DNA from: a virus
Lineage: Duplodnaviria > Caudoviricetes
Virus record (IMG/VR): IMGVR_UViG_3300005529_000039
Location: 1 to 61,333 of that record
Reading direction: 5' to 3' (one strand)
DNA length: 61,333 nt
The notes beneath the pieces were generated by a model that was given only the letters and a program-made list of their open reading frames with translations, searched no databases and was not told where the DNA came from. A program made the position numbers and the translations under genes. This document shows positions 1-61,333 of this stretch, piece by piece (position 1 is the first letter of the stretch; every line of letters begins with the position of its first letter).

Positions 1-45
1 GACGGAACATTTGTTGCCATTTGCATCAGTAATCCAAGTTTCCAT
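1..45 (-). CDS. Partial CDS (N-terminus METWITDANGNKCSV) running off the window
   Basis: ATG at 45-43 preceded by a GGAG RBS. Confidence 0.5.
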   Translation of the reverse strand, partial: METWITDANGNKCSV

Positions 46-86
46 CTCGTTTTTCTCCTGAAAATTCTGTTGCGAGAAATATTTGG

Positions 87-275
87 TCAGCCCCGCTCCT
101 CCTGATTCCCTGCGCTCGCTGCGCAAAGTTCTTCGCAATACTTTCTAACCTCGTCGGCAAGCGGATTACTAGGCGTTCCGTCACTAGATACGAATGCTCC
201 GAGTAACTGGTCGCTTTGGGTTGCTAGCCTTCTTGCTGCCCGAATCAGACGGGTGATTGGTTCCGATCTAGTCAC
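87..275 (-). CDS. Hypothetical protein
   Basis: 62 aa ORF overlapping the methylase stop. Confidence 0.5.
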   Translation of the reverse strand: MTRSEPITRLIRAARRLATQSDQLLGAFVSSDGTPSNPLADEVRKYCEELCAASAGNQEERG

Positions 276-1128
276 GTAGCTTACTTTCTACTTCAACAAT
301 TCTTCGGCCAATCCACTCCGCGATTTGCGGGACGACGGCGTTTCCTAGTCTTTCTACTCTGGATTTGTCCAGTTGGGTTCGTACCCCATGTACCACTCTG
401 CCCACTCCGGGTTCGGAGTCCCACCTAGTTCCACGCACAGGGGTTCTGTTCCCAGTGCTTTCGGTGTTCTCTTCGCGCCTTTGAATGTCCGACCGTCCCT
501 GGGGATCAGGGTTGGCATGAATCGCAACATCTCGATGTAGGATTTTGGGCCGCGTCTCTTGTTGCTGTTCTTGTTCGGCGCTTCTGCCGCCCTGGTTAAG
601 GTGGGCAAGAATCCAAACTCGGTCGCGGCGGTGCCATGTACCAAAGGCGCAAGCTGGAACCATAAGCGGCGGGATCGTTTCGTAACCTGAGGCTTCCAGC
701 GAAGCGAGTATGTCTTCGAGAACCCAGTCGAACTCATGAGCGAGGCCAGCAACGTTCTCTGCCACAACGATATTGGGCCTACATGCTCGAATAATTCGCA
801 GCATTTCCGGCCAGAGGTATCGATCATCATCGCGTGCCTGTCTTCTGCCAGCAGTGCTGAATGGCTGACACGGAAAGCCGCCGCTAATGATGTCTGGTCG
901 GTCAATGTGGTGTTTTCTTCCGCAGTCACAGGTAAGCCCCCACGAGACAAGCCCGCAGCACTCTCGAATGTCACCGAATCGTTGTACATTTGGCCAATGT
1001 TTCTCCAGCACCTTTCTGCAAAATGGGTCTATCTCTACCTGCCAAACCGTCTTGATTCCGGCCCGTTCAAAGCCAAGATCAAATCCGCCAATTCCGGCAA
1101 AAAGCGAACCATGCGTGAGCGGCTTCAC
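268..1128 (-). CDS. dcm: C5 DNA cytosine methyltransferase, alpha (large) subunit
   Basis: Motifs I SLFAGIGG, IV GGFPCQPFS, VI ENV, VIII HRRDRVW, X LGNAVVPQIA. Motif IX absent. GTG 1128 has an RBS, and the ORF is open to 1161. Confidence 0.92.
   Translation of the reverse strand: MKPLTHGSLFAGIGGFDLGFERAGIKTVWQVEIDPFCRKVLEKHWPNVQRFGDIRECCGLVSWGLTCDCGRKHHIDRPDIISGGFPCQPFSTAGRRQARDDDRYLWPEMLRIIRACRPNIVVAENVAGLAHEFDWVLEDILASLEASGYETIPPLMVPACAFGTWHRRDRVWILAHLNQGGRSAEQEQQQETRPKILHRDVAIHANPDPQGRSDIQRREENTESTGNRTPVRGTRWDSEPGVGRVVHGVRTQLDKSRVERLGNAVVPQIAEWIGRRIVEVESKLRD
354..989 (-). CDS. C5 methyltransferase beta subunit in an alternative frame inside the alpha gene
   Basis: Ends in PNPEWAEWYMGYEPNWT, a motif IX-like segment as in M.EcoHK31I beta. 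Start uncertain. Confidence 0.75.
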   Translation of the reverse strand: MYNDSVTFESAAGLSRGGLPVTAEENTTLTDQTSLAAAFRVSHSALLAEDRHAMMIDTSGRKCCELFEHVGPISLWQRTLLASLMSSTGFSKTYSLRWKPQVTKRSRRLWFQLAPLVHGTAATEFGFLPTLTRAAEAPNKNSNKRRGPKSYIEMLRFMPTLIPRDGRTFKGAKRTPKALGTEPLCVELGGTPNPEWAEWYMGYEPNWTNPE

Positions 1129-1273
1129 CTTAGCTCTCCCCCTAGCCCTCTCACTCTGCAAAAAGAGCGGCTATTTCCTGGCCGAAAACAACCGCTCCTC
1201 CAGCTTCCCGTTTCGCCGTTCGTCACGGTGGACCCGCTGCCGCAAGCGAAACAGGCTTACCACGCGGCACACT

Positions 1274-1672
1274 CTACAACTTGAAATTTCTAATGCTTCC
1301 CTTCTTTTGGTTGCACCAGGAATGAGCTGGCTGCAGGTTTGATCCATTCTCCCCGTCATCCGCAAAACCACCGCCAATTCCTTTGGGGATGATGTGATCT
1401 GGGACCACATCGTTCATGTCCTCGATTGCCTTCTCGCAGATCCCGCAAATCCCACCGTTTTGTTGCAACTTCCGGAGAATGACCTTCTCCCGTTCCCGCT
1501 GTGAAAGCTTCCAGCGCCAACCAGTGGGAGCGTGTTCGTCGCGGATTCTCCTTACCCCTGGCCGAACCGTCTCCCACTTCGACTTATACGGGCTGGCCTT
1601 TTGCTCAATGCGGCCGCAGCAACCAGAATTCCTCCGGTGGATCGGGCACCACTGTTTGGCTTTTAACTTCAC
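1274..1672 (-). CDS. HNH endonuclease
   Basis: CGIC..DHIIP..NLQPAHSWCNQKKG. Confidence 0.85.
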   Translation of the reverse strand: MKLKAKQWCPIHRRNSGCCGRIEQKASPYKSKWETVRPGVRRIRDEHAPTGWRWKLSQREREKVILRKLQQNGGICGICEKAIEDMNDVVPDHIIPKGIGGGFADDGENGSNLQPAHSWCNQKKGSIRNFKL

Positions 1673-1941
1673 CGCTTTCCCTCGATGAAGGAATCAAACA
1701 CCGCCAGCACTCGCCGTCTGGCTTCTTCCTTGGCCTCATCTTTGAATCTAGCCTCAAGTCCACTCCAAACAGACGCAACGAGTTGCTGGCATAGGTGCGC
1801 AAACACGTGCATTAAAATGTCGGTCTGCTTTTTTGGAGAATTCACCGTTGACATCTCGATACGAGCTTGCGCGATGGCGGCATCTACCAGTTGCCTGACA
1901 GCCGCCTCTAGCTCTTCGCTGAATAGGTTTTCTTGGCTCAC
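1669..1941 (-). CDS. Hypothetical protein
   Basis: 4-nt start/stop overlaps with both neighbours. Confidence 0.7.
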   Translation of the reverse strand: MSQENLFSEELEAAVRQLVDAAIAQARIEMSTVNSPKKQTDILMHVFAHLCQQLVASVWSGLEARFKDEAKEEARRRVLAVFDSFIEGKR

Positions 1942-2213
1942 CGTGCCACCGCCTTTTTGGATGGCCGACTGGCGGCCACGACTTCTTTCAGTAAATCGCT
2001 CCCCAGGACCGTTGCCAGTGCTGCCAACTGCGCTGTGGTCAGTCTTCCGCGTCCAATCTCGAGCGAATAAAGCGTGTTGTAGTAAATGCCGGTCCGCTTC
2101 CCGAGTCCTCGCAAACTGAGGTGCTTGGCTTCGCGGCGGCGCCGGATAATAGTCCCGATTTTTTTTCGATCATTCATAAGCGAAAACAATTTCCGGGACT
2201 CCTCTCCTGCCAC
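1938..2213 (-). CDS. XRE-family HTH regulator
   Basis: IRRRREAKHLSLRGLGKRTGIYYNTLYSLEIG. Confidence 0.8.
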   Translation of the reverse strand: MAGEESRKLFSLMNDRKKIGTIIRRRREAKHLSLRGLGKRTGIYYNTLYSLEIGRGRLTTAQLAALATVLGSDLLKEVVAASRPSKKAVAR

Positions 2214-2238
2214 TGGAGAGCGCGTTCAAGAGGCCCAT

Positions 2239-2451
2239 TCACAGTGACGTGGCCGATATAGCGGTCGGCACCAGGCTAGCCTCAGTCCCTTTCCGCTCGA
2301 CCGTCACTGGCCCGCGGAGAACTTCGTGCTTGACTTCCAAATACTGCTTTTCTGAGATCACGTCTCCACATAGCCGGCATCGGTAGTACTTCATTAAGGC
2401 CAGTTGCAGCCAGAAGCTGTACTGATGCCGGCAGAATGCGAAGTAGGTCAT
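2239..2451 (-). CDS. Small Cys-containing hypothetical protein
   Basis: CRH..YRCRLCG. Follows the previous gene by 3 nt. Confidence 0.55.
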   Translation of the reverse strand: MTYFAFCRHQYSFWLQLALMKYYRCRLCGDVISEKQYLEVKHEVLRGPVTVERKGTEASLVPTAISATSL

Positions 2452-2454
2452 GGG

Positions 2455-3186
2455 TTACGAGATCACCGTTGTCTTTTCTGGCGCCGCTTGCCGCAGATAG
2501 CGAGCGATATTCTCGATCGCCTCGAGCTTCCAGCGACCGCCATCGGACTCAAACAGAGCCAGCTTCGTCGTGTTGTTGTCGTTCTTTGCGCGCAGGATGA
2601 ATTCCGATGTCGGCTGCTCCACTTCGTTAAACGTGCGCCAAGGGGCAAGCTTCACCGTACGGACCACCACCTCGCTCTTTAGTGCCACGCTCTGATTCAC
2701 TGTGAGCCGCTGAGAAATGCCGTCATCAGCAGAGACCACTACCGCCTCATTGGTGACGTTCGAAGAGATTTTCAGCACATGCTCACGATCCCCGGAGTCT
2801 TTGAACTGCGACAACAACCCAATCGTGAACTGCTCGTGCGGGACAAATTGGCCGAAGACGAACTGCTTGGTCTCTTCTGGAGTACAGTCGACCAGCACTT
2901 CTCGCTGCTTCCAGTGGTTTGATCTCTTGGCGATTACCTGCACGTGTTCGTGGTCGACCACGTGAACCAGGTAGTGATCCGAAGAGAATCCTTCGACCTT
3001 GCAATCGTTGCCGATTAAATCGCATAGGCCGCTCAGGGTAGAAACCTTAATGGCCGAAACTACAGGTTCCGTCATGGCGTGAATTGAGCGATCCGTGTAC
3101 CTACGCCCTTCATGGTCGATAATTTCGACGTTCTTCTTGGTCTCGCCGAGAGTGACGAGATACTGAACTGCTTCCTTGATCATCAT
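2455..3186 (-). CDS. Conserved phage hypothetical protein
   Basis: 243 aa, GAAGGAG RBS, typical phage-protein end LAPWRTF.EVEQP.SEF..LFESDGGRWK. Confidence 0.8.
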   Translation of the reverse strand: MMIKEAVQYLVTLGETKKNVEIIDHEGRRYTDRSIHAMTEPVVSAIKVSTLSGLCDLIGNDCKVEGFSSDHYLVHVVDHEHVQVIAKRSNHWKQREVLVDCTPEETKQFVFGQFVPHEQFTIGLLSQFKDSGDREHVLKISSNVTNEAVVVSADDGISQRLTVNQSVALKSEVVVRTVKLAPWRTFNEVEQPTSEFILRAKNDNNTTKLALFESDGGRWKLEAIENIARYLRQAAPEKTTVIS

Positions 3187-3206
3187 TCGCTCCTTCGAGA
3201 AAAGGT

Positions 3207-3284
3207 TGGGTGCAGAGACGGGAGTCGAACCCGCTATCTCGGCGTTATGAGCGCCGCGTGATCAATCCGTTTCACTCCTCTGCG
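3207..3284 (-). tRNA. tRNA with CAT anticodon (fMet-like, C1:A72 mismatch)
   Basis: Full cloverleaf: acceptor CGCAGAG/CTCTGCA, D stem GTGA/TCAC, anticodon arm CGGCG-CTCATAA-CGCCG, T arm GCGGG-TTCGACT-CCCGT, encoded CCA. Confidence 0.9.
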
Positions 3285-3343
3285 CGTGTACCTCTTCCGT
3301 TTAAGGCGCATTCCCGTAGCGGCTGGGGTGCTACGGCAGTGCG

Positions 3344-3529
3344 CTAGAAAGCCACGTCTTCAATTCCCGCTCTGGTACGTGGCCTACAGGCCGGGACTAT
3401 CTTGGTTGAGTTCGCTGCAATCGTGTCCTGCGTCCTGTCGCCTGATGTTTGTCCCGTCTGTGCAAGCATGCGGGAACTCGACAACAGGCATAGGAGCAGG
3501 GCGAATCTCCATCCAAGTGTGTTTGTCAA
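3344..3529 (-). CDS. Small secreted or membrane protein
   Basis: AGGAGG RBS and TTG start, signal-peptide-like WRFALLLCLLSSSRMLA-Q. Confidence 0.55.
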   Translation of the reverse strand: MTNTLGWRFALLLCLLSSSRMLAQTGQTSGDRTQDTIAANSTKIVPACRPRTRAGIEDVAF

Positions 3530-3636
3530 TTGGCACCTCCTTTCTTCAACTCCGGTTCCACCATCTGGCGCTTGGTGTTTCTGCTGTTTACTGCCCGAGT
3601 TGCGCTCAAGGCAGAACCGGAGCCGAACTCTATTGT

Positions 3637-4794
3637 CTACTGCTCTTCCTCAAACAGCCCTTCGTGCCCGAATGGACTGCTGTCGGATGTGGCGCCTGAA
3701 GTCTTCGGCCCGGACGACTCCGCCATGGGCGAAACCGCTGACGCCCGGGCCTGCGGAGGGTGGCCACTCCCCTCACCCTCCGAGCTTGATTTTGTTTTGT
3801 ACCTCTCGTCGAGTTCCCGTGACCTGATCTCAGTTGCCGTGCGCATTACTTCTGAGGTAGCGTCTATCTCGCTGACCAGGTCAGGAGCATTACCGGCATC
3901 GACGTATTCGTCGAGAATGGCTGCCTTCTGGAATTCAGGAGAGAGCGGCAAACGTTTGGCTAGCCGCCTAATCGGCGTTTTTCGCGCCATCTCTTCGAAA
4001 TGCGTCAACCAAGGACCAGTAACGTTACCGTGTTCATCTTTGGACTTGGAGTTGTTGCGTATTTCCATGATGCGGTGCAGTGGCATGTATTCGAAGTCCG
4101 CAGTTCCGTCTTTGAACTTCACCACCGCATACACCCCTCGTAACCCTATCGGGATTCCGAGTTCATCCTTCTCGACGCCGCGCTTGGGATCGTCGTAGTT
4201 AGGAACGTGGTCAATGGTGTGATCCGTTCCAAGCTCCACGCGGAACTTGTCGCAGGAGTAGACCGGTTCAGAGTAAATGGCAGATACCTGTCCTGAGCGA
4301 CGCGCGAGATTTATTAACCCGCGGTAGCCAGGTTGGAGTTGGGCTTCGAGTCGCTTCGCTTTACCGTTCCAGTAAGGAACCAGGTACGCATCGCCCAATA
4401 TCCCGTCGGGATAAAGTCCCAACTGGGAAGACTCGATAATGCATCCGATAATAGAAAGCGGGAAACAGTCCGCCAAACGTGGTTGCTTGCGGATCGCAGT
4501 GATCGCGACGCGAATCATTCGCTCCGCAGTCATATGTTGAGGTAGCGCGACGGCGATCTGATCTTTGCTTTTTTCGAGAAGCTGAGACAGACTCGTCGAC
4601 GTAGGTGCTATTGCGGTTGTAGTGGCCATGTTGCTTTGCTCCCTTCGAAACTTCGTGTGGCCGATGTGCCAATCTGCGCACTCAGCACACTTGTAGGCGT
4701 TGAATGCCTCGCCTGACCTCGCCTCCATCCTCTCGGCAGCGTCTTCTGCTTCACTGCGCGAGTAAGGAATCTTCCCGTCGCATTGGCGACTCAT
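3637..4794 (-). CDS. recT: RecT-family single-strand annealing recombinase with an in-frame N-terminal Zn-ribbon-like extension (internal start at 4629)
   Basis: ALPQHMTAERMIR..SSQLGL..AYLVPY..GYRGLINLARRSG..GPW.THFEEMARKT. Confidence 0.93.
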   Translation of the reverse strand: MSRQCDGKIPYSRSEAEDAAERMEARSGEAFNAYKCAECADWHIGHTKFRREQSNMATTTAIAPTSTSLSQLLEKSKDQIAVALPQHMTAERMIRVAITAIRKQPRLADCFPLSIIGCIIESSQLGLYPDGILGDAYLVPYWNGKAKRLEAQLQPGYRGLINLARRSGQVSAIYSEPVYSCDKFRVELGTDHTIDHVPNYDDPKRGVEKDELGIPIGLRGVYAVVKFKDGTADFEYMPLHRIMEIRNNSKSKDEHGNVTGPWLTHFEEMARKTPIRRLAKRLPLSPEFQKAAILDEYVDAGNAPDLVSEIDATSEVMRTATEIRSRELDERYKTKSSSEGEGSGHPPQARASAVSPMAESSGPKTSGATSDSSPFGHEGLFEEEQ

Positions 4795-6071
4795 ACCTGA
4801 ATAAATTTGAACGGTCTGCTGGGTTCGCCAGCTCGTTTGCAGTTTGCAACCATCGTGGCTACTCCCTTGCGTGCCACTATCGGGTATGCCAGCTTCTGTG
4901 CGCGAATCGCACATACTTCACAGGCAAACAGCAGGTGCTGCGGGAAGCTGTCTTTTACTTCGACAATGGCTGCGGCGGGCTGACCGCAAATTGGCGAGCC
5001 AAATTCACACACCGCATACTCTGGGAAGTCAAAGCGGTTGAGATCCTTGACCGTTCCTTCTAAGGCTTTGCTGTCCCAACGCATCGGTGGTTTGCCCGTT
5101 GCCCAGGAGATACGGACTCCGCAGGACGGGACTTCCACCTTCTCCCGCTCGCCCATCGCTTCCTTGATGCGCTCCTTGATAGCTTCAACCGTAGCCGACT
5201 TCTCATCCGCCACCGCTAGAGCTTCGCGGTAATCGGAAACCAATTCAGCCAGCGAGTCATCGGCAACGTAGCCTTCGGCGGTCAACTCTTTGTCGGCTTC
5301 GGCCAGTAACTGCGCCGACCGCGGACAGGAACGCCGATAGATGCAACTCTTGCAGCGCTTGTCATTGACTTTTGGTTCGGGAACCTTTCCCGTCTGCAGC
5401 GCAACCCAGAACTCCGCCGACCGCCGTACCTGCTCTTCGCCGAGCGATGGCATGAAGACCACCGGGAAGGTTGCGAACTGGCCATAAGTGGGCTCGAGTA
5501 CGGCAAACACTCCCCACTTGTAACCGGTGACTACCAATCCATGATTGACCTGGAAGACGTAGTCAGTGGTGATGCCTTCCTGCATCATGCGCTTGAATTC
5601 CCACTCATTGGTGGTTTTACACTCGAGGTAACCTGGCCCCGGAGGATCAGCCAAAGCTTCAAGCTGCTTCGCATCTGGCCACAGCGCCAAAAGATCAGCC
5701 TTAGCCACTCCGATAATCTGGCGGTCAAGATTCGCTCCCATGAACGGATGTTCTTTTGAAACCCGCGTCGGTTGCCGGCGGATTTTGAGACCTGTGGTTT
5801 CGGCAAAGTAATTGGCTACCACCGATTCCCAGACCCGGCCACGCTTGAGGATGTCGTCTTCGCGCTGAGTGCGCGGGTAGTCCGGTTTCCGTCCGGACTT
5901 ATCGAAGAACAGCCGAGTCGAGCAACCATACTTGCTGTCCTCCTCAAACAGACTGGCTGAATCAGAGCCACCGACAAACTTGCGTCTCTGTTCCAGCCAG
6001 TCTTCGCGCGTGGGGCGGGCGCTAACCTGAGGAAGTTCAATGTGAACTGGTTCCACTGCTTGTGTGCTCAT
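4791..6071 (-). CDS. YqaJ/lambda-type exonuclease
   Basis: WLEQRRKFVGGSD, RG..WE, ANLDR, YLECKT, YVFQV. Adjacent to RecT. Confidence 0.9.
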   Translation of the reverse strand: MSTQAVEPVHIELPQVSARPTREDWLEQRRKFVGGSDSASLFEEDSKYGCSTRLFFDKSGRKPDYPRTQREDDILKRGRVWESVVANYFAETTGLKIRRQPTRVSKEHPFMGANLDRQIIGVAKADLLALWPDAKQLEALADPPGPGYLECKTTNEWEFKRMMQEGITTDYVFQVNHGLVVTGYKWGVFAVLEPTYGQFATFPVVFMPSLGEEQVRRSAEFWVALQTGKVPEPKVNDKRCKSCIYRRSCPRSAQLLAEADKELTAEGYVADDSLAELVSDYREALAVADEKSATVEAIKERIKEAMGEREKVEVPSCGVRISWATGKPPMRWDSKALEGTVKDLNRFDFPEYAVCEFGSPICGQPAAAIVEVKDSFPQHLLFACEVCAIRAQKLAYPIVARKGVATMVANCKRAGEPSRPFKFIQV

Positions 6072-6265
6072 AGTTGTGACTCCCTAATCAAACTCTCCAG
6101 TTGTGACTGGCGAATGCGGATGGTGCGGTGTCCTAGGCGCGCAAACGAAATCCGCCGCTCTTTGCGCAGGCGCTGCAAGGTCTTCCGCGAAATACCCAGC
6201 ACCGCGCACACCTCAGCCTGACTGAGCAGCGGGTCGGAAAGCGCATTGGCAATATTCGATTTCAT
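6068..6265 (-). CDS. Excisionase-like HTH (HTH_17)
   Basis: LLSQAEVCAVLGISRKTLQRL..RLGHRTIRI. Confidence 0.85.
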   Translation of the reverse strand: MKSNIANALSDPLLSQAEVCAVLGISRKTLQRLRKERRISFARLGHRTIRIRQSQLESLIRESQL

Positions 6266-6441
6266 GCTTGGCCTGTTTTTTCGGTTACCACCTGACCGCA
6301 TAAGGCAATTCCGTTGCGTATGGCGTCGGCTGTAGCCTCGCAGAGCACCACCGCTTCGCGCAGCGACTCGGTGTTATCGAGCAGCCACTTCATGTGCTCA
6401 TCGCACAAACGTTTCAGGCGCATCAGCTCGGAATCGTTCAC
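6262..6441 (-). CDS. Hypothetical protein, 59 aa (below ORF-track cutoff)
   Basis: MNDSELMRLKRLCDEHMKWLL..., with 4-nt overlaps on both sides. Confidence 0.6.
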   Translation of the reverse strand: MNDSELMRLKRLCDEHMKWLLDNTESLREAVVLCEATADAIRNGIALCGQVVTEKTGQA

Positions 6442-6689
6442 CGCCAGCCTTCCATCGCTCGGACTACCAACTCCTCGAGGTTGTCGATCTCTCGATCAAG
6501 CTGTTCCGGCGTCATTTGGCGAATTGTCTCGAATGTTTCCTTAGTGCGCCGCGCGAGTTCTCGTTCCCATCCCCGCTCGGCATAGGCGCGGCATTCTGGG
6601 TCATCAAGCGAGAGGAAGCATCCAGCATCCACGGCATTGCACATTTCTTCATCAATCCAGCATTCACGCTCTGTCACTTTCGCCTCCAA
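6438..6689 (-). CDS. Hypothetical protein
   Basis: Acidic 83 aa ORF in the leftward operon. Confidence 0.6.
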   Translation of the reverse strand: MEAKVTERECWIDEEMCNAVDAGCFLSLDDPECRAYAERGWERELARRTKETFETIRQMTPEQLDREIDNLEELVVRAMEGWR

Positions 6690-6935
6690 TCCGTCGCCTG
6701 CGGTTTCTTCTGCTGGCCCATCTCGATTACGGGAACTACAGCTCGTTCCAGCCCGATTCCGTACTGCGCGAGGACTCGGTCACCTAAGCGGAACAAGTCC
6801 TCGATTAGTCGTCCGTTAAATTCGCGGTCTGCGTCGGTCACGGCCTTACTCCTTGTACTCGTAATTCAGGCTCACTTGAACGGTTTCGCGGAAAATCGAC
6901 ACCCAATCGCCACTTGATCGTCTGCAAAATAACTT

Positions 6936-7340
6936 TCATCGCTTGACTCCGTAATGGCGCAACCAGTCGAGCACTTCGTCGGAAGAATGCGCGACCAGGT
7001 AGTAGTGGTTCTCCGCAAGTACCCGCTCCTCGAAGCTGGCTTGCTCTGGCGTTTGCTTCTCGCCTGGCCGCTTCACCTCAACCCAAAGCACACTGGTATA
7101 CGCCCCGCCATGTAGCGGAATGAAAACCACAATGTCAGCCACGCCTGCGCCGCCCGAGTGCGAACGCAGAAAGCGTCTTTGCCCGTTGGCTTCGCGGATC
7201 ACGTGCCCGGAAGTGTTGATGCGCATGGCAAACAGATGCTCGGCCGCCAGGAGATCGAGAATTGCATTCTGAATCTGATGCTCTTTCAGGCTGAACACTG
7301 TCTTCATGTTTTCCCGTTTCGCCATTGTGAGAACACTCAT
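6936..7340 (-). CDS. VRR-NUC/PD-(D/E)XK nuclease (Holliday junction resolvase-like)
   Basis: EHQIQNAI..GVADIV..VEVKRPGEKQTPEQ. Confidence 0.85.
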   Translation of the reverse strand: MSVLTMAKRENMKTVFSLKEHQIQNAILDLLAAEHLFAMRINTSGHVIREANGQRRFLRSHSGGAGVADIVVFIPLHGGAYTSVLWVEVKRPGEKQTPEQASFEERVLAENHYYLVAHSSDEVLDWLRHYGVKR

Positions 7341-7366
7341 TAGTTGTTTACCGCCGTGCACAGGTT

Positions 7367-7395
7367 GTTTTAGTCCAACCAACGATAGTTGTCAA
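7367..7395 (-). promoter_or_regulatory. Sigma70 promoter with embedded operator
   Basis: TTGACA-17-TAAAAC containing GACAAC-N8-GTTGGA. Confidence 0.65.
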
Positions 7396-7427
7396 GTGTT
7401 AATTTCTTGGGAGAAATTACCAAAGGC

Positions 7428-7709
7428 TCAATCCGCACAAATGAAGTCCACGCGACCGCTTTCGGGACTAGGCATCAGTAAGCGCGACAAGGAAATCAAC
7501 GTGCCCGATTGCTGGCAACTGGGACAACTATCCCCAAAGGCATCAGAGACCGCGCGGCAAGAGAAGCACCACACCGCGTGCTCACTTGGAATGATGCGGT
7601 TCCTTGAAGTCAGGAGGTTTTCCTTAGGCTCCTTGGGCGACAGCAATAGGGCGATAGCCCCGGTAACGCCCTTCCTGCTCGCATCCTTCACAGCGCGAAG
7701 TATGTTCAT
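7428..7709 (-). CDS. Zn-finger hypothetical protein
   Basis: CFSC..CPSC. Confidence 0.55.
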   Translation of the reverse strand: MNILRAVKDASRKGVTGAIALLLSPKEPKENLLTSRNRIIPSEHAVWCFSCRAVSDAFGDSCPSCQQSGTLISLSRLLMPSPESGRVDFICAD

Positions 7710-7829
7710 CGACGTAAGCCTCCGGATGCAGAGAGCATTCCCGCACCCACACTTCCTGTCCGGCGTGGTCCGTTTTCCCGCTGAGAGAGGCGATGACCAC
7801 GCAACGGCGTTTGAATATAAAGCCGGGAT

Positions 7830-8066
7830 TCATCTGGCTTGCCGAATCGAATTGACATCGATTCCAAGCACCTGCGACATACGGCTTAAGCTGTTGCGGT
7901 GGATGCCCATACTCCGCGCCGCCCGGCAATTGTTGCCGTGGGTCTCAGAGAGGGTGGCGGTGATCCATTCCTTGCGCAATGCGGTGACGGCTTCGCGCAT
8001 GGTCAGATGGTTCGATCGCATATTAGTGACAAGACGTGATAGTTCACTTCCTAGGCTGGTGGTCAT
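7830..8066 (-). CDS. Fis-family HTH protein
   Basis: TLSETHGNNCRAARSMGIHRNSLSR. Confidence 0.8.
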   Translation of the reverse strand: MTTSLGSELSRLVTNMRSNHLTMREAVTALRKEWITATLSETHGNNCRAARSMGIHRNSLSRMSQVLGIDVNSIRQAR

Positions 8067-8078
8067 CAGTGGTTACTC

Positions 8079-8333
8079 CTAGAGGTGCTGCAGAATCTGC
8101 CAGATTGTTTGGGCGCACCAGGGGATGGCCACACAAAAAAGCCATCCCAAAGCGCAGAAGAATCCGATCCATAGAGCTAAAGCTGCTATCCATGCCGCCA
8201 GCGTTCCGAGCCGGTAAAAGAATCGACTTCGCTTGACTTGACGGCGAATCATGCGCCTACCGTCGCGGGTGGCTTGATCGACCAGTAGGCCAAGCGAACG
8301 CTCTTCCCAATCGGAAATCAACGGCTCAGGCAT
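8079..8333 (-). CDS. Small membrane protein
   Basis: Long hydrophobic C-terminal half. First gene after the leftward promoter. Confidence 0.65.
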   Translation of the reverse strand: MPEPLISDWEERSLGLLVDQATRDGRRMIRRQVKRSRFFYRLGTLAAWIAALALWIGFFCALGWLFCVAIPWCAQTIWQILQHL

Positions 8334-8356
8334 GGTGTTTACGGACGTGCACAGCG

Positions 8357-8385
8357 TTTGTAAGACAACTCTGAATGGTTGTCAA
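8357..8385 (-). promoter_or_regulatory. Leftward promoter with palindromic operator
   Basis: TTGACA-17-TACAAA with perfect GACAAC-N8-GTTGTC at 8364-8383. Confidence 0.7.
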
Positions 8386-8590
8386 GAAAAAAATTGCACA
8401 GGGTAAGTACGTATATTCAATCACTTTCCCATTCCACAATCATGCACAGACAAAATCCTCGGTTATAGTGCGTTGCACACAAGGGAAACTCTGAGACGAG
8501 TGATGCGGGGTGGTCCTTTCACGCCCAGTTTTGCCACCCCTTCCCGAAATGAAACCCAGGCAAAATCGCGTTGAATGGGGATTTGGAAAA

Positions 8591-9325
8591 TTGAGCTGGA
8601 AAGCCACGGCTTACGTGAAGGAGATCACGGAGAATATTTCTCCGTCTGAAAAGCTTTTATTGTTTGTGTTGGCTGACTACCACAACACCGCAAAGGCGGT
8701 ATGTTGGCCAAGCTTGCCGACGTTGGCGCGCGAAGCCTTAATGTCGGAGCGCCAAGCGACTCGCATCCTCGGCCAACTAGAGGGGAAGAACTTACTCCGA
8801 AGGGTTCGCCCACGGGGTGGTCATCAGACCACACTATACCAATTTGTAGCTCTTGATCAGGGTAGCCAAAATGTCATCCCTGTAAATGATTTAGGGGTGA
8901 CACCGGGCCGACGTAATAGTGTCACCTCTGCAGGCTCTAGGGATGACATCAGGGATGACAAATCACTACCCGCAATAAGGAAGAACGGGTTAGAACCGGT
9001 AAATACAAATATAACCGGTAGCGCTTCCGCGCCTGCCGCACGAGCTCGACGCCTCCCGCCTGAATTTTCACCCAACCTTGAACACCATCGCATTGCCAAA
9101 GAAGTCGGAGTAAATATTCGGATCGAATTGGAAAAGTTCCGCGATCACTTTCTCGCGGCTCCAGGTCAACGCGGAGTGAAAGTCGATTGGGACGCGACGT
9201 TCAGAAACTGGCTGCGGAACGCGCCAATCGTGAGCTACGGAGTGAACAGGAATGGGCAAAGACGTAACGAACAAAGCAATGAGGCCATTGAGCGAGCGTT
9301 TAGCGAGTCTGCTGAAGAGGCTTAA
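8591..9325 (+). CDS. Phage replication initiator (N-terminal wHTH, C-terminal DW.ATFRNW domain)
   Basis: EKLLLFVLADY..CWPSLPTLARE..SER and DWDATFRNW, plus internal iterons. ORF is open from 8510. Confidence 0.85.
   Translation: MSWKATAYVKEITENISPSEKLLLFVLADYHNTAKAVCWPSLPTLAREALMSERQATRILGQLEGKNLLRRVRPRGGHQTTLYQFVALDQGSQNVIPVNDLGVTPGRRNSVTSAGSRDDIRDDKSLPAIRKNGLEPVNTNITGSASAPAARARRLPPEFSPNLEHHRIAKEVGVNIRIELEKFRDHFLAAPGQRGVKVDWDATFRNWLRNAPIVSYGVNRNGQRRNEQSNEAIERAFSESAEEA
8872..8960. repeat. Iterons, probable phage origin
   Basis: Five GRGRTGACA copies in both orientations inside the initiator gene. Confidence 0.65.
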
Positions 9326-9632
9326 GGCAGCATATCCGCTGATGGTGATGGAAGAAGGCACGGCGCGGGAGTATAAGCGCGTACTGACTGACATGGTCGG
9401 CGAATTTGGATATGAGCGGACCGAGAAGGCGGTGGATCGGGCGATTGACGGCTGCGAATTCTTTCCCACGGCCAAGGCCTTGCGCGATCATGTGCCAATA
9501 GCGACCAAAACTAAATCCGAAAGCGATCCCAATTGTCAGCGGTGCGGAGGGAGCGGTTGGCGCCAGCAATCAGAAACTGACCGGAGGGTGGTTCGTTGCG
9601 AGTGCCGGCGGATAGTCGAAGTCGCAATGTGA
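9252..9632 (+). CDS. Helicase loader/inhibitor-like protein with C-terminal Zn finger
   Basis: Follows the initiator. FFPT motif, CQRCGGSGW..RCEC. Confidence 0.65.
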   Translation: MGKDVTNKAMRPLSERLASLLKRLKAAYPLMVMEEGTAREYKRVLTDMVGEFGYERTEKAVDRAIDGCEFFPTAKALRDHVPIATKTKSESDPNCQRCGGSGWRQQSETDRRVVRCECRRIVEVAM

Positions 9633-9685
9633 TGAACTGGCAATAAGCGCAGTCTGAGTTTCAAGGCGCGAGAGAGGGTGGAGCG

Positions 9686-10579
9686 ATGAACACCACGACG
9701 ATAGAGTGGGTACAGCGACCAGGCACCAAAGGTTTCACATGGAACCCGATTCGCGCGCGGCTCGTGAAAGATGGTCGTCCGCGCACTGGCACGCAATCCA
9801 ACGGTAAGTCGGTTCACAGCGGCACGTTCTGCACCCGCATCTCGCCGGGCTGCAAGAACTGCTATGCCTCGGTGATCAACAAGCGCTTTGGGACGGGCTT
9901 GCCGTTCGAAGTTCCACACCTCGCAGAGCACGAGTTTTTCATCGACCAGCGCATTCTCGAGGAGCCACTGAGGCGCAAGAAGCCAGCGACGATATTCGTG
10001 GGCGACATGTTCGACCTGTTTCATGAAGCTATTACCAATGAACTAATTGCCGAGGTCTTTCACGTAATCGCGAGATCACAGCAGCACGTGTTTCAGGTAC
10101 TGACCAAGCGCACGGACAGAATGCATGACTGGATGGCGATTGCGGCGAGTGGCGTAAATATCCCGAGTATCAGAATCAAACTGCAGTTCCACTGGCCTAT
10201 GTCGCACGTTTGGATTGGAACCTCAGTCGAATCGCAGAAGTACGCCGATGAACGTATCCCGCTGTTGCTAAACACGCCAGCAGCGGTGAGATTTCTGAGC
10301 GTGGAACCGCTCCTGGAACGTGTCGACTTAACCCCGTTTCTTCGAGGCATTGACTGGGTGATCTGCGGTGGAGAGAGCGGACCTGGTGCGCGGCAATTCA
10401 ACATCAAGTGGGCTACTGACCTGATGAAGCAGTGCTCCGAACAGGGAGCGAAGTTCTTTATGAAGCAGGTGGGATCTAACTGCTGGCTTGGACAGTTCCC
10501 AGTTTATTCAGTTACACGCAAAGGCGGAAAGATGGACGACTGGCCAGTGTGGCTTCGGGTGCGGGAGTTTCCCGCATGA
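9686..10579 (+). CDS. Gp37/Gp68 family (DUF5131) protein
   Basis: IEW..TWNP..CTRISPGCKNCYA..DLFH..QVLTKR..GTSVE..FLSVEPLL..WVICGGESGPGAR..FFMKQ. Confidence 0.92.
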   Translation: MNTTTIEWVQRPGTKGFTWNPIRARLVKDGRPRTGTQSNGKSVHSGTFCTRISPGCKNCYASVINKRFGTGLPFEVPHLAEHEFFIDQRILEEPLRRKKPATIFVGDMFDLFHEAITNELIAEVFHVIARSQQHVFQVLTKRTDRMHDWMAIAASGVNIPSIRIKLQFHWPMSHVWIGTSVESQKYADERIPLLLNTPAAVRFLSVEPLLERVDLTPFLRGIDWVICGGESGPGARQFNIKWATDLMKQCSEQGAKFFMKQVGSNCWLGQFPVYSVTRKGGKMDDWPVWLRVREFPA

Positions 10580-10728
10580 AAATCACGATCGTCAATGAAC
10601 ACGGCCGCTGCCTGCTGCGTTGTGACACCTGCTCTGCTGGCACATATTCGATGGACGTTTCACGCGGAGAACTTTGGGGCCTGCTTGGCAGACTGATCTG
10701 GTTCCTGTTTGTCAAGGGTCTGGACTGA
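10576..10728 (+). CDS. Hypothetical protein, 50 aa
   Basis: Coupled start and stop on both sides. Confidence 0.45.
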   Translation: MKITIVNEHGRCLLRCDTCSAGTYSMDVSRGELWGLLGRLIWFLFVKGLD

Positions 10729-10967
10729 TGAAGTGCTCTAACCAAACCTGTACTCGTCCCCGATTTCCTGGGCGCACCAAATGCAGACCGTGCTTGCTTT
10801 CTGGTTCCCGTTATATGGCCAGGAAACGCAGACTCACGCTCCGCCAGATAGGTGAACTGGCGAAAGTTGCAAAGCATGCTTCCGAGTTCTTAAAGGCGCA
10901 GCGTGGTTTCATCGCACCAAGAATAGGCGACCAACTGGAAGCGGCTTTAGAACCATTTGGCAAATGA
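10728..10967 (+). CDS. Cys-rich hypothetical protein
   Basis: MKCSNQTC..KCRPC. Confidence 0.55.
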   Translation: MKCSNQTCTRPRFPGRTKCRPCLLSGSRYMARKRRLTLRQIGELAKVAKHASEFLKAQRGFIAPRIGDQLEAALEPFGK

Positions 10968-11227
10968 AATCGGCCACACTCAAGCCGGAGCAGATCGCGG
11001 ACCTGGTGAACTATGTGCTCGGCTTACCTAGGCGAAACGAGCACGGCAAAGTAATTCAGGAAGCTATTCCGGTGTTTGTGGTTCGGGTGTGGGCGTGGAA
11101 GCGGGAGCGGAGAGCGGTGGAGTGCTGGTGCAATGCAGCGTTGATTGAGGCCCACGTAATTCCCAAACGCCGCGGAAAGTGGCAGGTTGGTATGCCCGCG
11201 GTGCTTGAGCGATGGAGAGAAAAGTAA
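10964..11227 (+). CDS. Hypothetical protein
   Basis: ATGA overlap with the previous gene. Confidence 0.6.
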   Translation: MKSATLKPEQIADLVNYVLGLPRRNEHGKVIQEAIPVFVVRVWAWKRERRAVECWCNAALIEAHVIPKRRGKWQVGMPAVLERWREK

Positions 11228-11578
11228 GTGATTGTCTACGACGAAAACATGGTGCAGATTCGCTGCGGGGATTCGCGGGATCTGTTACGCGAGTTGCCTT
11301 CGGAATCCGTTCACTGTGTCGTGACCTCGCCGCCGTACTGGCGATTGCGGGATTACGGATGCGAAGGCCAGATCGGGCTGGAATCGACGCCTTACGAGTA
11401 CATCTCCACCATGCGGGAAGTGTTCGCGGAAGTTCGGCGGGTTTTACGGGCGGACGGAACGCTGTGGCTGAATATGGGAGACAGCTACAACGCGCATCCG
11501 GGACAACGAACCGTTCACGATAAAGTGCGTTCCACGCGAAATTTCCGCGCGCAGCGCTTTTTAAGGCGCGACTTGTGA
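11228..11578 (+). pseudogene. Truncated N4-C/N6-A DNA methyltransferase (beta class)
   Basis: GDSR..SVHCVVTSPPY..LRDY..QIGLE..LWLNMGDSY, then ends with no SAM-binding DPFxGxG. Confidence 0.75.
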
Positions 11579-11611
11579 GTTGGTGCCCACATTTCAACAC
11601 CTGAATTGTTA

Positions 11612-11640
11612 TTGACAACTCTGCTTAGTTGTCGTACACG
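11612..11640 (+). promoter_or_regulatory. Rightward (late) promoter with palindromic operator
   Basis: TTGACA at 11612 and GACAAC-N8-GTTGTC at 11614-11633. Confidence 0.65.
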
Positions 11641-11852
11641 TATTCCTGTATCCATCTCCTACATGTGAGACGTGCGGCCAGCATGCAGATTCGGTCTCTG
11701 CTGGCCGTGCGGACTTAGCCTTCCGATTCGCGTTGGGAGCTAAGCACGGTACCGCAGCCGTGTGGAAAAGAAGCGCGGTTTAAACCGAATCGCTTTCCAG
11801 CCGCAGTGTCTCTAGCTGCCATCCAGCCTACTTTCCTTCCCAGAGGTTGCCA

Positions 11853-12284
11853 ATGAGACTCACTGTCTGCCATCTGACCAAACGCGAAGCCCGCCGAGCA
11901 GAGCACTGCGACCGAAAGCCCAACTGTGGACACCACGAGCATATTCCCTTGGAGAAAGCCTTCCAGTTGGTGCGCGAGCAAAAGGCACGCTGGGTCAAGG
12001 CGGGATGGTCGATTGTCTGCGAGGTGGTGCACTGGGTAGCGAAACGCTCGGGCAGCGTCAAGGTCATGCAGTTAGTCAGCGGTGATGTTCAAGGAAGCCG
12101 CAGCGCGCATTATCCGGTTCCGGCGCATGGAGCGCGAGGACGCGACACCAAAGTCGCGCAGGTAAATGGCGTACAGCAGCAGGTACCAGGTACCGACAAG
12201 TTTTTGTGGTTGCAGTCAAATTCGGCGCTAAATGCGGGAAAGGAGGTCGCGGAGAATCGCCAGAGCCATTGTCCGGTCTTTTGA
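11853..12284 (+). CDS. Hypothetical protein
   Basis: GAGGT RBS and a protein-like N-terminal half. Confidence 0.5.
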   Translation: MRLTVCHLTKREARRAEHCDRKPNCGHHEHIPLEKAFQLVREQKARWVKAGWSIVCEVVHWVAKRSGSVKVMQLVSGDVQGSRSAHYPVPAHGARGRDTKVAQVNGVQQQVPGTDKFLWLQSNSALNAGKEVAENRQSHCPVF

Positions 12285-12317
12285 GATCGGCCAATGAGTC
12301 GGGGCGACCGACGCGGG

Positions 12318-12557
12318 TTTGGTCACAGAAAGCCGACGTACAGGTTGGACGACTAGCCTGATCCCAAAAAGTCGATCTAGGGATGCGCGACCGCAATATG
12401 GCGCGAAGCCGCGAAAGTTCGAAGGTTCGGCAGGGTGGTCCGGCCACCCCACCAGCTGAATATCGGCGGAAACTGAGGGCCGAACGATCCGTCCGATTTG
12501 AGGACTGGCACAAAGGGCAAGTAGCGACGAAAGGTTGCGGCTCAACCTGTGACCAAA
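12318..12557 (+). ncRNA. Candidate multibranch structured RNA
   Basis: Closing stems TTTGGTCACAG/CTGTGACCAAA and AGCCG/CGGCT enclose about 8 short hairpins. Strand inferred from context. Confidence 0.55.
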
Positions 12558-12574
12558 GATTACCAGAAATATAA

Positions 12575-14287
12575 GTGAAGAAACTTACCCTCCTATCTGT
12601 CCTGTTTTGTTCTTCCCTGTTCCTCCATGCCCAAGTTGTCCCTGTAACCGCGCAATTAGTCGACGGATCAGGTGCAGCTTCGCTGACTTCCTTCCTGCGC
12701 TTCCAGCTTTTTAACTGTGGCAGCAATCTTCCCACCTTGGCCAGTTCCTCGCTGGTAGTGATCAAACAGCAATTTGATCTCAAGCCTGATCCGGTAACCG
12801 GCATCATCACGGGCGACGTAGTCCCGAACGACAAGATCCTCTGCGGCGGAGTGGCGTCAACCTTGTGGACGGTGACGCCCATGAAAGACGCGCTCACGCC
12901 CATGCAGCCCAGCCAGCAGTACGACATCCTGTCCAATGCTGGCACCTTCAATCTCGCGACTGCGATGCCGAGCAATACCGCGCTGGCCGCGCCGGGATTC
13001 GTAATTATCTTCGGCAATCCCACGCAGAGTCAGACGCTCAATCAGCCGGTCGGTACAAAGCTTACTTTCCTGGGTACTTACGATTTCACCCAAGCGACGG
13101 TATTGGGACTCGCGACCAGCGGTGGCAGCGGTGGCGGCCCGTTTGGCACCGTGCCCTGCATTGCCTACTACACCGGTAGCGGCAACTCCTGCGATACCCA
13201 CGCCACACTCGATGGCTTAGGTAATGGAATCTTCAACTCGCTGACGGTAAATGGGGTCGGACTGCAGTCGGTATTGACGCTTGGGGACAACACCTCGCTG
13301 ACCGCGCCCCCGACTGGAACGCTGCTCATTGGTTCACTCAATGGCAGGCCGCAGGCGCTGTTTGGGAATTTGAACTATGGCATGATCGAAACCAGCGACC
13401 AGGAGGGCATCGCGAACGGGATCGCTGGACTGGATGGCAGTGCTTTATTGCCACTTTCGCAGTTAGTTTCAAACCCCGCTTCCTGTAACGGCAGCACCCT
13501 GATCAAAGGCGACCGCACTTGCGGGAGTTCGGGAAGCTCGCCGAGCGTGGTCTCGGTAACCACCAGCACCACATTAGGAGCTTCGAGCGATGGCGCGTTG
13601 GTATTAGCGACCTGTTCGTCGGCCTGCACGATCACGCTGTGGGCAAGCCCGACGAACGGCTACAAAACCACCATTCTCTCGATTGGTTCTTCCACGCCCA
13701 CCATTGCGCTGAATGGCCTGCAATATAACGGCGCGTCCCTGGTTCCAGTGATTTTGCCGGATGTAGCGCTGCCCATCAACTCAAATGGCACTGCATACTT
13801 TGGCAGCGTGCCTTTTACCGCGGGTGCTGGCGTTAGCCTGACCTCTTCCACTAATGGGCTGCAAATCTCCGCCTCAGGCGGTGGCTCAGGCGCGACCATC
13901 ATGCCGTTCACCACTGGCGGCTCGAACGTTTCAAACTCTGCTGTCTCGTTCGTGGGACCAGCAAACGTAAATAGCGCCGAACCGCAGACTCAGTGGCCAG
14001 TGGCCCGCGCGGGCACGGTATCGAACCTACAGTGCCGGATCAATCAGACGATGTCCGGCTCGATGCAGTATACGGTCGTGGTCATGCACGGCCTGGCCTC
14101 GACTAACTCAGCAATCACCACTTCTGCGACCGCGATCACTTGCACCCTGAATAGCACCAACTCTCGCGGCTGCAATGACACCACGCACAGCTTCACGGTT
14201 GCCGCTGGCGACGTACTTGACCTGCAGAGCACGCCAGCCAACACTCCGACGGCCACGAACCTGATCTGCTCGCTACAGCTTCTGTGA
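12575..14287 (+). CDS. Fibre-like protein with signal peptide
   Basis: MKKLTLLSVLFCSSLFLHA-Q, G/S/T-rich, fibre motif GIANGIAGLDGSA. Confidence 0.8.
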   Translation: MKKLTLLSVLFCSSLFLHAQVVPVTAQLVDGSGAASLTSFLRFQLFNCGSNLPTLASSSLVVIKQQFDLKPDPVTGIITGDVVPNDKILCGGVASTLWTVTPMKDALTPMQPSQQYDILSNAGTFNLATAMPSNTALAAPGFVIIFGNPTQSQTLNQPVGTKLTFLGTYDFTQATVLGLATSGGSGGGPFGTVPCIAYYTGSGNSCDTHATLDGLGNGIFNSLTVNGVGLQSVLTLGDNTSLTAPPTGTLLIGSLNGRPQALFGNLNYGMIETSDQEGIANGIAGLDGSALLPLSQLVSNPASCNGSTLIKGDRTCGSSGSSPSVVSVTTSTTLGASSDGALVLATCSSACTITLWASPTNGYKTTILSIGSSTPTIALNGLQYNGASLVPVILPDVALPINSNGTAYFGSVPFTAGAGVSLTSSTNGLQISASGGGSGATIMPFTTGGSNVSNSAVSFVGPANVNSAEPQTQWPVARAGTVSNLQCRINQTMSGSMQYTVVVMHGLASTNSAITTSATAITCTLNSTNSRGCNDTTHSFTVAAGDVLDLQSTPANTPTATNLICSLQLL

Positions 14288-17200
14288 GAAAGCAACTACT
14301 CATACTTGGGCTGCTTTTTGCGCCGGTGTTTGCCTTGGCGCAGTCTGCCTGCGAAGTGTCAGTAACGGGCTCGGCGAAGCTTGCGGGATCCTCGGCCAAG
14401 TTCTGCACTACTGCGGTTCTTTTGCAATCGATTGCTGTCTCCCCGCAATCGCAAACCGTAGTGCAAGGTAATTCTGGAACCTTCACTGCCACCGGCACAT
14501 TCAACGATGGCTCACAATCAGATGTCACCAGCCTTGCGAATTGGACCAGTTCCGATCTGACCATCGCGACCGTTGGCTTGGCCAATAATCCACAGCCATT
14601 CGGCTGCGTGCTAACAAACTCAGGTACGGTAACGGTCACTGCAACTGTTGGGGCAATCTCGGGAACGGCGACACTGAATTGCGTACCCGCACCGACGATT
14701 ACCACCTCTTCGCTGCCTTCGGCCACGGTCGGAGCTCCTTATAACGCTAACCTGAATGCCTCGAGCGGCACCTTGCCCTACAGTTGGGCAATTACCTCAG
14801 GAACGCTTCCCTCGGGCCTCTCGCTCAATAGCGCCTCGCCTACCGCAACTATTACGGGGACGCCGACCGTAGCAGGCATTTCTGTATTCACGGTCACGGT
14901 CACCGATGCAGCTTCCCACTCCGGATCGAAACTATTCACCATCAACGTTGCTTCCGGAGCTACCAGCCAGACTCCAGTTTTGCCGCAGCGCTGGGCGAAC
15001 GCGCGCGAGTGTTACGAAAGTTCTCCGGGCACGCCGATTACCTTCAACAACACGTTCCTGTTGACCAGTTCGTGGAGTTGCCACGGCACCAGCAAGGGAC
15101 CGTATGCGAATTCACTCGCCGGACTAAACTCCGCGATCGTCGATACCGAAGCTTGCCGCACGTCCTTCAATGACTCCTCGCACATCATGGTGCCGCACGG
15201 GTCGCTGTGGTCGCAGAACATCGGCACCCTGGGTTACGTCAACCTGAAGCAAACGAGCGGCGATAATTCGAGTTCCTGCATCTGGATCAGCTCCGATAAT
15301 CCTTTGCCTGACGCCGATCCCGCGACTGGACTGCCGCGCGATCAGATGTTTGGCACCTACAACATCGCTTCGTCCAATGGCGATGTGTGCTCGACTTCGA
15401 ACGGCACGACCGTTTGCACGGTAACCTTCATGAACCCGGCCGCGGTTGCGCCGGCAGTCGGCGATCTGGCATCGCTCTGGAACACCGATGATCATAACTA
15501 CACCGGACAATTTACCGTCTGTGGGCCGCCAACCTGCTCCTCTCCTTCGACCACAGGATTCCAGTACATCCAGCCCGAAGACCTGATGAGCTGGGTGGTG
15601 GCGAACTTTTCAACCCGCACCACCAAGCACCTTACCGGAGGATCAAATCCTAATTACGGCTTTGTTGACACCGATGGCCAGAAATTCTGGGAGATCAAGT
15701 CTGCCACCGGCAATCCATGGGACTTAAATCTTTACGACTATCGCGGCATCTACCACTACATCACCGAGGACGGGGACACGGTCGACCAAGCGACCTGCCA
15801 AGCCAATGGCTTCTCTTCCTGCTTCGTCGATCCAAACGCCTACAAGCGGCAGACGACGCCCGGTGGCGTGCAAGTCATGCCACGCTTCTTCATTCCTGGG
15901 TCCACCATCACCATCGACACGCCCGGTCCGAATACCTTCATTCGCACCACCAACTGCGAACTGCCAGGAACAACTGCCAGCGTAAATCTTGGCCCCGTGC
16001 ACACTGTGACCTCCGGCCCCACCATGATCAATTGGGGTGGATCGATCGGGCTTGCTCCGACCATTGAAAACGATTACGAGTACACGCTCTCAAATGGCGT
16101 CTACCAAAACAAAGAAGTGTTCCAGTACGTAAAGAACCACGGCCTCATGTCGTGGACGCTCTATGCCTGGAACGGCACCACCTACGTTCAGCAGCAGCAA
16201 AACACTCACACCACGGAATCAGCCGGCGGCGCTCCACTGCCTAACTTTCCCTGCTTCGGTCAAACTCCTAATTGGGTCGGTGGCCAGCCTGGACTTGGTG
16301 GCAATGCGAACCTGCCCTTGGTACCTGCGATTGGCTCAGGAACGCAGAATGGCGTCGTGATGTCTTTGCAGCGCCAGGATGCAATTCAACAGATTGCAGC
16401 CTCGGGCTGTGGAACTACCGGAGCGGTCTGCACGCTAACCATCGACTTTGCCTCGAATCCAAACTTTGCAGCCAATGATCGTTTCGAGATTGTGGATTCG
16501 GTTTGCTCTGGGTGCATCACGCTTGATCCAAACGCCTTTAACACGACTTGGTACGTGGCCTCAGTCACATCGAATACCAATTGTGCGACCTGCCGCATCA
16601 CGGTCAATACCTATACCGAAGCCTTCGGAAACACTGCAACCGCATCGAATGGAACCGCGCTGCACTTTAATCACATCATCGCGGACCAGACGGCGAATAA
16701 CCTGTGGACGATTCAGACCACTGGCGGATCAGGCGACATCGTCTTTGGAGACACCAACAACTTCCATAACTATTTTCTCTCTGACGCGGAACTGCGGACC
16801 GCGAGCACCAACACTGCAGTTACCTTTGTGGCCGTGCAGCTTTCGCCGAATGGCGAAGCACAGACTCCGGTCCCGGCCATGTCAGTCGCGAACTGCAACG
16901 GGACGCCAGGGGTGACCAATTGCGACAACCCCAGCCATGTTTACCTCGACCACGTCTATATTCACGGCTACTCGTTTCCGACCGTAGCGCGCACAGCGTC
17001 TGGCATTGGCATTGGGGTAAAGCTTGACTGCTCTTATTGTGGAGTAACGAACTCACGCATCAGCGACGTGCACCAGGACGGCGCCGAGTCGCACGGTATC
17101 TCTGGCAACTCCGGTGCCGGGCCATTCAAGATTGTCGATAACTACATCGAGGGCACGGCGGAAAATATCTTCTTCTCCTACCTGCCAGTCGTGTCTGGAC

Positions 17201-18762
17201 TGCCGAACGGTTACTACTGCGACTTTGAAATTCGCCGCAACTGGCTGTCCAAAAATCCGTTCGAGTCGATGAACTCGGGCGGCTTTATTCCCGGCGGAAC
17301 TGGACGCTACTTCCAGTACCTCGAGAAAAACAACATGGAGTTCAAGAACGTCTGCCAAGCGCTCATCCGCGGCAACGTCTTCCAGAACTCTTCAGGCGGC
17401 GCTGGCGAGCAGCAAGGGTTTCTCCTGGGCAATAATGAAACCCCAAACAACGGAAACGGCAAAGCATTCCATATTGGCGCGCAGTCGCACGACGTCACCT
17501 TCGTCAACAACATCTTCCGCCATGCTTTTGGGCTGGCTTACATTCCTACGCGCTCTCAGTTAGTTACGACCGACAGCCCGAGCTATGGAACCCATCACTA
17601 CATGTTCTTTGGCAACCTGATTTATGACATTGGCGATCCGACACGGTTCGGACGCAATTGCTGGACGGGTACAGCATGGGGCGGTGGGGTTGGAGCGCAA
17701 AGCGGATGTACGCATGAGGACATAATCCAGATCGCCAATCGCGGCCAGAGCTACAACTGCACTGGAACGCAAACCGCCGGGCTTGCCACCATGAGCTGCA
17801 CACCGGTCAGTCCCTCCTGCGTAGCCTCGCTTGAAGGCGGCGGTGGTCCGTGCGGAGTGGGTTTCCAGGTGGGCGACTGGGTCAACGTGACCGGATGCTC
17901 GGATGCCACATGGGATGTAAGTGCGCCGGCACAGGTGCCATCGCTTACCTCTGATCCGCTTTTAAGCAGCGGGACCTTTCAGTACACCGTGCCGCTCACT
18001 GCCGCCGCTTCAGTCACCGGATGCGTGGTCAATAACGCCAACGGCTGGGCGCGTAACATCACTTGGCAGCATAACTCGGCGTTTGTCGATTACACCAACA
18101 CCAATCCTTACTACAGCAGCGTTCCCTTTACCCGCTTCCGCGTCTTTGGCAACGACAACTCGAACAACATCGCCATGATTCGCGACTGGTGGATCAAGGA
18201 CAATGTGTTCTCGATTCAGACGCCACAGGTCACGAGCGGCAATCAAGGGTTCTTCTGGTGCGCACCAAATCAGACGGAAGAGACATCCGCTGAACAGACC
18301 TGCTGGGATCCGCTGACGCTAGTGTGGACGCATAACGTCGTCGCCGCGCCGGGTTTGCCTTACGAGACGCCGCAACTGTGGACCGAATACAACTCGCCCT
18401 TTGGCGTCGCTGGAGCGAACAACGGAGTAAGTCCACCGGTCACGAACCTGATGGGGCTTGCTTTCAATTGTCACCAGGCTTTCTCCACCGGATGCATGGG
18501 ACTTGCCGGAGACTACCTGTTAATCGGCTGCGGAACGCTTGGTTGCGGCAAGGCCAACAATGTTCCTGACTTCGCCTCTTCGGCGCGCGACTACCACATC
18601 TTTGCGCTGAATCCGTCGTCGTTTTTCGCAAGCGGTGGCGCCAATCATGCTTCCGACAACACCGATTTAGGGTCATCAATTACGCAGATCGATCAGGCGC
18701 TCGGCGAGCAGCAGTACACCTGCCCGACAACCTGCGGTATGTCAGGCGGACCTTATCCGTAA
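14284..18762 (+). CDS. Large exported protein with Ig-like domains (Big_2, putative Ig) and a beta-helix/depolymerase-like region
   Basis: Signal peptide. LQSIAVSP..FTATGTFNDGS..WTSSD, ITTSSLPSATVG..WAITSGTLPSGL, IVDNYIE..IRRNWL..IRGNVF. Confidence 0.85.
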   Translation: MRKQLLILGLLFAPVFALAQSACEVSVTGSAKLAGSSAKFCTTAVLLQSIAVSPQSQTVVQGNSGTFTATGTFNDGSQSDVTSLANWTSSDLTIATVGLANNPQPFGCVLTNSGTVTVTATVGAISGTATLNCVPAPTITTSSLPSATVGAPYNANLNASSGTLPYSWAITSGTLPSGLSLNSASPTATITGTPTVAGISVFTVTVTDAASHSGSKLFTINVASGATSQTPVLPQRWANARECYESSPGTPITFNNTFLLTSSWSCHGTSKGPYANSLAGLNSAIVDTEACRTSFNDSSHIMVPHGSLWSQNIGTLGYVNLKQTSGDNSSSCIWISSDNPLPDADPATGLPRDQMFGTYNIASSNGDVCSTSNGTTVCTVTFMNPAAVAPAVGDLASLWNTDDHNYTGQFTVCGPPTCSSPSTTGFQYIQPEDLMSWVVANFSTRTTKHLTGGSNPNYGFVDTDGQKFWEIKSATGNPWDLNLYDYRGIYHYITEDGDTVDQATCQANGFSSCFVDPNAYKRQTTPGGVQVMPRFFIPGSTITIDTPGPNTFIRTTNCELPGTTASVNLGPVHTVTSGPTMINWGGSIGLAPTIENDYEYTLSNGVYQNKEVFQYVKNHGLMSWTLYAWNGTTYVQQQQNTHTTESAGGAPLPNFPCFGQTPNWVGGQPGLGGNANLPLVPAIGSGTQNGVVMSLQRQDAIQQIAASGCGTTGAVCTLTIDFASNPNFAANDRFEIVDSVCSGCITLDPNAFNTTWYVASVTSNTNCATCRITVNTYTEAFGNTATASNGTALHFNHIIADQTANNLWTIQTTGGSGDIVFGDTNNFHNYFLSDAELRTASTNTAVTFVAVQLSPNGEAQTPVPAMSVANCNGTPGVTNCDNPSHVYLDHVYIHGYSFPTVARTASGIGIGVKLDCSYCGVTNSRISDVHQDGAESHGISGNSGAGPFKIVDNYIEGTAENIFFSYLPVVSGLPNGYYCDFEIRRNWLSKNPFESMNSGGFIPGGTGRYFQYLEKNNMEFKNVCQALIRGNVFQNSSGGAGEQQGFLLGNNETPNNGNGKAFHIGAQSHDVTFVNNIFRHAFGLAYIPTRSQLVTTDSPSYGTHHYMFFGNLIYDIGDPTRFGRNCWTGTAWGGGVGAQSGCTHEDIIQIANRGQSYNCTGTQTAGLATMSCTPVSPSCVASLEGGGGPCGVGFQVGDWVNVTGCSDATWDVSAPAQVPSLTSDPLLSSGTFQYTVPLTAAASVTGCVVNNANGWARNITWQHNSAFVDYTNTNPYYSSVPFTRFRVFGNDNSNNIAMIRDWWIKDNVFSIQTPQVTSGNQGFFWCAPNQTEETSAEQTCWDPLTLVWTHNVVAAPGLPYETPQLWTEYNSPFGVAGANNGVSPPVTNLMGLAFNCHQAFSTGCMGLAGDYLLIGCGTLGCGKANNVPDFASSARDYHIFALNPSSFFASGGANHASDNTDLGSSITQIDQALGEQQYTCPTTCGMSGGPYP

Positions 18763-18774
18763 AGGAAATTGCAA

Positions 18775-19257
18775 ATGAAAAAACTGACCAACATCTTTCC
18801 CCTAGTTCTGATTCCACTCGCGATCATTGGCGTGATTGCCGTGCGTTCGCAGCACGTCCACGCCCAGAGCGGCGTACCCGCGCAATATAGCTCGACCTAC
18901 ACCACTGGGCCAATCGCTAATTGTCCGGCACCGGCCGCAAATGCGGTGATTGAGTGCGCCGTCGATACCAGCGGATTGATGGAATCGATCAACGGGGCAC
19001 CTTATGTGGCCGTAAATCAAGTCGGACCGGCCGGCCCAGTAGGCGACAGCGGTCCGCAAGGTGCACCTGGGCCAGCGGGAGAGCAAGGGATTCAGGGTCC
19101 AACTGGTCCAGCCGGACCGCAGGGGCCGCAGGGAGTTCCCGGACCACGCGGAATTGCCGACGGTTCTGGGTTCACGCTGACGTGTTCGCCGAAAGCAAAA
19201 GAAACCGTTGCCACCGGATTCAGCACACCTTGCATTGTCTCGAATCTCCAGCCTTAG
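18775..19257 (+). CDS. Collagen-repeat protein with signal peptide
   Basis: [43 protein letters not shown]. Confidence 0.85.
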
Positions 19258-19263
19258 TGCCGT

Positions 19264-19488
19264 ATGAAACTCGCAGTACTGTCGTTGATTCTTCTACTGG
19301 CTGGGTGCGCAGCCAAACGGCCAGTGGAGAATGACATCATGCGTGGACAGTTTGGCAAGGCAGTCTTCGATGATTGCCGGGTGAAGGTAAAGCTTGGGAA
19401 AGTGCACTGCGACTGCCAGGATTTCGATATGTCGGTCGACGCCAAAAGCGGCGTGACTCACTTCCGGTGCCAGAATGTCAGTCACTGA
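19264..19488 (+). CDS. Small lipoprotein
   Basis: Lipobox LAG-C. Confidence 0.7.
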   Translation: MKLAVLSLILLLAGCAAKRPVENDIMRGQFGKAVFDDCRVKVKLGKVHCDCQDFDMSVDAKSGVTHFRCQNVSH

Positions 19489-19684
19489 CTACGAAGTCAC
19501 GGCTTACCTCGACGGCTCGATAACCGGTGACGTGCACTGCCTGCAACTCATGAAGCAGGGCAAAGATGACGACATCGTTGCCCGCAAGTCGTTGTTCATT
19601 CGACTGGAGATGACTAAGACGGTTGCAGGCGAGGCCCACAAGCGTGAGCGACGAGAGAAAGAGTCCGCATACCGCACTCATTGA
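19475..19684 (+). CDS. Hypothetical protein
   Basis: Overlapping operon arrangement. Confidence 0.45.
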   Translation: MSVTDYEVTAYLDGSITGDVHCLQLMKQGKDDDIVARKSLFIRLEMTKTVAGEAHKRERREKESAYRTH

Positions 19685-19850
19685 AGCGCTCGAGCATGTC
19701 GAAGAAATGGACGACGTGCTGGTGCTATGGCAGACCAAAGAAGGTCAGACCAAGGCGATTCATAACGAAGTGACCTTAGCCGACGCCGTCTTCATGATGG
19801 AAGTATTCCGCTTTGTGTTGCTGAGCGTAGGCCTCGGCAGCAGTGAATGA
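19623..19850 (+). CDS. Hypothetical protein
   Basis: Protein-like. True start probably the internal GTG (SDERKS). Confidence 0.55.
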   Translation: MQARPTSVSDERKSPHTALIEALEHVEEMDDVLVLWQTKEGQTKAIHNEVTLADAVFMMEVFRFVLLSVGLGSSE

Positions 19851-19893
19851 CCAAGTTTCGATTCACCAATTCCAAACGAAAAAGAGGAGACCA

Positions 19894-20766
19894 ATGAAAA
19901 ACGCATTGATTACGATCGCGTGTGTCCTGGCGATGGTCTCGGCCTCCCTGGCCCAGACCAACGCCATCAAAAACCAGAATTCGCTGTACGGGAACTGGGT
20001 TGCCCACTCAACCGTGACCATCGCTTCCGGCACGGCAACCATTACGCCTGACTTCTGCTACTTCAATCCTACTGTCCCTCCGGCCGCTGGATCCAATACC
20101 GTTGGCGCGACCACTTCTGGGCATCAGTTTTTTCCCTTTGCGACCAACGTTCCGGTAACCATTGTTGACGGATCAAACACTGAAACCGTGACTCCGTCTT
20201 CTGTGGTTTCGCCGGCGGCCGCAATTGGCCCGGCGCTCGGGCCTTACGCCTGCTCGTTCACTGCTAGCTTCTCGAATGCCCATAATGCTGGCGTAGCCAT
20301 TGTTTCCGGTGATGGCGGAGTGGCAGAAGCGGCCAACGACAATGGCGCCGCTTATGACCTGGCCAACGGCGTGATCTTTTTGAACGGGCGCTGCACGGGC
20401 GTGGCCAACGCGGTCGCGGGAACTTATGGACTGGTGGGCGTGGACCCTACCGAGGCTACGATTGTTTGCAACTCCTCAGCGGCTTCGGTTCCTACCTTTC
20501 CAGGCACGGTAATACCGCGCGCTGGGCTCATAAAGGGACTCTCGGTAACCGCAACCGCAGCCGGAACCAACGCCTCGAGCGGAGCGGTTACAGTCAACAA
20601 GAACGGCAGCGCGACCTCAATCACCTGCACCGTCGGAACCGGAACCAGTTGCAGCGATTCAACTCACACGGTGGCCGTAGCTGCGGGCGACATCATCTCG
20701 ATTACCTACACCGACCAAACCTCGGACACGCTCGCCGGACTCAACGTAAGCGCACTCGTGTACTAA
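19894..20766 (+). CDS. Exported fibre/decoration-like protein
   Basis: GAGGAG RBS, MKNALITIACVLAMVSASLA-Q, C-terminal domain similar to that of 12575..14287. Confidence 0.8.
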   Translation: MKNALITIACVLAMVSASLAQTNAIKNQNSLYGNWVAHSTVTIASGTATITPDFCYFNPTVPPAAGSNTVGATTSGHQFFPFATNVPVTIVDGSNTETVTPSSVVSPAAAIGPALGPYACSFTASFSNAHNAGVAIVSGDGGVAEAANDNGAAYDLANGVIFLNGRCTGVANAVAGTYGLVGVDPTEATIVCNSSAASVPTFPGTVIPRAGLIKGLSVTATAAGTNASSGAVTVNKNGSATSITCTVGTGTSCSDSTHTVAVAAGDIISITYTDQTSDTLAGLNVSALVY

Positions 20767-20802
20767 AGCCAGGTTGCCCACTTACTCCATCTCCATTTTG
20801 GG

Positions 20803-21069
20803 ATGACTGGGATGATGACAACGATTGCGGTTGACGTGATGACTGGAAACTGGTCACAGACAATCGTTCTGGTGCTAGTCAACCTTCTCACTGCGGCGTT
20901 TATTTATGGTGGCGTAGTTCAGAAACAGAAAGAGCACGAGCGCCGCCTGAACGTGCACGACGACACCTTCGAGAAGGTGGATGAAGAACAGAATCGTCAG
21001 TGGCAAACCATTGGCCGGGTCAAAGAAGGGCTGGTCGCGCTTGGCGGCAAGCCTGTCAACGGGGATTAA
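20803..21069 (+). CDS. Single-TM plus coiled-coil membrane protein (holin/antiholin-like)
   Basis: One TM followed by a charged helix, start of the lysis cluster. Confidence 0.65.
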   Translation: MTGMMTTIAVDVMTGNWSQTIVLVLVNLLTAAFIYGGVVQKQKEHERRLNVHDDTFEKVDEEQNRQWQTIGRVKEGLVALGGKPVNGD

Positions 21070-21071
21070 GC

Positions 21072-21305
21072 ATGAGCGACCAAAACGCGATCAAGTGGGC
21101 ACACGGATTGGGAGCGGCCTTTATCGGCGGAGGCGCGTCGGCGGTTACGGCTGGCGTTTCGGTCTCCGCCATCAGCCCGCAAAGTTTCAATTTCTCCAAT
21201 CAGCTTGTGCCCACGCTCAAACTGATGGCGGTGCTGTTCGTATTCAACGGACTGATTTCGGCATTTGCGTACCTCAAGCAATCGCCACTTCCGTCGCAAC
21301 AATAA
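21072..21305 (+). CDS. Putative holin
   Basis: Two hydrophobic segments, ends AYLKQSPLP. Confidence 0.65.
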   Translation: MSDQNAIKWAHGLGAAFIGGGASAVTAGVSVSAISPQSFNFSNQLVPTLKLMAVLFVFNGLISAFAYLKQSPLPSQQ

Positions 21306-21339
21306 AACATTCCAAATACAACTCAAGGAGCTTTTTCTT

Positions 21340-21975
21340 ATGCGCAGCATGACAGTTCGCGTAGGCGCCGCAGTGTTGGCGCTCGGAATGATCGTAAGTA
21401 CAGTCGCTTGCTCGACTGGATGGGTGAACGAAGCCCTGCAGATCGTATCCGCCTTGACTCCAGCGGTGACTAACATCGTGCCGCTGATCGCCCTGGCAGA
21501 CAAGAACGTTCCCATGTCGGACGTGACCACCATTCAGAACTACTCCAATCAAGCCAGCACCGCACTGCAGACCGTCGGATCCCTGATTACCCAGTTCGAT
21601 CAGGCTCAATCGCTACAGGCGCAGCAAGATGTGTTGTCGAAGATTGAATCGGCGCTGGCCGTAGCTCAGCAGAACCTGAATGCCATCCTGCCGCAGTTGC
21701 ACATTGCAAATCCTCGTTCCCAGGCAGCGGTCGAGGCAGCGGTAGCTGCAGCTATCAGCGAGGTGGGAAGCATTGCGGCACTCTTGCCGGTGCTCAAGGC
21801 GGGAAAGACTGCGCAGGCGGTCGAACTGGCAAAGCCAATCAATGCCCGCACCTTCCGCTCCCGTTACAACCATGCCATTAAACCTGTACCGGGTTCGGAC
21901 AAATTGAAGCTGCACGGCCCATCTTTCCTGGGTTCGCTCGGCAACGCCCTTGGAGAAGCGTTCGTCTCGCGGTAA
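21340..21975 (+). CDS. Helical lipoprotein (spanin-like?)
   Basis: AAGGAG RBS, lipobox STVA-C, Ala/Gln-rich helices. Confidence 0.7.
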   Translation: MRSMTVRVGAAVLALGMIVSTVACSTGWVNEALQIVSALTPAVTNIVPLIALADKNVPMSDVTTIQNYSNQASTALQTVGSLITQFDQAQSLQAQQDVLSKIESALAVAQQNLNAILPQLHIANPRSQAAVEAAVAAAISEVGSIAALLPVLKAGKTAQAVELAKPINARTFRSRYNHAIKPVPGSDKLKLHGPSFLGSLGNALGEAFVSR

Positions 21976-22000
21976 GTCCATCTCGAAGGGAAATCTATAT

Positions 22001-22720
22001 ATGGCTATCCCAGTAATCGCGATCACCAATCAGTCGACGGTTCTGACCGACCAGCAGGTCAGTGACGTGCTGCCTGCTCTACAGAAGCAGGTGTCGCTCG
22101 ACTTCCGCGGTTACTGGGACATAGACGCCACCTTAGTTTTTCTGCACAAAGACTTGCCGCTTACCGCTGGCTGGTGGCAGATCGTCGTGCTCGATGATCC
22201 CGACCAGGCTGGCGCGCTCGGCTACCACGAACTGAGCTCACAAGGTACGCCATTGGGAAAGATATTCGCCAAGCTCGACCAGCAGGTAGGCGCGCAGTGG
22301 ACGGTCACGCTGTCGCACGAACTGCTTGAGATGCTGGGCGACTCTTGGATTGACACCTCCAAGCAGGCAGCCGACGGCCGCTTCTACGCGCTTGAGGTTT
22401 CAGACGCAGTTGAAGCCGACAGCCTTGGTTATCAGATCGACGGAGTGCTGGTTTCCGATTTCGTCACCCCACGCTGGTTTAACGATCAAGTGAATTGTGA
22501 CCGCTACAGCTTCAAGCAGCACGTGACGAAGCCGCTCGAGCTCGCCCCTGGCGGTTATATTTCCGTGTTTGGCGAGCAGGGCTGGACACAATTGAACGCT
22601 GAACCGCTGCTGGCTTCGCAGCGCACGATTACCGCCGCGTCGCAAGCCATCAAGGTTGGCAGCCGCCGGCATCGTCGCGAGATGGACCGCAGTCAAGGCT
22701 GGCGCAGGAGCGAACGCTAA
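22001..22720 (+). CDS. Zincin-like metallopeptidase
   Basis: GALGYH..SHELLEML..EVSDAVE..VSDFVTP.WF. Confidence 0.7.
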   Translation: MAIPVIAITNQSTVLTDQQVSDVLPALQKQVSLDFRGYWDIDATLVFLHKDLPLTAGWWQIVVLDDPDQAGALGYHELSSQGTPLGKIFAKLDQQVGAQWTVTLSHELLEMLGDSWIDTSKQAADGRFYALEVSDAVEADSLGYQIDGVLVSDFVTPRWFNDQVNCDRYSFKQHVTKPLELAPGGYISVFGEQGWTQLNAEPLLASQRTITAASQAIKVGSRRHRREMDRSQGWRRSER

Positions 22721-22854
22721 TGGACGTACGTGGAATTGAAGAGGCGGCTGGAGCGGTACTGCTGATTACATTCATCGTTGGTGGCATCGTCGCTGTCGGC
22801 CTGCTTGAAATCGGGGCCTTCGTCTCCCGCCACATCCACATTCTCTGGCGTTAG
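22720..22854 (+). CDS. 44 aa TM peptide
   Basis: MDVRGIEEAAGAVLLITFIVGGIVAVGLLEIGAFV, coupled to both neighbours. Confidence 0.5.
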   Translation: MDVRGIEEAAGAVLLITFIVGGIVAVGLLEIGAFVSRHIHILWR

Positions 22855-22858
22855 AAAC

Positions 22859-23380
22859 ATGGACACCGCTTCTGAAATCCGGCTTCAGTCGGTTTGCCCG
22901 GGACTGGCTGACAAGGTGCGCTTAGTTGACGCTGAGTTTCAGCGCGAGACCAATGGCGATCATCTTGAAATTGTGCAAGGTCTGCGCTCATGGAACCAGC
23001 AGCAAGCACTGTGGCTCAAAGGCCGCGATGCGAATGGCAACGTCATCGACCAAGGCGCAGTGGTAACCAACGCCCCGCCGGGACATTCCTGGCATGAGAT
23101 GGGTTTAGCCGTTGATTGCGTGCCCCGTTCCTTACTGCCCATCCCAGGATGGCGGCCAGGGTCTCCACTGTGGGCAACCATCGCACAGATCGCTCTAAGC
23201 TACGGGCTGGCAAGCGGCTCCTGCTGGATGCACAAAGACCTTCCTCACCTACAACTGACAGGAAGGTTTCCGGTTTCACCGGACGACGAAGTACGGCAAC
23301 TCTTCAAAGATGGTGGGATGGCAGCCGTGTGGCGAGATGCAGGAATTCTCGATGGCCAACGATCGACTGCACAAGGTTAG
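22859..23380 (+). CDS. Endolysin, M15 family L-Ala-D-Glu peptidase
   Basis: GLRS..QQ.LW.KGR..VTNAPPGHSWHEMGLAVD..DLPHLQ. Confidence 0.9.
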   Translation: MDTASEIRLQSVCPGLADKVRLVDAEFQRETNGDHLEIVQGLRSWNQQQALWLKGRDANGNVIDQGAVVTNAPPGHSWHEMGLAVDCVPRSLLPIPGWRPGSPLWATIAQIALSYGLASGSCWMHKDLPHLQLTGRFPVSPDDEVRQLFKDGGMAAVWRDAGILDGQRSTAQG

Positions 23381-23502
23381 CTGGCGAGCCGGGGAGATCA
23401 AACTCCACGGCAGTTCGGAAAAGTATCTGCTCGGCGTCACCGTCGAGTATCTGTTGGCCCACAAGCTAATCAAGATCGAACCAATCATCGAGGAGGCTGG
23501 CA

Positions 23503-23721
23503 ATGAGCGAGAAAGAACATCCGATGAAGCGAATCACCAGCCGGCCCAAGAAGTGGCTGCAAAGTGCAGCCGCTTCGATGAAGGCGCGGGGCACTGAAGG
23601 TTCACTCACCCGCATCGCCAAAGAACATGGCGAAAGCGCAATGGAATTTGCGCGCGAACACTATCACGATAGCGGCGCGGTGGGCAAGAAAGCCAGATTC
23701 GCGGTAAACGCCAACAAATGA
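23503..23721 (+). CDS. Small basic protein
   Basis: GAGGAGG RBS, EHPMKR motif. Confidence 0.7.
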   Translation: MSEKEHPMKRITSRPKKWLQSAAASMKARGTEGSLTRIAKEHGESAMEFAREHYHDSGAVGKKARFAVNANK

Positions 23722-23966
23722 GCGAATACACAAAGCATCCCATGCGCTCGGTATTTGGCCGGCCAGGCTCGAAAGCCGATACTCGCATGTCAGCCAGTGC
23801 GGCAGGCTACATGGAACTGGAAGGGGCAAAGAAAGACGCCGACTGCCACAAGGTGAAAGTATCGGGCGGCGTAAGCAGCGAACTTGGCTGCTGCAATGAA
23901 TTTTTCCCAGAATCCAAAACCGTCAAAGCCTTCCGTTGCGGAAACTGCAATTACGTCCGCCAATAG
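23718..23966 (+). CDS. Small Cys-containing protein
   Basis: ATGA overlap, KHPMRSVFGRP. Confidence 0.7.
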   Translation: MSEYTKHPMRSVFGRPGSKADTRMSASAAGYMELEGAKKDADCHKVKVSGGVSSELGCCNEFFPESKTVKAFRCGNCNYVRQ

Positions 23967-23969
23967 CCG

Positions 23970-24164
23970 ATGCCGTTTGACGAAGTTTTTCAAAAGTACA
24001 AGCGAGGAGAGTTGCACTCCGGTTCGACGTCGGGACCGAAGGTGACCTCGCGCCGTCAAGCCATTGCAATCTACCTGTCCGAAAAGAAAAAAGCCGCACA
24101 AGGCAACGAGGAATACCAGTCGCACGATGAACATCCGATGCGGCGCGTCTTTGGGCGACCGTAG
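23970..24164 (+). CDS. DUF6496-like small basic protein
   Basis: YKRGELHSGS.GPKVTSRRQAIAI.LSE. Confidence 0.8.
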   Translation: MPFDEVFQKYKRGELHSGSTSGPKVTSRRQAIAIYLSEKKKAAQGNEEYQSHDEHPMRRVFGRP

Positions 24165-24177
24165 AAGGAGATAGAGA

Positions 24178-24561
24178 ATGGCACAAACAATCGGACAACC
24201 CAAGCGAACGGTGGTAGCAATCAACGGCAATGCTGGCGCTTTTGTAACCATTTCAGCCAGCCGTTTTGCCCGCTATGTCGAGATTGCGGAATGCCCGCCG
24301 AACGGAGGCGCGTTTACCGGTGGCAACTATGCGCCCCAGGGGATTAACTACCAGATTCCAGACGACAACTTCCAAGCGCAATTTGCCCTGGTGCCCGGCG
24401 ACACCTTCGCGATAGGAGAAAAAGACTTCCCGCGCGATCGCGCCGTAGGCCAGCCGGGATGGACCGACCCCGACGGAAAAAATGTTCCGGCCACTGTCTA
24501 TTGCAAGATGAAATCCGCCACCGTAACTGCAACGGAAGTCGAGGTTCGCGAATGGAGCTAA
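24178..24561 (+). CDS. Putative virion structural protein
   Basis: AAGGAG RBS, beta-rich, no signal peptide. Confidence 0.7.
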   Translation: MAQTIGQPKRTVVAINGNAGAFVTISASRFARYVEIAECPPNGGAFTGGNYAPQGINYQIPDDNFQAQFALVPGDTFAIGEKDFPRDRAVGQPGWTDPDGKNVPATVYCKMKSATVTATEVEVREWS

Positions 24562-24563
24562 GG

Positions 24564-27011
24564 ATGAAGACACTAACTCGTCTTGTCCGGGTTGCAATGC
24601 TCTTGCTGTGCGCATCCGCCTTAGCGCAGAACAACAGTCTGCTGATTCAGATCCAGAATGGCGGATCGAATATTGGCACGTTCAAGAAGTACCTGGTGTT
24701 CAACTGCGGTACCAACACCAGTTGCAGCGCCAGCGGATCAACGGTGACCATCACCGCCTCTTCAACCGCATCGACCGCATTCAGCGGCATTACCGCCAGC
24801 GCCAACTCCAACCTTGGAACCTTTTCCGCCTCGGGCAATACCTGGGACTTCAGTGCCGCCGTGGCTCTCAAGGTGCCAGTAGCGGTTGGCGCCGCACCTA
24901 CTGCCGACGGATTGATTGCGGTGAATTCGACCACCCATCTCCCAGTCTTTGGTTCGAATGGCGGGACTCTGATTTACCCTGCAAGCTTCACTGCGGCCGC
25001 GCATAATTTCGTAACTGGCTTCACCAACACCACAGGAGTCTTTGCTACCGCGCAGCCCGCCTGCGGCGACCTTTCGAATCCTGCGCCTAGCTGCTCAATC
25101 GACGCGACCAATGCCGCGAATATATCAAGCGGCATTTTGCCAGCTGGACGCTTACCGAATCCCTCGGCGACGACCTTGGGCGGCATCGAATCACTGGTTG
25201 CAACTTCTCATCTGTGGATCAACGCAATCTCAACTTCTGGCGTTCCTTCGGCGACCCAGCCTAGCTGTGGCGATCTATCAAACGCTAGTGGTGGCTGCTC
25301 TATGTCAACCACGGCAGGCGGCGATCTAAGCGGAACCTTGCCCAGTCCAACCGTGGCGGCAATCAATGGCAATTCAGTACCCTCGGGCGCGGTGGCGGAC
25401 CAGATTTTAATCGGCACCGCGGCAAATACCCTTGGCTGGAAGACTCTCTCTAACTGTACAGGCGGAGCTTCGGCGGTTAGCTATGCCACGGCAACCCATG
25501 CACCGGGCTGCCTGGCTAATATCCTCACCGCATCCCTGACCTCAACGCGCATTCCATTCAGCAATGGAGCGAATTCGCTTACCGACAGCGCCAACCTCAC
25601 CTTTGCGGCAGCTTCCGGGATCAGCGAAATTCAAGGCGCAAACAATGCGGACATGTTCTACGCCAAGCGAAACACGGATACTACGCCAGGCGGAAACTTC
25701 TTTCACTTCCAAGATGCAGGCGCGTTGAATGATCTGTTCAAAGTAGACGTTCTTGGCAACGTCACAGCCTCGTCCTATCAAACTTCAAACCCATCAGGCA
25801 ATGCCGGCATGGTGTCGCTGATTCAAGGCACCGCTCCAAGCGCAGTAGCCAACGCGATTAACGTCCTAGCGCCAGCCTCAGTTACGACGTACACACTGAC
25901 CTTGCCAGGAAGCGTTGGTGCTGGACTATGGCGAAATAGTTCTGGTGGCACGGTTACCTTCGCCGAGCTCTCCGGGGATTGTGCGACGTCAGGCAGCAAC
26001 CTGGTGACCTGCACAAAAGTCAATAGTGTGGCCTTCCCGACGACCGGAGCAAGCTTTGATGCCTTGCCGATTTTAACCGCGTCGAACACGATTGGTTATT
26101 TCCAGATCAACGGCGGAGCGAACTGCGGGGATGCGACTCATGCCCTCAACTACAACCAAACTACCCACCTATTCGGTTGTCAGGCAATCACTGCTGCCGC
26201 TCCTGGTGCTGGCGGCTTAAACACACAGGTTCAGTTCAACTCCGGCGGTGGACTTGCTGGCAGCGCCAATCTCACTTGGGTTTCTCCGGTACTTACGATT
26301 GGAGCATCTGGAGTAACGGGCCAGCTTTCAGTAGCGGGCAGCACTTCTGGCGCAACTGCCCTGCAAGCCTCACCTGCGGCCTCAGGGACCCTTACCCTTC
26401 CGGCCGCAACCGACACGTTAATCGGTAAAGCCACCACCGACACCTTGACCAATAAGACCTTCGACACCGCTGGAACCGGAAACAGTTTCAAGATCAACGG
26501 AACAGCGGTCTCGGCGGTGACCGGATCTGGCTCAGCAGTGCTTGCGACCTCGCCGACGCTAATCACTCCGAATCTAGGGACACCATCGGCGGTGACGCTC
26601 ACTAATGCTACTGGACTGCCTGACTCCGCGCTTACAACCACGATCAAGACTCGCTCTTGCGAAATCGTCTGGGGCGGGACGGGAACGTCAAACGCCCTGC
26701 AATCGGGCGACGACACCATAGCGAACAACTCTTGCTACAACAAGACTGGAGTCACGGAAACAATTACCGCCGTCTACTGCAAAAGCGATGCGGCCTCAAA
26801 TACTACGACCGTCAATCCCACCTTCGGAAGTGCCGGCACGGGAACCACGATTCTTTCAGCCGCACTAACCTGCGGATCGAGCGAAGCCTATAGCGCAACT
26901 GGAACCGTATCCAGCGGGAGCTTGACTGACGGAAGCGGTATTGATCCGGTTATGGGCGGGACTCTGACCGGCCACGATATTCATCTCTTGGTGGTCTACA
27001 CGCTGCCATGA
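24564..27011 (+). CDS. Tail-fibre-like protein with signal peptide
   Basis: ASALA-Q. Fibre motifs NAANISSG.LP..RLP, AGGDLSGTLPSPTV, PGG.NTQVQFN..G, TDTLTNKT, GSGSAVLATSPTL.TP.LGTPS. Confidence 0.85.
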   Translation: MKTLTRLVRVAMLLLCASALAQNNSLLIQIQNGGSNIGTFKKYLVFNCGTNTSCSASGSTVTITASSTASTAFSGITASANSNLGTFSASGNTWDFSAAVALKVPVAVGAAPTADGLIAVNSTTHLPVFGSNGGTLIYPASFTAAAHNFVTGFTNTTGVFATAQPACGDLSNPAPSCSIDATNAANISSGILPAGRLPNPSATTLGGIESLVATSHLWINAISTSGVPSATQPSCGDLSNASGGCSMSTTAGGDLSGTLPSPTVAAINGNSVPSGAVADQILIGTAANTLGWKTLSNCTGGASAVSYATATHAPGCLANILTASLTSTRIPFSNGANSLTDSANLTFAAASGISEIQGANNADMFYAKRNTDTTPGGNFFHFQDAGALNDLFKVDVLGNVTASSYQTSNPSGNAGMVSLIQGTAPSAVANAINVLAPASVTTYTLTLPGSVGAGLWRNSSGGTVTFAELSGDCATSGSNLVTCTKVNSVAFPTTGASFDALPILTASNTIGYFQINGGANCGDATHALNYNQTTHLFGCQAITAAAPGAGGLNTQVQFNSGGGLAGSANLTWVSPVLTIGASGVTGQLSVAGSTSGATALQASPAASGTLTLPAATDTLIGKATTDTLTNKTFDTAGTGNSFKINGTAVSAVTGSGSAVLATSPTLITPNLGTPSAVTLTNATGLPDSALTTTIKTRSCEIVWGGTGTSNALQSGDDTIANNSCYNKTGVTETITAVYCKSDAASNTTTVNPTFGSAGTGTTILSAALTCGSSEAYSATGTVSSGSLTDGSGIDPVMGGTLTGHDIHLLVVYTLP

Positions 27012-28276
27012 AAACTCTCCTTGCAATTTTGCTGCTGAGCCTGGCGGCATCGGCAACCATCACCGACTCACAGCATCCGGCTGGTGTCACAAACAGCAGT
27101 TCTACGACTTGCACCGTGACCGTCACGGCTACAGGTACGGGAGCAAATATTCTTCTGATCTACAAAATCGCTGCCGATGCAGCTAAGACGCTAGCCAGCG
27201 TCAGCGGCGGCGGTACATGGACGCTGTGCGGGGCTAATTGCAACGCGACCAACGCCACCGCCGGTTCCACGAATATGGCCTATTTGATAGGCCCGACCGC
27301 ATCAGTTACGAGCATTACCGGAACCCTCAATTCTTCAAGCAGCACTTTGGCCTGTTGGGCGGAGAAGTACACAACCGATCAGACCACGTTTACGGTTGAA
27401 ACCACCAGTTCATCGAACAACAAGGTAGACACGAGTTGCACGACAGCCTGCGCTTCGGCCAGCATCACCATCACCGGAGCGAACGATGTTGTTACTTCGG
27501 TTGCATCTTGCGGTGCCACCTGCTCGGGAACGATTACGGGATTTAACGCCTTGTACGCCGGCGGCGACGGTTCTGCGCGGCAGATCAACATCACATCCAG
27601 CTCATTTAACTGGAACCAGTCGCCATCATCGTCTCTATCAACGGCCTCACTTGCTTTCTTTGATGTGGCGGGCAGTGGCGGCGGAACGGTGCGTCACCGC
27701 GCCCAGGTCATCCAATCACGCTTGCTTTACCCACGTATCGGGATAGAGCTTCGGGACATGATGCCCTTCGATATAGGGGAGACATTCATAGCCTCGGGAT
27801 TCAAAGACTTGTTGCATCCATGGCGGAGTTCCGCTGTACGGGCAGATCACGATTCTAGCTTCGGGCACGGCCAGACTTTCAACCGAACGCAGCCAGCGAT
27901 TCAATCCAAGTCTCCCCGTGAAGCGAAGATAGTTGCCTTTGAAGCTGATCGCACCGCGCGACCAAATCAGATTGTAGTGAGCCTTCGGCAAACGTCCCAG
28001 AGAAAACAGATGGTTCGCCTTCCATCCCTGAGCGAAAAGTTTCAGCCGATTGTGAGTAAAGAGCCACGGCTCTTTTTCCACGAAGGCGCATTCCTCGGCC
28101 CCAAGTTCGTGCCACACGTCGAGCGAGTCCCCGTATCCCGGCCCAATGTCCAAACACTTCATTCGGTAGAGATGCTTGATTCCGAGCTTCGCCAGGAGGC
28201 AGACCATTTCCCGGCGCTTGGCCTCGGAGTAGCGGCTGTAAAAGAGAAATTCCTTCGGCTTGTAGACTTCGACTAA
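27008..28276 (+). CDS. Exported Cys/Thr-rich protein. The C-terminal ~185 aa is the antisense shadow of a methyltransferase gene.
   Basis: Signal peptide. Composition switches abruptly after RHRAQVIQS (~27720). Confidence 0.7.
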   Translation: MKTLLAILLLSLAASATITDSQHPAGVTNSSSTTCTVTVTATGTGANILLIYKIAADAAKTLASVSGGGTWTLCGANCNATNATAGSTNMAYLIGPTASVTSITGTLNSSSSTLACWAEKYTTDQTTFTVETTSSSNNKVDTSCTTACASASITITGANDVVTSVASCGATCSGTITGFNALYAGGDGSARQINITSSSFNWNQSPSSSLSTASLAFFDVAGSGGGTVRHRAQVIQSRLLYPRIGIELRDMMPFDIGETFIASGFKDLLHPWRSSAVRADHDSSFGHGQTFNRTQPAIQSKSPREAKIVAFEADRTARPNQIVVSLRQTSQRKQMVRLPSLSEKFQPIVSKEPRLFFHEGAFLGPKFVPHVERVPVSRPNVQTLHSVEMLDSELRQEADHFPALGLGVAAVKEKFLRLVDFD

Positions 28277-28324
28277 TCGCTGCAATTCCGCCTGAGAACT
28301 TGCATGTTTCAATTCCGCAATCAT
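27716..28324 (-). CDS. Class I SAM-dependent methyltransferase (antisense moron)
   Basis: CLDIGPGYG..FVEKEP..YNLIWSRG, with an upstream extended -10 TGATATTGT. Confidence 0.75.
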   Translation of the reverse strand: MIAELKHASSQAELQRLVEVYKPKEFLFYSRYSEAKRREMVCLLAKLGIKHLYRMKCLDIGPGYGDSLDVWHELGAEECAFVEKEPWLFTHNRLKLFAQGWKANHLFSLGRLPKAHYNLIWSRGAISFKGNYLRFTGRLGLNRWLRSVESLAVPEARIVICPYSGTPPWMQQVFESRGYECLPYIEGHHVPKLYPDTWVKQA

Positions 28325-30460
28325 AATTCGCGGCACAATATCACACGCCTATTAGTCTGGCTAGGGGCCATTCTTCTCTCACCGCAAGCCTTTGCGGCCA
28401 ATCACTTCGTGAGGGCCGGGGCGACGGGAACTGGCTCTGGAGCGGACTGGACAAATGCCTGCACGGGATTCACCGGATCGTGCGCGGTTGCGTCGCTCGT
28501 TCGCGGTGATACCTATTACGTTGCTACAGGCACCTATTCAACCAGCACGTTCAGCACAGCGACCTCGGGAACGCTGGTAATCACCATTAAAGGAGCGACG
28601 GTCGCGGATCACGGTACAGATACAGGTTGGAGCAGTGCATTCTCCGTCGATCACCTAACTGATGGTGGAACACAGGCAACGTTTTCTGGCGTTCCAATTA
28701 CGTTCTCCACTTCTCATTGGGTATTTGACGGCAATACCAGCACTACCCTGTGGGATCAGACCTGCGCCGACTATGGGTTTGCCTTTTCAACAAACGATTC
28801 AAACGTGATTTTTGGGACAGGTGTAGGCAGTACGTTCACCGATTTTACAGTTAGAAATACTTGCGGCAACGCAGTCACAACCGACACGCAAAAAGAAAAA
28901 TTTCAGACGTGCGTTCAGTGCGGTGCTGTGAGCAACGTTACGATCAGCCACAATTTAGGAACTGGGTGGCAAGGCTGGGTATTTTTGAAGTCGAATGGGA
29001 TCGGGGCTACAGACTCTAACTGGGTATTTGAGTACAACGTTGATCTAGAGCAATTTTCCTCAGCTAACAATCACGCCGAAATGATTGACCCCGACTCTGC
29101 GGCAGCCAGCGGCATGATCGTCCGCTACAACCTAGTGTACGGTTACAGCGGCCCAGGTGGCCAATTAAACAACAACTGCGTCTCAAACGGCGGAACAGGG
29201 ATTATTGTTGCGAATAACTCAAACAACTCAAACAGCCTGATTTACGGCAACGTATTCGACACTATCTGCGTCGGCGCGGTCGTGATCGGTGGTACAAGTC
29301 CGGCCACCATGAGCAATGCGTCAATCTTCAACAACGTGTTCGCAAACTATCAAAGCGGTAGTGCCTCGATTTTCTGTTCAGATACAAATTGCTCAGGGCT
29401 AGTTGCCGAAAACAATCTAATCTACAACTATCAGAACTGCAATGGAGCAGGAAGCCCAGCTTGCGTGGTCGGCGGTGCCGGTATCACCACGGATTTCAAC
29501 GCGTATTATTCTTCCAATAACACGCCGACTGAGGCGCACGGGCAGACGGCCACAGGCAATCCATTTGTAAACTCGGCGGCATTCAACTATAACCTGCTCG
29601 CCGATACGAGCGCAGGCCTTACGCTCACTGGACCTACAGGGTGCACGGCGAATGTGAATTGCTACAATGTTGACGCTGGTGGAACCCTTCGCGCAGCCAA
29701 CGGCACGTGGGATCGTGGGGCCTTGCAGATCGCCGCTACTGGAACCCCAGCCGTAAGTCTATTGCCAGCTAGCGTAAATTGCGGCAGCCAGAATACCGGC
29801 AATACCATATCCTGCACCGCTGTGACCTTGACCAACACAGGCACCGCCTTACTGACAATCTCTGGCATCTCGATCACTGGCACCAACCCGGCGGACTTCT
29901 CGCAAATCAACACCTGCGGAGCAACCTTAGCGCAAAATGCTTCCTGCACCATCACCCCAAGCTTCACTCCGTCAGCCACCGGAGCGCGTTCCGCCAATAT
30001 TTCTGTCACTGATAATGCAGCAGGCAGCCCGCAGACGGTAGCTCTTACAGGGACCGGAACTTCAAGCGGATCGCCAGTAGCCAGCCTCTCCCCAGCAACC
30101 ATCAACTTTGGCACGGTCAACGTCAATACCAGCAGCGCATCGGTTCCCGTAACCCTGAGCAACACCGGCACCGCCGTGATGGGCATCACGTCGATTTCGC
30201 TCACCGGTACCAATCCCACTGACTTTGGACAGATCAACAACTGCCCCGTAGGAAGTAACTTGGGTGCAGGTTCAAGCTGCACCATTACCGTCACGTTTAC
30301 TCCACTGACCAGCGGCGCGCGCTCAGCCACATTGAGTGTCGTCGACAGCGCCACCGGAAGTCCGCACACTACTACGCTATCTGGAACGGGACTCCAGCCG
30401 TCGTTTGCCTCCCAGGTCAATGGCGGAGTAAAGCTTTCGGGCAAAACTGTAATTCATTAG
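28304..30460 (+). CDS. Exported beta-helix protein with two choice-of-anchor-D/ASH-like Ig domains
   Basis: PQAFA-A signal, Asn-rich IVRYN/IYGNVF/IFNNVF repeats, two VTL.NTGTA...I..I.GTNP.DF.Q.N.C repeats. Confidence 0.85.
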   Translation: MFQFRNHNSRHNITRLLVWLGAILLSPQAFAANHFVRAGATGTGSGADWTNACTGFTGSCAVASLVRGDTYYVATGTYSTSTFSTATSGTLVITIKGATVADHGTDTGWSSAFSVDHLTDGGTQATFSGVPITFSTSHWVFDGNTSTTLWDQTCADYGFAFSTNDSNVIFGTGVGSTFTDFTVRNTCGNAVTTDTQKEKFQTCVQCGAVSNVTISHNLGTGWQGWVFLKSNGIGATDSNWVFEYNVDLEQFSSANNHAEMIDPDSAAASGMIVRYNLVYGYSGPGGQLNNNCVSNGGTGIIVANNSNNSNSLIYGNVFDTICVGAVVIGGTSPATMSNASIFNNVFANYQSGSASIFCSDTNCSGLVAENNLIYNYQNCNGAGSPACVVGGAGITTDFNAYYSSNNTPTEAHGQTATGNPFVNSAAFNYNLLADTSAGLTLTGPTGCTANVNCYNVDAGGTLRAANGTWDRGALQIAATGTPAVSLLPASVNCGSQNTGNTISCTAVTLTNTGTALLTISGISITGTNPADFSQINTCGATLAQNASCTITPSFTPSATGARSANISVTDNAAGSPQTVALTGTGTSSGSPVASLSPATINFGTVNVNTSSASVPVTLSNTGTAVMGITSISLTGTNPTDFGQINNCPVGSNLGAGSSCTITVTFTPLTSGARSATLSVVDSATGSPHTTTLSGTGLQPSFASQVNGGVKLSGKTVIH

Positions 30461-30506
30461 CAGTCGGGCTTCATCACACTTTCACTTACAAGGAAAACAC
30501 TCGAAA

Positions 30507-30845
30507 ATGAAACACACCATTCTGTTCGCGGCGCTAGTTGCAGTTGTCACTCTCACCATTCCCAACCTATTCGCCGAAGAAGCTAAGGCCCCAAAGGCTA
30601 GCGCTGAGCAAAAGGTCATTCTACTCACCGCTGAACGCGACTACTTACTGGCCATGCAGCAGGCACAACAGGCACAGGCTGCGGTCCAACAGACGCTCGC
30701 GGATTTCCAAGCGAAAGAGGCCAAGGTACTGAAAGACGTCGGCGCCGATCCCGAGAGGTGGGACTTCAACGTGAACACCATGGAGTTTGTGGCGAAGCCC
30801 AAGCCCGAACCTAAGCCGACAGAAAAGCCAGCTGAAAAGAAGTGA
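30507..30845 (+). CDS. Small exported coiled-coil protein (possible fibre chaperone)
   Basis: AAGGA RBS, signal peptide, Q/A coiled coil. Confidence 0.75.
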   Translation: MKHTILFAALVAVVTLTIPNLFAEEAKAPKASAEQKVILLTAERDYLLAMQQAQQAQAAVQQTLADFQAKEAKVLKDVGADPERWDFNVNTMEFVAKPKPEPKPTEKPAEKK

Positions 30846-31021
30846 GAATCCATTTTGCCGACGAATCTGCTACCGGCAGATGCACGGAAGTTTGCAAACG
30901 CGCGATCGGAGATCGAGAGCATTGCAGGTGCATCTGCCGAGGGAAGAACCACGGCATGTATCAGCGCCGGAAACAACCATCGCTGCCCTTTGAGCAGCCG
31001 ATTGACTGGAAATTGAGATGA
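30842..31021 (+). CDS. 59 aa Cys/His protein
   Basis: GRCTEVC..HCRCICRGKNHG, with 4-nt overlaps on both sides. Confidence 0.65.
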   Translation: MRIHFADESATGRCTEVCKRAIGDREHCRCICRGKNHGMYQRRKQPSLPFEQPIDWKLR

Positions 31022-31467
31022 GATGGCCCTGGACATCGCGCGAACGCCTGGCCGACGCGCAAAAAGAAATCGCCGAGCTCAAGAGTGAAGTGCGCGAACT
31101 GCGCGCCAAGAACGAAAAACTCACTAACCAGATCGTGTGGCGGCACTCAAACATTGCGCTTGATCCGGACTTACTCCCGGAGCAGTACCGGCCAAAAGCC
31201 ACCGCGACCGGCGATCTGGCGATTCCGACGAATGACACACAACGCCAGGTCGGAACTGAAGTAGTAGGAAGCGGCCCGATGCGGCTGCGGGCGACGATTC
31301 GCAAACGCGAGGCCGAAGCGGAAGCTGACTTCATTCGCCAGACCACCGGCATCAGCACCGTGCCGGTAACTGAAACCCCAGCCGACCGCAAAGCAAAAGT
31401 TGAGTTGCTTTCGAAGTTAAACACCGCGGCCAATGAAGGCGTGGAAGCGGCGAAGCAGAGCGCATAA
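31018..31467 (+). CDS. Coiled-coil hypothetical protein
   Basis: Operonic ORF. Confidence 0.75.
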   Translation: MRWPWTSRERLADAQKEIAELKSEVRELRAKNEKLTNQIVWRHSNIALDPDLLPEQYRPKATATGDLAIPTNDTQRQVGTEVVGSGPMRLRATIRKREAEAEADFIRQTTGISTVPVTETPADRKAKVELLSKLNTAANEGVEAAKQSA

Positions 31468-31477
31468 GGAGGAATTG

Positions 31478-31771
31478 ATGTCTAAGAAAGGCAAGCTCCG
31501 GCATATCCATATCGAAGCCAACACCGACGGCACCGCGCATATCAAGGTACACCGCGCGCCGACTCCGAGTTCGACCAAAGAAGCGATGCCCTACGACTAC
31601 GAAGGCAACGACGAGTCGATGAGCGGAACCCCGGAAGAAGCAGGCGCACACGTTACTCGCATCCTGAAAGACCACTTCGGAAAATCCGGCAAAGCGGCAA
31701 ATTCCGATGACGATGCCGACGACAAACCTCAGCCCATGAAAAGAGCCTTCGGGAGACCGTACTCGAAGTAA
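31478..31771 (+). CDS. Small protein with C-terminal QPMKRAFGRP
   Basis: AAGGAGG RBS, directly before the portal. Confidence 0.75.
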   Translation: MSKKGKLRHIHIEANTDGTAHIKVHRAPTPSSTKEAMPYDYEGNDESMSGTPEEAGAHVTRILKDHFGKSGKAANSDDDADDKPQPMKRAFGRPYSK

Positions 31772-34264
31772 ATGGGCGCATTGCAGACATTCGGCCAGCC
31801 CTCGGCTGGCGAAATGCAGCAGCAGTCAGATCAGCGAGTCGAAACCTCCGCCTCAACTCCAGCGGTCGGCACGATCGAAGACCGCAAAAAGCAGTTCTTC
31901 AAAAGGGAAGACTACAAGCAACTGGAATCGAACCTGATTCAGTGCTGGCGTCTGCATCTTGATGACTGGGCGGTGCCACGACGGCTGTGGCTGCGGGAAA
32001 CTCTACGTGCCATCGAGTACGACAAAGGCAACCAGTACATTGCCTGGGATCCATTTACCTGCGCGTTCTACAACCCATTCGCGCAAACTGGAATGCCCGG
32101 TCAGCCAGAAGGCACCGAACAGAGCGGACAGAACGAAGCCAATCTTTATCAGTGCGCAACGAACGTCATCAATTGGCTGCGAAGAGTGTGGACCTCAACC
32201 TTGGGCGCTTCCGTTCCTGATGTCGAGTGGTGGCCAGGAGATTCAAAGAGCGATCTCGACAACCGGGCGGCGGTCGCTCGGGGACGCGCTTACCGGAAAA
32301 TTGCCTCCGAGAACCACGACAAAGACCAGCTCGAGCAGGCGCTCGATTACCTGTTCCTCACCGGTTCCTACTTCCGTCACACGCGCTACTCGATGGATCA
32401 GAACATCACTGGAACCCATCGCGAGCCGATCATGGGATGGGGCAAGAAGACCGTCGCGCCAGACCGCTACAGTTGTCCCGACTGTGGAACCGACAACCCG
32501 GCGAACTTGCAAAACATGGCGCAGGGTGGAACTCAGTGCATGACCTGCGGCAAGCCGCTCGGGTCGGCCAATTTTTTCCCCGCAACCGAACTTGACATGC
32601 CAATCATTACCGACTGGCGCGAAGTCCCAAACGGGCAAGTACGCTGGGACTTCTATAATGGCTTGAATGTGGAAGTGATGCCGCAGGCGAACACCAACGG
32701 CGGCGGAGTAATCGCCAACTCTCCGCTCTTGGATTTGTCGGTCGACATCACCAAAGGCGCGTTCCGCCGGATGTATCCCGGGGCGTGGGATTTAGCGAAA
32801 GAATCAGCTTCCGATTCCTCGACGCCGGATTCAGAGTTTGCCCGCTTGGCGCGCTGGAGAGTAGCAACCCCAGGATTGGTACGCGGCACCTGGCAGGCAC
32901 AGCACACGCCGACGCTGCACAAAGTCTTTTTCACCCAAGATGCCATTATGGCGCTGGACAAAAAAGACGAAGCCCAGCAATTGGCCGATGTGGTTAAGGA
33001 CGGTTGCGTTGCCGCAATCCTGAATAACAAAATCATCGACATCCAGCCCTGCGTCATGCGCAAGGAATGGACGTGGTGTGGCGCGAAAAAAGGAGTGGGC
33101 GCTTATCCCCCAGCGCCGGTGCGGACCGCGCTCGACTTCCAGGACCGCATCAACGACCGCATGAACGGGGTCGATGAATACCATGACCGCGCTGGCTGCC
33201 CGCCGATTCTGTTCAATCAAACCATTCTCGGCGAAGCCATGAACGGGAAGTTTCTGCCGCCAGGATCATTGCTGGGAATTCCGGTCAATGCGGACGTATC
33301 ACGCAAACTGGAAGATGTTTTCTTTCAGCCACAATTCCACCAGGACAATGGCGTGTATGAGTGGATCGACAAACTCATCATGCTGGTGCAATTGCTGGTG
33401 GGCGCTCTCCCGCAAACCTACGGTGGCTCGGATAAGAACATCAAGACCGCCACCGGACAGGAGCAGGCGCTCAAGGTCGCCATGGGCGTGCTCTGGCTTT
33501 ACTGGAACCAGGTCAGAGACGAATGGGCGCGGGCAGCGAATCTTTCGGTTGACTGCTTTGCCGCGAACGCATCGGATGATGAGTACCACGTCGCGAAAAA
33601 CGACAACTCGCCAGGGTTCCAGAACGAGCCGATTCGCCTAGCTGACCTTTCGGGTAAAGCTGACGCGCGACCGGAAGCCGATCAGGATTATCCGATTGGC
33701 TACGAAAAACAGCGCGAACTCTATAAAGAACTCTTCATGATGGCGAGCGGCAAAGAGCCCAACCCGCTGGTGATGGAAGTTCTCGACACCTTCGAGAATC
33801 GCCGCTTGGCCATGCGCTACCTGGGTCCGCCGGACATGCGCTTGCCGGAAGAACCCTTCCGCGATCCGGTGCTGAGCGACATTGAACGGCTGGTGCAGCC
33901 GGGAGCAAAACCGATTCCGGTTGTAGTGCCTGCGCCGGACCCACAGACCGGACAACCCTGGGTACAGCAAATCCTCAAGCCGACGGTTGAACCTGATCCC
34001 GATTTTTTCAACTTCGATGTTGCCATTGAGACCATCACCGGTTACGTAATGGACAACTATCAGGACTTAAAGGCCAACCCAGACGGGTTTGAGAACCTTC
34101 GTGCCTATTTCAAGTTGGCGGTGCAGTATAAGGCTCAGAAAGAAATTGCCAGTGGCGGCGCTGGGGCACTCTTGACGGCTGGGGCGCCGGGATGGGGCGG
34201 GAAGCTAGGCGAAGCGAAGCCCGGAGCAGGTGGGGCAACGACTCCAACACCTGGCGCGCAATGA
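31772..34264 (+). CDS. Portal protein with Zn-ribbon insertion
   Basis: 830 aa upstream of scaffold and capsid. Podoviral portal pattern (DFQDRIN, KTATG). CPDC..CMTC insert. Confidence 0.8.
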   Translation: MGALQTFGQPSAGEMQQQSDQRVETSASTPAVGTIEDRKKQFFKREDYKQLESNLIQCWRLHLDDWAVPRRLWLRETLRAIEYDKGNQYIAWDPFTCAFYNPFAQTGMPGQPEGTEQSGQNEANLYQCATNVINWLRRVWTSTLGASVPDVEWWPGDSKSDLDNRAAVARGRAYRKIASENHDKDQLEQALDYLFLTGSYFRHTRYSMDQNITGTHREPIMGWGKKTVAPDRYSCPDCGTDNPANLQNMAQGGTQCMTCGKPLGSANFFPATELDMPIITDWREVPNGQVRWDFYNGLNVEVMPQANTNGGGVIANSPLLDLSVDITKGAFRRMYPGAWDLAKESASDSSTPDSEFARLARWRVATPGLVRGTWQAQHTPTLHKVFFTQDAIMALDKKDEAQQLADVVKDGCVAAILNNKIIDIQPCVMRKEWTWCGAKKGVGAYPPAPVRTALDFQDRINDRMNGVDEYHDRAGCPPILFNQTILGEAMNGKFLPPGSLLGIPVNADVSRKLEDVFFQPQFHQDNGVYEWIDKLIMLVQLLVGALPQTYGGSDKNIKTATGQEQALKVAMGVLWLYWNQVRDEWARAANLSVDCFAANASDDEYHVAKNDNSPGFQNEPIRLADLSGKADARPEADQDYPIGYEKQRELYKELFMMASGKEPNPLVMEVLDTFENRRLAMRYLGPPDMRLPEEPFRDPVLSDIERLVQPGAKPIPVVVPAPDPQTGQPWVQQILKPTVEPDPDFFNFDVAIETITGYVMDNYQDLKANPDGFENLRAYFKLAVQYKAQKEIASGGAGALLTAGAPGWGGKLGEAKPGAGGATTPTPGAQ

Positions 34265-34419
34265 ACCACAAGTGGACTTACTGCGGCATCTGCGGCGCGC
34301 CTGGACACTCGGACCGGCAGTGCGCTCTCTATCGGCTAGAAGAACGCAAACAAGCTCTGAGCACAGCACGCAGAGTGTTAAGTGCTGCGCCAGTTTCAAT
34401 CAACGCGAAAGGTAAATAA
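34261..34419 (+). CDS. CCHC zinc-knuckle protein
   Basis: CGICGAPGHSDRQC. Confidence 0.6.
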   Translation: MNHKWTYCGICGAPGHSDRQCALYRLEERKQALSTARRVLSAAPVSINAKGK

Positions 34420-34424
34420 CTGAA

Positions 34425-34586
34425 ATGAACGAAGGACAAGACAAAACCATAACCTGCATGGATTGTGGTGAGGATTTCGTGTTCACCGCAGGCGAGCAGG
34501 ATTTCTACCAGAAAAAGAAATTCAGCGACCCCAAACGTTGTGCCCACTGCCGGCGGATCAAGCGCGAACGTCGCGACGACCGCTAA
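34425..34586 (+). CDS. zf-trcl zinc-ribbon protein (53 aa, not in ORF track)
   Basis: DKTITCMDCGEDFVFTAGEQDFYQKKKFSDPKRCAHCR. Confidence 0.85.
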   Translation: MNEGQDKTITCMDCGEDFVFTAGEQDFYQKKKFSDPKRCAHCRRIKRERRDDR

Positions 34587-34659
34587 CCAAAAAACGAACT
34601 CAGTTTTTCGAACTTCAAATTCGGGCTGAAATCAAGCCCAAGGAAAGGTGTGTCTCAAA

Positions 34660-36324
34660 ATGAATAATCTCTGGAAACTACTGTGCGGCGGAGTGAGACT
34701 GCCGCTTCTTTTTATTGAAGGTGATCCCGGCGCTGGTGGTGGAGGCGCGCCATCGGGCGGCGGAGATGGCGTCGCGGGTGGCGCGGGTGGCGGAGGCGGA
34801 GCACCAGCTGCCGGAGAAGGCGGCGGTGCAGGTGGAGAAGGTGCGGCAGCTGCGGCCGCGACGCCGAGTCCTTCGGAGAACCCGCGCGAATTTCTGCGCG
34901 ATGCGGTCTCCAAAATAAAGATTGACGAGACGGGTAAGGTCGAAGCTCCGAAACCTGCGGAGGCTGCCAAACCGGCCGAGGCTGCAAAAGTAGAAGAAAA
35001 GCCTGCCGACGGTCAGCCACAGCCGAAGACCGAAGCCGAACTCGAAGCAGAAAAACAAAAAGCCGAAGAAGCCGAGAAGGCCAAGCAGCAGCAGCAGGCC
35101 GAAGTCGATCCCCTCGACAAAGGTGGTCCGGTACCAGCAGAGAAACTGGCCGAAGCCATCAAGGCGAATCCCGAACTCGGCGCAGCGCTTGAAAAAGCCG
35201 GCATCGACAAAGAACAACTGTTTGAGACCTCGCGGCGCGCCGCGCTCTCGGATCAGTTCCTTGAGCACTTCCCCACTCCCGAAGCCGCCAAATTTGGCCG
35301 GGAGAGTGCGGAACACTTCTACGACATCGAGGAAAGCTTCCCCAAGATCAGGTCGACCGAAGACCTTGACAAGTTCATCACCGGAACAATGCTGCCACTC
35401 TCGATCATCTATGGCGCTGATGGCAAGCCAGTAATGAACCCAGACGGGAAGACCTTCAAGACTGATGGTTCGGTCAACCGCTTCCTGACCTTAGTCGGTG
35501 ACTTCGACAACAACATGTCAAAGGCAATCGCCGATCAGATCATCTCCCAGGGCACAGCTTTAGGAGCCGAAGACGGGCAGCCCGGCGCGGCGGTGAGGGA
35601 ATACGGCGAGCGGCTGAAAGCGGCGCTCGATGTCATCCAGGAGTTTCGTTCGGCAGGTTATCGCATGCCGACACCGAAAGCACAGCAGGCGGAACTCTCG
35701 CCTGAGCAAAAGGCGGAATTTGAGCGCCTTCGCAAACTGGAGCAGGAAACCATTGCCAAATCCAGTGAGCATCAAGAACGCGAAGTAAGCACATTCGAAG
35801 AAAACCTGTTTAAGGACGCGACGGAAGATGCCGATAAATTCCTTCGTGCAACCATTGACCAGACCAGCCTCAACGACAACGAAAAAAAGCACGCCATCGC
35901 CGACATCTACGAAGAAGTAGGGGAATTGATGGAGGCCGATCGCACCTTCAAGCAGCAGAAGCAACAACTGTGGAGCCAAGGCTTGAGCGATCAGACCCGG
36001 GCGCAGATTCGGGCACTGAATAGCCGAACCTTCAAGGTCTATGCCGGGAAGGTGATGGACAAGGTGCTGCGTGAGGCTGGCGACAAGCGCATTCGCGAGA
36101 ATGCCGACCGCAACAAAAAAATCGACGCGCAGATCGACAAAGACAAAATGCACCAGACGGCAGGAACTTCGACGGCTACCAGCGTAGCCAGGATTCCTTC
36201 AGGAGACGATCTCCACAACAAGGCCGTGACTGATCTCCGCAAGGAGCTAAATCGCGAGCCGAGAGAGCAGGAGATATTCACCCGCGTACTGGAGCTAAAA
36301 GGTCTTCGTCAGAAATCTGCGTGA
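34660..36324 (+). CDS. Scaffolding protein
   Basis: Gly/Ala/Pro/Glu-rich N-terminus, helical, between portal and capsid. Confidence 0.7.
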   Translation: MNNLWKLLCGGVRLPLLFIEGDPGAGGGGAPSGGGDGVAGGAGGGGGAPAAGEGGGAGGEGAAAAAATPSPSENPREFLRDAVSKIKIDETGKVEAPKPAEAAKPAEAAKVEEKPADGQPQPKTEAELEAEKQKAEEAEKAKQQQQAEVDPLDKGGPVPAEKLAEAIKANPELGAALEKAGIDKEQLFETSRRAALSDQFLEHFPTPEAAKFGRESAEHFYDIEESFPKIRSTEDLDKFITGTMLPLSIIYGADGKPVMNPDGKTFKTDGSVNRFLTLVGDFDNNMSKAIADQIISQGTALGAEDGQPGAAVREYGERLKAALDVIQEFRSAGYRMPTPKAQQAELSPEQKAEFERLRKLEQETIAKSSEHQEREVSTFEENLFKDATEDADKFLRATIDQTSLNDNEKKHAIADIYEEVGELMEADRTFKQQKQQLWSQGLSDQTRAQIRALNSRTFKVYAGKVMDKVLREAGDKRIRENADRNKKIDAQIDKDKMHQTAGTSTATSVARIPSGDDLHNKAVTDLRKELNREPREQEIFTRVLELKGLRQKSA

Positions 36325-36381
36325 GGCCCGTGACCTGCGACAGCCTGATGCTATCGCGCAACCTTAACGGAGGATAAACCA

Positions 36382-37647
36382 ATGGATATCGCATCAATTG
36401 CGAACCTGACGCTTGAGGGCGTCTCGACTGAGATTCCCAAGGTGCTGATCACGGACAAGAGTCTGGCTGGTCAGTTCAAAAACACCCGCGCCACGCGCGT
36501 CTCAAACCGCCTGTTCCGTATCGTCTCGCAGATTGCCTTGGCGGGCGGCGATTCCCGGAACATCAACCTCGATGGCGGAGCTTTGCCGCTCGGTTCCAGC
36601 CCCAAATGGCTGGCCGGTGGTGTCACCCCGACCACCATTTCCGTCGCCACCAACTGGACGGAACTGACCGCAATGATCGGACAGAAAGTGGATGGAGTGG
36701 CCATCCAGAACGTCGTCACCGAAGCCCTGGCCAACCTGACGGTGATGATGCGCAACTGGGAAGACATCGGATTACACACCGACGGAACTGGAAGTCTGGC
36801 AACATTGAACGGCGCTCCAGCAAACAAGACCGTCACGCTGAACCCTACGCCATTCGGTGCGCGCAACATTGAGATCGGACAGACGGTCGATATCGTGAAC
36901 CCGGTGGGGAACGTTACCCGAGGGTCACTCACCATCGACAACAAGTCCGCGTATCTCGGCAGCGCGCAGAGTTTCACCTACGTCACGCCGGACGTTGCTG
37001 GCGCCGCCAACAACGACATCGTGCGCTACGGCGGACTCACCGACGGCGTCCCGAAGTGGATCAATGGGCTGAAATACCTAGTCAATACGTCCACGGCTGG
37101 CGAGTTGCACGGAATCGCGCGTACCACTCCCCAGGTTGTGGCCAACGGCTTTGATATGGGCGGCTCTCCGATCACCCGGTCGGCAATCCAGCTCCTGCTC
37201 AGCCAGCGCCGCGCCCGCATCTCTGAGGAAGAACTGGGAACCAGCTTCTGGTACACCCACGATTCCCAGGTGCAGTCGCTGAAAGAAATCGGCTACGACC
37301 TGCAGTACATCCCGCTGACCGGCGGAGAGGCGTCGAAGTTCGATCCTTTCTTCCGCGGCGAGCCCACGATCGAAGGCCAGCCGATCAAGCGCGGCCAGCA
37401 CGCGGATCAGCAGGCGTGGTATCTGCTGGTACCGGATTGCTTCGGATTCGTGAAATTCAGCGATCCATTCTGGGCAATGGTGTTTGGATCTCGTGTCTAT
37501 AACACCTACAACCAGGGCGGCACACCGAACCTGCAGTACGGCAGCTGCTACATTAATCCGAAACAGGTGTTCCTCGATAACGCCGTCGCCCAAGGGTTAA
37601 TTAGCGGATGTGGTGTACCCAGCGGCCATATCAACGGGCTAAGCTAG
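36382..37647 (+). CDS. Major capsid protein
   Basis: GGAGG RBS, 421 aa after the scaffold, DGTG..GL...HGI.R pattern, followed by a terminator. Confidence 0.8.
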   Translation: MDIASIANLTLEGVSTEIPKVLITDKSLAGQFKNTRATRVSNRLFRIVSQIALAGGDSRNINLDGGALPLGSSPKWLAGGVTPTTISVATNWTELTAMIGQKVDGVAIQNVVTEALANLTVMMRNWEDIGLHTDGTGSLATLNGAPANKTVTLNPTPFGARNIEIGQTVDIVNPVGNVTRGSLTIDNKSAYLGSAQSFTYVTPDVAGAANNDIVRYGGLTDGVPKWINGLKYLVNTSTAGELHGIARTTPQVVANGFDMGGSPITRSAIQLLLSQRRARISEEELGTSFWYTHDSQVQSLKEIGYDLQYIPLTGGEASKFDPFFRGEPTIEGQPIKRGQHADQQAWYLLVPDCFGFVKFSDPFWAMVFGSRVYNTYNQGGTPNLQYGSCYINPKQVFLDNAVAQGLISGCGVPSGHINGLS

Positions 37648-37676
37648 TATCAGACAACTATAGCTACATGCTACCC

Positions 37677-38228
37677 TCAATGGAGGTGCTTTAAGGCACC
37701 TCCATCTTTTTTCGCTCTCTTTTTAGTCGGTAAATATTTCGGAGCACCAGGAAGATGCTTCCAATTTCTGCCAGTCACGATCGCACTAATCGTAACTTGC
37801 TGAACACCGTATTCGGCGGCCAATTCAACCCCATTGCCATGAGAATAGCGCTCCCTAATCCGGATGACATCAGTCTCAGTAAGTCGTGCAGTGTTTACAG
37901 CAGAGCCGCAGAGGTGGTGGTCGCGTTTCTTTGCGTACATATCAGCCGTATTCTCGGCCATTGTGCCAGCCTCAACGTGCCACGGGTTATAGCACGCACG
38001 GTTGTCGCACGTATGCATTCCGCATGGCATCGGCCACTCACCGCGCGTAAGTTTGTAAGCGAGCCGATGGGCGAGAACGATGCGGCGCATTTCTGGGTAA
38101 ACCAAAAAACCATATCCTTTCGGAGTCCGCGCAAACGGCCACTCCAAGCACTCATCGGTCTTATGTTCGGAAATTGTCCGCTTGAGGTATTCGAAAGCGG
38201 TTTCTTTGGTGATATCGTAGTAGCGCAT
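37677..38228 (-). CDS. HNH homing endonuclease with C-terminal HTH
   Basis: CLEW..GYG..AHRLAY..HTCDNRACYNPWH..GT..EN..DM..K.R. Confidence 0.88.
   Translation of the reverse strand: MRYYDITKETAFEYLKRTISEHKTDECLEWPFARTPKGYGFLVYPEMRRIVLAHRLAYKLTRGEWPMPCGMHTCDNRACYNPWHVEAGTMAENTADMYAKKRDHHLCGSAVNTARLTETDVIRIRERYSHGNGVELAAEYGVQQVTISAIVTGRNWKHLPGAPKYLPTKKRAKKDGGALKHLH
37680..37712 (+). terminator. Rho-independent terminator after the capsid gene
   Basis: ATGGAGGTGC-TTTAAG-GCACCTCCAT followed by CTTTTTT. Confidence 0.7.
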
Positions 38229-38321
38229 CGCATGTCCTCCCGTGACTGCGGTGTGTGGCCGGACTCGCTGTTTACGCAGCGACCGGCCTTTTCATTTTAA
38301 ATCCAACCACCCAGAGTTGTC

Positions 38322-39176
38322 ATGACAGAAAAGAAGGAAACGAGACAAGGTCGCAGCCGTGTGCTTCCAGGCGGAGAAGCGCCGCGCCGCGTGCGCAGAT
38401 TTCTTGAACGGGTAGGCGGGACAAATCCACACGGAGAGCCGAACTACCGCATCGTCATCGCTGAGTTCGTGCAAATTTATCGTGGCAACAACTGGCATGA
38501 CTGGCCAAAGAACACCAGAATCCAAGATCAAGGCGGACTGGTTTTTTCAGAAGAACGGAAGATCGTGCGAACGGTTGTTCCCGATGTAACTGGAGGCAAG
38601 CACGAGCTAGTTTACGAGGCTCCAGCGGAGGTAGCAGTCAGCCATCAGCAACCGCTGCGCATCGTCTCGGAGATGCGCTGGATTCGGCGCTACCCGCACC
38701 TCAACGGTTGGGTGTTGCAGCACTGGGACCCGCCGTACCTATATGGCAGTCGCGCAGAGTGGGAGAGCCATCGCGTACCCGGCGCGACACACTTACTCTC
38801 ATTGGGAGAATTCCCTAATCACGGCGACTACGAAATTTCCTGCGAATGGTGTGACCCGCAAAAAGGCTTTCAGCGCCTTGGAGGATTACCGGAGCTACCT
38901 CCCCTGAGCATCCTCGAAACGGCGATTCAACAGCGCGAGGCACGAAGACACGAACAGTTGTCAGCTAATCCAGAGTGGCGTCACCTTACGCGCATGCTCG
39001 AATGGCAAGAACAACAGGAAGCCGAAGAGCGCAAGAACAAAGAGAGCCTGCAGAAGTACTACCGCGACATCATGAAGCCATACATGGCTTCGTCGCTTGA
39101 GTCCGGACGCCTGCGAGAGCAGCTTGCAAATCGCGCCCGTGCACGCGGCGTCGAACTCGGACACGTCGGCAACTAG
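38322..39176 (+). CDS. Phage hypothetical protein
   Basis: 284 aa in the head module. Confidence 0.75.
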   Translation: MTEKKETRQGRSRVLPGGEAPRRVRRFLERVGGTNPHGEPNYRIVIAEFVQIYRGNNWHDWPKNTRIQDQGGLVFSEERKIVRTVVPDVTGGKHELVYEAPAEVAVSHQQPLRIVSEMRWIRRYPHLNGWVLQHWDPPYLYGSRAEWESHRVPGATHLLSLGEFPNHGDYEISCEWCDPQKGFQRLGGLPELPPLSILETAIQQREARRHEQLSANPEWRHLTRMLEWQEQQEAEERKNKESLQKYYRDIMKPYMASSLESGRLREQLANRARARGVELGHVGN

Positions 39177-39245
39177 AAGTTTCGCGGCGGAAACCGCGCC
39201 GTACCTAAGGCCCGCACTCAGGGCAAATCAAGGAGAACAACACAA

Positions 39246-40247
39246 ATGCCAGAAATGTCAGCACACAATGCTCCCCCAGTAGTTGGCCGCGCCGGCATAG
39301 TGGGAGAAGCCGAACAGGCGCGGTTGATGCAACTCGCCGAACTCAGCGTGGAAATGGATGACCGGGGATGGGATCCGGCTTCGGTTGTCAGCCTGCACCC
39401 ATTCCGTGTGTATACCACGGGAGTCTTATTGCGGGAACTGACCTTGCCGGGTGTTCCACTCGACGATGCGGGATGGGAAAAAGCACGCAAGATTAAAGTT
39501 GGCGGTTTTGAAGTCCCTTACGTCCAGCACATCTTTACCCGCTGGGAACCGATCATCCTTGAGCAGGTTCACGGCTTCGAGGGGAACTTCCAGGGGTCGA
39601 TCTCGCGCAAGGCGATTTTGCCGATCACTCTGGCCAATGACGTTGTCCATCAAAACAACAACCCATCGACGCGCGGTGGGGTCGTTGCTTATAAAGGCGA
39701 CCATCCGCCATTCCTCAATCCCGATACTCAGGGGAAAGAACGCGATCAATTGGAACAGGCTTTTGCCCAGCAGATCGCTTTCTACACGCGCCTTTTCGAG
39801 GAAGCGGAGTCGGCTTTTTCAAACCCCAACACCAAGCTGAATCTGTGGCGGGAGATGCAATACAACCGCTGGGCCACGCGCTACCTGCGCAAACTGGGAA
39901 TCGTTCCCCAAGACCCGAAGTGGCTGGTCAAGACGGTGCAAGCTGGCGGCCAAACACCACAGCATTGCATTTCTTGCGGAGCGGAATCAAAGCCTGGAGC
40001 GCTGCGCTGCACCAATGGGCAATGCACCTACGTATTCAAGCCCTACGAAGCGTTTGACAGTTTCGTGATTGGCTTGGACACGCCGGGAGCGTCACTCGCT
40101 TATCGCCGTCTCGATGCAGACCAAGTTGCGAAGTTGATCAAGGCGGGACGCTTCACCTTCGATCAACTCGAGGCCGCTGGCTTCGTGGTTCCTCCACAGA
40201 AAAGTAAACAGGCCAAAGAAAAAGAGGCACCCGCTGCAAACAGCTAG
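39246..40247 (+). CDS. Hypothetical protein with Zn ribbon
   Basis: AAGGAG RBS, CISCG..CTNGQC. Confidence 0.75.
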   Translation: MPEMSAHNAPPVVGRAGIVGEAEQARLMQLAELSVEMDDRGWDPASVVSLHPFRVYTTGVLLRELTLPGVPLDDAGWEKARKIKVGGFEVPYVQHIFTRWEPIILEQVHGFEGNFQGSISRKAILPITLANDVVHQNNNPSTRGGVVAYKGDHPPFLNPDTQGKERDQLEQAFAQQIAFYTRLFEEAESAFSNPNTKLNLWREMQYNRWATRYLRKLGIVPQDPKWLVKTVQAGGQTPQHCISCGAESKPGALRCTNGQCTYVFKPYEAFDSFVIGLDTPGASLAYRRLDADQVAKLIKAGRFTFDQLEAAGFVVPPQKSKQAKEKEAPAANS

Positions 40248-40263
40248 CCCACAGCTCGCGCCC

Positions 40264-40458
40264 GTGAAGAGCGAGAGCATTTCACGCATCGGGTACGATC
40301 GTCCGTCGCATACGCTCATCGTGCGTTTCGCGCATGGAGGAACCTATGCCTATGACGGCGTACCCGAGCATGAGCACCAGAGACTTCTGAGCGCCGATTC
40401 AATTGGCGCGCACTTTCATAAACACATTCGGAATTCCTTTCGCGGAAGGAAAATTTGA
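40264..40458 (+). CDS. KTSC domain protein
   Basis: SESISRIGYD..LIVRF..GGTYAY.GVP..LLSADSIG.HF..HIR. Confidence 0.9.
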   Translation: MKSESISRIGYDRPSHTLIVRFAHGGTYAYDGVPEHEHQRLLSADSIGAHFHKHIRNSFRGRKI

Positions 40459-40459
40459 G

Positions 40460-41926
40460 ATGAGAAGAACCCTGTTTATCTTGGCAGCACTGGCGGTTTC
40501 TTCGCTGGCACTACAAGCGCAATGCGTTCCTTCCGACCAGCAGAGTTGCACGCCTGGAGTAGGGCTTACGCTTCCTGACGCGCATGCGCTCAACTGGAAC
40601 CTTCCCCTCAACCAAAACTTCTCAGAGATCGATTCTCTATTGAGTGGATCGGCGGTGGTGCCAAAACTCGATCTGGCCAACCTCAACAACATCGTGCTGG
40701 TCGATGGAACCAAATACGCCTGTTCGGATGCGGGAATTACCGCAGCCATGAACGCACTCGGCGGCGGCGGCGGGATCGTGGACGCCCGCGGCTGCACCGG
40801 CAACATGACTTGGACCAACACCCTGACTTTCTCTGAGCCGATCAAGTTGTTACTGGGAGCGGTAAACATAACCGCCATGGGCAATCCTGGCGTAACCATG
40901 AATTCAATCGGCGCCGAAATCGCCGGTTCTGGAAGAAACATAACCATCATTACTTCCGGAATCAATGCGGATCTGATCCAGACGGCGGCCGGTGCGGAAA
41001 AAGTTCACGACCTAGAACTGGAGGGGGCTGGATTCTCTTCCAATCACGCCATCAATATGGTTGGTGGAAACTCCCAAGAGTTATACAGGATTTACGCCAA
41101 TAACTTCGGAGCATCCACAATCACCTGGGCGGCGAACGTCGGGAACCATTCGAGCATTTCTGATTCCTTCCTGCAGCCAAGTTGCTCCGCCTCTGGCTTT
41201 CCGACCTGCACGGTTCCATGCATACAGGTTCCGACCGACACCACTTTAGGCCATCCTCGGAAAGTTACCCAGATAAGTTGCTCAGGCGCTCCATTTGACG
41301 CTGGTGGCGGCGACAACACGCTGGTGACCGACTCTTTCTTTAATGGGCTGCTGATGAACAGCAGCAGCAAAAAGTTCGTATTTGTCGGAAACCGAGTGGT
41401 GCAGACAACGAATGCCTCGATCACGATCACCGGCATAAACCAGGTGCTCGTCGGCAATGCGTTTGCCATGGTCAACGGCATCATTCTCGACAGCGCACTG
41501 GCGCAGTCGGTAATCGGCCCGAATATCGGCGTCGGCGGAATTATCAACAATGCACCCTTGGCCAACGCCAATGTTGTAATCCAAGCAGACAACGCGGGTG
41601 GCTTTGCGATGTTTCCGCAAATGACGGCGAAGAGCCTGCTTTGGTCGAGCACGGCACCAACTATCTCGTCCGGGTTTGGAACTTCGCCATCGATCGTGCA
41701 GCAGAACGGAACCGCTGCTTTTGAGATCAACGTAGGGACGGGCGGTGCGTCGAGCGGGGCGGTTACTTTACCGACGGCTGCGAACGGATGGTCGTGCCAG
41801 GTATCCGACATGACCACAAACATCGCAAGTCGGGAGACCGCATTTACCACCACCTCTGTCACTCTGACTGGCGCGAGCGCGTGGAGTGCTTCCGATAAGT
41901 TACTCGTAAACTGCACTGGATTTTAG
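40460..41926 (+). CDS. Tailspike/beta-helix protein with signal peptide
   Basis: MRRTLFILAALAVSSLALQA-Q, TPGVGLTLP..WN.PLNQNF.EID attachment-like motif, beta-helix core. Confidence 0.8.
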   Translation: MRRTLFILAALAVSSLALQAQCVPSDQQSCTPGVGLTLPDAHALNWNLPLNQNFSEIDSLLSGSAVVPKLDLANLNNIVLVDGTKYACSDAGITAAMNALGGGGGIVDARGCTGNMTWTNTLTFSEPIKLLLGAVNITAMGNPGVTMNSIGAEIAGSGRNITIITSGINADLIQTAAGAEKVHDLELEGAGFSSNHAINMVGGNSQELYRIYANNFGASTITWAANVGNHSSISDSFLQPSCSASGFPTCTVPCIQVPTDTTLGHPRKVTQISCSGAPFDAGGGDNTLVTDSFFNGLLMNSSSKKFVFVGNRVVQTTNASITITGINQVLVGNAFAMVNGIILDSALAQSVIGPNIGVGGIINNAPLANANVVIQADNAGGFAMFPQMTAKSLLWSSTAPTISSGFGTSPSIVQQNGTAAFEINVGTGGASSGAVTLPTAANGWSCQVSDMTTNIASRETAFTTTSVTLTGASAWSASDKLLVNCTGF

Positions 41927-41928
41927 CT

Positions 41929-42666
41929 ATGAATGTCCAAGAGATCATTCGCCGGGTGCAGGTCGAGCTCGAAGATTTAGCGGGCGATGACTGGTCCGAC
42001 CCCGACTACATAATCGGGAAGTTGAGCGTGGTCGGAGACGATATTGCCGCGCGCATCGCTGGGCTTGATCTTAATTACGACACCCAGGTGATCATCCTAC
42101 CGAACGTTCCCGCCAACACCACAGACTTGTCCGCCTATCAGGCCGTCGGCCAGCCTCTGGCCTCAATGATTCTCCCCAAGTCGGTCGAATACCGCCTTGC
42201 GGGACAAAGCCAGGAAGACTGGAATCCAGTGCCGAACGTCGATAAAGTGATCGACACGGACCGAGGCACAGGGGAAGCGGGAGCGGCCGTTGCTTCAGAC
42301 GATGAATCGGTCGAAAGCTACGAATGGCGTGGAGGAATCATTTATCTGAGTCCATGCTCCGCGCCGGTAGATTTGCGGGTCCGTTATCAGGGATTGGCTA
42401 TCCAACTCGACAACTCGAACAACCAGCAAGTCGCTGGCATGACCAACGTGCACGTCTATAAAACCTGCGAGAAGATTTGCGCCTCTCGCGGTGGCGAGAC
42501 CAATGCCATGGTTGACTACTTCACGAAACTCTACGACCGCGCAATTGCAGACTTTGAAATGTTGGCGGTAAAAGATACCTCACAGACGCGCACCATGCGC
42601 CTTGGTGGACGACGCTCCCAGAACCCATGGGGCGGACCGAACTTCCGGCCACCAATTGTCGGCTGA
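41929..42666 (+). CDS. Head-tail adaptor
   Basis: N-terminal helix IIRRVQ.EL.D, IYLSP motif, position before the nozzle. Confidence 0.65.
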   Translation: MNVQEIIRRVQVELEDLAGDDWSDPDYIIGKLSVVGDDIAARIAGLDLNYDTQVIILPNVPANTTDLSAYQAVGQPLASMILPKSVEYRLAGQSQEDWNPVPNVDKVIDTDRGTGEAGAAVASDDESVESYEWRGGIIYLSPCSAPVDLRVRYQGLAIQLDNSNNQQVAGMTNVHVYKTCEKICASRGGETNAMVDYFTKLYDRAIADFEMLAVKDTSQTRTMRLGGRRSQNPWGGPNFRPPIVG

Positions 42667-42708
42667 TTCCGCACTTATTAAATTTCCAAACTCCCAAGGA
42701 GGAATGCA

Positions 42709-43122
42709 ATGTCACTAGCGTTGACTCTTCTGAGCAAGAAGCGCGCCGTGGGCAACAAAATTACCTATCAGTACAAAGGCGTGCTTTCGAACAACTACAC
42801 CAACTCTGGCGGGGTCGGGAACGTGGGTACCCCGGGCGAAACCGTGAACTTCGACGCAGCCACGAATCCAAATCTGGTCGCGCGTCCGAAGCTTCCACGT
42901 GGCCCAGCGGCCAAACTGCCAGCAAACACCGACTGCCGCGTCTACCTGCCAAACGGCTACGACGGGCAGATCGAGCAGAACGCCAATAACCCCACTGCTG
43001 CGAATTACGTTCTGCGGCTCTTTACTACCGCAGCTACGGAACTTGGCGCTGGAGCCTATCCGGCTGGCCTCACCGCTGAGCCGCTCGTGATCGAAGTGGA
43101 CGTGCCTTCTAAGTACATCTAG
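42709..43122 (+). CDS. Putative virion structural protein
   Basis: AAGGAGG RBS, beta-rich. Confidence 0.7.
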   Translation: MSLALTLLSKKRAVGNKITYQYKGVLSNNYTNSGGVGNVGTPGETVNFDAATNPNLVARPKLPRGPAAKLPANTDCRVYLPNGYDGQIEQNANNPTAANYVLRLFTTAATELGAGAYPAGLTAEPLVIEVDVPSKYI

Positions 43123-43141
43123 CTCGACGAGGTAATTTCCA

Positions 43142-46100
43142 ATCAATTTTGAAGGGTTTCTTCCTTGGAAGATTCTGCGCTTAGGCGGTTTGGTGGACTG
43201 GGACGATCCCACCCAACTGCCGAACGGGGTTGCCATAGTTGCGCAGAACGTCCAGTACCAAGCTGAGTCGGTGCGTACCCGCGACGGGTTCCGTCACACC
43301 ATGTCCTATGGTCTACCTGGCGAAGGCTATGGGGACCTGGGTTACGGAGATGGAGGATACGGCGATAGCTTCGTGACCGGGCTGGATGTACTGCGGGTGC
43401 TCAACGCCGATGTCTCCTGGGCTTCGGTCATCTTCACCAGTGATGGGCATTTACTGACGGAAGACCCTCCTGGATCGGGGACTTTGGTCTCAATTGCGGC
43501 CAGCAGCATCCTTGGTTCAATTCCCTTCCCAGCCAATGCCAGCATGCTAACCGCGAAAGCCTTTAACCGCATTTACATGACCTTCAGTGATCTGAAAACC
43601 GGCATGGGCATTCCTGCGGTGCTCGATGGGCCAAGCGGAAACGTGAGTCCAATTTCGCAAAATCCCATTGGTATGCCATGGACGCCCGACCTCTACGCGC
43701 AGGTTGGGGATTTAGTGAAACCACCAAGTGCCGGCGGTCGCTGGTTCCGCTGCATCACCCCTGGAATCATGCAGCCGCAGGAACCAACCTGGCCGCTGCT
43801 CGATGGCTACTTTACCGTGGTCAATGGAACCGAAGTATTCAATCCTCCCATGGCAACCGACGGAGTTACGCAGTGGGAAGAGTGGACACCCGCTGCGCCT
43901 TCGCAAATTCCGCTACCACAGATCCCCGTCAGCGTAACCGACAACCCAGGTGGTGGAACCATCGCCGCCGGTAACGATATTTACGTGCGGCTGTCGTTTA
44001 TTCATCCCAATGTGAGCTCTACCCCATGGCAGCAGGCCGTCACTTTTCTCAACACTGGCGCAAATGATGCGATCACCCTGCAATTTCAAAACTCCAGCGA
44101 TGTTCCCTACTTTGGCCAAGGTGGTCCCCGAGTGCCGCGCTGGATGTCGCAAGTTGTACTCCATCCAGAAGTTTTTCAGACTTCGATTCAGTTGCAGGTA
44201 TGGGTGGCGTCGGTTGCGCACGGTAACCCACCTCCAACTCAGTACGGGCTTTTCGCGACGGTCGATATTGATGCGCCCGTCGTAATCACCTCTGTTCCTG
44301 TTGCTACGCAGGCGGCACCATCTGCCGACACTGCGGCCCCCATACTTCTGACCGTATTCAAGGGTGAATCGGGCATTCGGCAGATGATCATCGTGCGCTA
44401 CGACCAAAACGGGCAGCCCAGCCCAGTCGATCCTGGTTCTCCGATCCCGATCTCATTCACCAGCCACGGTCCCATTCCGGTTGCCTTCCTGCCACCTGGA
44501 GCCGGGAACGATGGACTCGATACCGCCGCCTTTACGGTTGCTGGACAAGGACCAGCAGGACCGTACCTTTTCCTTGATGAGCCCGATCCATTGCAGCCAT
44601 TCGCCACTGGGATCCAAAGCATCAGTCGCACCGGTGGCACAACGACCGCGGTGGTCAACGACGCTTCCGGACTCGCCGCCGGCGATGTGGTATTCCTCGC
44701 CGACAATGTGGTGGTACGGCCCGCAATTCGCTTGCTGGATTCGCCGAATGGTGCCGTGACCACGGACCGAGTCATTATCCTCAACCCTCCCGATCCTCCG
44801 TTTTTTCACGGCAGCACGACGATTTTCTACACCACCGCAACCTATGGAACCAAGACGCCGCACGGACTTTCGGTAAACGACAAGGTCACGATCTCTGGAG
44901 TAGCGAACGGCATTTTCAATCTTTCGGGAACGGTGCTGGCGGTCATTGATGCCACCCACTTTAAAGTCAGCCTTTTTTCTTCAAGCTTCGCCCAATCTGG
45001 TGGAGGTTCCGCGACTCCGACCTCTGGGGCAGCCTTCGATACTTCGTTCGTAGGTGAATTTACGCTGGCAACCGTCGACCTGATTTCAAATCAGGTTACC
45101 TGGGCACAGGTGGGACAACCAAACGCAGCCCCGGTGGGACCGTTTCCCACGGTAACCATCTTCCTGCAACAGACACTTCCAACTCAGGCCCAAGCTGGGA
45201 CAGTGGCCATTCCGCTGAATTTCGACGACACGTCGCTTGCCTCTGCCACCCAAAACGACGTAACCGAACAGTTGAACTGCATCGTATTGCCGCCCTGCAT
45301 TGACATTGCCTACCTGCCATCGACCCAGCGCATGGTCTACACCAGCGACCAAGAGCCAGCCGGACTGATCTTTTCGGAAGAAAATTTCCCTGGCGTCATC
45401 GACGGCGAGAACGCAATTTTAACCATCGACATTTCTAACGGCGGCATCGTGGTGGGCGCTCGGGAAACCCGCAACGGACAGATCGTAGGTTTCAAGTCAA
45501 ACGGAGGATATGCGATCACTCCAAGCGGGGATAACCCTGCAGAGTGGGGCGTAACCAGACTCTGGGGAGAACGTGGTCCCGCAAGCGGTCGCGCTATTGC
45601 CAGTTCTCGCGGGGGCAGCGCAGCCGAAAGCTTCCTGATTTTTGCTGATCCAGAAAACGGACTGCATCGCTATCCCGGAACCAATACCCCGCTTGATTGG
45701 CTCAGTCAGGAGTTGAAGAGCCGGCGGCCCGGGCAATTGAGCACATGGGATCGGGTAAATCGGCAAGCGGCCGAGCAAATCTGGGTAGTGATCGACGAAG
45801 ACCAAAAGGAAATCAAAGTAGGCGTACCACTCGACGGCGCGACTTCCCCTTCGCATATTCTGACCATGAGTTACGGCAACGGCTGGGATCCACCATTGAT
45901 GATGACCATGACAGGAGAATGGATCGAGAGCCGCACTTCGCGACGTTGGTCGCTTGATCCGATTCCTACCTACTGTGCCCAAGCAGTCGATAGAACGCTG
46001 CAAACGCCGGTTGATCCCAGGGTAGACACGCGACAGATTCTTTTTGGGATGGCGGGCGGAACTGGCGGCAACTTCGTCGACTTCCAGGTGCCGAATGTGT

Positions 46101-46441
46101 ATGACGACAACGGCGTAGGCATCGATTCCAGATATAGGCCAGCCTTCGCCAAAGACCCTGCGGGACGCCGCTTGCTGTTCGTTGGCTTTACCGGGCGAGG
46201 AATGGGCAAAGGTCAAATGCTGGTCAAGCCAATCTCTGGCGACCCGGACTTCGATCCTTACATTAGCCAGAAGAGCATTGCGATGGGTGATGGCACCAAA
46301 GTGGTTGATTTTGCCAGCAGCCTGAAGATTCCGAAGCCTAGACTGGCGCTTGAATTTTCTAATGGCTCGGTACCAGGCGCGTGGTTCGCGCTGCACGAGG
46401 TGGTGAAGTACTACCGCCCCATCGGAGTGGCGGCGAAGTGA
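43142..46441 (+). CDS. Tail nozzle/packaged-DNA stabilisation protein (P22 gp10/T7 gp12-like) with inserted domains
   Basis: GGL..LP.G....AQNV.Y..RTRDG N-terminus, ~1100 aa. The RBS points to ATC 43142, and the track start is 43190. Confidence 0.7.
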   Translation: MNFEGFLPWKILRLGGLVDWDDPTQLPNGVAIVAQNVQYQAESVRTRDGFRHTMSYGLPGEGYGDLGYGDGGYGDSFVTGLDVLRVLNADVSWASVIFTSDGHLLTEDPPGSGTLVSIAASSILGSIPFPANASMLTAKAFNRIYMTFSDLKTGMGIPAVLDGPSGNVSPISQNPIGMPWTPDLYAQVGDLVKPPSAGGRWFRCITPGIMQPQEPTWPLLDGYFTVVNGTEVFNPPMATDGVTQWEEWTPAAPSQIPLPQIPVSVTDNPGGGTIAAGNDIYVRLSFIHPNVSSTPWQQAVTFLNTGANDAITLQFQNSSDVPYFGQGGPRVPRWMSQVVLHPEVFQTSIQLQVWVASVAHGNPPPTQYGLFATVDIDAPVVITSVPVATQAAPSADTAAPILLTVFKGESGIRQMIIVRYDQNGQPSPVDPGSPIPISFTSHGPIPVAFLPPGAGNDGLDTAAFTVAGQGPAGPYLFLDEPDPLQPFATGIQSISRTGGTTTAVVNDASGLAAGDVVFLADNVVVRPAIRLLDSPNGAVTTDRVIILNPPDPPFFHGSTTIFYTTATYGTKTPHGLSVNDKVTISGVANGIFNLSGTVLAVIDATHFKVSLFSSSFAQSGGGSATPTSGAAFDTSFVGEFTLATVDLISNQVTWAQVGQPNAAPVGPFPTVTIFLQQTLPTQAQAGTVAIPLNFDDTSLASATQNDVTEQLNCIVLPPCIDIAYLPSTQRMVYTSDQEPAGLIFSEENFPGVIDGENAILTIDISNGGIVVGARETRNGQIVGFKSNGGYAITPSGDNPAEWGVTRLWGERGPASGRAIASSRGGSAAESFLIFADPENGLHRYPGTNTPLDWLSQELKSRRPGQLSTWDRVNRQAAEQIWVVIDEDQKEIKVGVPLDGATSPSHILTMSYGNGWDPPLMMTMTGEWIESRTSRRWSLDPIPTYCAQAVDRTLQTPVDPRVDTRQILFGMAGGTGGNFVDFQVPNVYDDNGVGIDSRYRPAFAKDPAGRRLLFVGFTGRGMGKGQMLVKPISGDPDFDPYISQKSIAMGDGTKVVDFASSLKIPKPRLALEFSNGSVPGAWFALHEVVKYYRPIGVAAK

Positions 46442-46896
46442 CGGTGCGCCGACCGCAAACCTCGCTTGATTTTTTCACCAACCAAGATCAGCAAGCGGTA
46501 ATTCGCGAGATCAGAGACCGGCTGAATGATCTTGAAAAAGTTACCGGCAGCGGGAGTTTCAGCCCAAAAGGCAGGAGAGCGCCACTCCCGCCGCGACCGC
46601 AGTTGAGCGTGTCGACGGATGTGATCACCGCTCCGGGGCACTTTCTGGTCGAGATCACAAACCCAGAGTATAGCGGCGTGAATCCGCAAAACCGGGCAGT
46701 TACTCCTATCATCCACAAACTTGAAACCAGTACGAGTCAGGATTTTTCAAGCGACGTGAAGACCTATCCACCAGGAGTACAGACGCACTACACCATCACC
46801 GAATTTGGCAGTTCGTTGCGTTATTTTCGCGTGAGTTCGAGCTTTGACGGTAAGAACTTTACTCAGCCCGTTCCTTTAGGGCCATTCCAAAGCTAA
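46438..46896 (+). CDS. Tail-associated protein
   Basis: Coupled to the nozzle gene. Confidence 0.65.
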   Translation: MTVRRPQTSLDFFTNQDQQAVIREIRDRLNDLEKVTGSGSFSPKGRRAPLPPRPQLSVSTDVITAPGHFLVEITNPEYSGVNPQNRAVTPIIHKLETSTSQDFSSDVKTYPPGVQTHYTITEFGSSLRYFRVSSSFDGKNFTQPVPLGPFQS

Positions 46897-47330
46897 TGCA
46901 GAGCGAAGCGAATTGGGATTTGTACCGCCCGGAAGACGCGGACGCCGTACGCGCGCACCACGAAGAGCAGGAGCGGCGCATCGGGCGCAAGATGGATTTG
47001 CCGGATTTGAATGAGAAGCCAGTATTACTCGCGCTGGTGCGCAGGGTCGGAAACGAGATCAGCCATGTGATCTACCTCGAAGCCGAGGCAGAAGTCTGCG
47101 CACTTGGCCGCGGCACGATTCCCGAGGATGAATGGGACAAGCTTGCGGCGGCGCTCACCTCATTCCTGATGAGGCGAAAGATTCGCATCGCGCGGGCCTT
47201 TATTCCCGAGACCATGCTTGAGGTGGAACGCGGCGCAAAGCGGAGAACTAGTCCGCTAGGGAAGGCCCTGAAGCGCGTAGGACTCAAACGCGATCGCGGC
47301 ATGGCAATGTTTTTTCGTTGGTTGATCTGA
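46896..47330 (+). CDS. Hypothetical protein (possible GNAT-like fold)
   Basis: Occupies the slot before the ejection genes. ALKRVGL motif. Confidence 0.6.
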   Translation: MQSEANWDLYRPEDADAVRAHHEEQERRIGRKMDLPDLNEKPVLLALVRRVGNEISHVIYLEAEAEVCALGRGTIPEDEWDKLAAALTSFLMRRKIRIARAFIPETMLEVERGAKRRTSPLGKALKRVGLKRDRGMAMFFRWLI

Positions 47331-47343
47331 CAAGGAGGACGCT

Positions 47344-48381
47344 TTGGCCAGAACCGGACAAGACGAAAGCTCACAAGCGAACAAGATCAACCAGCAGGAA
47401 AAGGAACAAGCCTACGCTACCGGGCAGAAGGCAGTCGGTGAAGCCCAGGGCAACCTCACCAAGCTGATGACCACGGGCAGAGTGGGCACGAACCCGTGGA
47501 CCAATCCCGATTACTTGGCCAATGAAAACAAGCTGCAATCAGAAGCCGTCGATCAGAATTACAACTCTGCCAAGGCCGCAATCAATCGCGCCAACACCTC
47601 GACGGGTGGACTAAATGGGTCAGTGGCTGCGCTGACCACGCGCGATCTCGGACTACAGAGCGCAAGGCTGGCCGACCAGTTGACTGCAGAGCGCGCGGCC
47701 ACCGATTACGACAAGAACGTTGGCTACCAGCAAAACCTAGCCACCATGCCACTAGGAATCGCAAGCGCCGAAAGCCCGTACTTCGGAACCGCAACAACAG
47801 GTCAGGATTCCGCACTCGGCAATCTGACCCAGTTCGGACTGGCCAGTTACGGACCGTGGATGGCGGCAATTCAGGCTGCAGGCGGTGCAGCCAGCGCAGC
47901 AATTCCCATGTGCCCAGCCAGAGGCTCACTGATACTTATGGCCGACGGCTCAGAAAAGCCAGTTGAGCAAGTCCGTGAAGGGGATCACATCCGTGGCTTT
48001 GAGGACGGACCTTTAACGGTCACACACGTGGAATCAGTGGAAGTTCCCCTGCTCAGACTGACAACTTCGGACGGCTGTTCGGTAACCTGCTCCACCTCCC
48101 ATACCTTGATTGGTGCCGGTAAACCGTTCGTTGTGGCCTTTGAATCGCTGGGTCAAAAAGTACAAACCAAGCACGGACATGGCCATGTTTCCTCACTCGA
48201 ACTGTGCGGCACTGGAGCTGTGTTCGATCTGCAAACCGACGGAAAGCACAGTTACCGTGCGGATGGATTGTGGGCGCTTGGGGTTGGAGACATACCGTCA
48301 GACTTGTACCTGAAGAGAGCCGACGTGACGAAGCGCTTGGCGGAATTCGAGGAAGTCAATTCTGCACTGGAGGTTCTCTAA
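47344..48381 (+). CDS. DNA ejection/pilot protein with C-terminal Hint domain
   Basis: A/Q/G-rich helices, then CPARGSLILMADGSEKPVEQVREGD..STSH..VFDLQTDGKHSYRADG. Confidence 0.8.
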   Translation: MARTGQDESSQANKINQQEKEQAYATGQKAVGEAQGNLTKLMTTGRVGTNPWTNPDYLANENKLQSEAVDQNYNSAKAAINRANTSTGGLNGSVAALTTRDLGLQSARLADQLTAERAATDYDKNVGYQQNLATMPLGIASAESPYFGTATTGQDSALGNLTQFGLASYGPWMAAIQAAGGAASAAIPMCPARGSLILMADGSEKPVEQVREGDHIRGFEDGPLTVTHVESVEVPLLRLTTSDGCSVTCSTSHTLIGAGKPFVVAFESLGQKVQTKHGHGHVSSLELCGTGAVFDLQTDGKHSYRADGLWALGVGDIPSDLYLKRADVTKRLAEFEEVNSALEVL

Positions 48382-49737
48382 ATGGGCGCCGGAATGCCAG
48401 CCATTCCCCCACAGTTAGCTGCATTGTTTGCCCAGCGGGCAATGCAGCAGGGAGCGCAACCGCCAACCCCAGCGACACCTCCGCCTTCGCTCAACCCTTC
48501 GCCGATGCGGAATGTGTTTGGCATGCCGCAGGGCGTGGGTATGTTCCAGAAACCGCAGACTCCGCAGGCACCAGCTACACCTCCACCGTCGGATGATCCT
48601 GGCGTGACCGGGAATTCCCCGTCGCTTCCGAGCGTTCCCGACATGAGCGCGCTTTCCGCCGAACGGCAAAAGGTGTCGGACATTGAAAATAAAATTGCTG
48701 GCATCAAGCAGCCGATGCCAGAAGATTACAAGCCGAGCATCTGGCGCAGATTGCTTTCGATTCCAATCGCCGCCGCTGCCGGGTTGAATAATCCTGCTGC
48801 TGGCGCGCAAGCTTCCGACAACATTCTGTATGGCCGGTACCATCAAGCGCAGAATCAATATCAAGCGCAAATCTCACCGCTACAGCGACAACTGGAGTAC
48901 GAACGCACGGTCGGCGTACCCATGGCGCAGTCCGAAGCCGAGCTCGCGCAACGCAACTTCGAAAACAAATTGAACCTCGCCAAGGAGAACCGCGAGGAAA
49001 CTGCCTTCCAGAATGAAACTGGCGACAAAGTATTTCAGGAAACCGGATCAGACGGAAAAATTCACTACTACCAGACGACCAAAGGCGGAGTGAAGCGCGA
49101 AGTGCCTGAACCGCGCGAACAGGCCGAAGATCGCCGGAGACGCGAAGAAGATGCCAACAGTCCCGCGCCGAACGCAAGACCAGAGCCAGACCCGGCGAAC
49201 AAAGGCCAGTGGCGCATCCGGACAAAAGCGGGTGGTTACATTCCCTACACGCCGAAGTCCATCGACGAAGGAGCAATGCTTGGCGACAAGCGCGCAACCG
49301 CTCTCTTCGGCGAAGAGCATCGCGACAAATCCAAGGAAAACGTAGATGCCAACGGATATACCCCTTCCGAACAACGAGAGATCACCCAGCGCACACGCCG
49401 GTTCAATGCCCAGATCGACGCCCTGAATAAACAACGAGCGCCGCTCTCGATGCTGCCTGACAGCCCAGCCACCAAGAAGATGTTGGCCAATATCGACACT
49501 CAGCTCGACTCGCTCTACAAGCAGGTGGATGCAGTTGAAAACGAAGTTACCAGTCGACGGGCAGCCAAAGGCGGACACGGCCAAGCGCAACCAGCAGGTG
49601 GAACATTCCAGATTCCCGCCGGCGCACCGCCGGCAAAAGGCGTACCCGATGGCCACACGCTGAAGATGAACGGGAAAATTATCGCGGTCGCGAAAGGCGG
49701 CCAATGGACCGCACCAAATTCTGGAGGACAACCATAA
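48382..49737 (+). CDS. Ejection protein
   Basis: P/Q/A-rich, coiled coil, position in the module. Confidence 0.7.
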   Translation: MGAGMPAIPPQLAALFAQRAMQQGAQPPTPATPPPSLNPSPMRNVFGMPQGVGMFQKPQTPQAPATPPPSDDPGVTGNSPSLPSVPDMSALSAERQKVSDIENKIAGIKQPMPEDYKPSIWRRLLSIPIAAAAGLNNPAAGAQASDNILYGRYHQAQNQYQAQISPLQRQLEYERTVGVPMAQSEAELAQRNFENKLNLAKENREETAFQNETGDKVFQETGSDGKIHYYQTTKGGVKREVPEPREQAEDRRRREEDANSPAPNARPEPDPANKGQWRIRTKAGGYIPYTPKSIDEGAMLGDKRATALFGEEHRDKSKENVDANGYTPSEQREITQRTRRFNAQIDALNKQRAPLSMLPDSPATKKMLANIDTQLDSLYKQVDAVENEVTSRRAAKGGHGQAQPAGGTFQIPAGAPPAKGVPDGHTLKMNGKIIAVAKGGQWTAPNSGGQP

Positions 49738-50166
49738 ATGCAACCAACTGAAATCGGCAGAAACGTTACCCTGGTTCGCTATGAGCCAGGAGACAAAAAT
49801 AAACCCGGCGCAAGCGTTGAGTACCAAGGCATCGTACTTGGCGCACAGCGGGTCAACAACTCACCCTTTCCCCATTTACACATTGCGTTCCTTGATCCGA
49901 AGCGCAGCGGAGTCTTGAATGGCGCGAACTGGCGCCACGCTTTTGATCGCCATTTTGCCGTGCCCCACGAGACTCAGATCAAGAACGAGCCGTTCTACTA
50001 TCGCTTCGACACAGACGAATTGCAGGCGGAGAAAGATCACCTGCAAGAGACGGTGCACGGACTGGAGATGCAACTAGCGGCGCTTGCACCCAAACCATCA
50101 GCCGAAGATTTGGACGCTACCGCGGCTGACGAGAAAGCCAAAGAAGCCACCGCTACCCAGCAGTAG
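49738..50166 (+). CDS. Hypothetical protein
   Basis: GGAGG RBS. Confidence 0.7.
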   Translation: MQPTEIGRNVTLVRYEPGDKNKPGASVEYQGIVLGAQRVNNSPFPHLHIAFLDPKRSGVLNGANWRHAFDRHFAVPHETQIKNEPFYYRFDTDELQAEKDHLQETVHGLEMQLAALAPKPSAEDLDATAADEKAKEATATQQ

Positions 50167-50175
50167 TCCTACCCT

Positions 50176-53100
50176 ATGGGCGGATCGCCAGCCACTCCCA
50201 AATTTGAAATCTCTGCGCCGGAGTTTGAGATCACGGCAGCAGATGGCACGCCTGATCTGCGTCCCGAGGTGGAAGCGGCGATCCGCAAAGTCCCGATTCC
50301 CCGCCCCGACTACATGCAGACAGAATCTCTCCTGCCAAAGTGGCTGGCAGGAACGCCTGCACCGACTGCGGTCTCTCCTGAAGCGCAGCAACTCGAACGC
50401 GACGTCACCCAGTCCGCTCCAAAGCAACGCCCCAGCGCTTCGGCCCTAGCTGCGACCGCAGCGGAACTTTTCACTAATCCCGATGTCGATTCAGTTGGCA
50501 CTGAACCCGGAGTTGGCAAACGAGTAGAACGTGGACTCAAGCAAGTAGCCATCCCAGGACAGCGCGGCACCGGTGCGCTCAATCTGGCCGCCGCTGGAAC
50601 CGAAGCCCTAACCCCATTCATGGGGCCAGCGGCAATTGAAAACCCCGTCTCAATCGCTAAAGGACTGGCCGAAGGCACTGTAGCCTCAAAAGGAGTTGGA
50701 TACGGTGCAAGGAAGCTAGGGGCAACACCTGAGCAGCAATCGGCTGCGGAAGATTTGGCCTTCTGGATGCCTGGGGTTGCACGGTCGGTACTCGGCCCGA
50801 AGGCCAGTCTTGTCTCGACTCCAGAAGTCAAAGGTGGCACAGTTGGCGTGCGCGGTGCGGGCGCTGCGGTTGCGGTCACCCCGGAAGGAGTAAGGCTGGG
50901 CGGAAGACTCGGTCCCCTGCGCGGATCGGTCAGCATCCCCAGAAACGTAGCCCCTGCTCCGGCTGGACTTGAACCGCCAACCATCGAAGGTAGTCAAGTA
51001 GCGGTCGATCCCGCCTCCCAGGCCTTAGCCCAGCACGAAATCATCCAGCAGCGCGCGGCCCGGGTAGCCCAGGGCATGCCGCCAGTAGAACCTCAGCCTG
51101 CTACACCTGCCTCGCCAAAGGTCACGGAAATCACACAGAATGACATTACACGCGTCGCGGAGATCATTTCTAAGCTTCTCCCTAACCTGCGGTCTCAGGG
51201 CATGCTGGAAGCCCACCAAACGATGGCCCGGATACTTCAGGAGAATGGCCGGGTCATTGGACCTGACGGGAAGCTGTTGGTAATCGATTCACCCAAGGCA
51301 GCCGAGAAAGCTGCGGCCCAAATGGTCAATGACGAAGTGGAACGTCAGGACAAGCTTGCAGAGGAGGCGGCCAAGGGGAGGACGCCTTCTTCCAGCGAGA
51401 AGGGAGCGGCCCAGGCTGGCGTCGCTCCCTCTAAACGTCCAACCAGAGCACAAGCCCGAGCAGTTGAACAAAAGACATTCGAGGTAGCGGCGCCAGAGCC
51501 AAAATTTGAGATTGCAGCCCCAGAGAAGGCGGAAGTAGAATCCAGCGATGGAGCAACTGTACCTGTATCGGTGGAACCGCATGGGCAGGAAGGGGCAAAT
51601 CTGCCGGGTGCTGGCGCGGGGCAGCATGAACAGTTGCTTGGTGGAGTTTCTGAACGACAAGCACAGGGCAGTAACCAGCCGCAACGCGCTGAAGAAGTAC
51701 GGGGTGCTGGTACCGGCGGAGCCGACACACATCCTGCGAATCTTCCAGGGGGGATCGCCGGGAGCGATGAAGGCAGCGCGAACCCCGCCAACAGCCTACA
51801 GAAGGCAGGATTCGTAAAAGGCCAGCAAGTCCGCTTCTCGAAAGACTTCCCGGTCCGCAAAGGCCAGAACCAAGAAGTAGCCGAAACCATTCCCCAAGGA
51901 ACTACTGCATTCGTAGAACATGCCGGCGAAGGCATGAACTTTGTACGCTTGCGCCTGCCTGACGGGAGAAAACTGTCGGTCAATCAGAGAGCGATCGAGC
52001 AGGTGCCGGAAGGTTCGGTAAATCCGCCAAAGGCTTCCGGCGTCGAACCCGGGCAAGTTGGTTCGATGAAACTCTCCGACCTGAAACTTGCGCCCAACCG
52101 CTTCCAGTACAAACTGGGTACCGACGCCGAAGGCGTTTCTTCCCTGCTCAAAGAACAGGACCAATTCAAGCCTGACTTGGCGGGTGTGGTCTCGGTATGG
52201 CGTGATCCGCAAGACGGCAAGGTGTATGTGATCAACGGGCACCATCGGTTTGAACTGGCCAAACGTACCGGACAAAAAGAAATTGCCGTGCGCCACATTG
52301 TCGCCCCGACCGCAGAGCGCGCACGCTCGATTGGAGCCTTACAGAACATTGCCGAGGGCCGAGGCACGCCGGTAGATGCAGCCAAATTCTTTCGCGATAC
52401 GGGGATGACGCCAGAGAAGATCAAAGACGAAGGCATCTCACTCGGCGAAGCTACTGTGCGCCAAGGCCACGCACTCTCGCGCCTCGATACTCCGTTATTC
52501 AATAAAGTTGTATCCGGCGATCTGAGACCAGGTCGAGCAGTGGCCATCGGCGAAGCCACCAATGATCCGGCTGAGCAAAAAGCCATTCTCAACCTGGTGG
52601 ACAAAAAAGAAGCTCGCGGCCAGAAAATATCCGATGGGGTGCTTTCGGAGTTGATCCGCTTCGTCAAAGAGTCCGGACGGGAAAAAGAGACCACCGCCGA
52701 CCTGTTTGGTTCGCAGGAGATTACAAAATCCCTGGCGCTTGAAAAAGCCGAGGTTTCCGACTACATCCGCCAGCAATTGGCCAAGGATCGCAAGTTGTTT
52801 GGCTTTGTCTCCAAAGAAGGCCGCGCCGAGGACCTGGCCCGGGCGGGCAATAAGATCGAAGTCGAGAAATCAAAGGAAATTTCTACTGGCGCTCAGCAGG
52901 CGGAAGAGGTCTATAATCGGCTGAGCGGTAAAGGCGGTGAGATCAGTGACATCCTCGACCAAGCAGCCCGAAGGCTCGCAGGAAAAGAAAACCCCGCCAC
53001 CGTCAAATCCGACGCATACAAATCCATCCGCGACGCCGTATCCAAAGCTCTCTCCGGAAGAACAGAAACAAGTACTCAAGGACGTGAAGGAGTATCTGGA

Positions 53101-56100
53101 CGCGGTGGAGAACAATCGCAAACTCCACTCACCCTCACCCACGTCGAAGAGCCACTAAATCTTGGCTTCTCGCTGATCTCTGACCGTTCTCCCGAAGCCT
53201 GGGCAAAGATCGCCAACTTTGCTTACGCCACGCCGGTTCGCGATGAAGGTATCAAGCCTTACGCCAAACTGACCACGCAAGGAATGTGGCTGGTCTCGCG
53301 CGCCCTGCGCCGCAACATTTTGGGTGCCAGCATCCCGGAGAAAAATGCAGAAGAGCTCTATTACGGGTTGAATGAAATCGCCGAAAAGGTGCGCCCCGTA
53401 GATCAAGCAGCGGCAGAAAATATCGAAAAACTCATCAAAGACCTGAAATCGGTTGAGCAACCGAAAACCGGAATCACGGTTGCGCCTGACCGTGGGCGGC
53501 TCAATGCCGAACAAGACCTGCGCATCCTGCACGAAGAACTGATCCACGCCGAACTGCAACACGCACCCGGCAAAGGCGTACTGGCCAAAGGTGTTCCGGC
53601 AGAGCTCATCAACGATCCTGGCATCCAGAAGATGAAGCCGCGCATTGACATGGAGACTCGCGCCGGCTACATCCCAGAAATCACCATTGCCGAAGGCTTT
53701 GCCGACATTGCCACCGGCACGCCCAACGAACTGAGCCCGGAAGAAGCCGAAGCAACCGCACGAAAGTACTACCAAGCCATTGCCGAGATGTATGGACCAG
53801 AAATTTTGGACAAGGCCCAACAGTTGCAAGATTATATTGATCGCTTGGCCGAGGAGCGGGATATAATCCCCGCTGGAGAGAAATTCAATGAGCGAGAAAA
53901 CGGCCCCGCCAGAAAAGCCCTCGCCGACACCAGAAGAGAAGTTATCGGCGATCAAGGAACAGTTCGCCGACGCGGAGACGAAACTGCGGAAAGCAGCGGC
54001 AGAACTGAAACAGGCGAAGGATCGGGACAAAGCCTCGAATCTTCTCCAGGAAGTGCACCGGCAAACCATGAGAATGTTCAGCTACGGAGCACAACTGGGG
54101 AAGCCGGACGCGGGACTGGATCTACTGAAAGAACTGCTACCGAACCAAAAGCTACCCTCGCCTCAAGCCAGCCCATCGGCCTGACCGACGAAGAACTTGA
54201 AACCTGGTCGAAGTCAAAATCCTTCCATGTCGAAGAAGCCGGCGAGCAGGCCAATCTGTTTGGCGAACCGCAGAAAATCTTTCGCGTCTCCCGCATCGTA
54301 GATGGCGAAAAACAAACTGGCCTGGTCTATGAAGACCAGCTGAAAGCTATTGAGCAGGATAAACACCCCGGCCAGGAATCGCTCTTCCACCGACTGCACA
54401 AAGACGAATCTGGCGAATTCGATACCGGACCAGTGGCAAAAGCTGCCGGAACCGTCTCTAGTTTCCTCAAGCAGGAACTTGAAGACACCCGCCGTGCGCG
54501 CGAACTACAGTGGGAGATGTACGACCTCGATAAACGCCACGAAGGTCGCGTGCTGCGCGCGAAACAGCTCTTAGAACGCTTGCAGGACGAAGGTGTAACC
54601 CAGGAAGACCGCAAAGCCATCGACGATCATCTGGACGCACTGGAGGCTGACTCTGATTCGGTTCCAGTTCCACCGCTTACTGCGAAGCAGGATGAGATTC
54701 TGGACAAGGTACTTCTTCCGCTCAAAGAAGAAGCCGAAGCTGCCTTCAAAAAGGTCACCGAAGGCGGGTTGACCATTCCCAACTACAATCCGCGCCAAAC
54801 CAAAGGCAAAGGCGGAATGCTCGACCGCTTCATTTCAAAGCAAGGGCAGCGCTGGAGCGGACGCGCCAACATGCTTTCGAAATCCATGCCTGCGACCAAG
54901 CATCGCGTCATGATGGCGCTTGAACTCGAGAACCCCTCGCGCCAAGGATCGCTGCTCTACAAAAAAGGCGACCGGCTGGTGGTCTCGCTCAACGGTGGAC
55001 AGGTCACGGCATGGAAGGATGGTCAGCCTGAAAACTTGGGCGGTATCTCCGTATCCGACGAAGGTCGTGTATTCGAAGACAAAGACGGCAACGTGTGGAC
55101 GCTGAAACAGGCCACGAAAAACGAGATTGAAAAAGACTCCGGCGTCCGCTACTACCACGATGCCGCAGCCTCAACTATCGTGAACTGGCTGCAGGCCAAG
55201 AAAGCCGAAGCCGCCTACGACTTCGTAGAAAACTTCAAACAGGCGCCGGAATTCAAAGACATCGCCATGCCCACCGGACAAGGTAACCCACCGAAGGGCT
55301 GGCGCACCACCAACCTGCCACAGTTCAAAGGCTATTACTTCGAACCTCACACCGCCGAAGTGTTTGACTGGTTTTTCGATCGCCTGAAATCTGGAGACCC
55401 GAACGCCTTCGATGCGCTGAATTCTTTCATGCGGGCAAAGATCCTGCTCAACCCCATCAAGCACCCGATCAATATCGGCGCGCACTGGATGGTCGAACGC
55501 GGCGCTTCTGGCTTTATGCCGCAGCGCATGTACCGGCTGGCAAAGACCGGTGCCCGGGCCATCAATGCGGTGTGGAACCAGAATCAGGATTACCTTGACG
55601 CCCTTGAGGCAGGAGCACCCTTGCAGTCGGCGCACGATGCTACCCGCGATCTGGTAAAGCTCTTCTATGAACAACTGGCCGATGCCTCAGAGAGAGGGGA
55701 ACCTTGGGCAACCAAGGCGGCGAAGGCTATTGGATTCCCGCCGACGACTCTAGTGCAGAAACTGCATACGCTCAGTTCCAAGATTGCCTGGCCGGCGAGC
55801 GACATGATGTTCCTGCAGGCAGCCTACGAGTATCAGGAAACCCATCCCAACACTTCGCTAAAAGACGCTTTTCGCGAAGTAGGCAGAATCATTCCAGAGT
55901 ACCGTCTGCCAGTCCGCATTCTCAACTCGACCGTCATGGGCAAAATTATGGCTTCGAAGTGGGGGACGATCTTCGGTTCCTATCACTATGGCGAACTGCG
56001 CGCATTCTCAGAGAGCGCAAAATCCGCCTTCGGTATGGGAGAGAAGGCACCCGGGAAACCGAAAGCAGGGGATGTGGCCAAAGGTTGGGACCGGCTGGCT

Positions 56101-56874
56101 ATGATGGCTTTGGGCATGGTGCTTCTTGGTGGCGCAATTCGAAAACTCCTACAGCAGGTGACGGGAGAGAAAGACGCCGAGCCAGCTTATCCGGGAATTT
56201 TTGGTTTGCTGCACGCAGCCGACCGAGTGGCGCGCAAAGAAGAAACTCCCACCCAGGCACTAACCAAGGCCGTAACCCCGAATCCCGCGACTATGGGGGC
56301 CTTACAGCTTGCGTTCAATCGTGACCTGCAGACCGGTCGGCACATCTATGATCCAGCCGCCAAGTGGGATGTCGAAGCCGAACAACTCATGCACTACCTG
56401 AAAGAAAACCTCTCGCCCATGGGATCAGAAATTGAGCGCGCCTCCCATACCGATGAAGGCTGGAAGAAATTCGCCTGGAACCAGTTGGACGTGAATTTCC
56501 CCAAGCACGGCGCCGAAGCTCTGGCCCAGCAGATCGCCTCAGCGAAGCTAGATACCTCAGCCATGACCACAGAGGAGCGGGAGAAGTATTACGCCCGCCA
56601 GAAAGCCATTGACGCGCTGCGCCGCGGCGATACCGCTGGACTCGAGGAAGGAATCGAAAAAGGTCAGTTGAGCGCCGAAGACATTTCGAAACTCATTCGC
56701 CGCTCAACCCTCACCGGACTAGCCGACAAGGTCCACGACTTCACCTTCGAAGAACTGATGCGGGTTTACGAAAAGGCGGACGAACAACAGCAGGAAGAGC
56801 TCTTGCCCTTGTTGCTTGAGAAACAGGAACACCTGCTCGAGCAAGGACGGATTGAAGAAGCAGTGACCCAGTGA
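50176..56874 (+). CDS. Giant polyvalent ejection protein with ParB-like and zincin-like domains
   Basis: RFQYK..VSVWRD..YVINGHHRFELA..NIAEG and LHEELIH, 2232 aa. Confidence 0.85.
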   Translation: MGGSPATPKFEISAPEFEITAADGTPDLRPEVEAAIRKVPIPRPDYMQTESLLPKWLAGTPAPTAVSPEAQQLERDVTQSAPKQRPSASALAATAAELFTNPDVDSVGTEPGVGKRVERGLKQVAIPGQRGTGALNLAAAGTEALTPFMGPAAIENPVSIAKGLAEGTVASKGVGYGARKLGATPEQQSAAEDLAFWMPGVARSVLGPKASLVSTPEVKGGTVGVRGAGAAVAVTPEGVRLGGRLGPLRGSVSIPRNVAPAPAGLEPPTIEGSQVAVDPASQALAQHEIIQQRAARVAQGMPPVEPQPATPASPKVTEITQNDITRVAEIISKLLPNLRSQGMLEAHQTMARILQENGRVIGPDGKLLVIDSPKAAEKAAAQMVNDEVERQDKLAEEAAKGRTPSSSEKGAAQAGVAPSKRPTRAQARAVEQKTFEVAAPEPKFEIAAPEKAEVESSDGATVPVSVEPHGQEGANLPGAGAGQHEQLLGGVSERQAQGSNQPQRAEEVRGAGTGGADTHPANLPGGIAGSDEGSANPANSLQKAGFVKGQQVRFSKDFPVRKGQNQEVAETIPQGTTAFVEHAGEGMNFVRLRLPDGRKLSVNQRAIEQVPEGSVNPPKASGVEPGQVGSMKLSDLKLAPNRFQYKLGTDAEGVSSLLKEQDQFKPDLAGVVSVWRDPQDGKVYVINGHHRFELAKRTGQKEIAVRHIVAPTAERARSIGALQNIAEGRGTPVDAAKFFRDTGMTPEKIKDEGISLGEATVRQGHALSRLDTPLFNKVVSGDLRPGRAVAIGEATNDPAEQKAILNLVDKKEARGQKISDGVLSELIRFVKESGREKETTADLFGSQEITKSLALEKAEVSDYIRQQLAKDRKLFGFVSKEGRAEDLARAGNKIEVEKSKEISTGAQQAEEVYNRLSGKGGEISDILDQAARRLAGKENPATVKSDAYKSIRDAVSKALSGRTETSTQGREGVSGRGGEQSQTPLTLTHVEEPLNLGFSLISDRSPEAWAKIANFAYATPVRDEGIKPYAKLTTQGMWLVSRALRRNILGASIPEKNAEELYYGLNEIAEKVRPVDQAAAENIEKLIKDLKSVEQPKTGITVAPDRGRLNAEQDLRILHEELIHAELQHAPGKGVLAKGVPAELINDPGIQKMKPRIDMETRAGYIPEITIAEGFADIATGTPNELSPEEAEATARKYYQAIAEMYGPEILDKAQQLQDYIDRLAEERDIIPAGEKFNERENGPARKALADTRREVIGDQGTVRRRGDETAESSGRTETGEGSGQSLESSPGSAPANHENVQLRSTTGEAGRGTGSTERTATEPKATLASSQPIGLTDEELETWSKSKSFHVEEAGEQANLFGEPQKIFRVSRIVDGEKQTGLVYEDQLKAIEQDKHPGQESLFHRLHKDESGEFDTGPVAKAAGTVSSFLKQELEDTRRARELQWEMYDLDKRHEGRVLRAKQLLERLQDEGVTQEDRKAIDDHLDALEADSDSVPVPPLTAKQDEILDKVLLPLKEEAEAAFKKVTEGGLTIPNYNPRQTKGKGGMLDRFISKQGQRWSGRANMLSKSMPATKHRVMMALELENPSRQGSLLYKKGDRLVVSLNGGQVTAWKDGQPENLGGISVSDEGRVFEDKDGNVWTLKQATKNEIEKDSGVRYYHDAAASTIVNWLQAKKAEAAYDFVENFKQAPEFKDIAMPTGQGNPPKGWRTTNLPQFKGYYFEPHTAEVFDWFFDRLKSGDPNAFDALNSFMRAKILLNPIKHPINIGAHWMVERGASGFMPQRMYRLAKTGARAINAVWNQNQDYLDALEAGAPLQSAHDATRDLVKLFYEQLADASERGEPWATKAAKAIGFPPTTLVQKLHTLSSKIAWPASDMMFLQAAYEYQETHPNTSLKDAFREVGRIIPEYRLPVRILNSTVMGKIMASKWGTIFGSYHYGELRAFSESAKSAFGMGEKAPGKPKAGDVAKGWDRLAMMALGMVLLGGAIRKLLQQVTGEKDAEPAYPGIFGLLHAADRVARKEETPTQALTKAVTPNPATMGALQLAFNRDLQTGRHIYDPAAKWDVEAEQLMHYLKENLSPMGSEIERASHTDEGWKKFAWNQLDVNFPKHGAEALAQQIASAKLDTSAMTTEEREKYYARQKAIDALRRGDTAGLEEGIEKGQLSAEDISKLIRRSTLTGLADKVHDFTFEELMRVYEKADEQQQEELLPLLLEKQEHLLEQGRIEEAVTQ
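51548..51817 (+). CDS. Possible nested +1-frame small protein
   Basis: YRWNRMGRKGQICRVLARGSMNSCLVEF..VTSRNAL reads as a folded SH3-like domain where the host frame is low complexity. Confidence 0.5.
   Translation: MEQLYLYRWNRMGRKGQICRVLARGSMNSCLVEFLNDKHRAVTSRNALKKYGVLVPAEPTHILRIFQGGSPGAMKAARTPPTAYRRQDS
53888..54184 (+). CDS. Possible nested +1-frame helical protein
   Basis: GGAG RBS upstream of ATG, amphipathic helices. Confidence 0.45.
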   Translation: MSEKTAPPEKPSPTPEEKLSAIKEQFADAETKLRKAAAELKQAKDRDKASNLLQEVHRQTMRMFSYGAQLGKPDAGLDLLKELLPNQKLPSPQASPSA

Positions 56875-56927
56875 ATCAGCAGCCCCACCAGAACCAACAC
56901 CACTAACCAGAGAATCCCGTACAACAC
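56766..56927 (-). CDS. Leaderless small membrane protein
   Basis: MLYGILWLVVLVLVGLLIHWV directly after a TTGACG-17-TAGACT promoter. Confidence 0.5.
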   Translation of the reverse strand: MLYGILWLVVLVLVGLLIHWVTASSIRPCSSRCSCFSSNKGKSSSCCCSSAFS

Positions 56928-56933
56928 GACAGC

Positions 56934-56962
56934 AGTCTAGGCCTAGCGTGCACCTGCGTCAA
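56934..56962 (-). promoter_or_regulatory. Sigma70 promoter
   Basis: TTGACG-N17-TAGACT. Confidence 0.65.
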
Positions 56963-57010
56963 CAAGGCCTACCGTAACCCCGGCTGAACTTCAAGCCAAA
57001 GGGTACAACT

Positions 57011-57625
57011 ATGAGCGCCGAAACCAAGCGCACAGGGAAATCCACCTCCAAAAGCACCGCTGCCCAACCCGGCTCGAAGAAGAAGCCGCGCCGCAAAAAG
57101 AGCGCCACGCTCGCCGACTACCGCCGGCTGGCCGTCGAATACGTCCTCACCGACGGCAATAAGACCCAATCCTGCATCAACGCCGGTTTCTCGCCTCACT
57201 GCCGCTATTACCTTTTTTCCCTTGAAGTGGTCCGGAACATGATTGATGAGATCAGCAACGACCCCGGATTTATCAAAGGGGTATTTGCCAAGGTCGACCA
57301 AAAAGCGATCGACGACTTCAAGCTCTCGCGCGGCTTTCTCGACAGCAACCTCGCGCACATCATCGTCAACGGATCCACTCACTTCATGCGCGGCGATGCC
57401 GACCGTGTAAAAGCCATCGAGACGGGATACAAAGCGCTGGGCATTATCGAAGCCCCACGAATCGTCAACAACAACCAAGCCAACGCGCAGGCGGCAGCCG
57501 TCGGCGCGACTGCGTTTGAAGTCTACAAATCGCGCTGGAAGCTCGAACGAGAAGAGCGCATGCGCGACCAACTGGACCGCGAAGATGCTAATCGACAACT
57601 CCCCGCAGCCCCCGCTCAGTCCTAG
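57011..57625 (+). CDS. terS: Terminase small subunit
   Basis: EYVLTDGNKTQSCINAGFS..KAIE, upstream of TerL. Confidence 0.75.
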   Translation: MSAETKRTGKSTSKSTAAQPGSKKKPRRKKSATLADYRRLAVEYVLTDGNKTQSCINAGFSPHCRYYLFSLEVVRNMIDEISNDPGFIKGVFAKVDQKAIDDFKLSRGFLDSNLAHIIVNGSTHFMRGDADRVKAIETGYKALGIIEAPRIVNNNQANAQAAAVGATAFEVYKSRWKLEREERMRDQLDREDANRQLPAAPAQS

Positions 57626-59255
57626 CGACGTTCAAGTACTGCCTGATCCTGCCCGGCGCTGGTTGCCTGCATCGGCCGCGCAAAGAGCAGCGCTTGATTG
57701 CTCTGCCGACATCCTGCTCATGGGCGGCAGTCTCGGAAGCTTGAAAACGTCAACCATGCTGGTGGATCTGATTCAAGAGCGTGATTACCCCACCATGCGC
57801 TCGTATTTCTTCCGTCGAACCTACGCCGAAATGGAAGGCGGCGATGGCGCCATCGATCAGTCGATGCGGCTGTTCTCGCAGACTGGCGCCACCTATAACG
57901 GCGCTACCCACACCTGGAAGTGGCCATCGGGAGCGGAATTTTACTTCCGCCACGCCCAGCACGAAAAGGACATTTACCAGTACCAGGGTCATGCCATGTC
58001 AGCCCTCGGCATCGACGAGGTCACCCACTGGCCGGAGAAGATGGTCAAGTACTTGGTTACCCGCAACCGCTGTACAGATCCCAATGTGTTTGTACGAGTA
58101 CGCTTTGGGACCAACCCGGGGAATGTCGGCAACAAGTGGTGTAAGCATGTCTTCTTCAATGGCATCTGCCCGCATTGCCATCCCGATCTTGCTCCGCCAC
58201 CAGGAGTTCCGCGCACCGGCACCACCTGGCTCGACGGGCAGCCGCTGCGGATCGCGCTAGAGAACGGTCAAGTGGTTGACCTTACCGTCGCCTACATTCT
58301 CTCGAGCGTGCGCGATCACAGCATGTACCCAGCGGAGTATCTGGCGAGAATTAAGATGCAATCCCCAGCCACCGCTAAGGCGCTCCTCGAAGGCTGCTGG
58401 GACATCTTCGAAGGCCAGTTCTTTGATGTATTTGAACCCGACCGCGGTATTCGCCTAGAGAACCCACGTCCCGGCACCGGACCTATGGTGGTACCGCGAC
58501 GGCAAATTGGTGAGCAGTGGTGGTGGCCGCGCTGGGTAGCGAGCGATTTCGGGTTTTCTATATCCGTCAGCGCCGCGCATCTTCTTGTGCATCAACCGCA
58601 ATCGCAGGACTGGCCACGCGGCCGAGTTTACGTGGTAGATGAAGTCGAGTGCCAGGAGACCGCGCGCAATTTCGCGGAGCTACTACTGAAGCGTTGGGCG
58701 CTTGGGGACGACGGACGACCCATCGAGCAACGCTGGATGCCGTGGTTTCTTTCGCCTGACTCCTTCCGCGAGATCGGAGTTGGATTCACGCTGGCTGCTC
58801 AGATGAATGAAGTATTGGGAAAGTACGGCATCCAATTTCATCGCGCCGACAATGATCGCGTGGGCGGCGCGATGAAGATGTACTCTGGGTTTGAAACCGG
58901 AGAACTGGTAATTTGCAGTGAGTGCCCGAAAACAATCGCCGCCATCCAGTCTCGTGTGCACGACGACAAAAACGAAAACGATGTCAAGAAAATTCCGGGA
59001 GAGCCGGACGACGACTTTTATGATTCCGCGCGCTACGGGTACAAATCGTGGGAGACCTCGCGCGGAGTGTCGACGCCCCTAAATATCCGCATCGCGGAAA
59101 AACTGGAAAAGGAATTCAAGAACGATTCCACCACGGCCATGTTCAACGCGATGAAAACCGTGGAACAAGAAAAGGCCAAAGAGCAGCCCCAGTTCTACGG
59201 TGGCAGCGCTCGAGCCAGGATTCTCCAAGCGCAAAGGAACCGGGGACGCTCATAA
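57585..59255 (+). CDS. terL: Terminase large subunit
   Basis: Walker A variant MGGSLGSLKT, FRRTY, YQG, IDEVTH, TNPG, LEGCWD, nuclease DFG..DDFYDSARY. Confidence 0.92.
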   Translation: MLIDNSPQPPLSPSDVQVLPDPARRWLPASAAQRAALDCSADILLMGGSLGSLKTSTMLVDLIQERDYPTMRSYFFRRTYAEMEGGDGAIDQSMRLFSQTGATYNGATHTWKWPSGAEFYFRHAQHEKDIYQYQGHAMSALGIDEVTHWPEKMVKYLVTRNRCTDPNVFVRVRFGTNPGNVGNKWCKHVFFNGICPHCHPDLAPPPGVPRTGTTWLDGQPLRIALENGQVVDLTVAYILSSVRDHSMYPAEYLARIKMQSPATAKALLEGCWDIFEGQFFDVFEPDRGIRLENPRPGTGPMVVPRRQIGEQWWWPRWVASDFGFSISVSAAHLLVHQPQSQDWPRGRVYVVDEVECQETARNFAELLLKRWALGDDGRPIEQRWMPWFLSPDSFREIGVGFTLAAQMNEVLGKYGIQFHRADNDRVGGAMKMYSGFETGELVICSECPKTIAAIQSRVHDDKNENDVKKIPGEPDDDFYDSARYGYKSWETSRGVSTPLNIRIAEKLEKEFKNDSTTAMFNAMKTVEQEKAKEQPQFYGGSARARILQAQRNRGRS

Positions 59256-59798
59256 CTTCTCGGCAGTAATCCGCAACCGCCTTCCGAACTCTCCCGCTGG
59301 CCGCGAGATACTGACGATCCGGAAGCCAGCCCGGTCGAGAGCCTTCTTCATTCCGCGCACCGTCTGAAACGATTCCGACCTCCCGCGCCACGTCCACGCC
59401 TTTCCGGTGGCGTGGAAGTATATCCCGTTCACAATCACAAACAGGCGGTATAGTGTCGCGCCAAAACTGCGTGATCTTCTCAGCTCATGCCAGGTGAAGC
59501 TCAGAGGATGAACGCTGGCGAATAAACGTCCTCCGCGAATGAGTACGCGATTCGCTTCCCGCAGCGCAGTGGGTATGTGCATGTAGGGCAACGAGAGCAG
59601 GCACAGCACGGATTCAAAGGATTCAGCGCGAAACGGAAGGTGTTCCCCGGTTGCTTGCACAAACCTGCGATCTGGAAAGGCTTGGCGGTTAAAAACTGGG
59701 AGCGGATCACAGCTTACGAGCTCAGGCGTCTCGCCCACTCCCAGGTGAGAGAGTTCTTTGCCATGACCACAGCCTAAATCCAGAATGCGTGTGCCCAT
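59250..59798 (-). CDS. Class I SAM-dependent methyltransferase (Methyltransf_11-like)
   Basis: ILDLGCGHG..GEHLPFRAESFE..LREANRVL.RGG. Confidence 0.85.
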   Translation of the reverse strand: MGTRILDLGCGHGKELSHLGVGETPELVSCDPLPVFNRQAFPDRRFVQATGEHLPFRAESFESVLCLLSLPYMHIPTALREANRVLIRGGRLFASVHPLSFTWHELRRSRSFGATLYRLFVIVNGIYFHATGKAWTWRGRSESFQTVRGMKKALDRAGFRIVSISRPAGEFGRRLRITAEKL

Positions 59799-59877
59799 AG
59801 TTGGCTTGGAACTCTAGCACAACCATAGATGCTTGCGGCAAGAAAAAAGTTTTGTTACGAAAACGGAACAGGATAGG

Positions 59878-60351
59878 TCAAGAAATTTTCTTGCGGGGTT
59901 GTGAGGCTGCCTCCTGGCGGAGGCTAACGGTATCGCTTGATTCGTCGTACTTGAAGATGGTTGGATTCTGTGTAATGGTGACGCGCACATAGCGGCGGAA
60001 GCGGCGCGGGTCCTTTCCCATGGGCATTCCGCCAGCAATCAGATCAGCGCTGGCCTTGGTTACCAGTACTCCTCCCGGGCGCTCATTAAGATACGCCTGC
60101 AGGGCGGCGCGGCGTTTCATGCCATGGAACTGGCCGGGTCGCACCGCAGGATGGCTTCGTGATATGCCAAATGAGGTTTCGGCCAGCCCGCCGCGCAAGC
60201 GTGAGATGTTGGCCTCCAGTTCGGCAATCTGCGCATCGCACTCGCGTTGTATCTCGTTTTTCTTGTCTTCGAGGATCTGGATTACAAAGCTCGCGTCCTG
60301 CTGGGTCATCATGAAACCTTGGCTTACCATGTTGTGCACGTCGGTAAACAA
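59878..60351 (-). CDS. Coiled-coil plus probable wHTH protein
   Basis: Protein-like. Tandem TTGACA upstream. True start probably ATG 60330 or later. Confidence 0.65.
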   Translation of the reverse strand: MFTDVHNMVSQGFMMTQQDASFVIQILEDKKNEIQRECDAQIAELEANISRLRGGLAETSFGISRSHPAVRPGQFHGMKRRAALQAYLNERPGGVLVTKASADLIAGGMPMGKDPRRFRRYVRVTITQNPTIFKYDESSDTVSLRQEAASQPRKKIS

Positions 60352-60373
60352 ATTAGCATAAATGTCAAGAATG

Positions 60374-60685
60374 TCAAGCCGATGATCCCATCGAAGGAAA
60401 CGCTAGTACGCGACATTGATTCGCGGAGCGGCGCTTGGCGACCATGGGCTCGACCGCCCAAATCGCCATTAGCAATGCCTCTCCGGCCATGCTGATAGCG
60501 AAGAGATCGCCCTGCCGCCTGCGGATCACCAGGCGGCGACCGATGAGAGTTGTTAGTGGTTGAGTGGCCAGATCGCGCTCCATTCGTGGGTAAGAGTAGA
60601 TCGAAGCTAGAAGATAATATTCAGCCTCCGAAAGATCAAAGATTGAACAGGGATGGGATGAATTCGACAACACGGTCGATGACAT
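60374..60685 (-). CDS. Hypothetical protein
   Basis: AAGGAG upstream. Confidence 0.45.
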   Translation of the reverse strand: MSSTVLSNSSHPCSIFDLSEAEYYLLASIYSYPRMERDLATQPLTTLIGRRLVIRRRQGDLFAISMAGEALLMAIWAVEPMVAKRRSANQCRVLAFPSMGSSA

Positions 60686-60918
60686 GGGGGTCGGACTGCT
60701 CCTTTACAGAACGCGGTATGAGATCGGAAATGAACTTTCATGCCGAAGAGCATACCGCAAAGTAACTATCTGGCATCTGGCACAAAAGTGCTAAGGTTCG
60801 GTGAATTGGCGAACACCGACGGGTTGGGTGCGTTGTGGGTGCACAACTTTGCCATCAAATGTGTGCACTCTATCCTTGCAAGTTGATGTTTTTACAACTG
60901 TTATTAGTTGGCCGAATC

Positions 60919-60968
60919 CAGCCCTGAAAAGGCTGGCGTCGGCGGTTCAACTCCGTCCCTGGCCACCA
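60919..60968 (+). other. attR core: 3' half of tRNA-Phe(GAA)
   Basis: CAGCC-CTGAAAA-GGCTG anticodon arm, GGCGGTTCAACTCCGTC T arm, CCTGGCC-A-CCA. No D arm or 5' acceptor strand. Confidence 0.85.
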
Positions 60969-60997
60969 CGTTTTCAATCACTTGCAAGCTGCTCTCC

Positions 60998-61050
60998 TGG
61001 TCACTTGGTCACAATTGGTCACAATTGATCGGTCACGTTTGGTCACAATT
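60998..61050 (+). repeat. Five (T/C)GGTCAC direct repeats, arm-site-like
   Basis: TGGTCACT, TGGTCACAAT x2, CGGTCACG, TGGTCACAAT. Confidence 0.7.
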
Positions 61051-61169
61051 CAATTGACCAAACGGCTGAGTCCTTCGACAACTCGTTGCTGACTTTCTGG
61101 TACGAACTGCTGGTAGATGTCGAGGGGGCTGGCCCAGCTTTGATTTTTCGCGAACTCCTCCTACAAAAT

Positions 61170-61212
61170 GGCTGCCCCATCTTTCGTGGTGTTCGAAAGG
61201 TGGGCACCACGA
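61170..61212. repeat. REP-like palindrome in host DNA
   Basis: GGCTGCCCCATCTTTCG-TGGTGTT-CGAAAGGTGGG, with another GGTGCCC start at ~61315. Confidence 0.55.
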
Positions 61213-61333
61213 AACGAATGCGACTGTTCATTCGTCATAGCGGCGCGGTACTATTCAACCCCGAAGCGGAGAGCGCACAGGGCACTCAGAAACCCCCTTG
61301 ATCTCGGTAGCAGTGGTGCCCAGCCTTCGAAAA

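Follow-up and report, generated by a model that had tools for sequence, protein, structure and literature searches.

In the phage analyzed here, a gap of roughly 290 nt separates a small conserved gene from the first gene for a secreted structural ("fibre") protein and is occupied by a 240-nt segment (12318-12557) whose two ends are inverted copies of each other. Is this segment a novel structured RNA, a multibranch molecule with a kissing-loop pseudoknot, as had been proposed in a sequence-only reading, or are its ends sites on the DNA where a protein binds, the alternative raised there? The window, by which we mean the whole stretch of DNA that was analyzed, comprises 61,333 bases from IMG/VR, a virus record that is about 92% complete.

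Genomic setting of the segment

The positions of the features are collected in Table 1. The early genes of the window encode RecT, a YqaJ-type nuclease, a replication initiator, a DUF5131 protein and an N6/N4 methylase that is truncated. A tRNA-Met (CAT) gene is found amid these early genes on the minus strand, at 3209-3283; it is probably phage-encoded and not an attachment site. When the whole window was scanned with the Rfam 15 covariance models, a tRNA at 3210-3284 was the only match. The roughly 270 nt that follow the methylase gene are non-coding, and the interval 11521-11760 folds strongly (z -3.8). Most of the structural genes matched nothing from Pfam or PHROGs.

The small Cys/His-rich protein upstream of the segment has 2 relatives, at 65% and 71% identity. 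Its core, approximately residues 1-80, is conserved, and its non-conserved tail overlaps a 42-nt block that is discussed below. The ESM Atlas gave no usable match to this protein, and a search of viral contigs gave no locus for its relatives. Downstream, the 570-aa protein has 6 partial relatives with 63-79% identity across the N-terminal 225 aa, for which viral and metagenome contigs likewise gave no locus. Its sole cellular relative is a short fragment in a Terriglobia MAG, where the upstream region is different; because this one cellular relative is in a Terriglobia MAG, the host of the phage is probably an acidobacterium. The 570-aa gene is followed by genes for a 1492-aa Ig-domain protein and then for a collagen-repeat protein with tail-fibre PHROG matches.

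As had been noted from the sequence, 17 nt separate the end of the segment from the next gene, whose GTG start is at 12575; by eye, these 17 nt contain no Shine-Dalgarno sequence. The absence of a credible ORF is also borne out. The ORFs in the segment, 46-63 aa long on the plus strand and 47-105 aa on the minus strand, score like out-of-frame sequence, and the codon score of the ORF of 63 aa is -0.24 per codon, compared with +0.31 +/- 0.15 for in-frame 63-codon pieces of real genes. Between 11400 and 12800 we found no intrinsic terminator and no sigma-70-like promoter, the promoter scan being for the sigma-70 consensus only.

Table 1. Features of the window considered in this analysis, with positions and strand.
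Feature	Position	Strand	Remarks
Truncated N6/N4 DNA methylase gene	11228-11578	+	profile positions 1-61 of 221 only; PF01555 match 11309-11515
Small Cys/His-rich protein gene	11853-12284	+	
Degenerate third copy of the repeat, TTTGGTCAGA	11873-11882	-	
Conserved leader element (rsmH-like)	12218-12298	+	AAATTCGGCG, 8-9-nt insertion, 42-nt block, closed hairpin ending CCAATGA
GGAAAGGAGG	within 12218-12298		part of the rsmH-like element
42-nt block	12237-12278	+	starts with GGAAAGGAGGT; 100% identity over all 42 nt to rsmH in 8 Terriglobia species
Hairpin of the conserved element	12267-12296	+	CATTGTCCGG...CCGGCCAATG type stem; -13.4 kcal/mol
Left arm, TTTGGTCACAG	12318-12328		holds the 9-mer TTGGTCACA
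Hairpin 1, CAGGTTGG-ACGA-CTAGCCTG	12341-12360	+	CAGGTT/AGCCTG, mean pair probability 0.97
Hairpin 2, ATCCC, 14-nt loop with AGTCG, GGGAT	12361-12384	+	mean pair probability 0.94
Remainder of the proposed multibranch fold	12385-12546	+	pairings poorly determined; pair probabilities 0.08-0.46
Right arm, CTGTGACCAAA	12547-12557		inverted copy of the left arm
570-aa protein gene	12575-14287	+	GTG start; signal-peptide-like N-terminus
Large terminase gene	57516-59255		
Array of TTGGTCACA-type repeats	61004-61062		3 exact (61005-61047) and 2 partial copies

Folding of the segment and search for relatives

The proposed 11-bp closing helix is present as a perfect 11-nt inverted repeat, TTTGGTCACAG at 12318-28 and CTGTGACCAAA at 12547-57, with 218 nt between the arms. 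On the plus strand the segment folds at -94.9 kcal/mol, with a z-score of -3.44 and an energy equalled in 0 of 200 shuffles, while on the minus strand z is -1.98 and 7 of 200 shuffles fold as well. A folding energy no better than that of shuffled controls had been named as a result that would speak against the RNA. The whole segment has z -3.4 on the plus strand (0/200), without the closing helix z is -2.1, and 2 of 68 background windows are as low as the intact segment. That background consists of 68 other 240-nt windows of the contig, of 85 planned, with 20 shuffles each; their mean z is -0.51 (sd 1.08), with values of -3.4 or lower in 2 of the 68 and of -2 or lower in 5. The dependence on the arms is evident from the z-scores with them (-3.4/-3.6) and without them (-2.1), and the interior, 12329-12546, gives -2.1 on the plus strand and +0.5 on the minus strand. 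The segment is real non-coding phage DNA that is able to fold, but leaving out the closing helix reduces its thermodynamic signal to a modest one. End-to-end closure of spacers was also considered and lends no support, as it is equally common in shuffled spacers.

All of the complementary words cited for the multibranch hairpins are present, but the ensemble is stable only for the closing helix (mean pair probability 0.93), CAGGTT/AGCCTG and ATCCC/GGGAT. The other pairings scored have low ensemble probabilities: GCGC/GCGC 0.08, GGGTGG/CCACCC 0.26, TCGGC/GCCGA 0.16, GTCC/GGAC 0.32 and GTAGC/GTTGC 0.25. Similarly, the words of the AGCCG/CGGCT extension occur at 12331-35 and 12538-42, but with a mean pair probability of only 0.46. 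The two sequences of the suggested kissing loop, CGACT (12350-54) and AGTCG (12370-74), are indeed complementary, but this 5-bp match is not significant: a loop-loop match of 5 bp is found in 0.8% of shuffles of both loops, or about 0.2 when all 28 combinations of the loops of 8 hairpins are considered. It also conflicts with hairpin 1, whose stem takes up the final two bases of CGACT (unpaired probability 0.03 and 0.01).

The family had not been recognised from the sequence, and no Rfam 15 model reaches its gathering score on the segment; in 12100-12700 at E <= 10, the only match is a chance one to DicF, with 14.5 bits against a gathering score of 48. No blastn homologue of 12285-12574 or 12300-12574 was found among 50,697 GenBank phage records, nor was there a homologue of the interior in 10 viral loci that share the DUF5131 gene. 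The 25 viral contigs that share the rsmH-like element (see below) gave matches of only 11-29 nt to the interior, with a best E of 0.8, and 401 Terriglobia genomes gave only a 23-nt exact match and a 27-nt match at 93%, both with unrelated flanks. The exact match, to 12382-12404, lies inside a gene of one Terriglobia genome (G058, reading ...MRDRNMA...); with an E-value of 1.6e-4 per genome, or about 0.06 over the 401 genomes, it is possibly due to chance. When viral contigs were scanned for both arms at a spacing of 205-235 nt, a single match (L013) was obtained; it was rejected as a relative and attributed to chance, because its interior is unrelated and it lies inside a metallophosphoesterase gene. 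Short contigs from three mine-metagenome runs of a different study (X2-X4) cover 12334-12560 with zero differences, and therefore the same phage occurs elsewhere; in run X6 nothing covers the sequence between 12258 and 12677. As an RNA, the segment is an unverified singleton.

These results bear on the possibility that the segment is a cis-acting structured RNA domain in the 5' leader of the late operon, transcribed on the plus strand with the rsmH-like element and controlling the translation or stability of the fibre gene. We regard this as unlikely. Such a domain would accord with the plus-strand z of -3.4 (0/200 shuffles equal), with the strand asymmetry of the interior (-2.1 vs +0.5), with the non-coding codon scores and with a location between a conserved RNA-like element and a GTG that has no Shine-Dalgarno sequence in the preceding 17 nt; having no Rfam match, it would be new. 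However, a singleton with no homologue offers no covariation, and the sole other copies, those in the three mine-metagenome runs, are identical. Moreover, just 3 helices are stable, 2 of 68 background windows fold equally well, the kissing loop is neither significant nor compatible with hairpin 1, and the arm sequence is common to a DNA repeat.

The arms and a repeat of probable attachment sites

Exact copies of the 9-mer TTGGTCACA number 5 in the window, compared with 0.39 expected, and they are confined to the two arms and the array at 61005-61047. This array, as a whole 61004-61062, begins about 40 nt past a tRNA-like 3' fragment ending at 60968 (it spans about 40-95 nt past that end) and is made up of tandem copies phased by 10-12 bp next to the tRNA-like core. 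The fragment, at 60917-60968, resembles the anticodon arm (GAA), T-arm and CCA end of a tRNA-Phe whose 5' half is missing. Its T-arm, acceptor strand and CCA-like part, 60944-60968, are unique in the window and received no ARAGORN gene call. Together, the tRNA-Phe-like fragment and the right-hand array have the appearance of an attP or of a junction with another element, and the integrase for the array would lie past the end of the window.

Tandem copies of TTGGTCACA are present in 9 of the 401 Terriglobia genomes, with 12 matches against 1 for the reversed control. Six of the nine loci have their repeats 30-75 nt from the 3' end of a gene for tRNA-Ser, tRNA-Leu or tmRNA. At the seventh (G370) the repeats start 56 nt past an integrase frame of 444 aa and are followed by a tRNA-like 3' fragment; the last two are a coding repeat in a lysine-rich protein and an intergenic one. 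Viral contigs contained no match to the 19-mer that two such repeats form in tandem. The repeats linked to tRNA or tmRNA genes (L059-L066) are preceded by a shared TTTAGAATCAA-like spacer, and at one of these loci (L060, in G111) two inverted arrays bracket about 160 bp with a tRNA-like core fragment. Judged by position, the TTGGTCACA arrays are probably arm-type protein-binding repeats of integrative elements that target tRNA and tmRNA genes, and from the same positions we infer binding by an Int/Xis-type protein. As probable markers of the attachment arms of such Terriglobia elements, they may help to delimit prophages in a poorly studied soil phylum.

The arms of the segment and the att-associated sites both carry the exact 9-mer. 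It is improbable that an RNA helix would use this 9-mer by accident, and the arms therefore most likely share their origin with the att-associated DNA repeat. Their arrangement differs: in the gene leader each arm is one copy, 219 bp from the other, and not part of a tandem series phased by 10-12 bp beside a tRNA/tmRNA core. The alternative that the arms are protein-binding sites on the DNA is strengthened in so far as TTGGTCACA is shared with att arrays, in tandem near tRNA and tmRNA genes, but no binding protein was identified. Because TTGGTCACA is the repeat found beside tRNA/tmRNA genes and in the right-end array, we tentatively consider protein-binding DNA sites better supported than a novel RNA, at somewhat less than an even chance of being correct. 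Little more can be claimed for the segment itself than that it illustrates how an inverted repeat in DNA, when perfect, may be mistaken for the closing helix of a "novel ncRNA".

Our best explanation, which leans on analogy and is offered as a tentative preference, is a spacer with att-type repeat arms in which regulatory binding is favoured. The 240 nt would be a phage-specific non-coding spacer, and the closing helix would consist of two inverted copies of TTTGGTCACA, 219 bp apart. In Terriglobia mobile elements this sequence forms tandem arrays between the tRNA/tmRNA core and, where it is visible, the integrase gene. The protein that binds the att-arm repeats, either the arm-binding domain of an integrase or an excisionase/Cox/Apl-type factor, might also bind both sites in the leader. 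Two bound sites would then bracket the leader of the late/fibre operon and could tie its expression to the decision between integration and excision, and the internal hairpins would be incidental or at most local mRNA structure. The restriction of the 9-mer to the arms and the right-end array and the heavy dependence of the fold signal on the arms argue for this explanation. It is less easily reconciled with a lone pair of sites 219 bp apart, unlike the att arrays phased by 10-12 bp, or with the strand asymmetry of the interior (z -2.1 on the plus strand vs +0.5 on the minus strand), which it does not predict; nor did the scan for the sigma-70 consensus find a promoter-like site that might be under such control.

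Known phages provide partial parallels. P2 Cox and 186 Apl each act at both the att site and the promoter region of the phage. The present case resembles them in having one short DNA repeat at an attachment site and in a transcription-control region of the same phage, but differs in the two inverted copies 219 bp apart and in that no Cox/Apl/Xis homologue was identified. An attP of the lambda type is about 240 bp long with arm-type repeats in opposite orientation at its ends. The segment is likewise about 240 bp long with oppositely oriented arm-type repeats at both ends; unlike such an attP, it has no adjacent integrase, the prophage is continuous across it, and the sole hint of an attB core is the 23-nt match in 1 of the 401 genomes.

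An inverton, in which a site-specific recombinase flips the 218-bp segment and switches the fibre operon on and off, would also make use of inverted arms. In the fim switch of E. coli, which is an inverton, short inverted repeats surround an invertible segment upstream of surface-structure genes. The likeness to fim is in the short perfect inverted repeats that bracket an intergenic segment of 200-300 bp upstream of such genes; here they are 11 bp long and enclose about 220 bp directly upstream of surface/fibre genes, and the repeat is related to a recombinase-associated motif. Nevertheless we consider an inverton improbable. Unlike the fim case, the window contains no recombinase gene (there is no PF00589 or PF00239 match, and thus no integrase or resolvase) and the segment has no internal promoter, nor any promoter-like or terminator-like site on either strand. 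The record is about 92% complete, and a recombinase gene may therefore lie outside the window. Among the metagenome contigs placed on the window, none of which spans an arm with sufficient flank to be informative, no strand-changing joint and no second orientation was observed.

Nor do we think it likely that the segment lacks a function altogether, as a recombination scar or filler left by the truncation of the methylase and the joining of modules, with arms that are relics of an old att-type site. The upstream methylase is indeed cut at profile position 61 of 221, about 1 kb is mosaic here with a strong fold also in the neighbouring 11521-11760 (z -3.8), and the interior is unique to this phage; yet in the absence of selection an inverted pair that is perfect over 11 bp would be unlikely to last. 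The identity of the sequence in runs of a different study also tells against this, although it shows only that the copies are recent. A MITE was rejected, as the segment is single copy in the window, its interior has no match in 401 Terriglobia genomes and there is no target-site duplication: the flanks, ...GCGGG and GATTA..., have no direct repeat by eye.

The rsmH-like element of the leader

The rsmH-like element ends 19 nt upstream of the segment and is a well-supported feature of the leader, more novel than the segment itself. It is the only part of the leader under demonstrable selection. The window carries the motif AAAGGAGGnnGCGGArAATCGCCAGAGCCA (12239-12268), followed by the stable hairpin at 12267-12296, and when metagenome contigs are placed on the window, a patch of about 40 nt (12237-12276) is covered to a depth of 55-616, far above its surroundings. 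Of 301 Terriglobia genomes sampled, 87 have a match to the 42-nt block, with 82-100% identity. Eleven host loci were inspected, and in each of them the block is inside rsmH/mraW, the gene of a 16S rRNA methyltransferase; one of these genes was checked against Pfam (PF01795, E 3e-100). Within rsmH the block encodes GEERRSRRIARAIVRSRP, and the flanking codons vary. The window contains nothing of rsmH beyond the block. A degraded rsmH or methylase pseudogene underlying the region was rejected, since there is no PF01795 match and PF01555 matches only 11309-11515. A pattern scan located the block in 25 more viral contigs, in 26 copies at non-coding positions (leaders or 3' ends); a similar scan of metagenome contigs for the block plus TTTGGTCACA had no matches. 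A structured element embedded in rsmH is thus conserved at the nucleotide level across species and has been copied to at least 26 phage contigs, where it lies in non-coding leaders.

Like the window, 15 of the viral contigs (13 distinct sequences) have a hairpin with the base CAUUGUCCGG / CCGGCCAAUG after the block. The distal part of these hairpins is variable in sequence and in length (17-104 nt, -2.6 to -50.8 kcal/mol). The remaining 10 viral contigs have a different hairpin directly after the block, followed in 7 of the 10 by a T run (by eye). Ten distinct host rsmH sequences have a hairpin of 73-74 nt in the same place, within the coding sequence, at -36 to -50 kcal/mol. Among 24 distinct sequences the basal stem pairs at positions 1-5 in 23-24 and at positions 7-10 in 17-22, while the mismatch at position 6 is conserved, 21 of the 24 sequences being unpaired there. 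Changes in the stem that keep pairing are few and consist of U-A to U-G and, in one viral contig (L050), of G-C to A-U at position 5, C-G to A-U at 8 and G-C to A-U at 9. The conserved AUG of the CCAATGA motif lies paired at the foot of the conserved hairpin; it also opens a 20-codon ORF (12294-12356) that runs into hairpin 1.

The start of the block, GGAAAGGAGGT, is complementary over 11 nt (10 Watson-Crick pairs and one G-U) to the 3' tail of 16S rRNA, ACCTCCTTTCT, of a Terriglobia genome. Since the element opens with the complement of this tail, its role could be to capture 30S subunits, to stabilise the message or to mimic a regulatory target of the host. STAB-SD, in work of Agaisse and Lereclus from 1996, is reportedly a 5' stabiliser of the cryIIIA mRNA of Bacillus thuringiensis. 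The rsmH-like element resembles STAB-SD in its complementarity to the 16S 3' tail ACCTCCTTTCT; it differs in the approximately 30 further invariant bases and the obligatory hairpin that follow, in its presence also inside the coding region of host rsmH, and in the organisms concerned, which are Acidobacteriota and their phages. By this analogy, a ribosome-binding stabiliser of the STAB-SD kind is one lead to its function. Another is a standby site serving start codons that lack a Shine-Dalgarno sequence, as appears by eye to be the case for several genes downstream of the viral copies, and a third lead is mimicry of a host regulatory target. If the element acts as an RNA signal, it would link late gene expression of the phage to a host element that heads the cell-division operon.

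No Rfam model matches the element (12100-12700 was scanned), and no description of it was found in the literature searched. In Weinberg 2010 (PMC2864571), Acido-1 and Acido-Lenti-1 are Acidobacteria motifs among candidate structured RNAs, and the mraW motif belongs to 5' UTRs of Actinomycetales. These are likewise candidate structured RNAs linked to Acidobacteria or to mraW/rsmH, but apart from the chance match to DicF no Rfam model matches 12100-12700 at E <= 10.

The whole 360-nt leader, 12218-12574, could conceivably be one RNA, in which a module copied from rsmH is joined to a phage-specific 240-nt multibranch domain and serves the GTG fibre gene, a proposal that we rate as rather improbable. 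If true, it would define a new class of phage leader that mimics host mRNA, and would imply an unrecognised RNA element inside a housekeeping gene that heads the cell-division operon.

Two further occurrences of the element were observed. One host genome has a second, truncated rsmH with the block (L030, G282:C2:411350-415390), about 650 kb from the intact gene. In one viral contig the element and its downstream spacer are tandemly duplicated, with the copies 255 nt apart (L051, 7599-7883).
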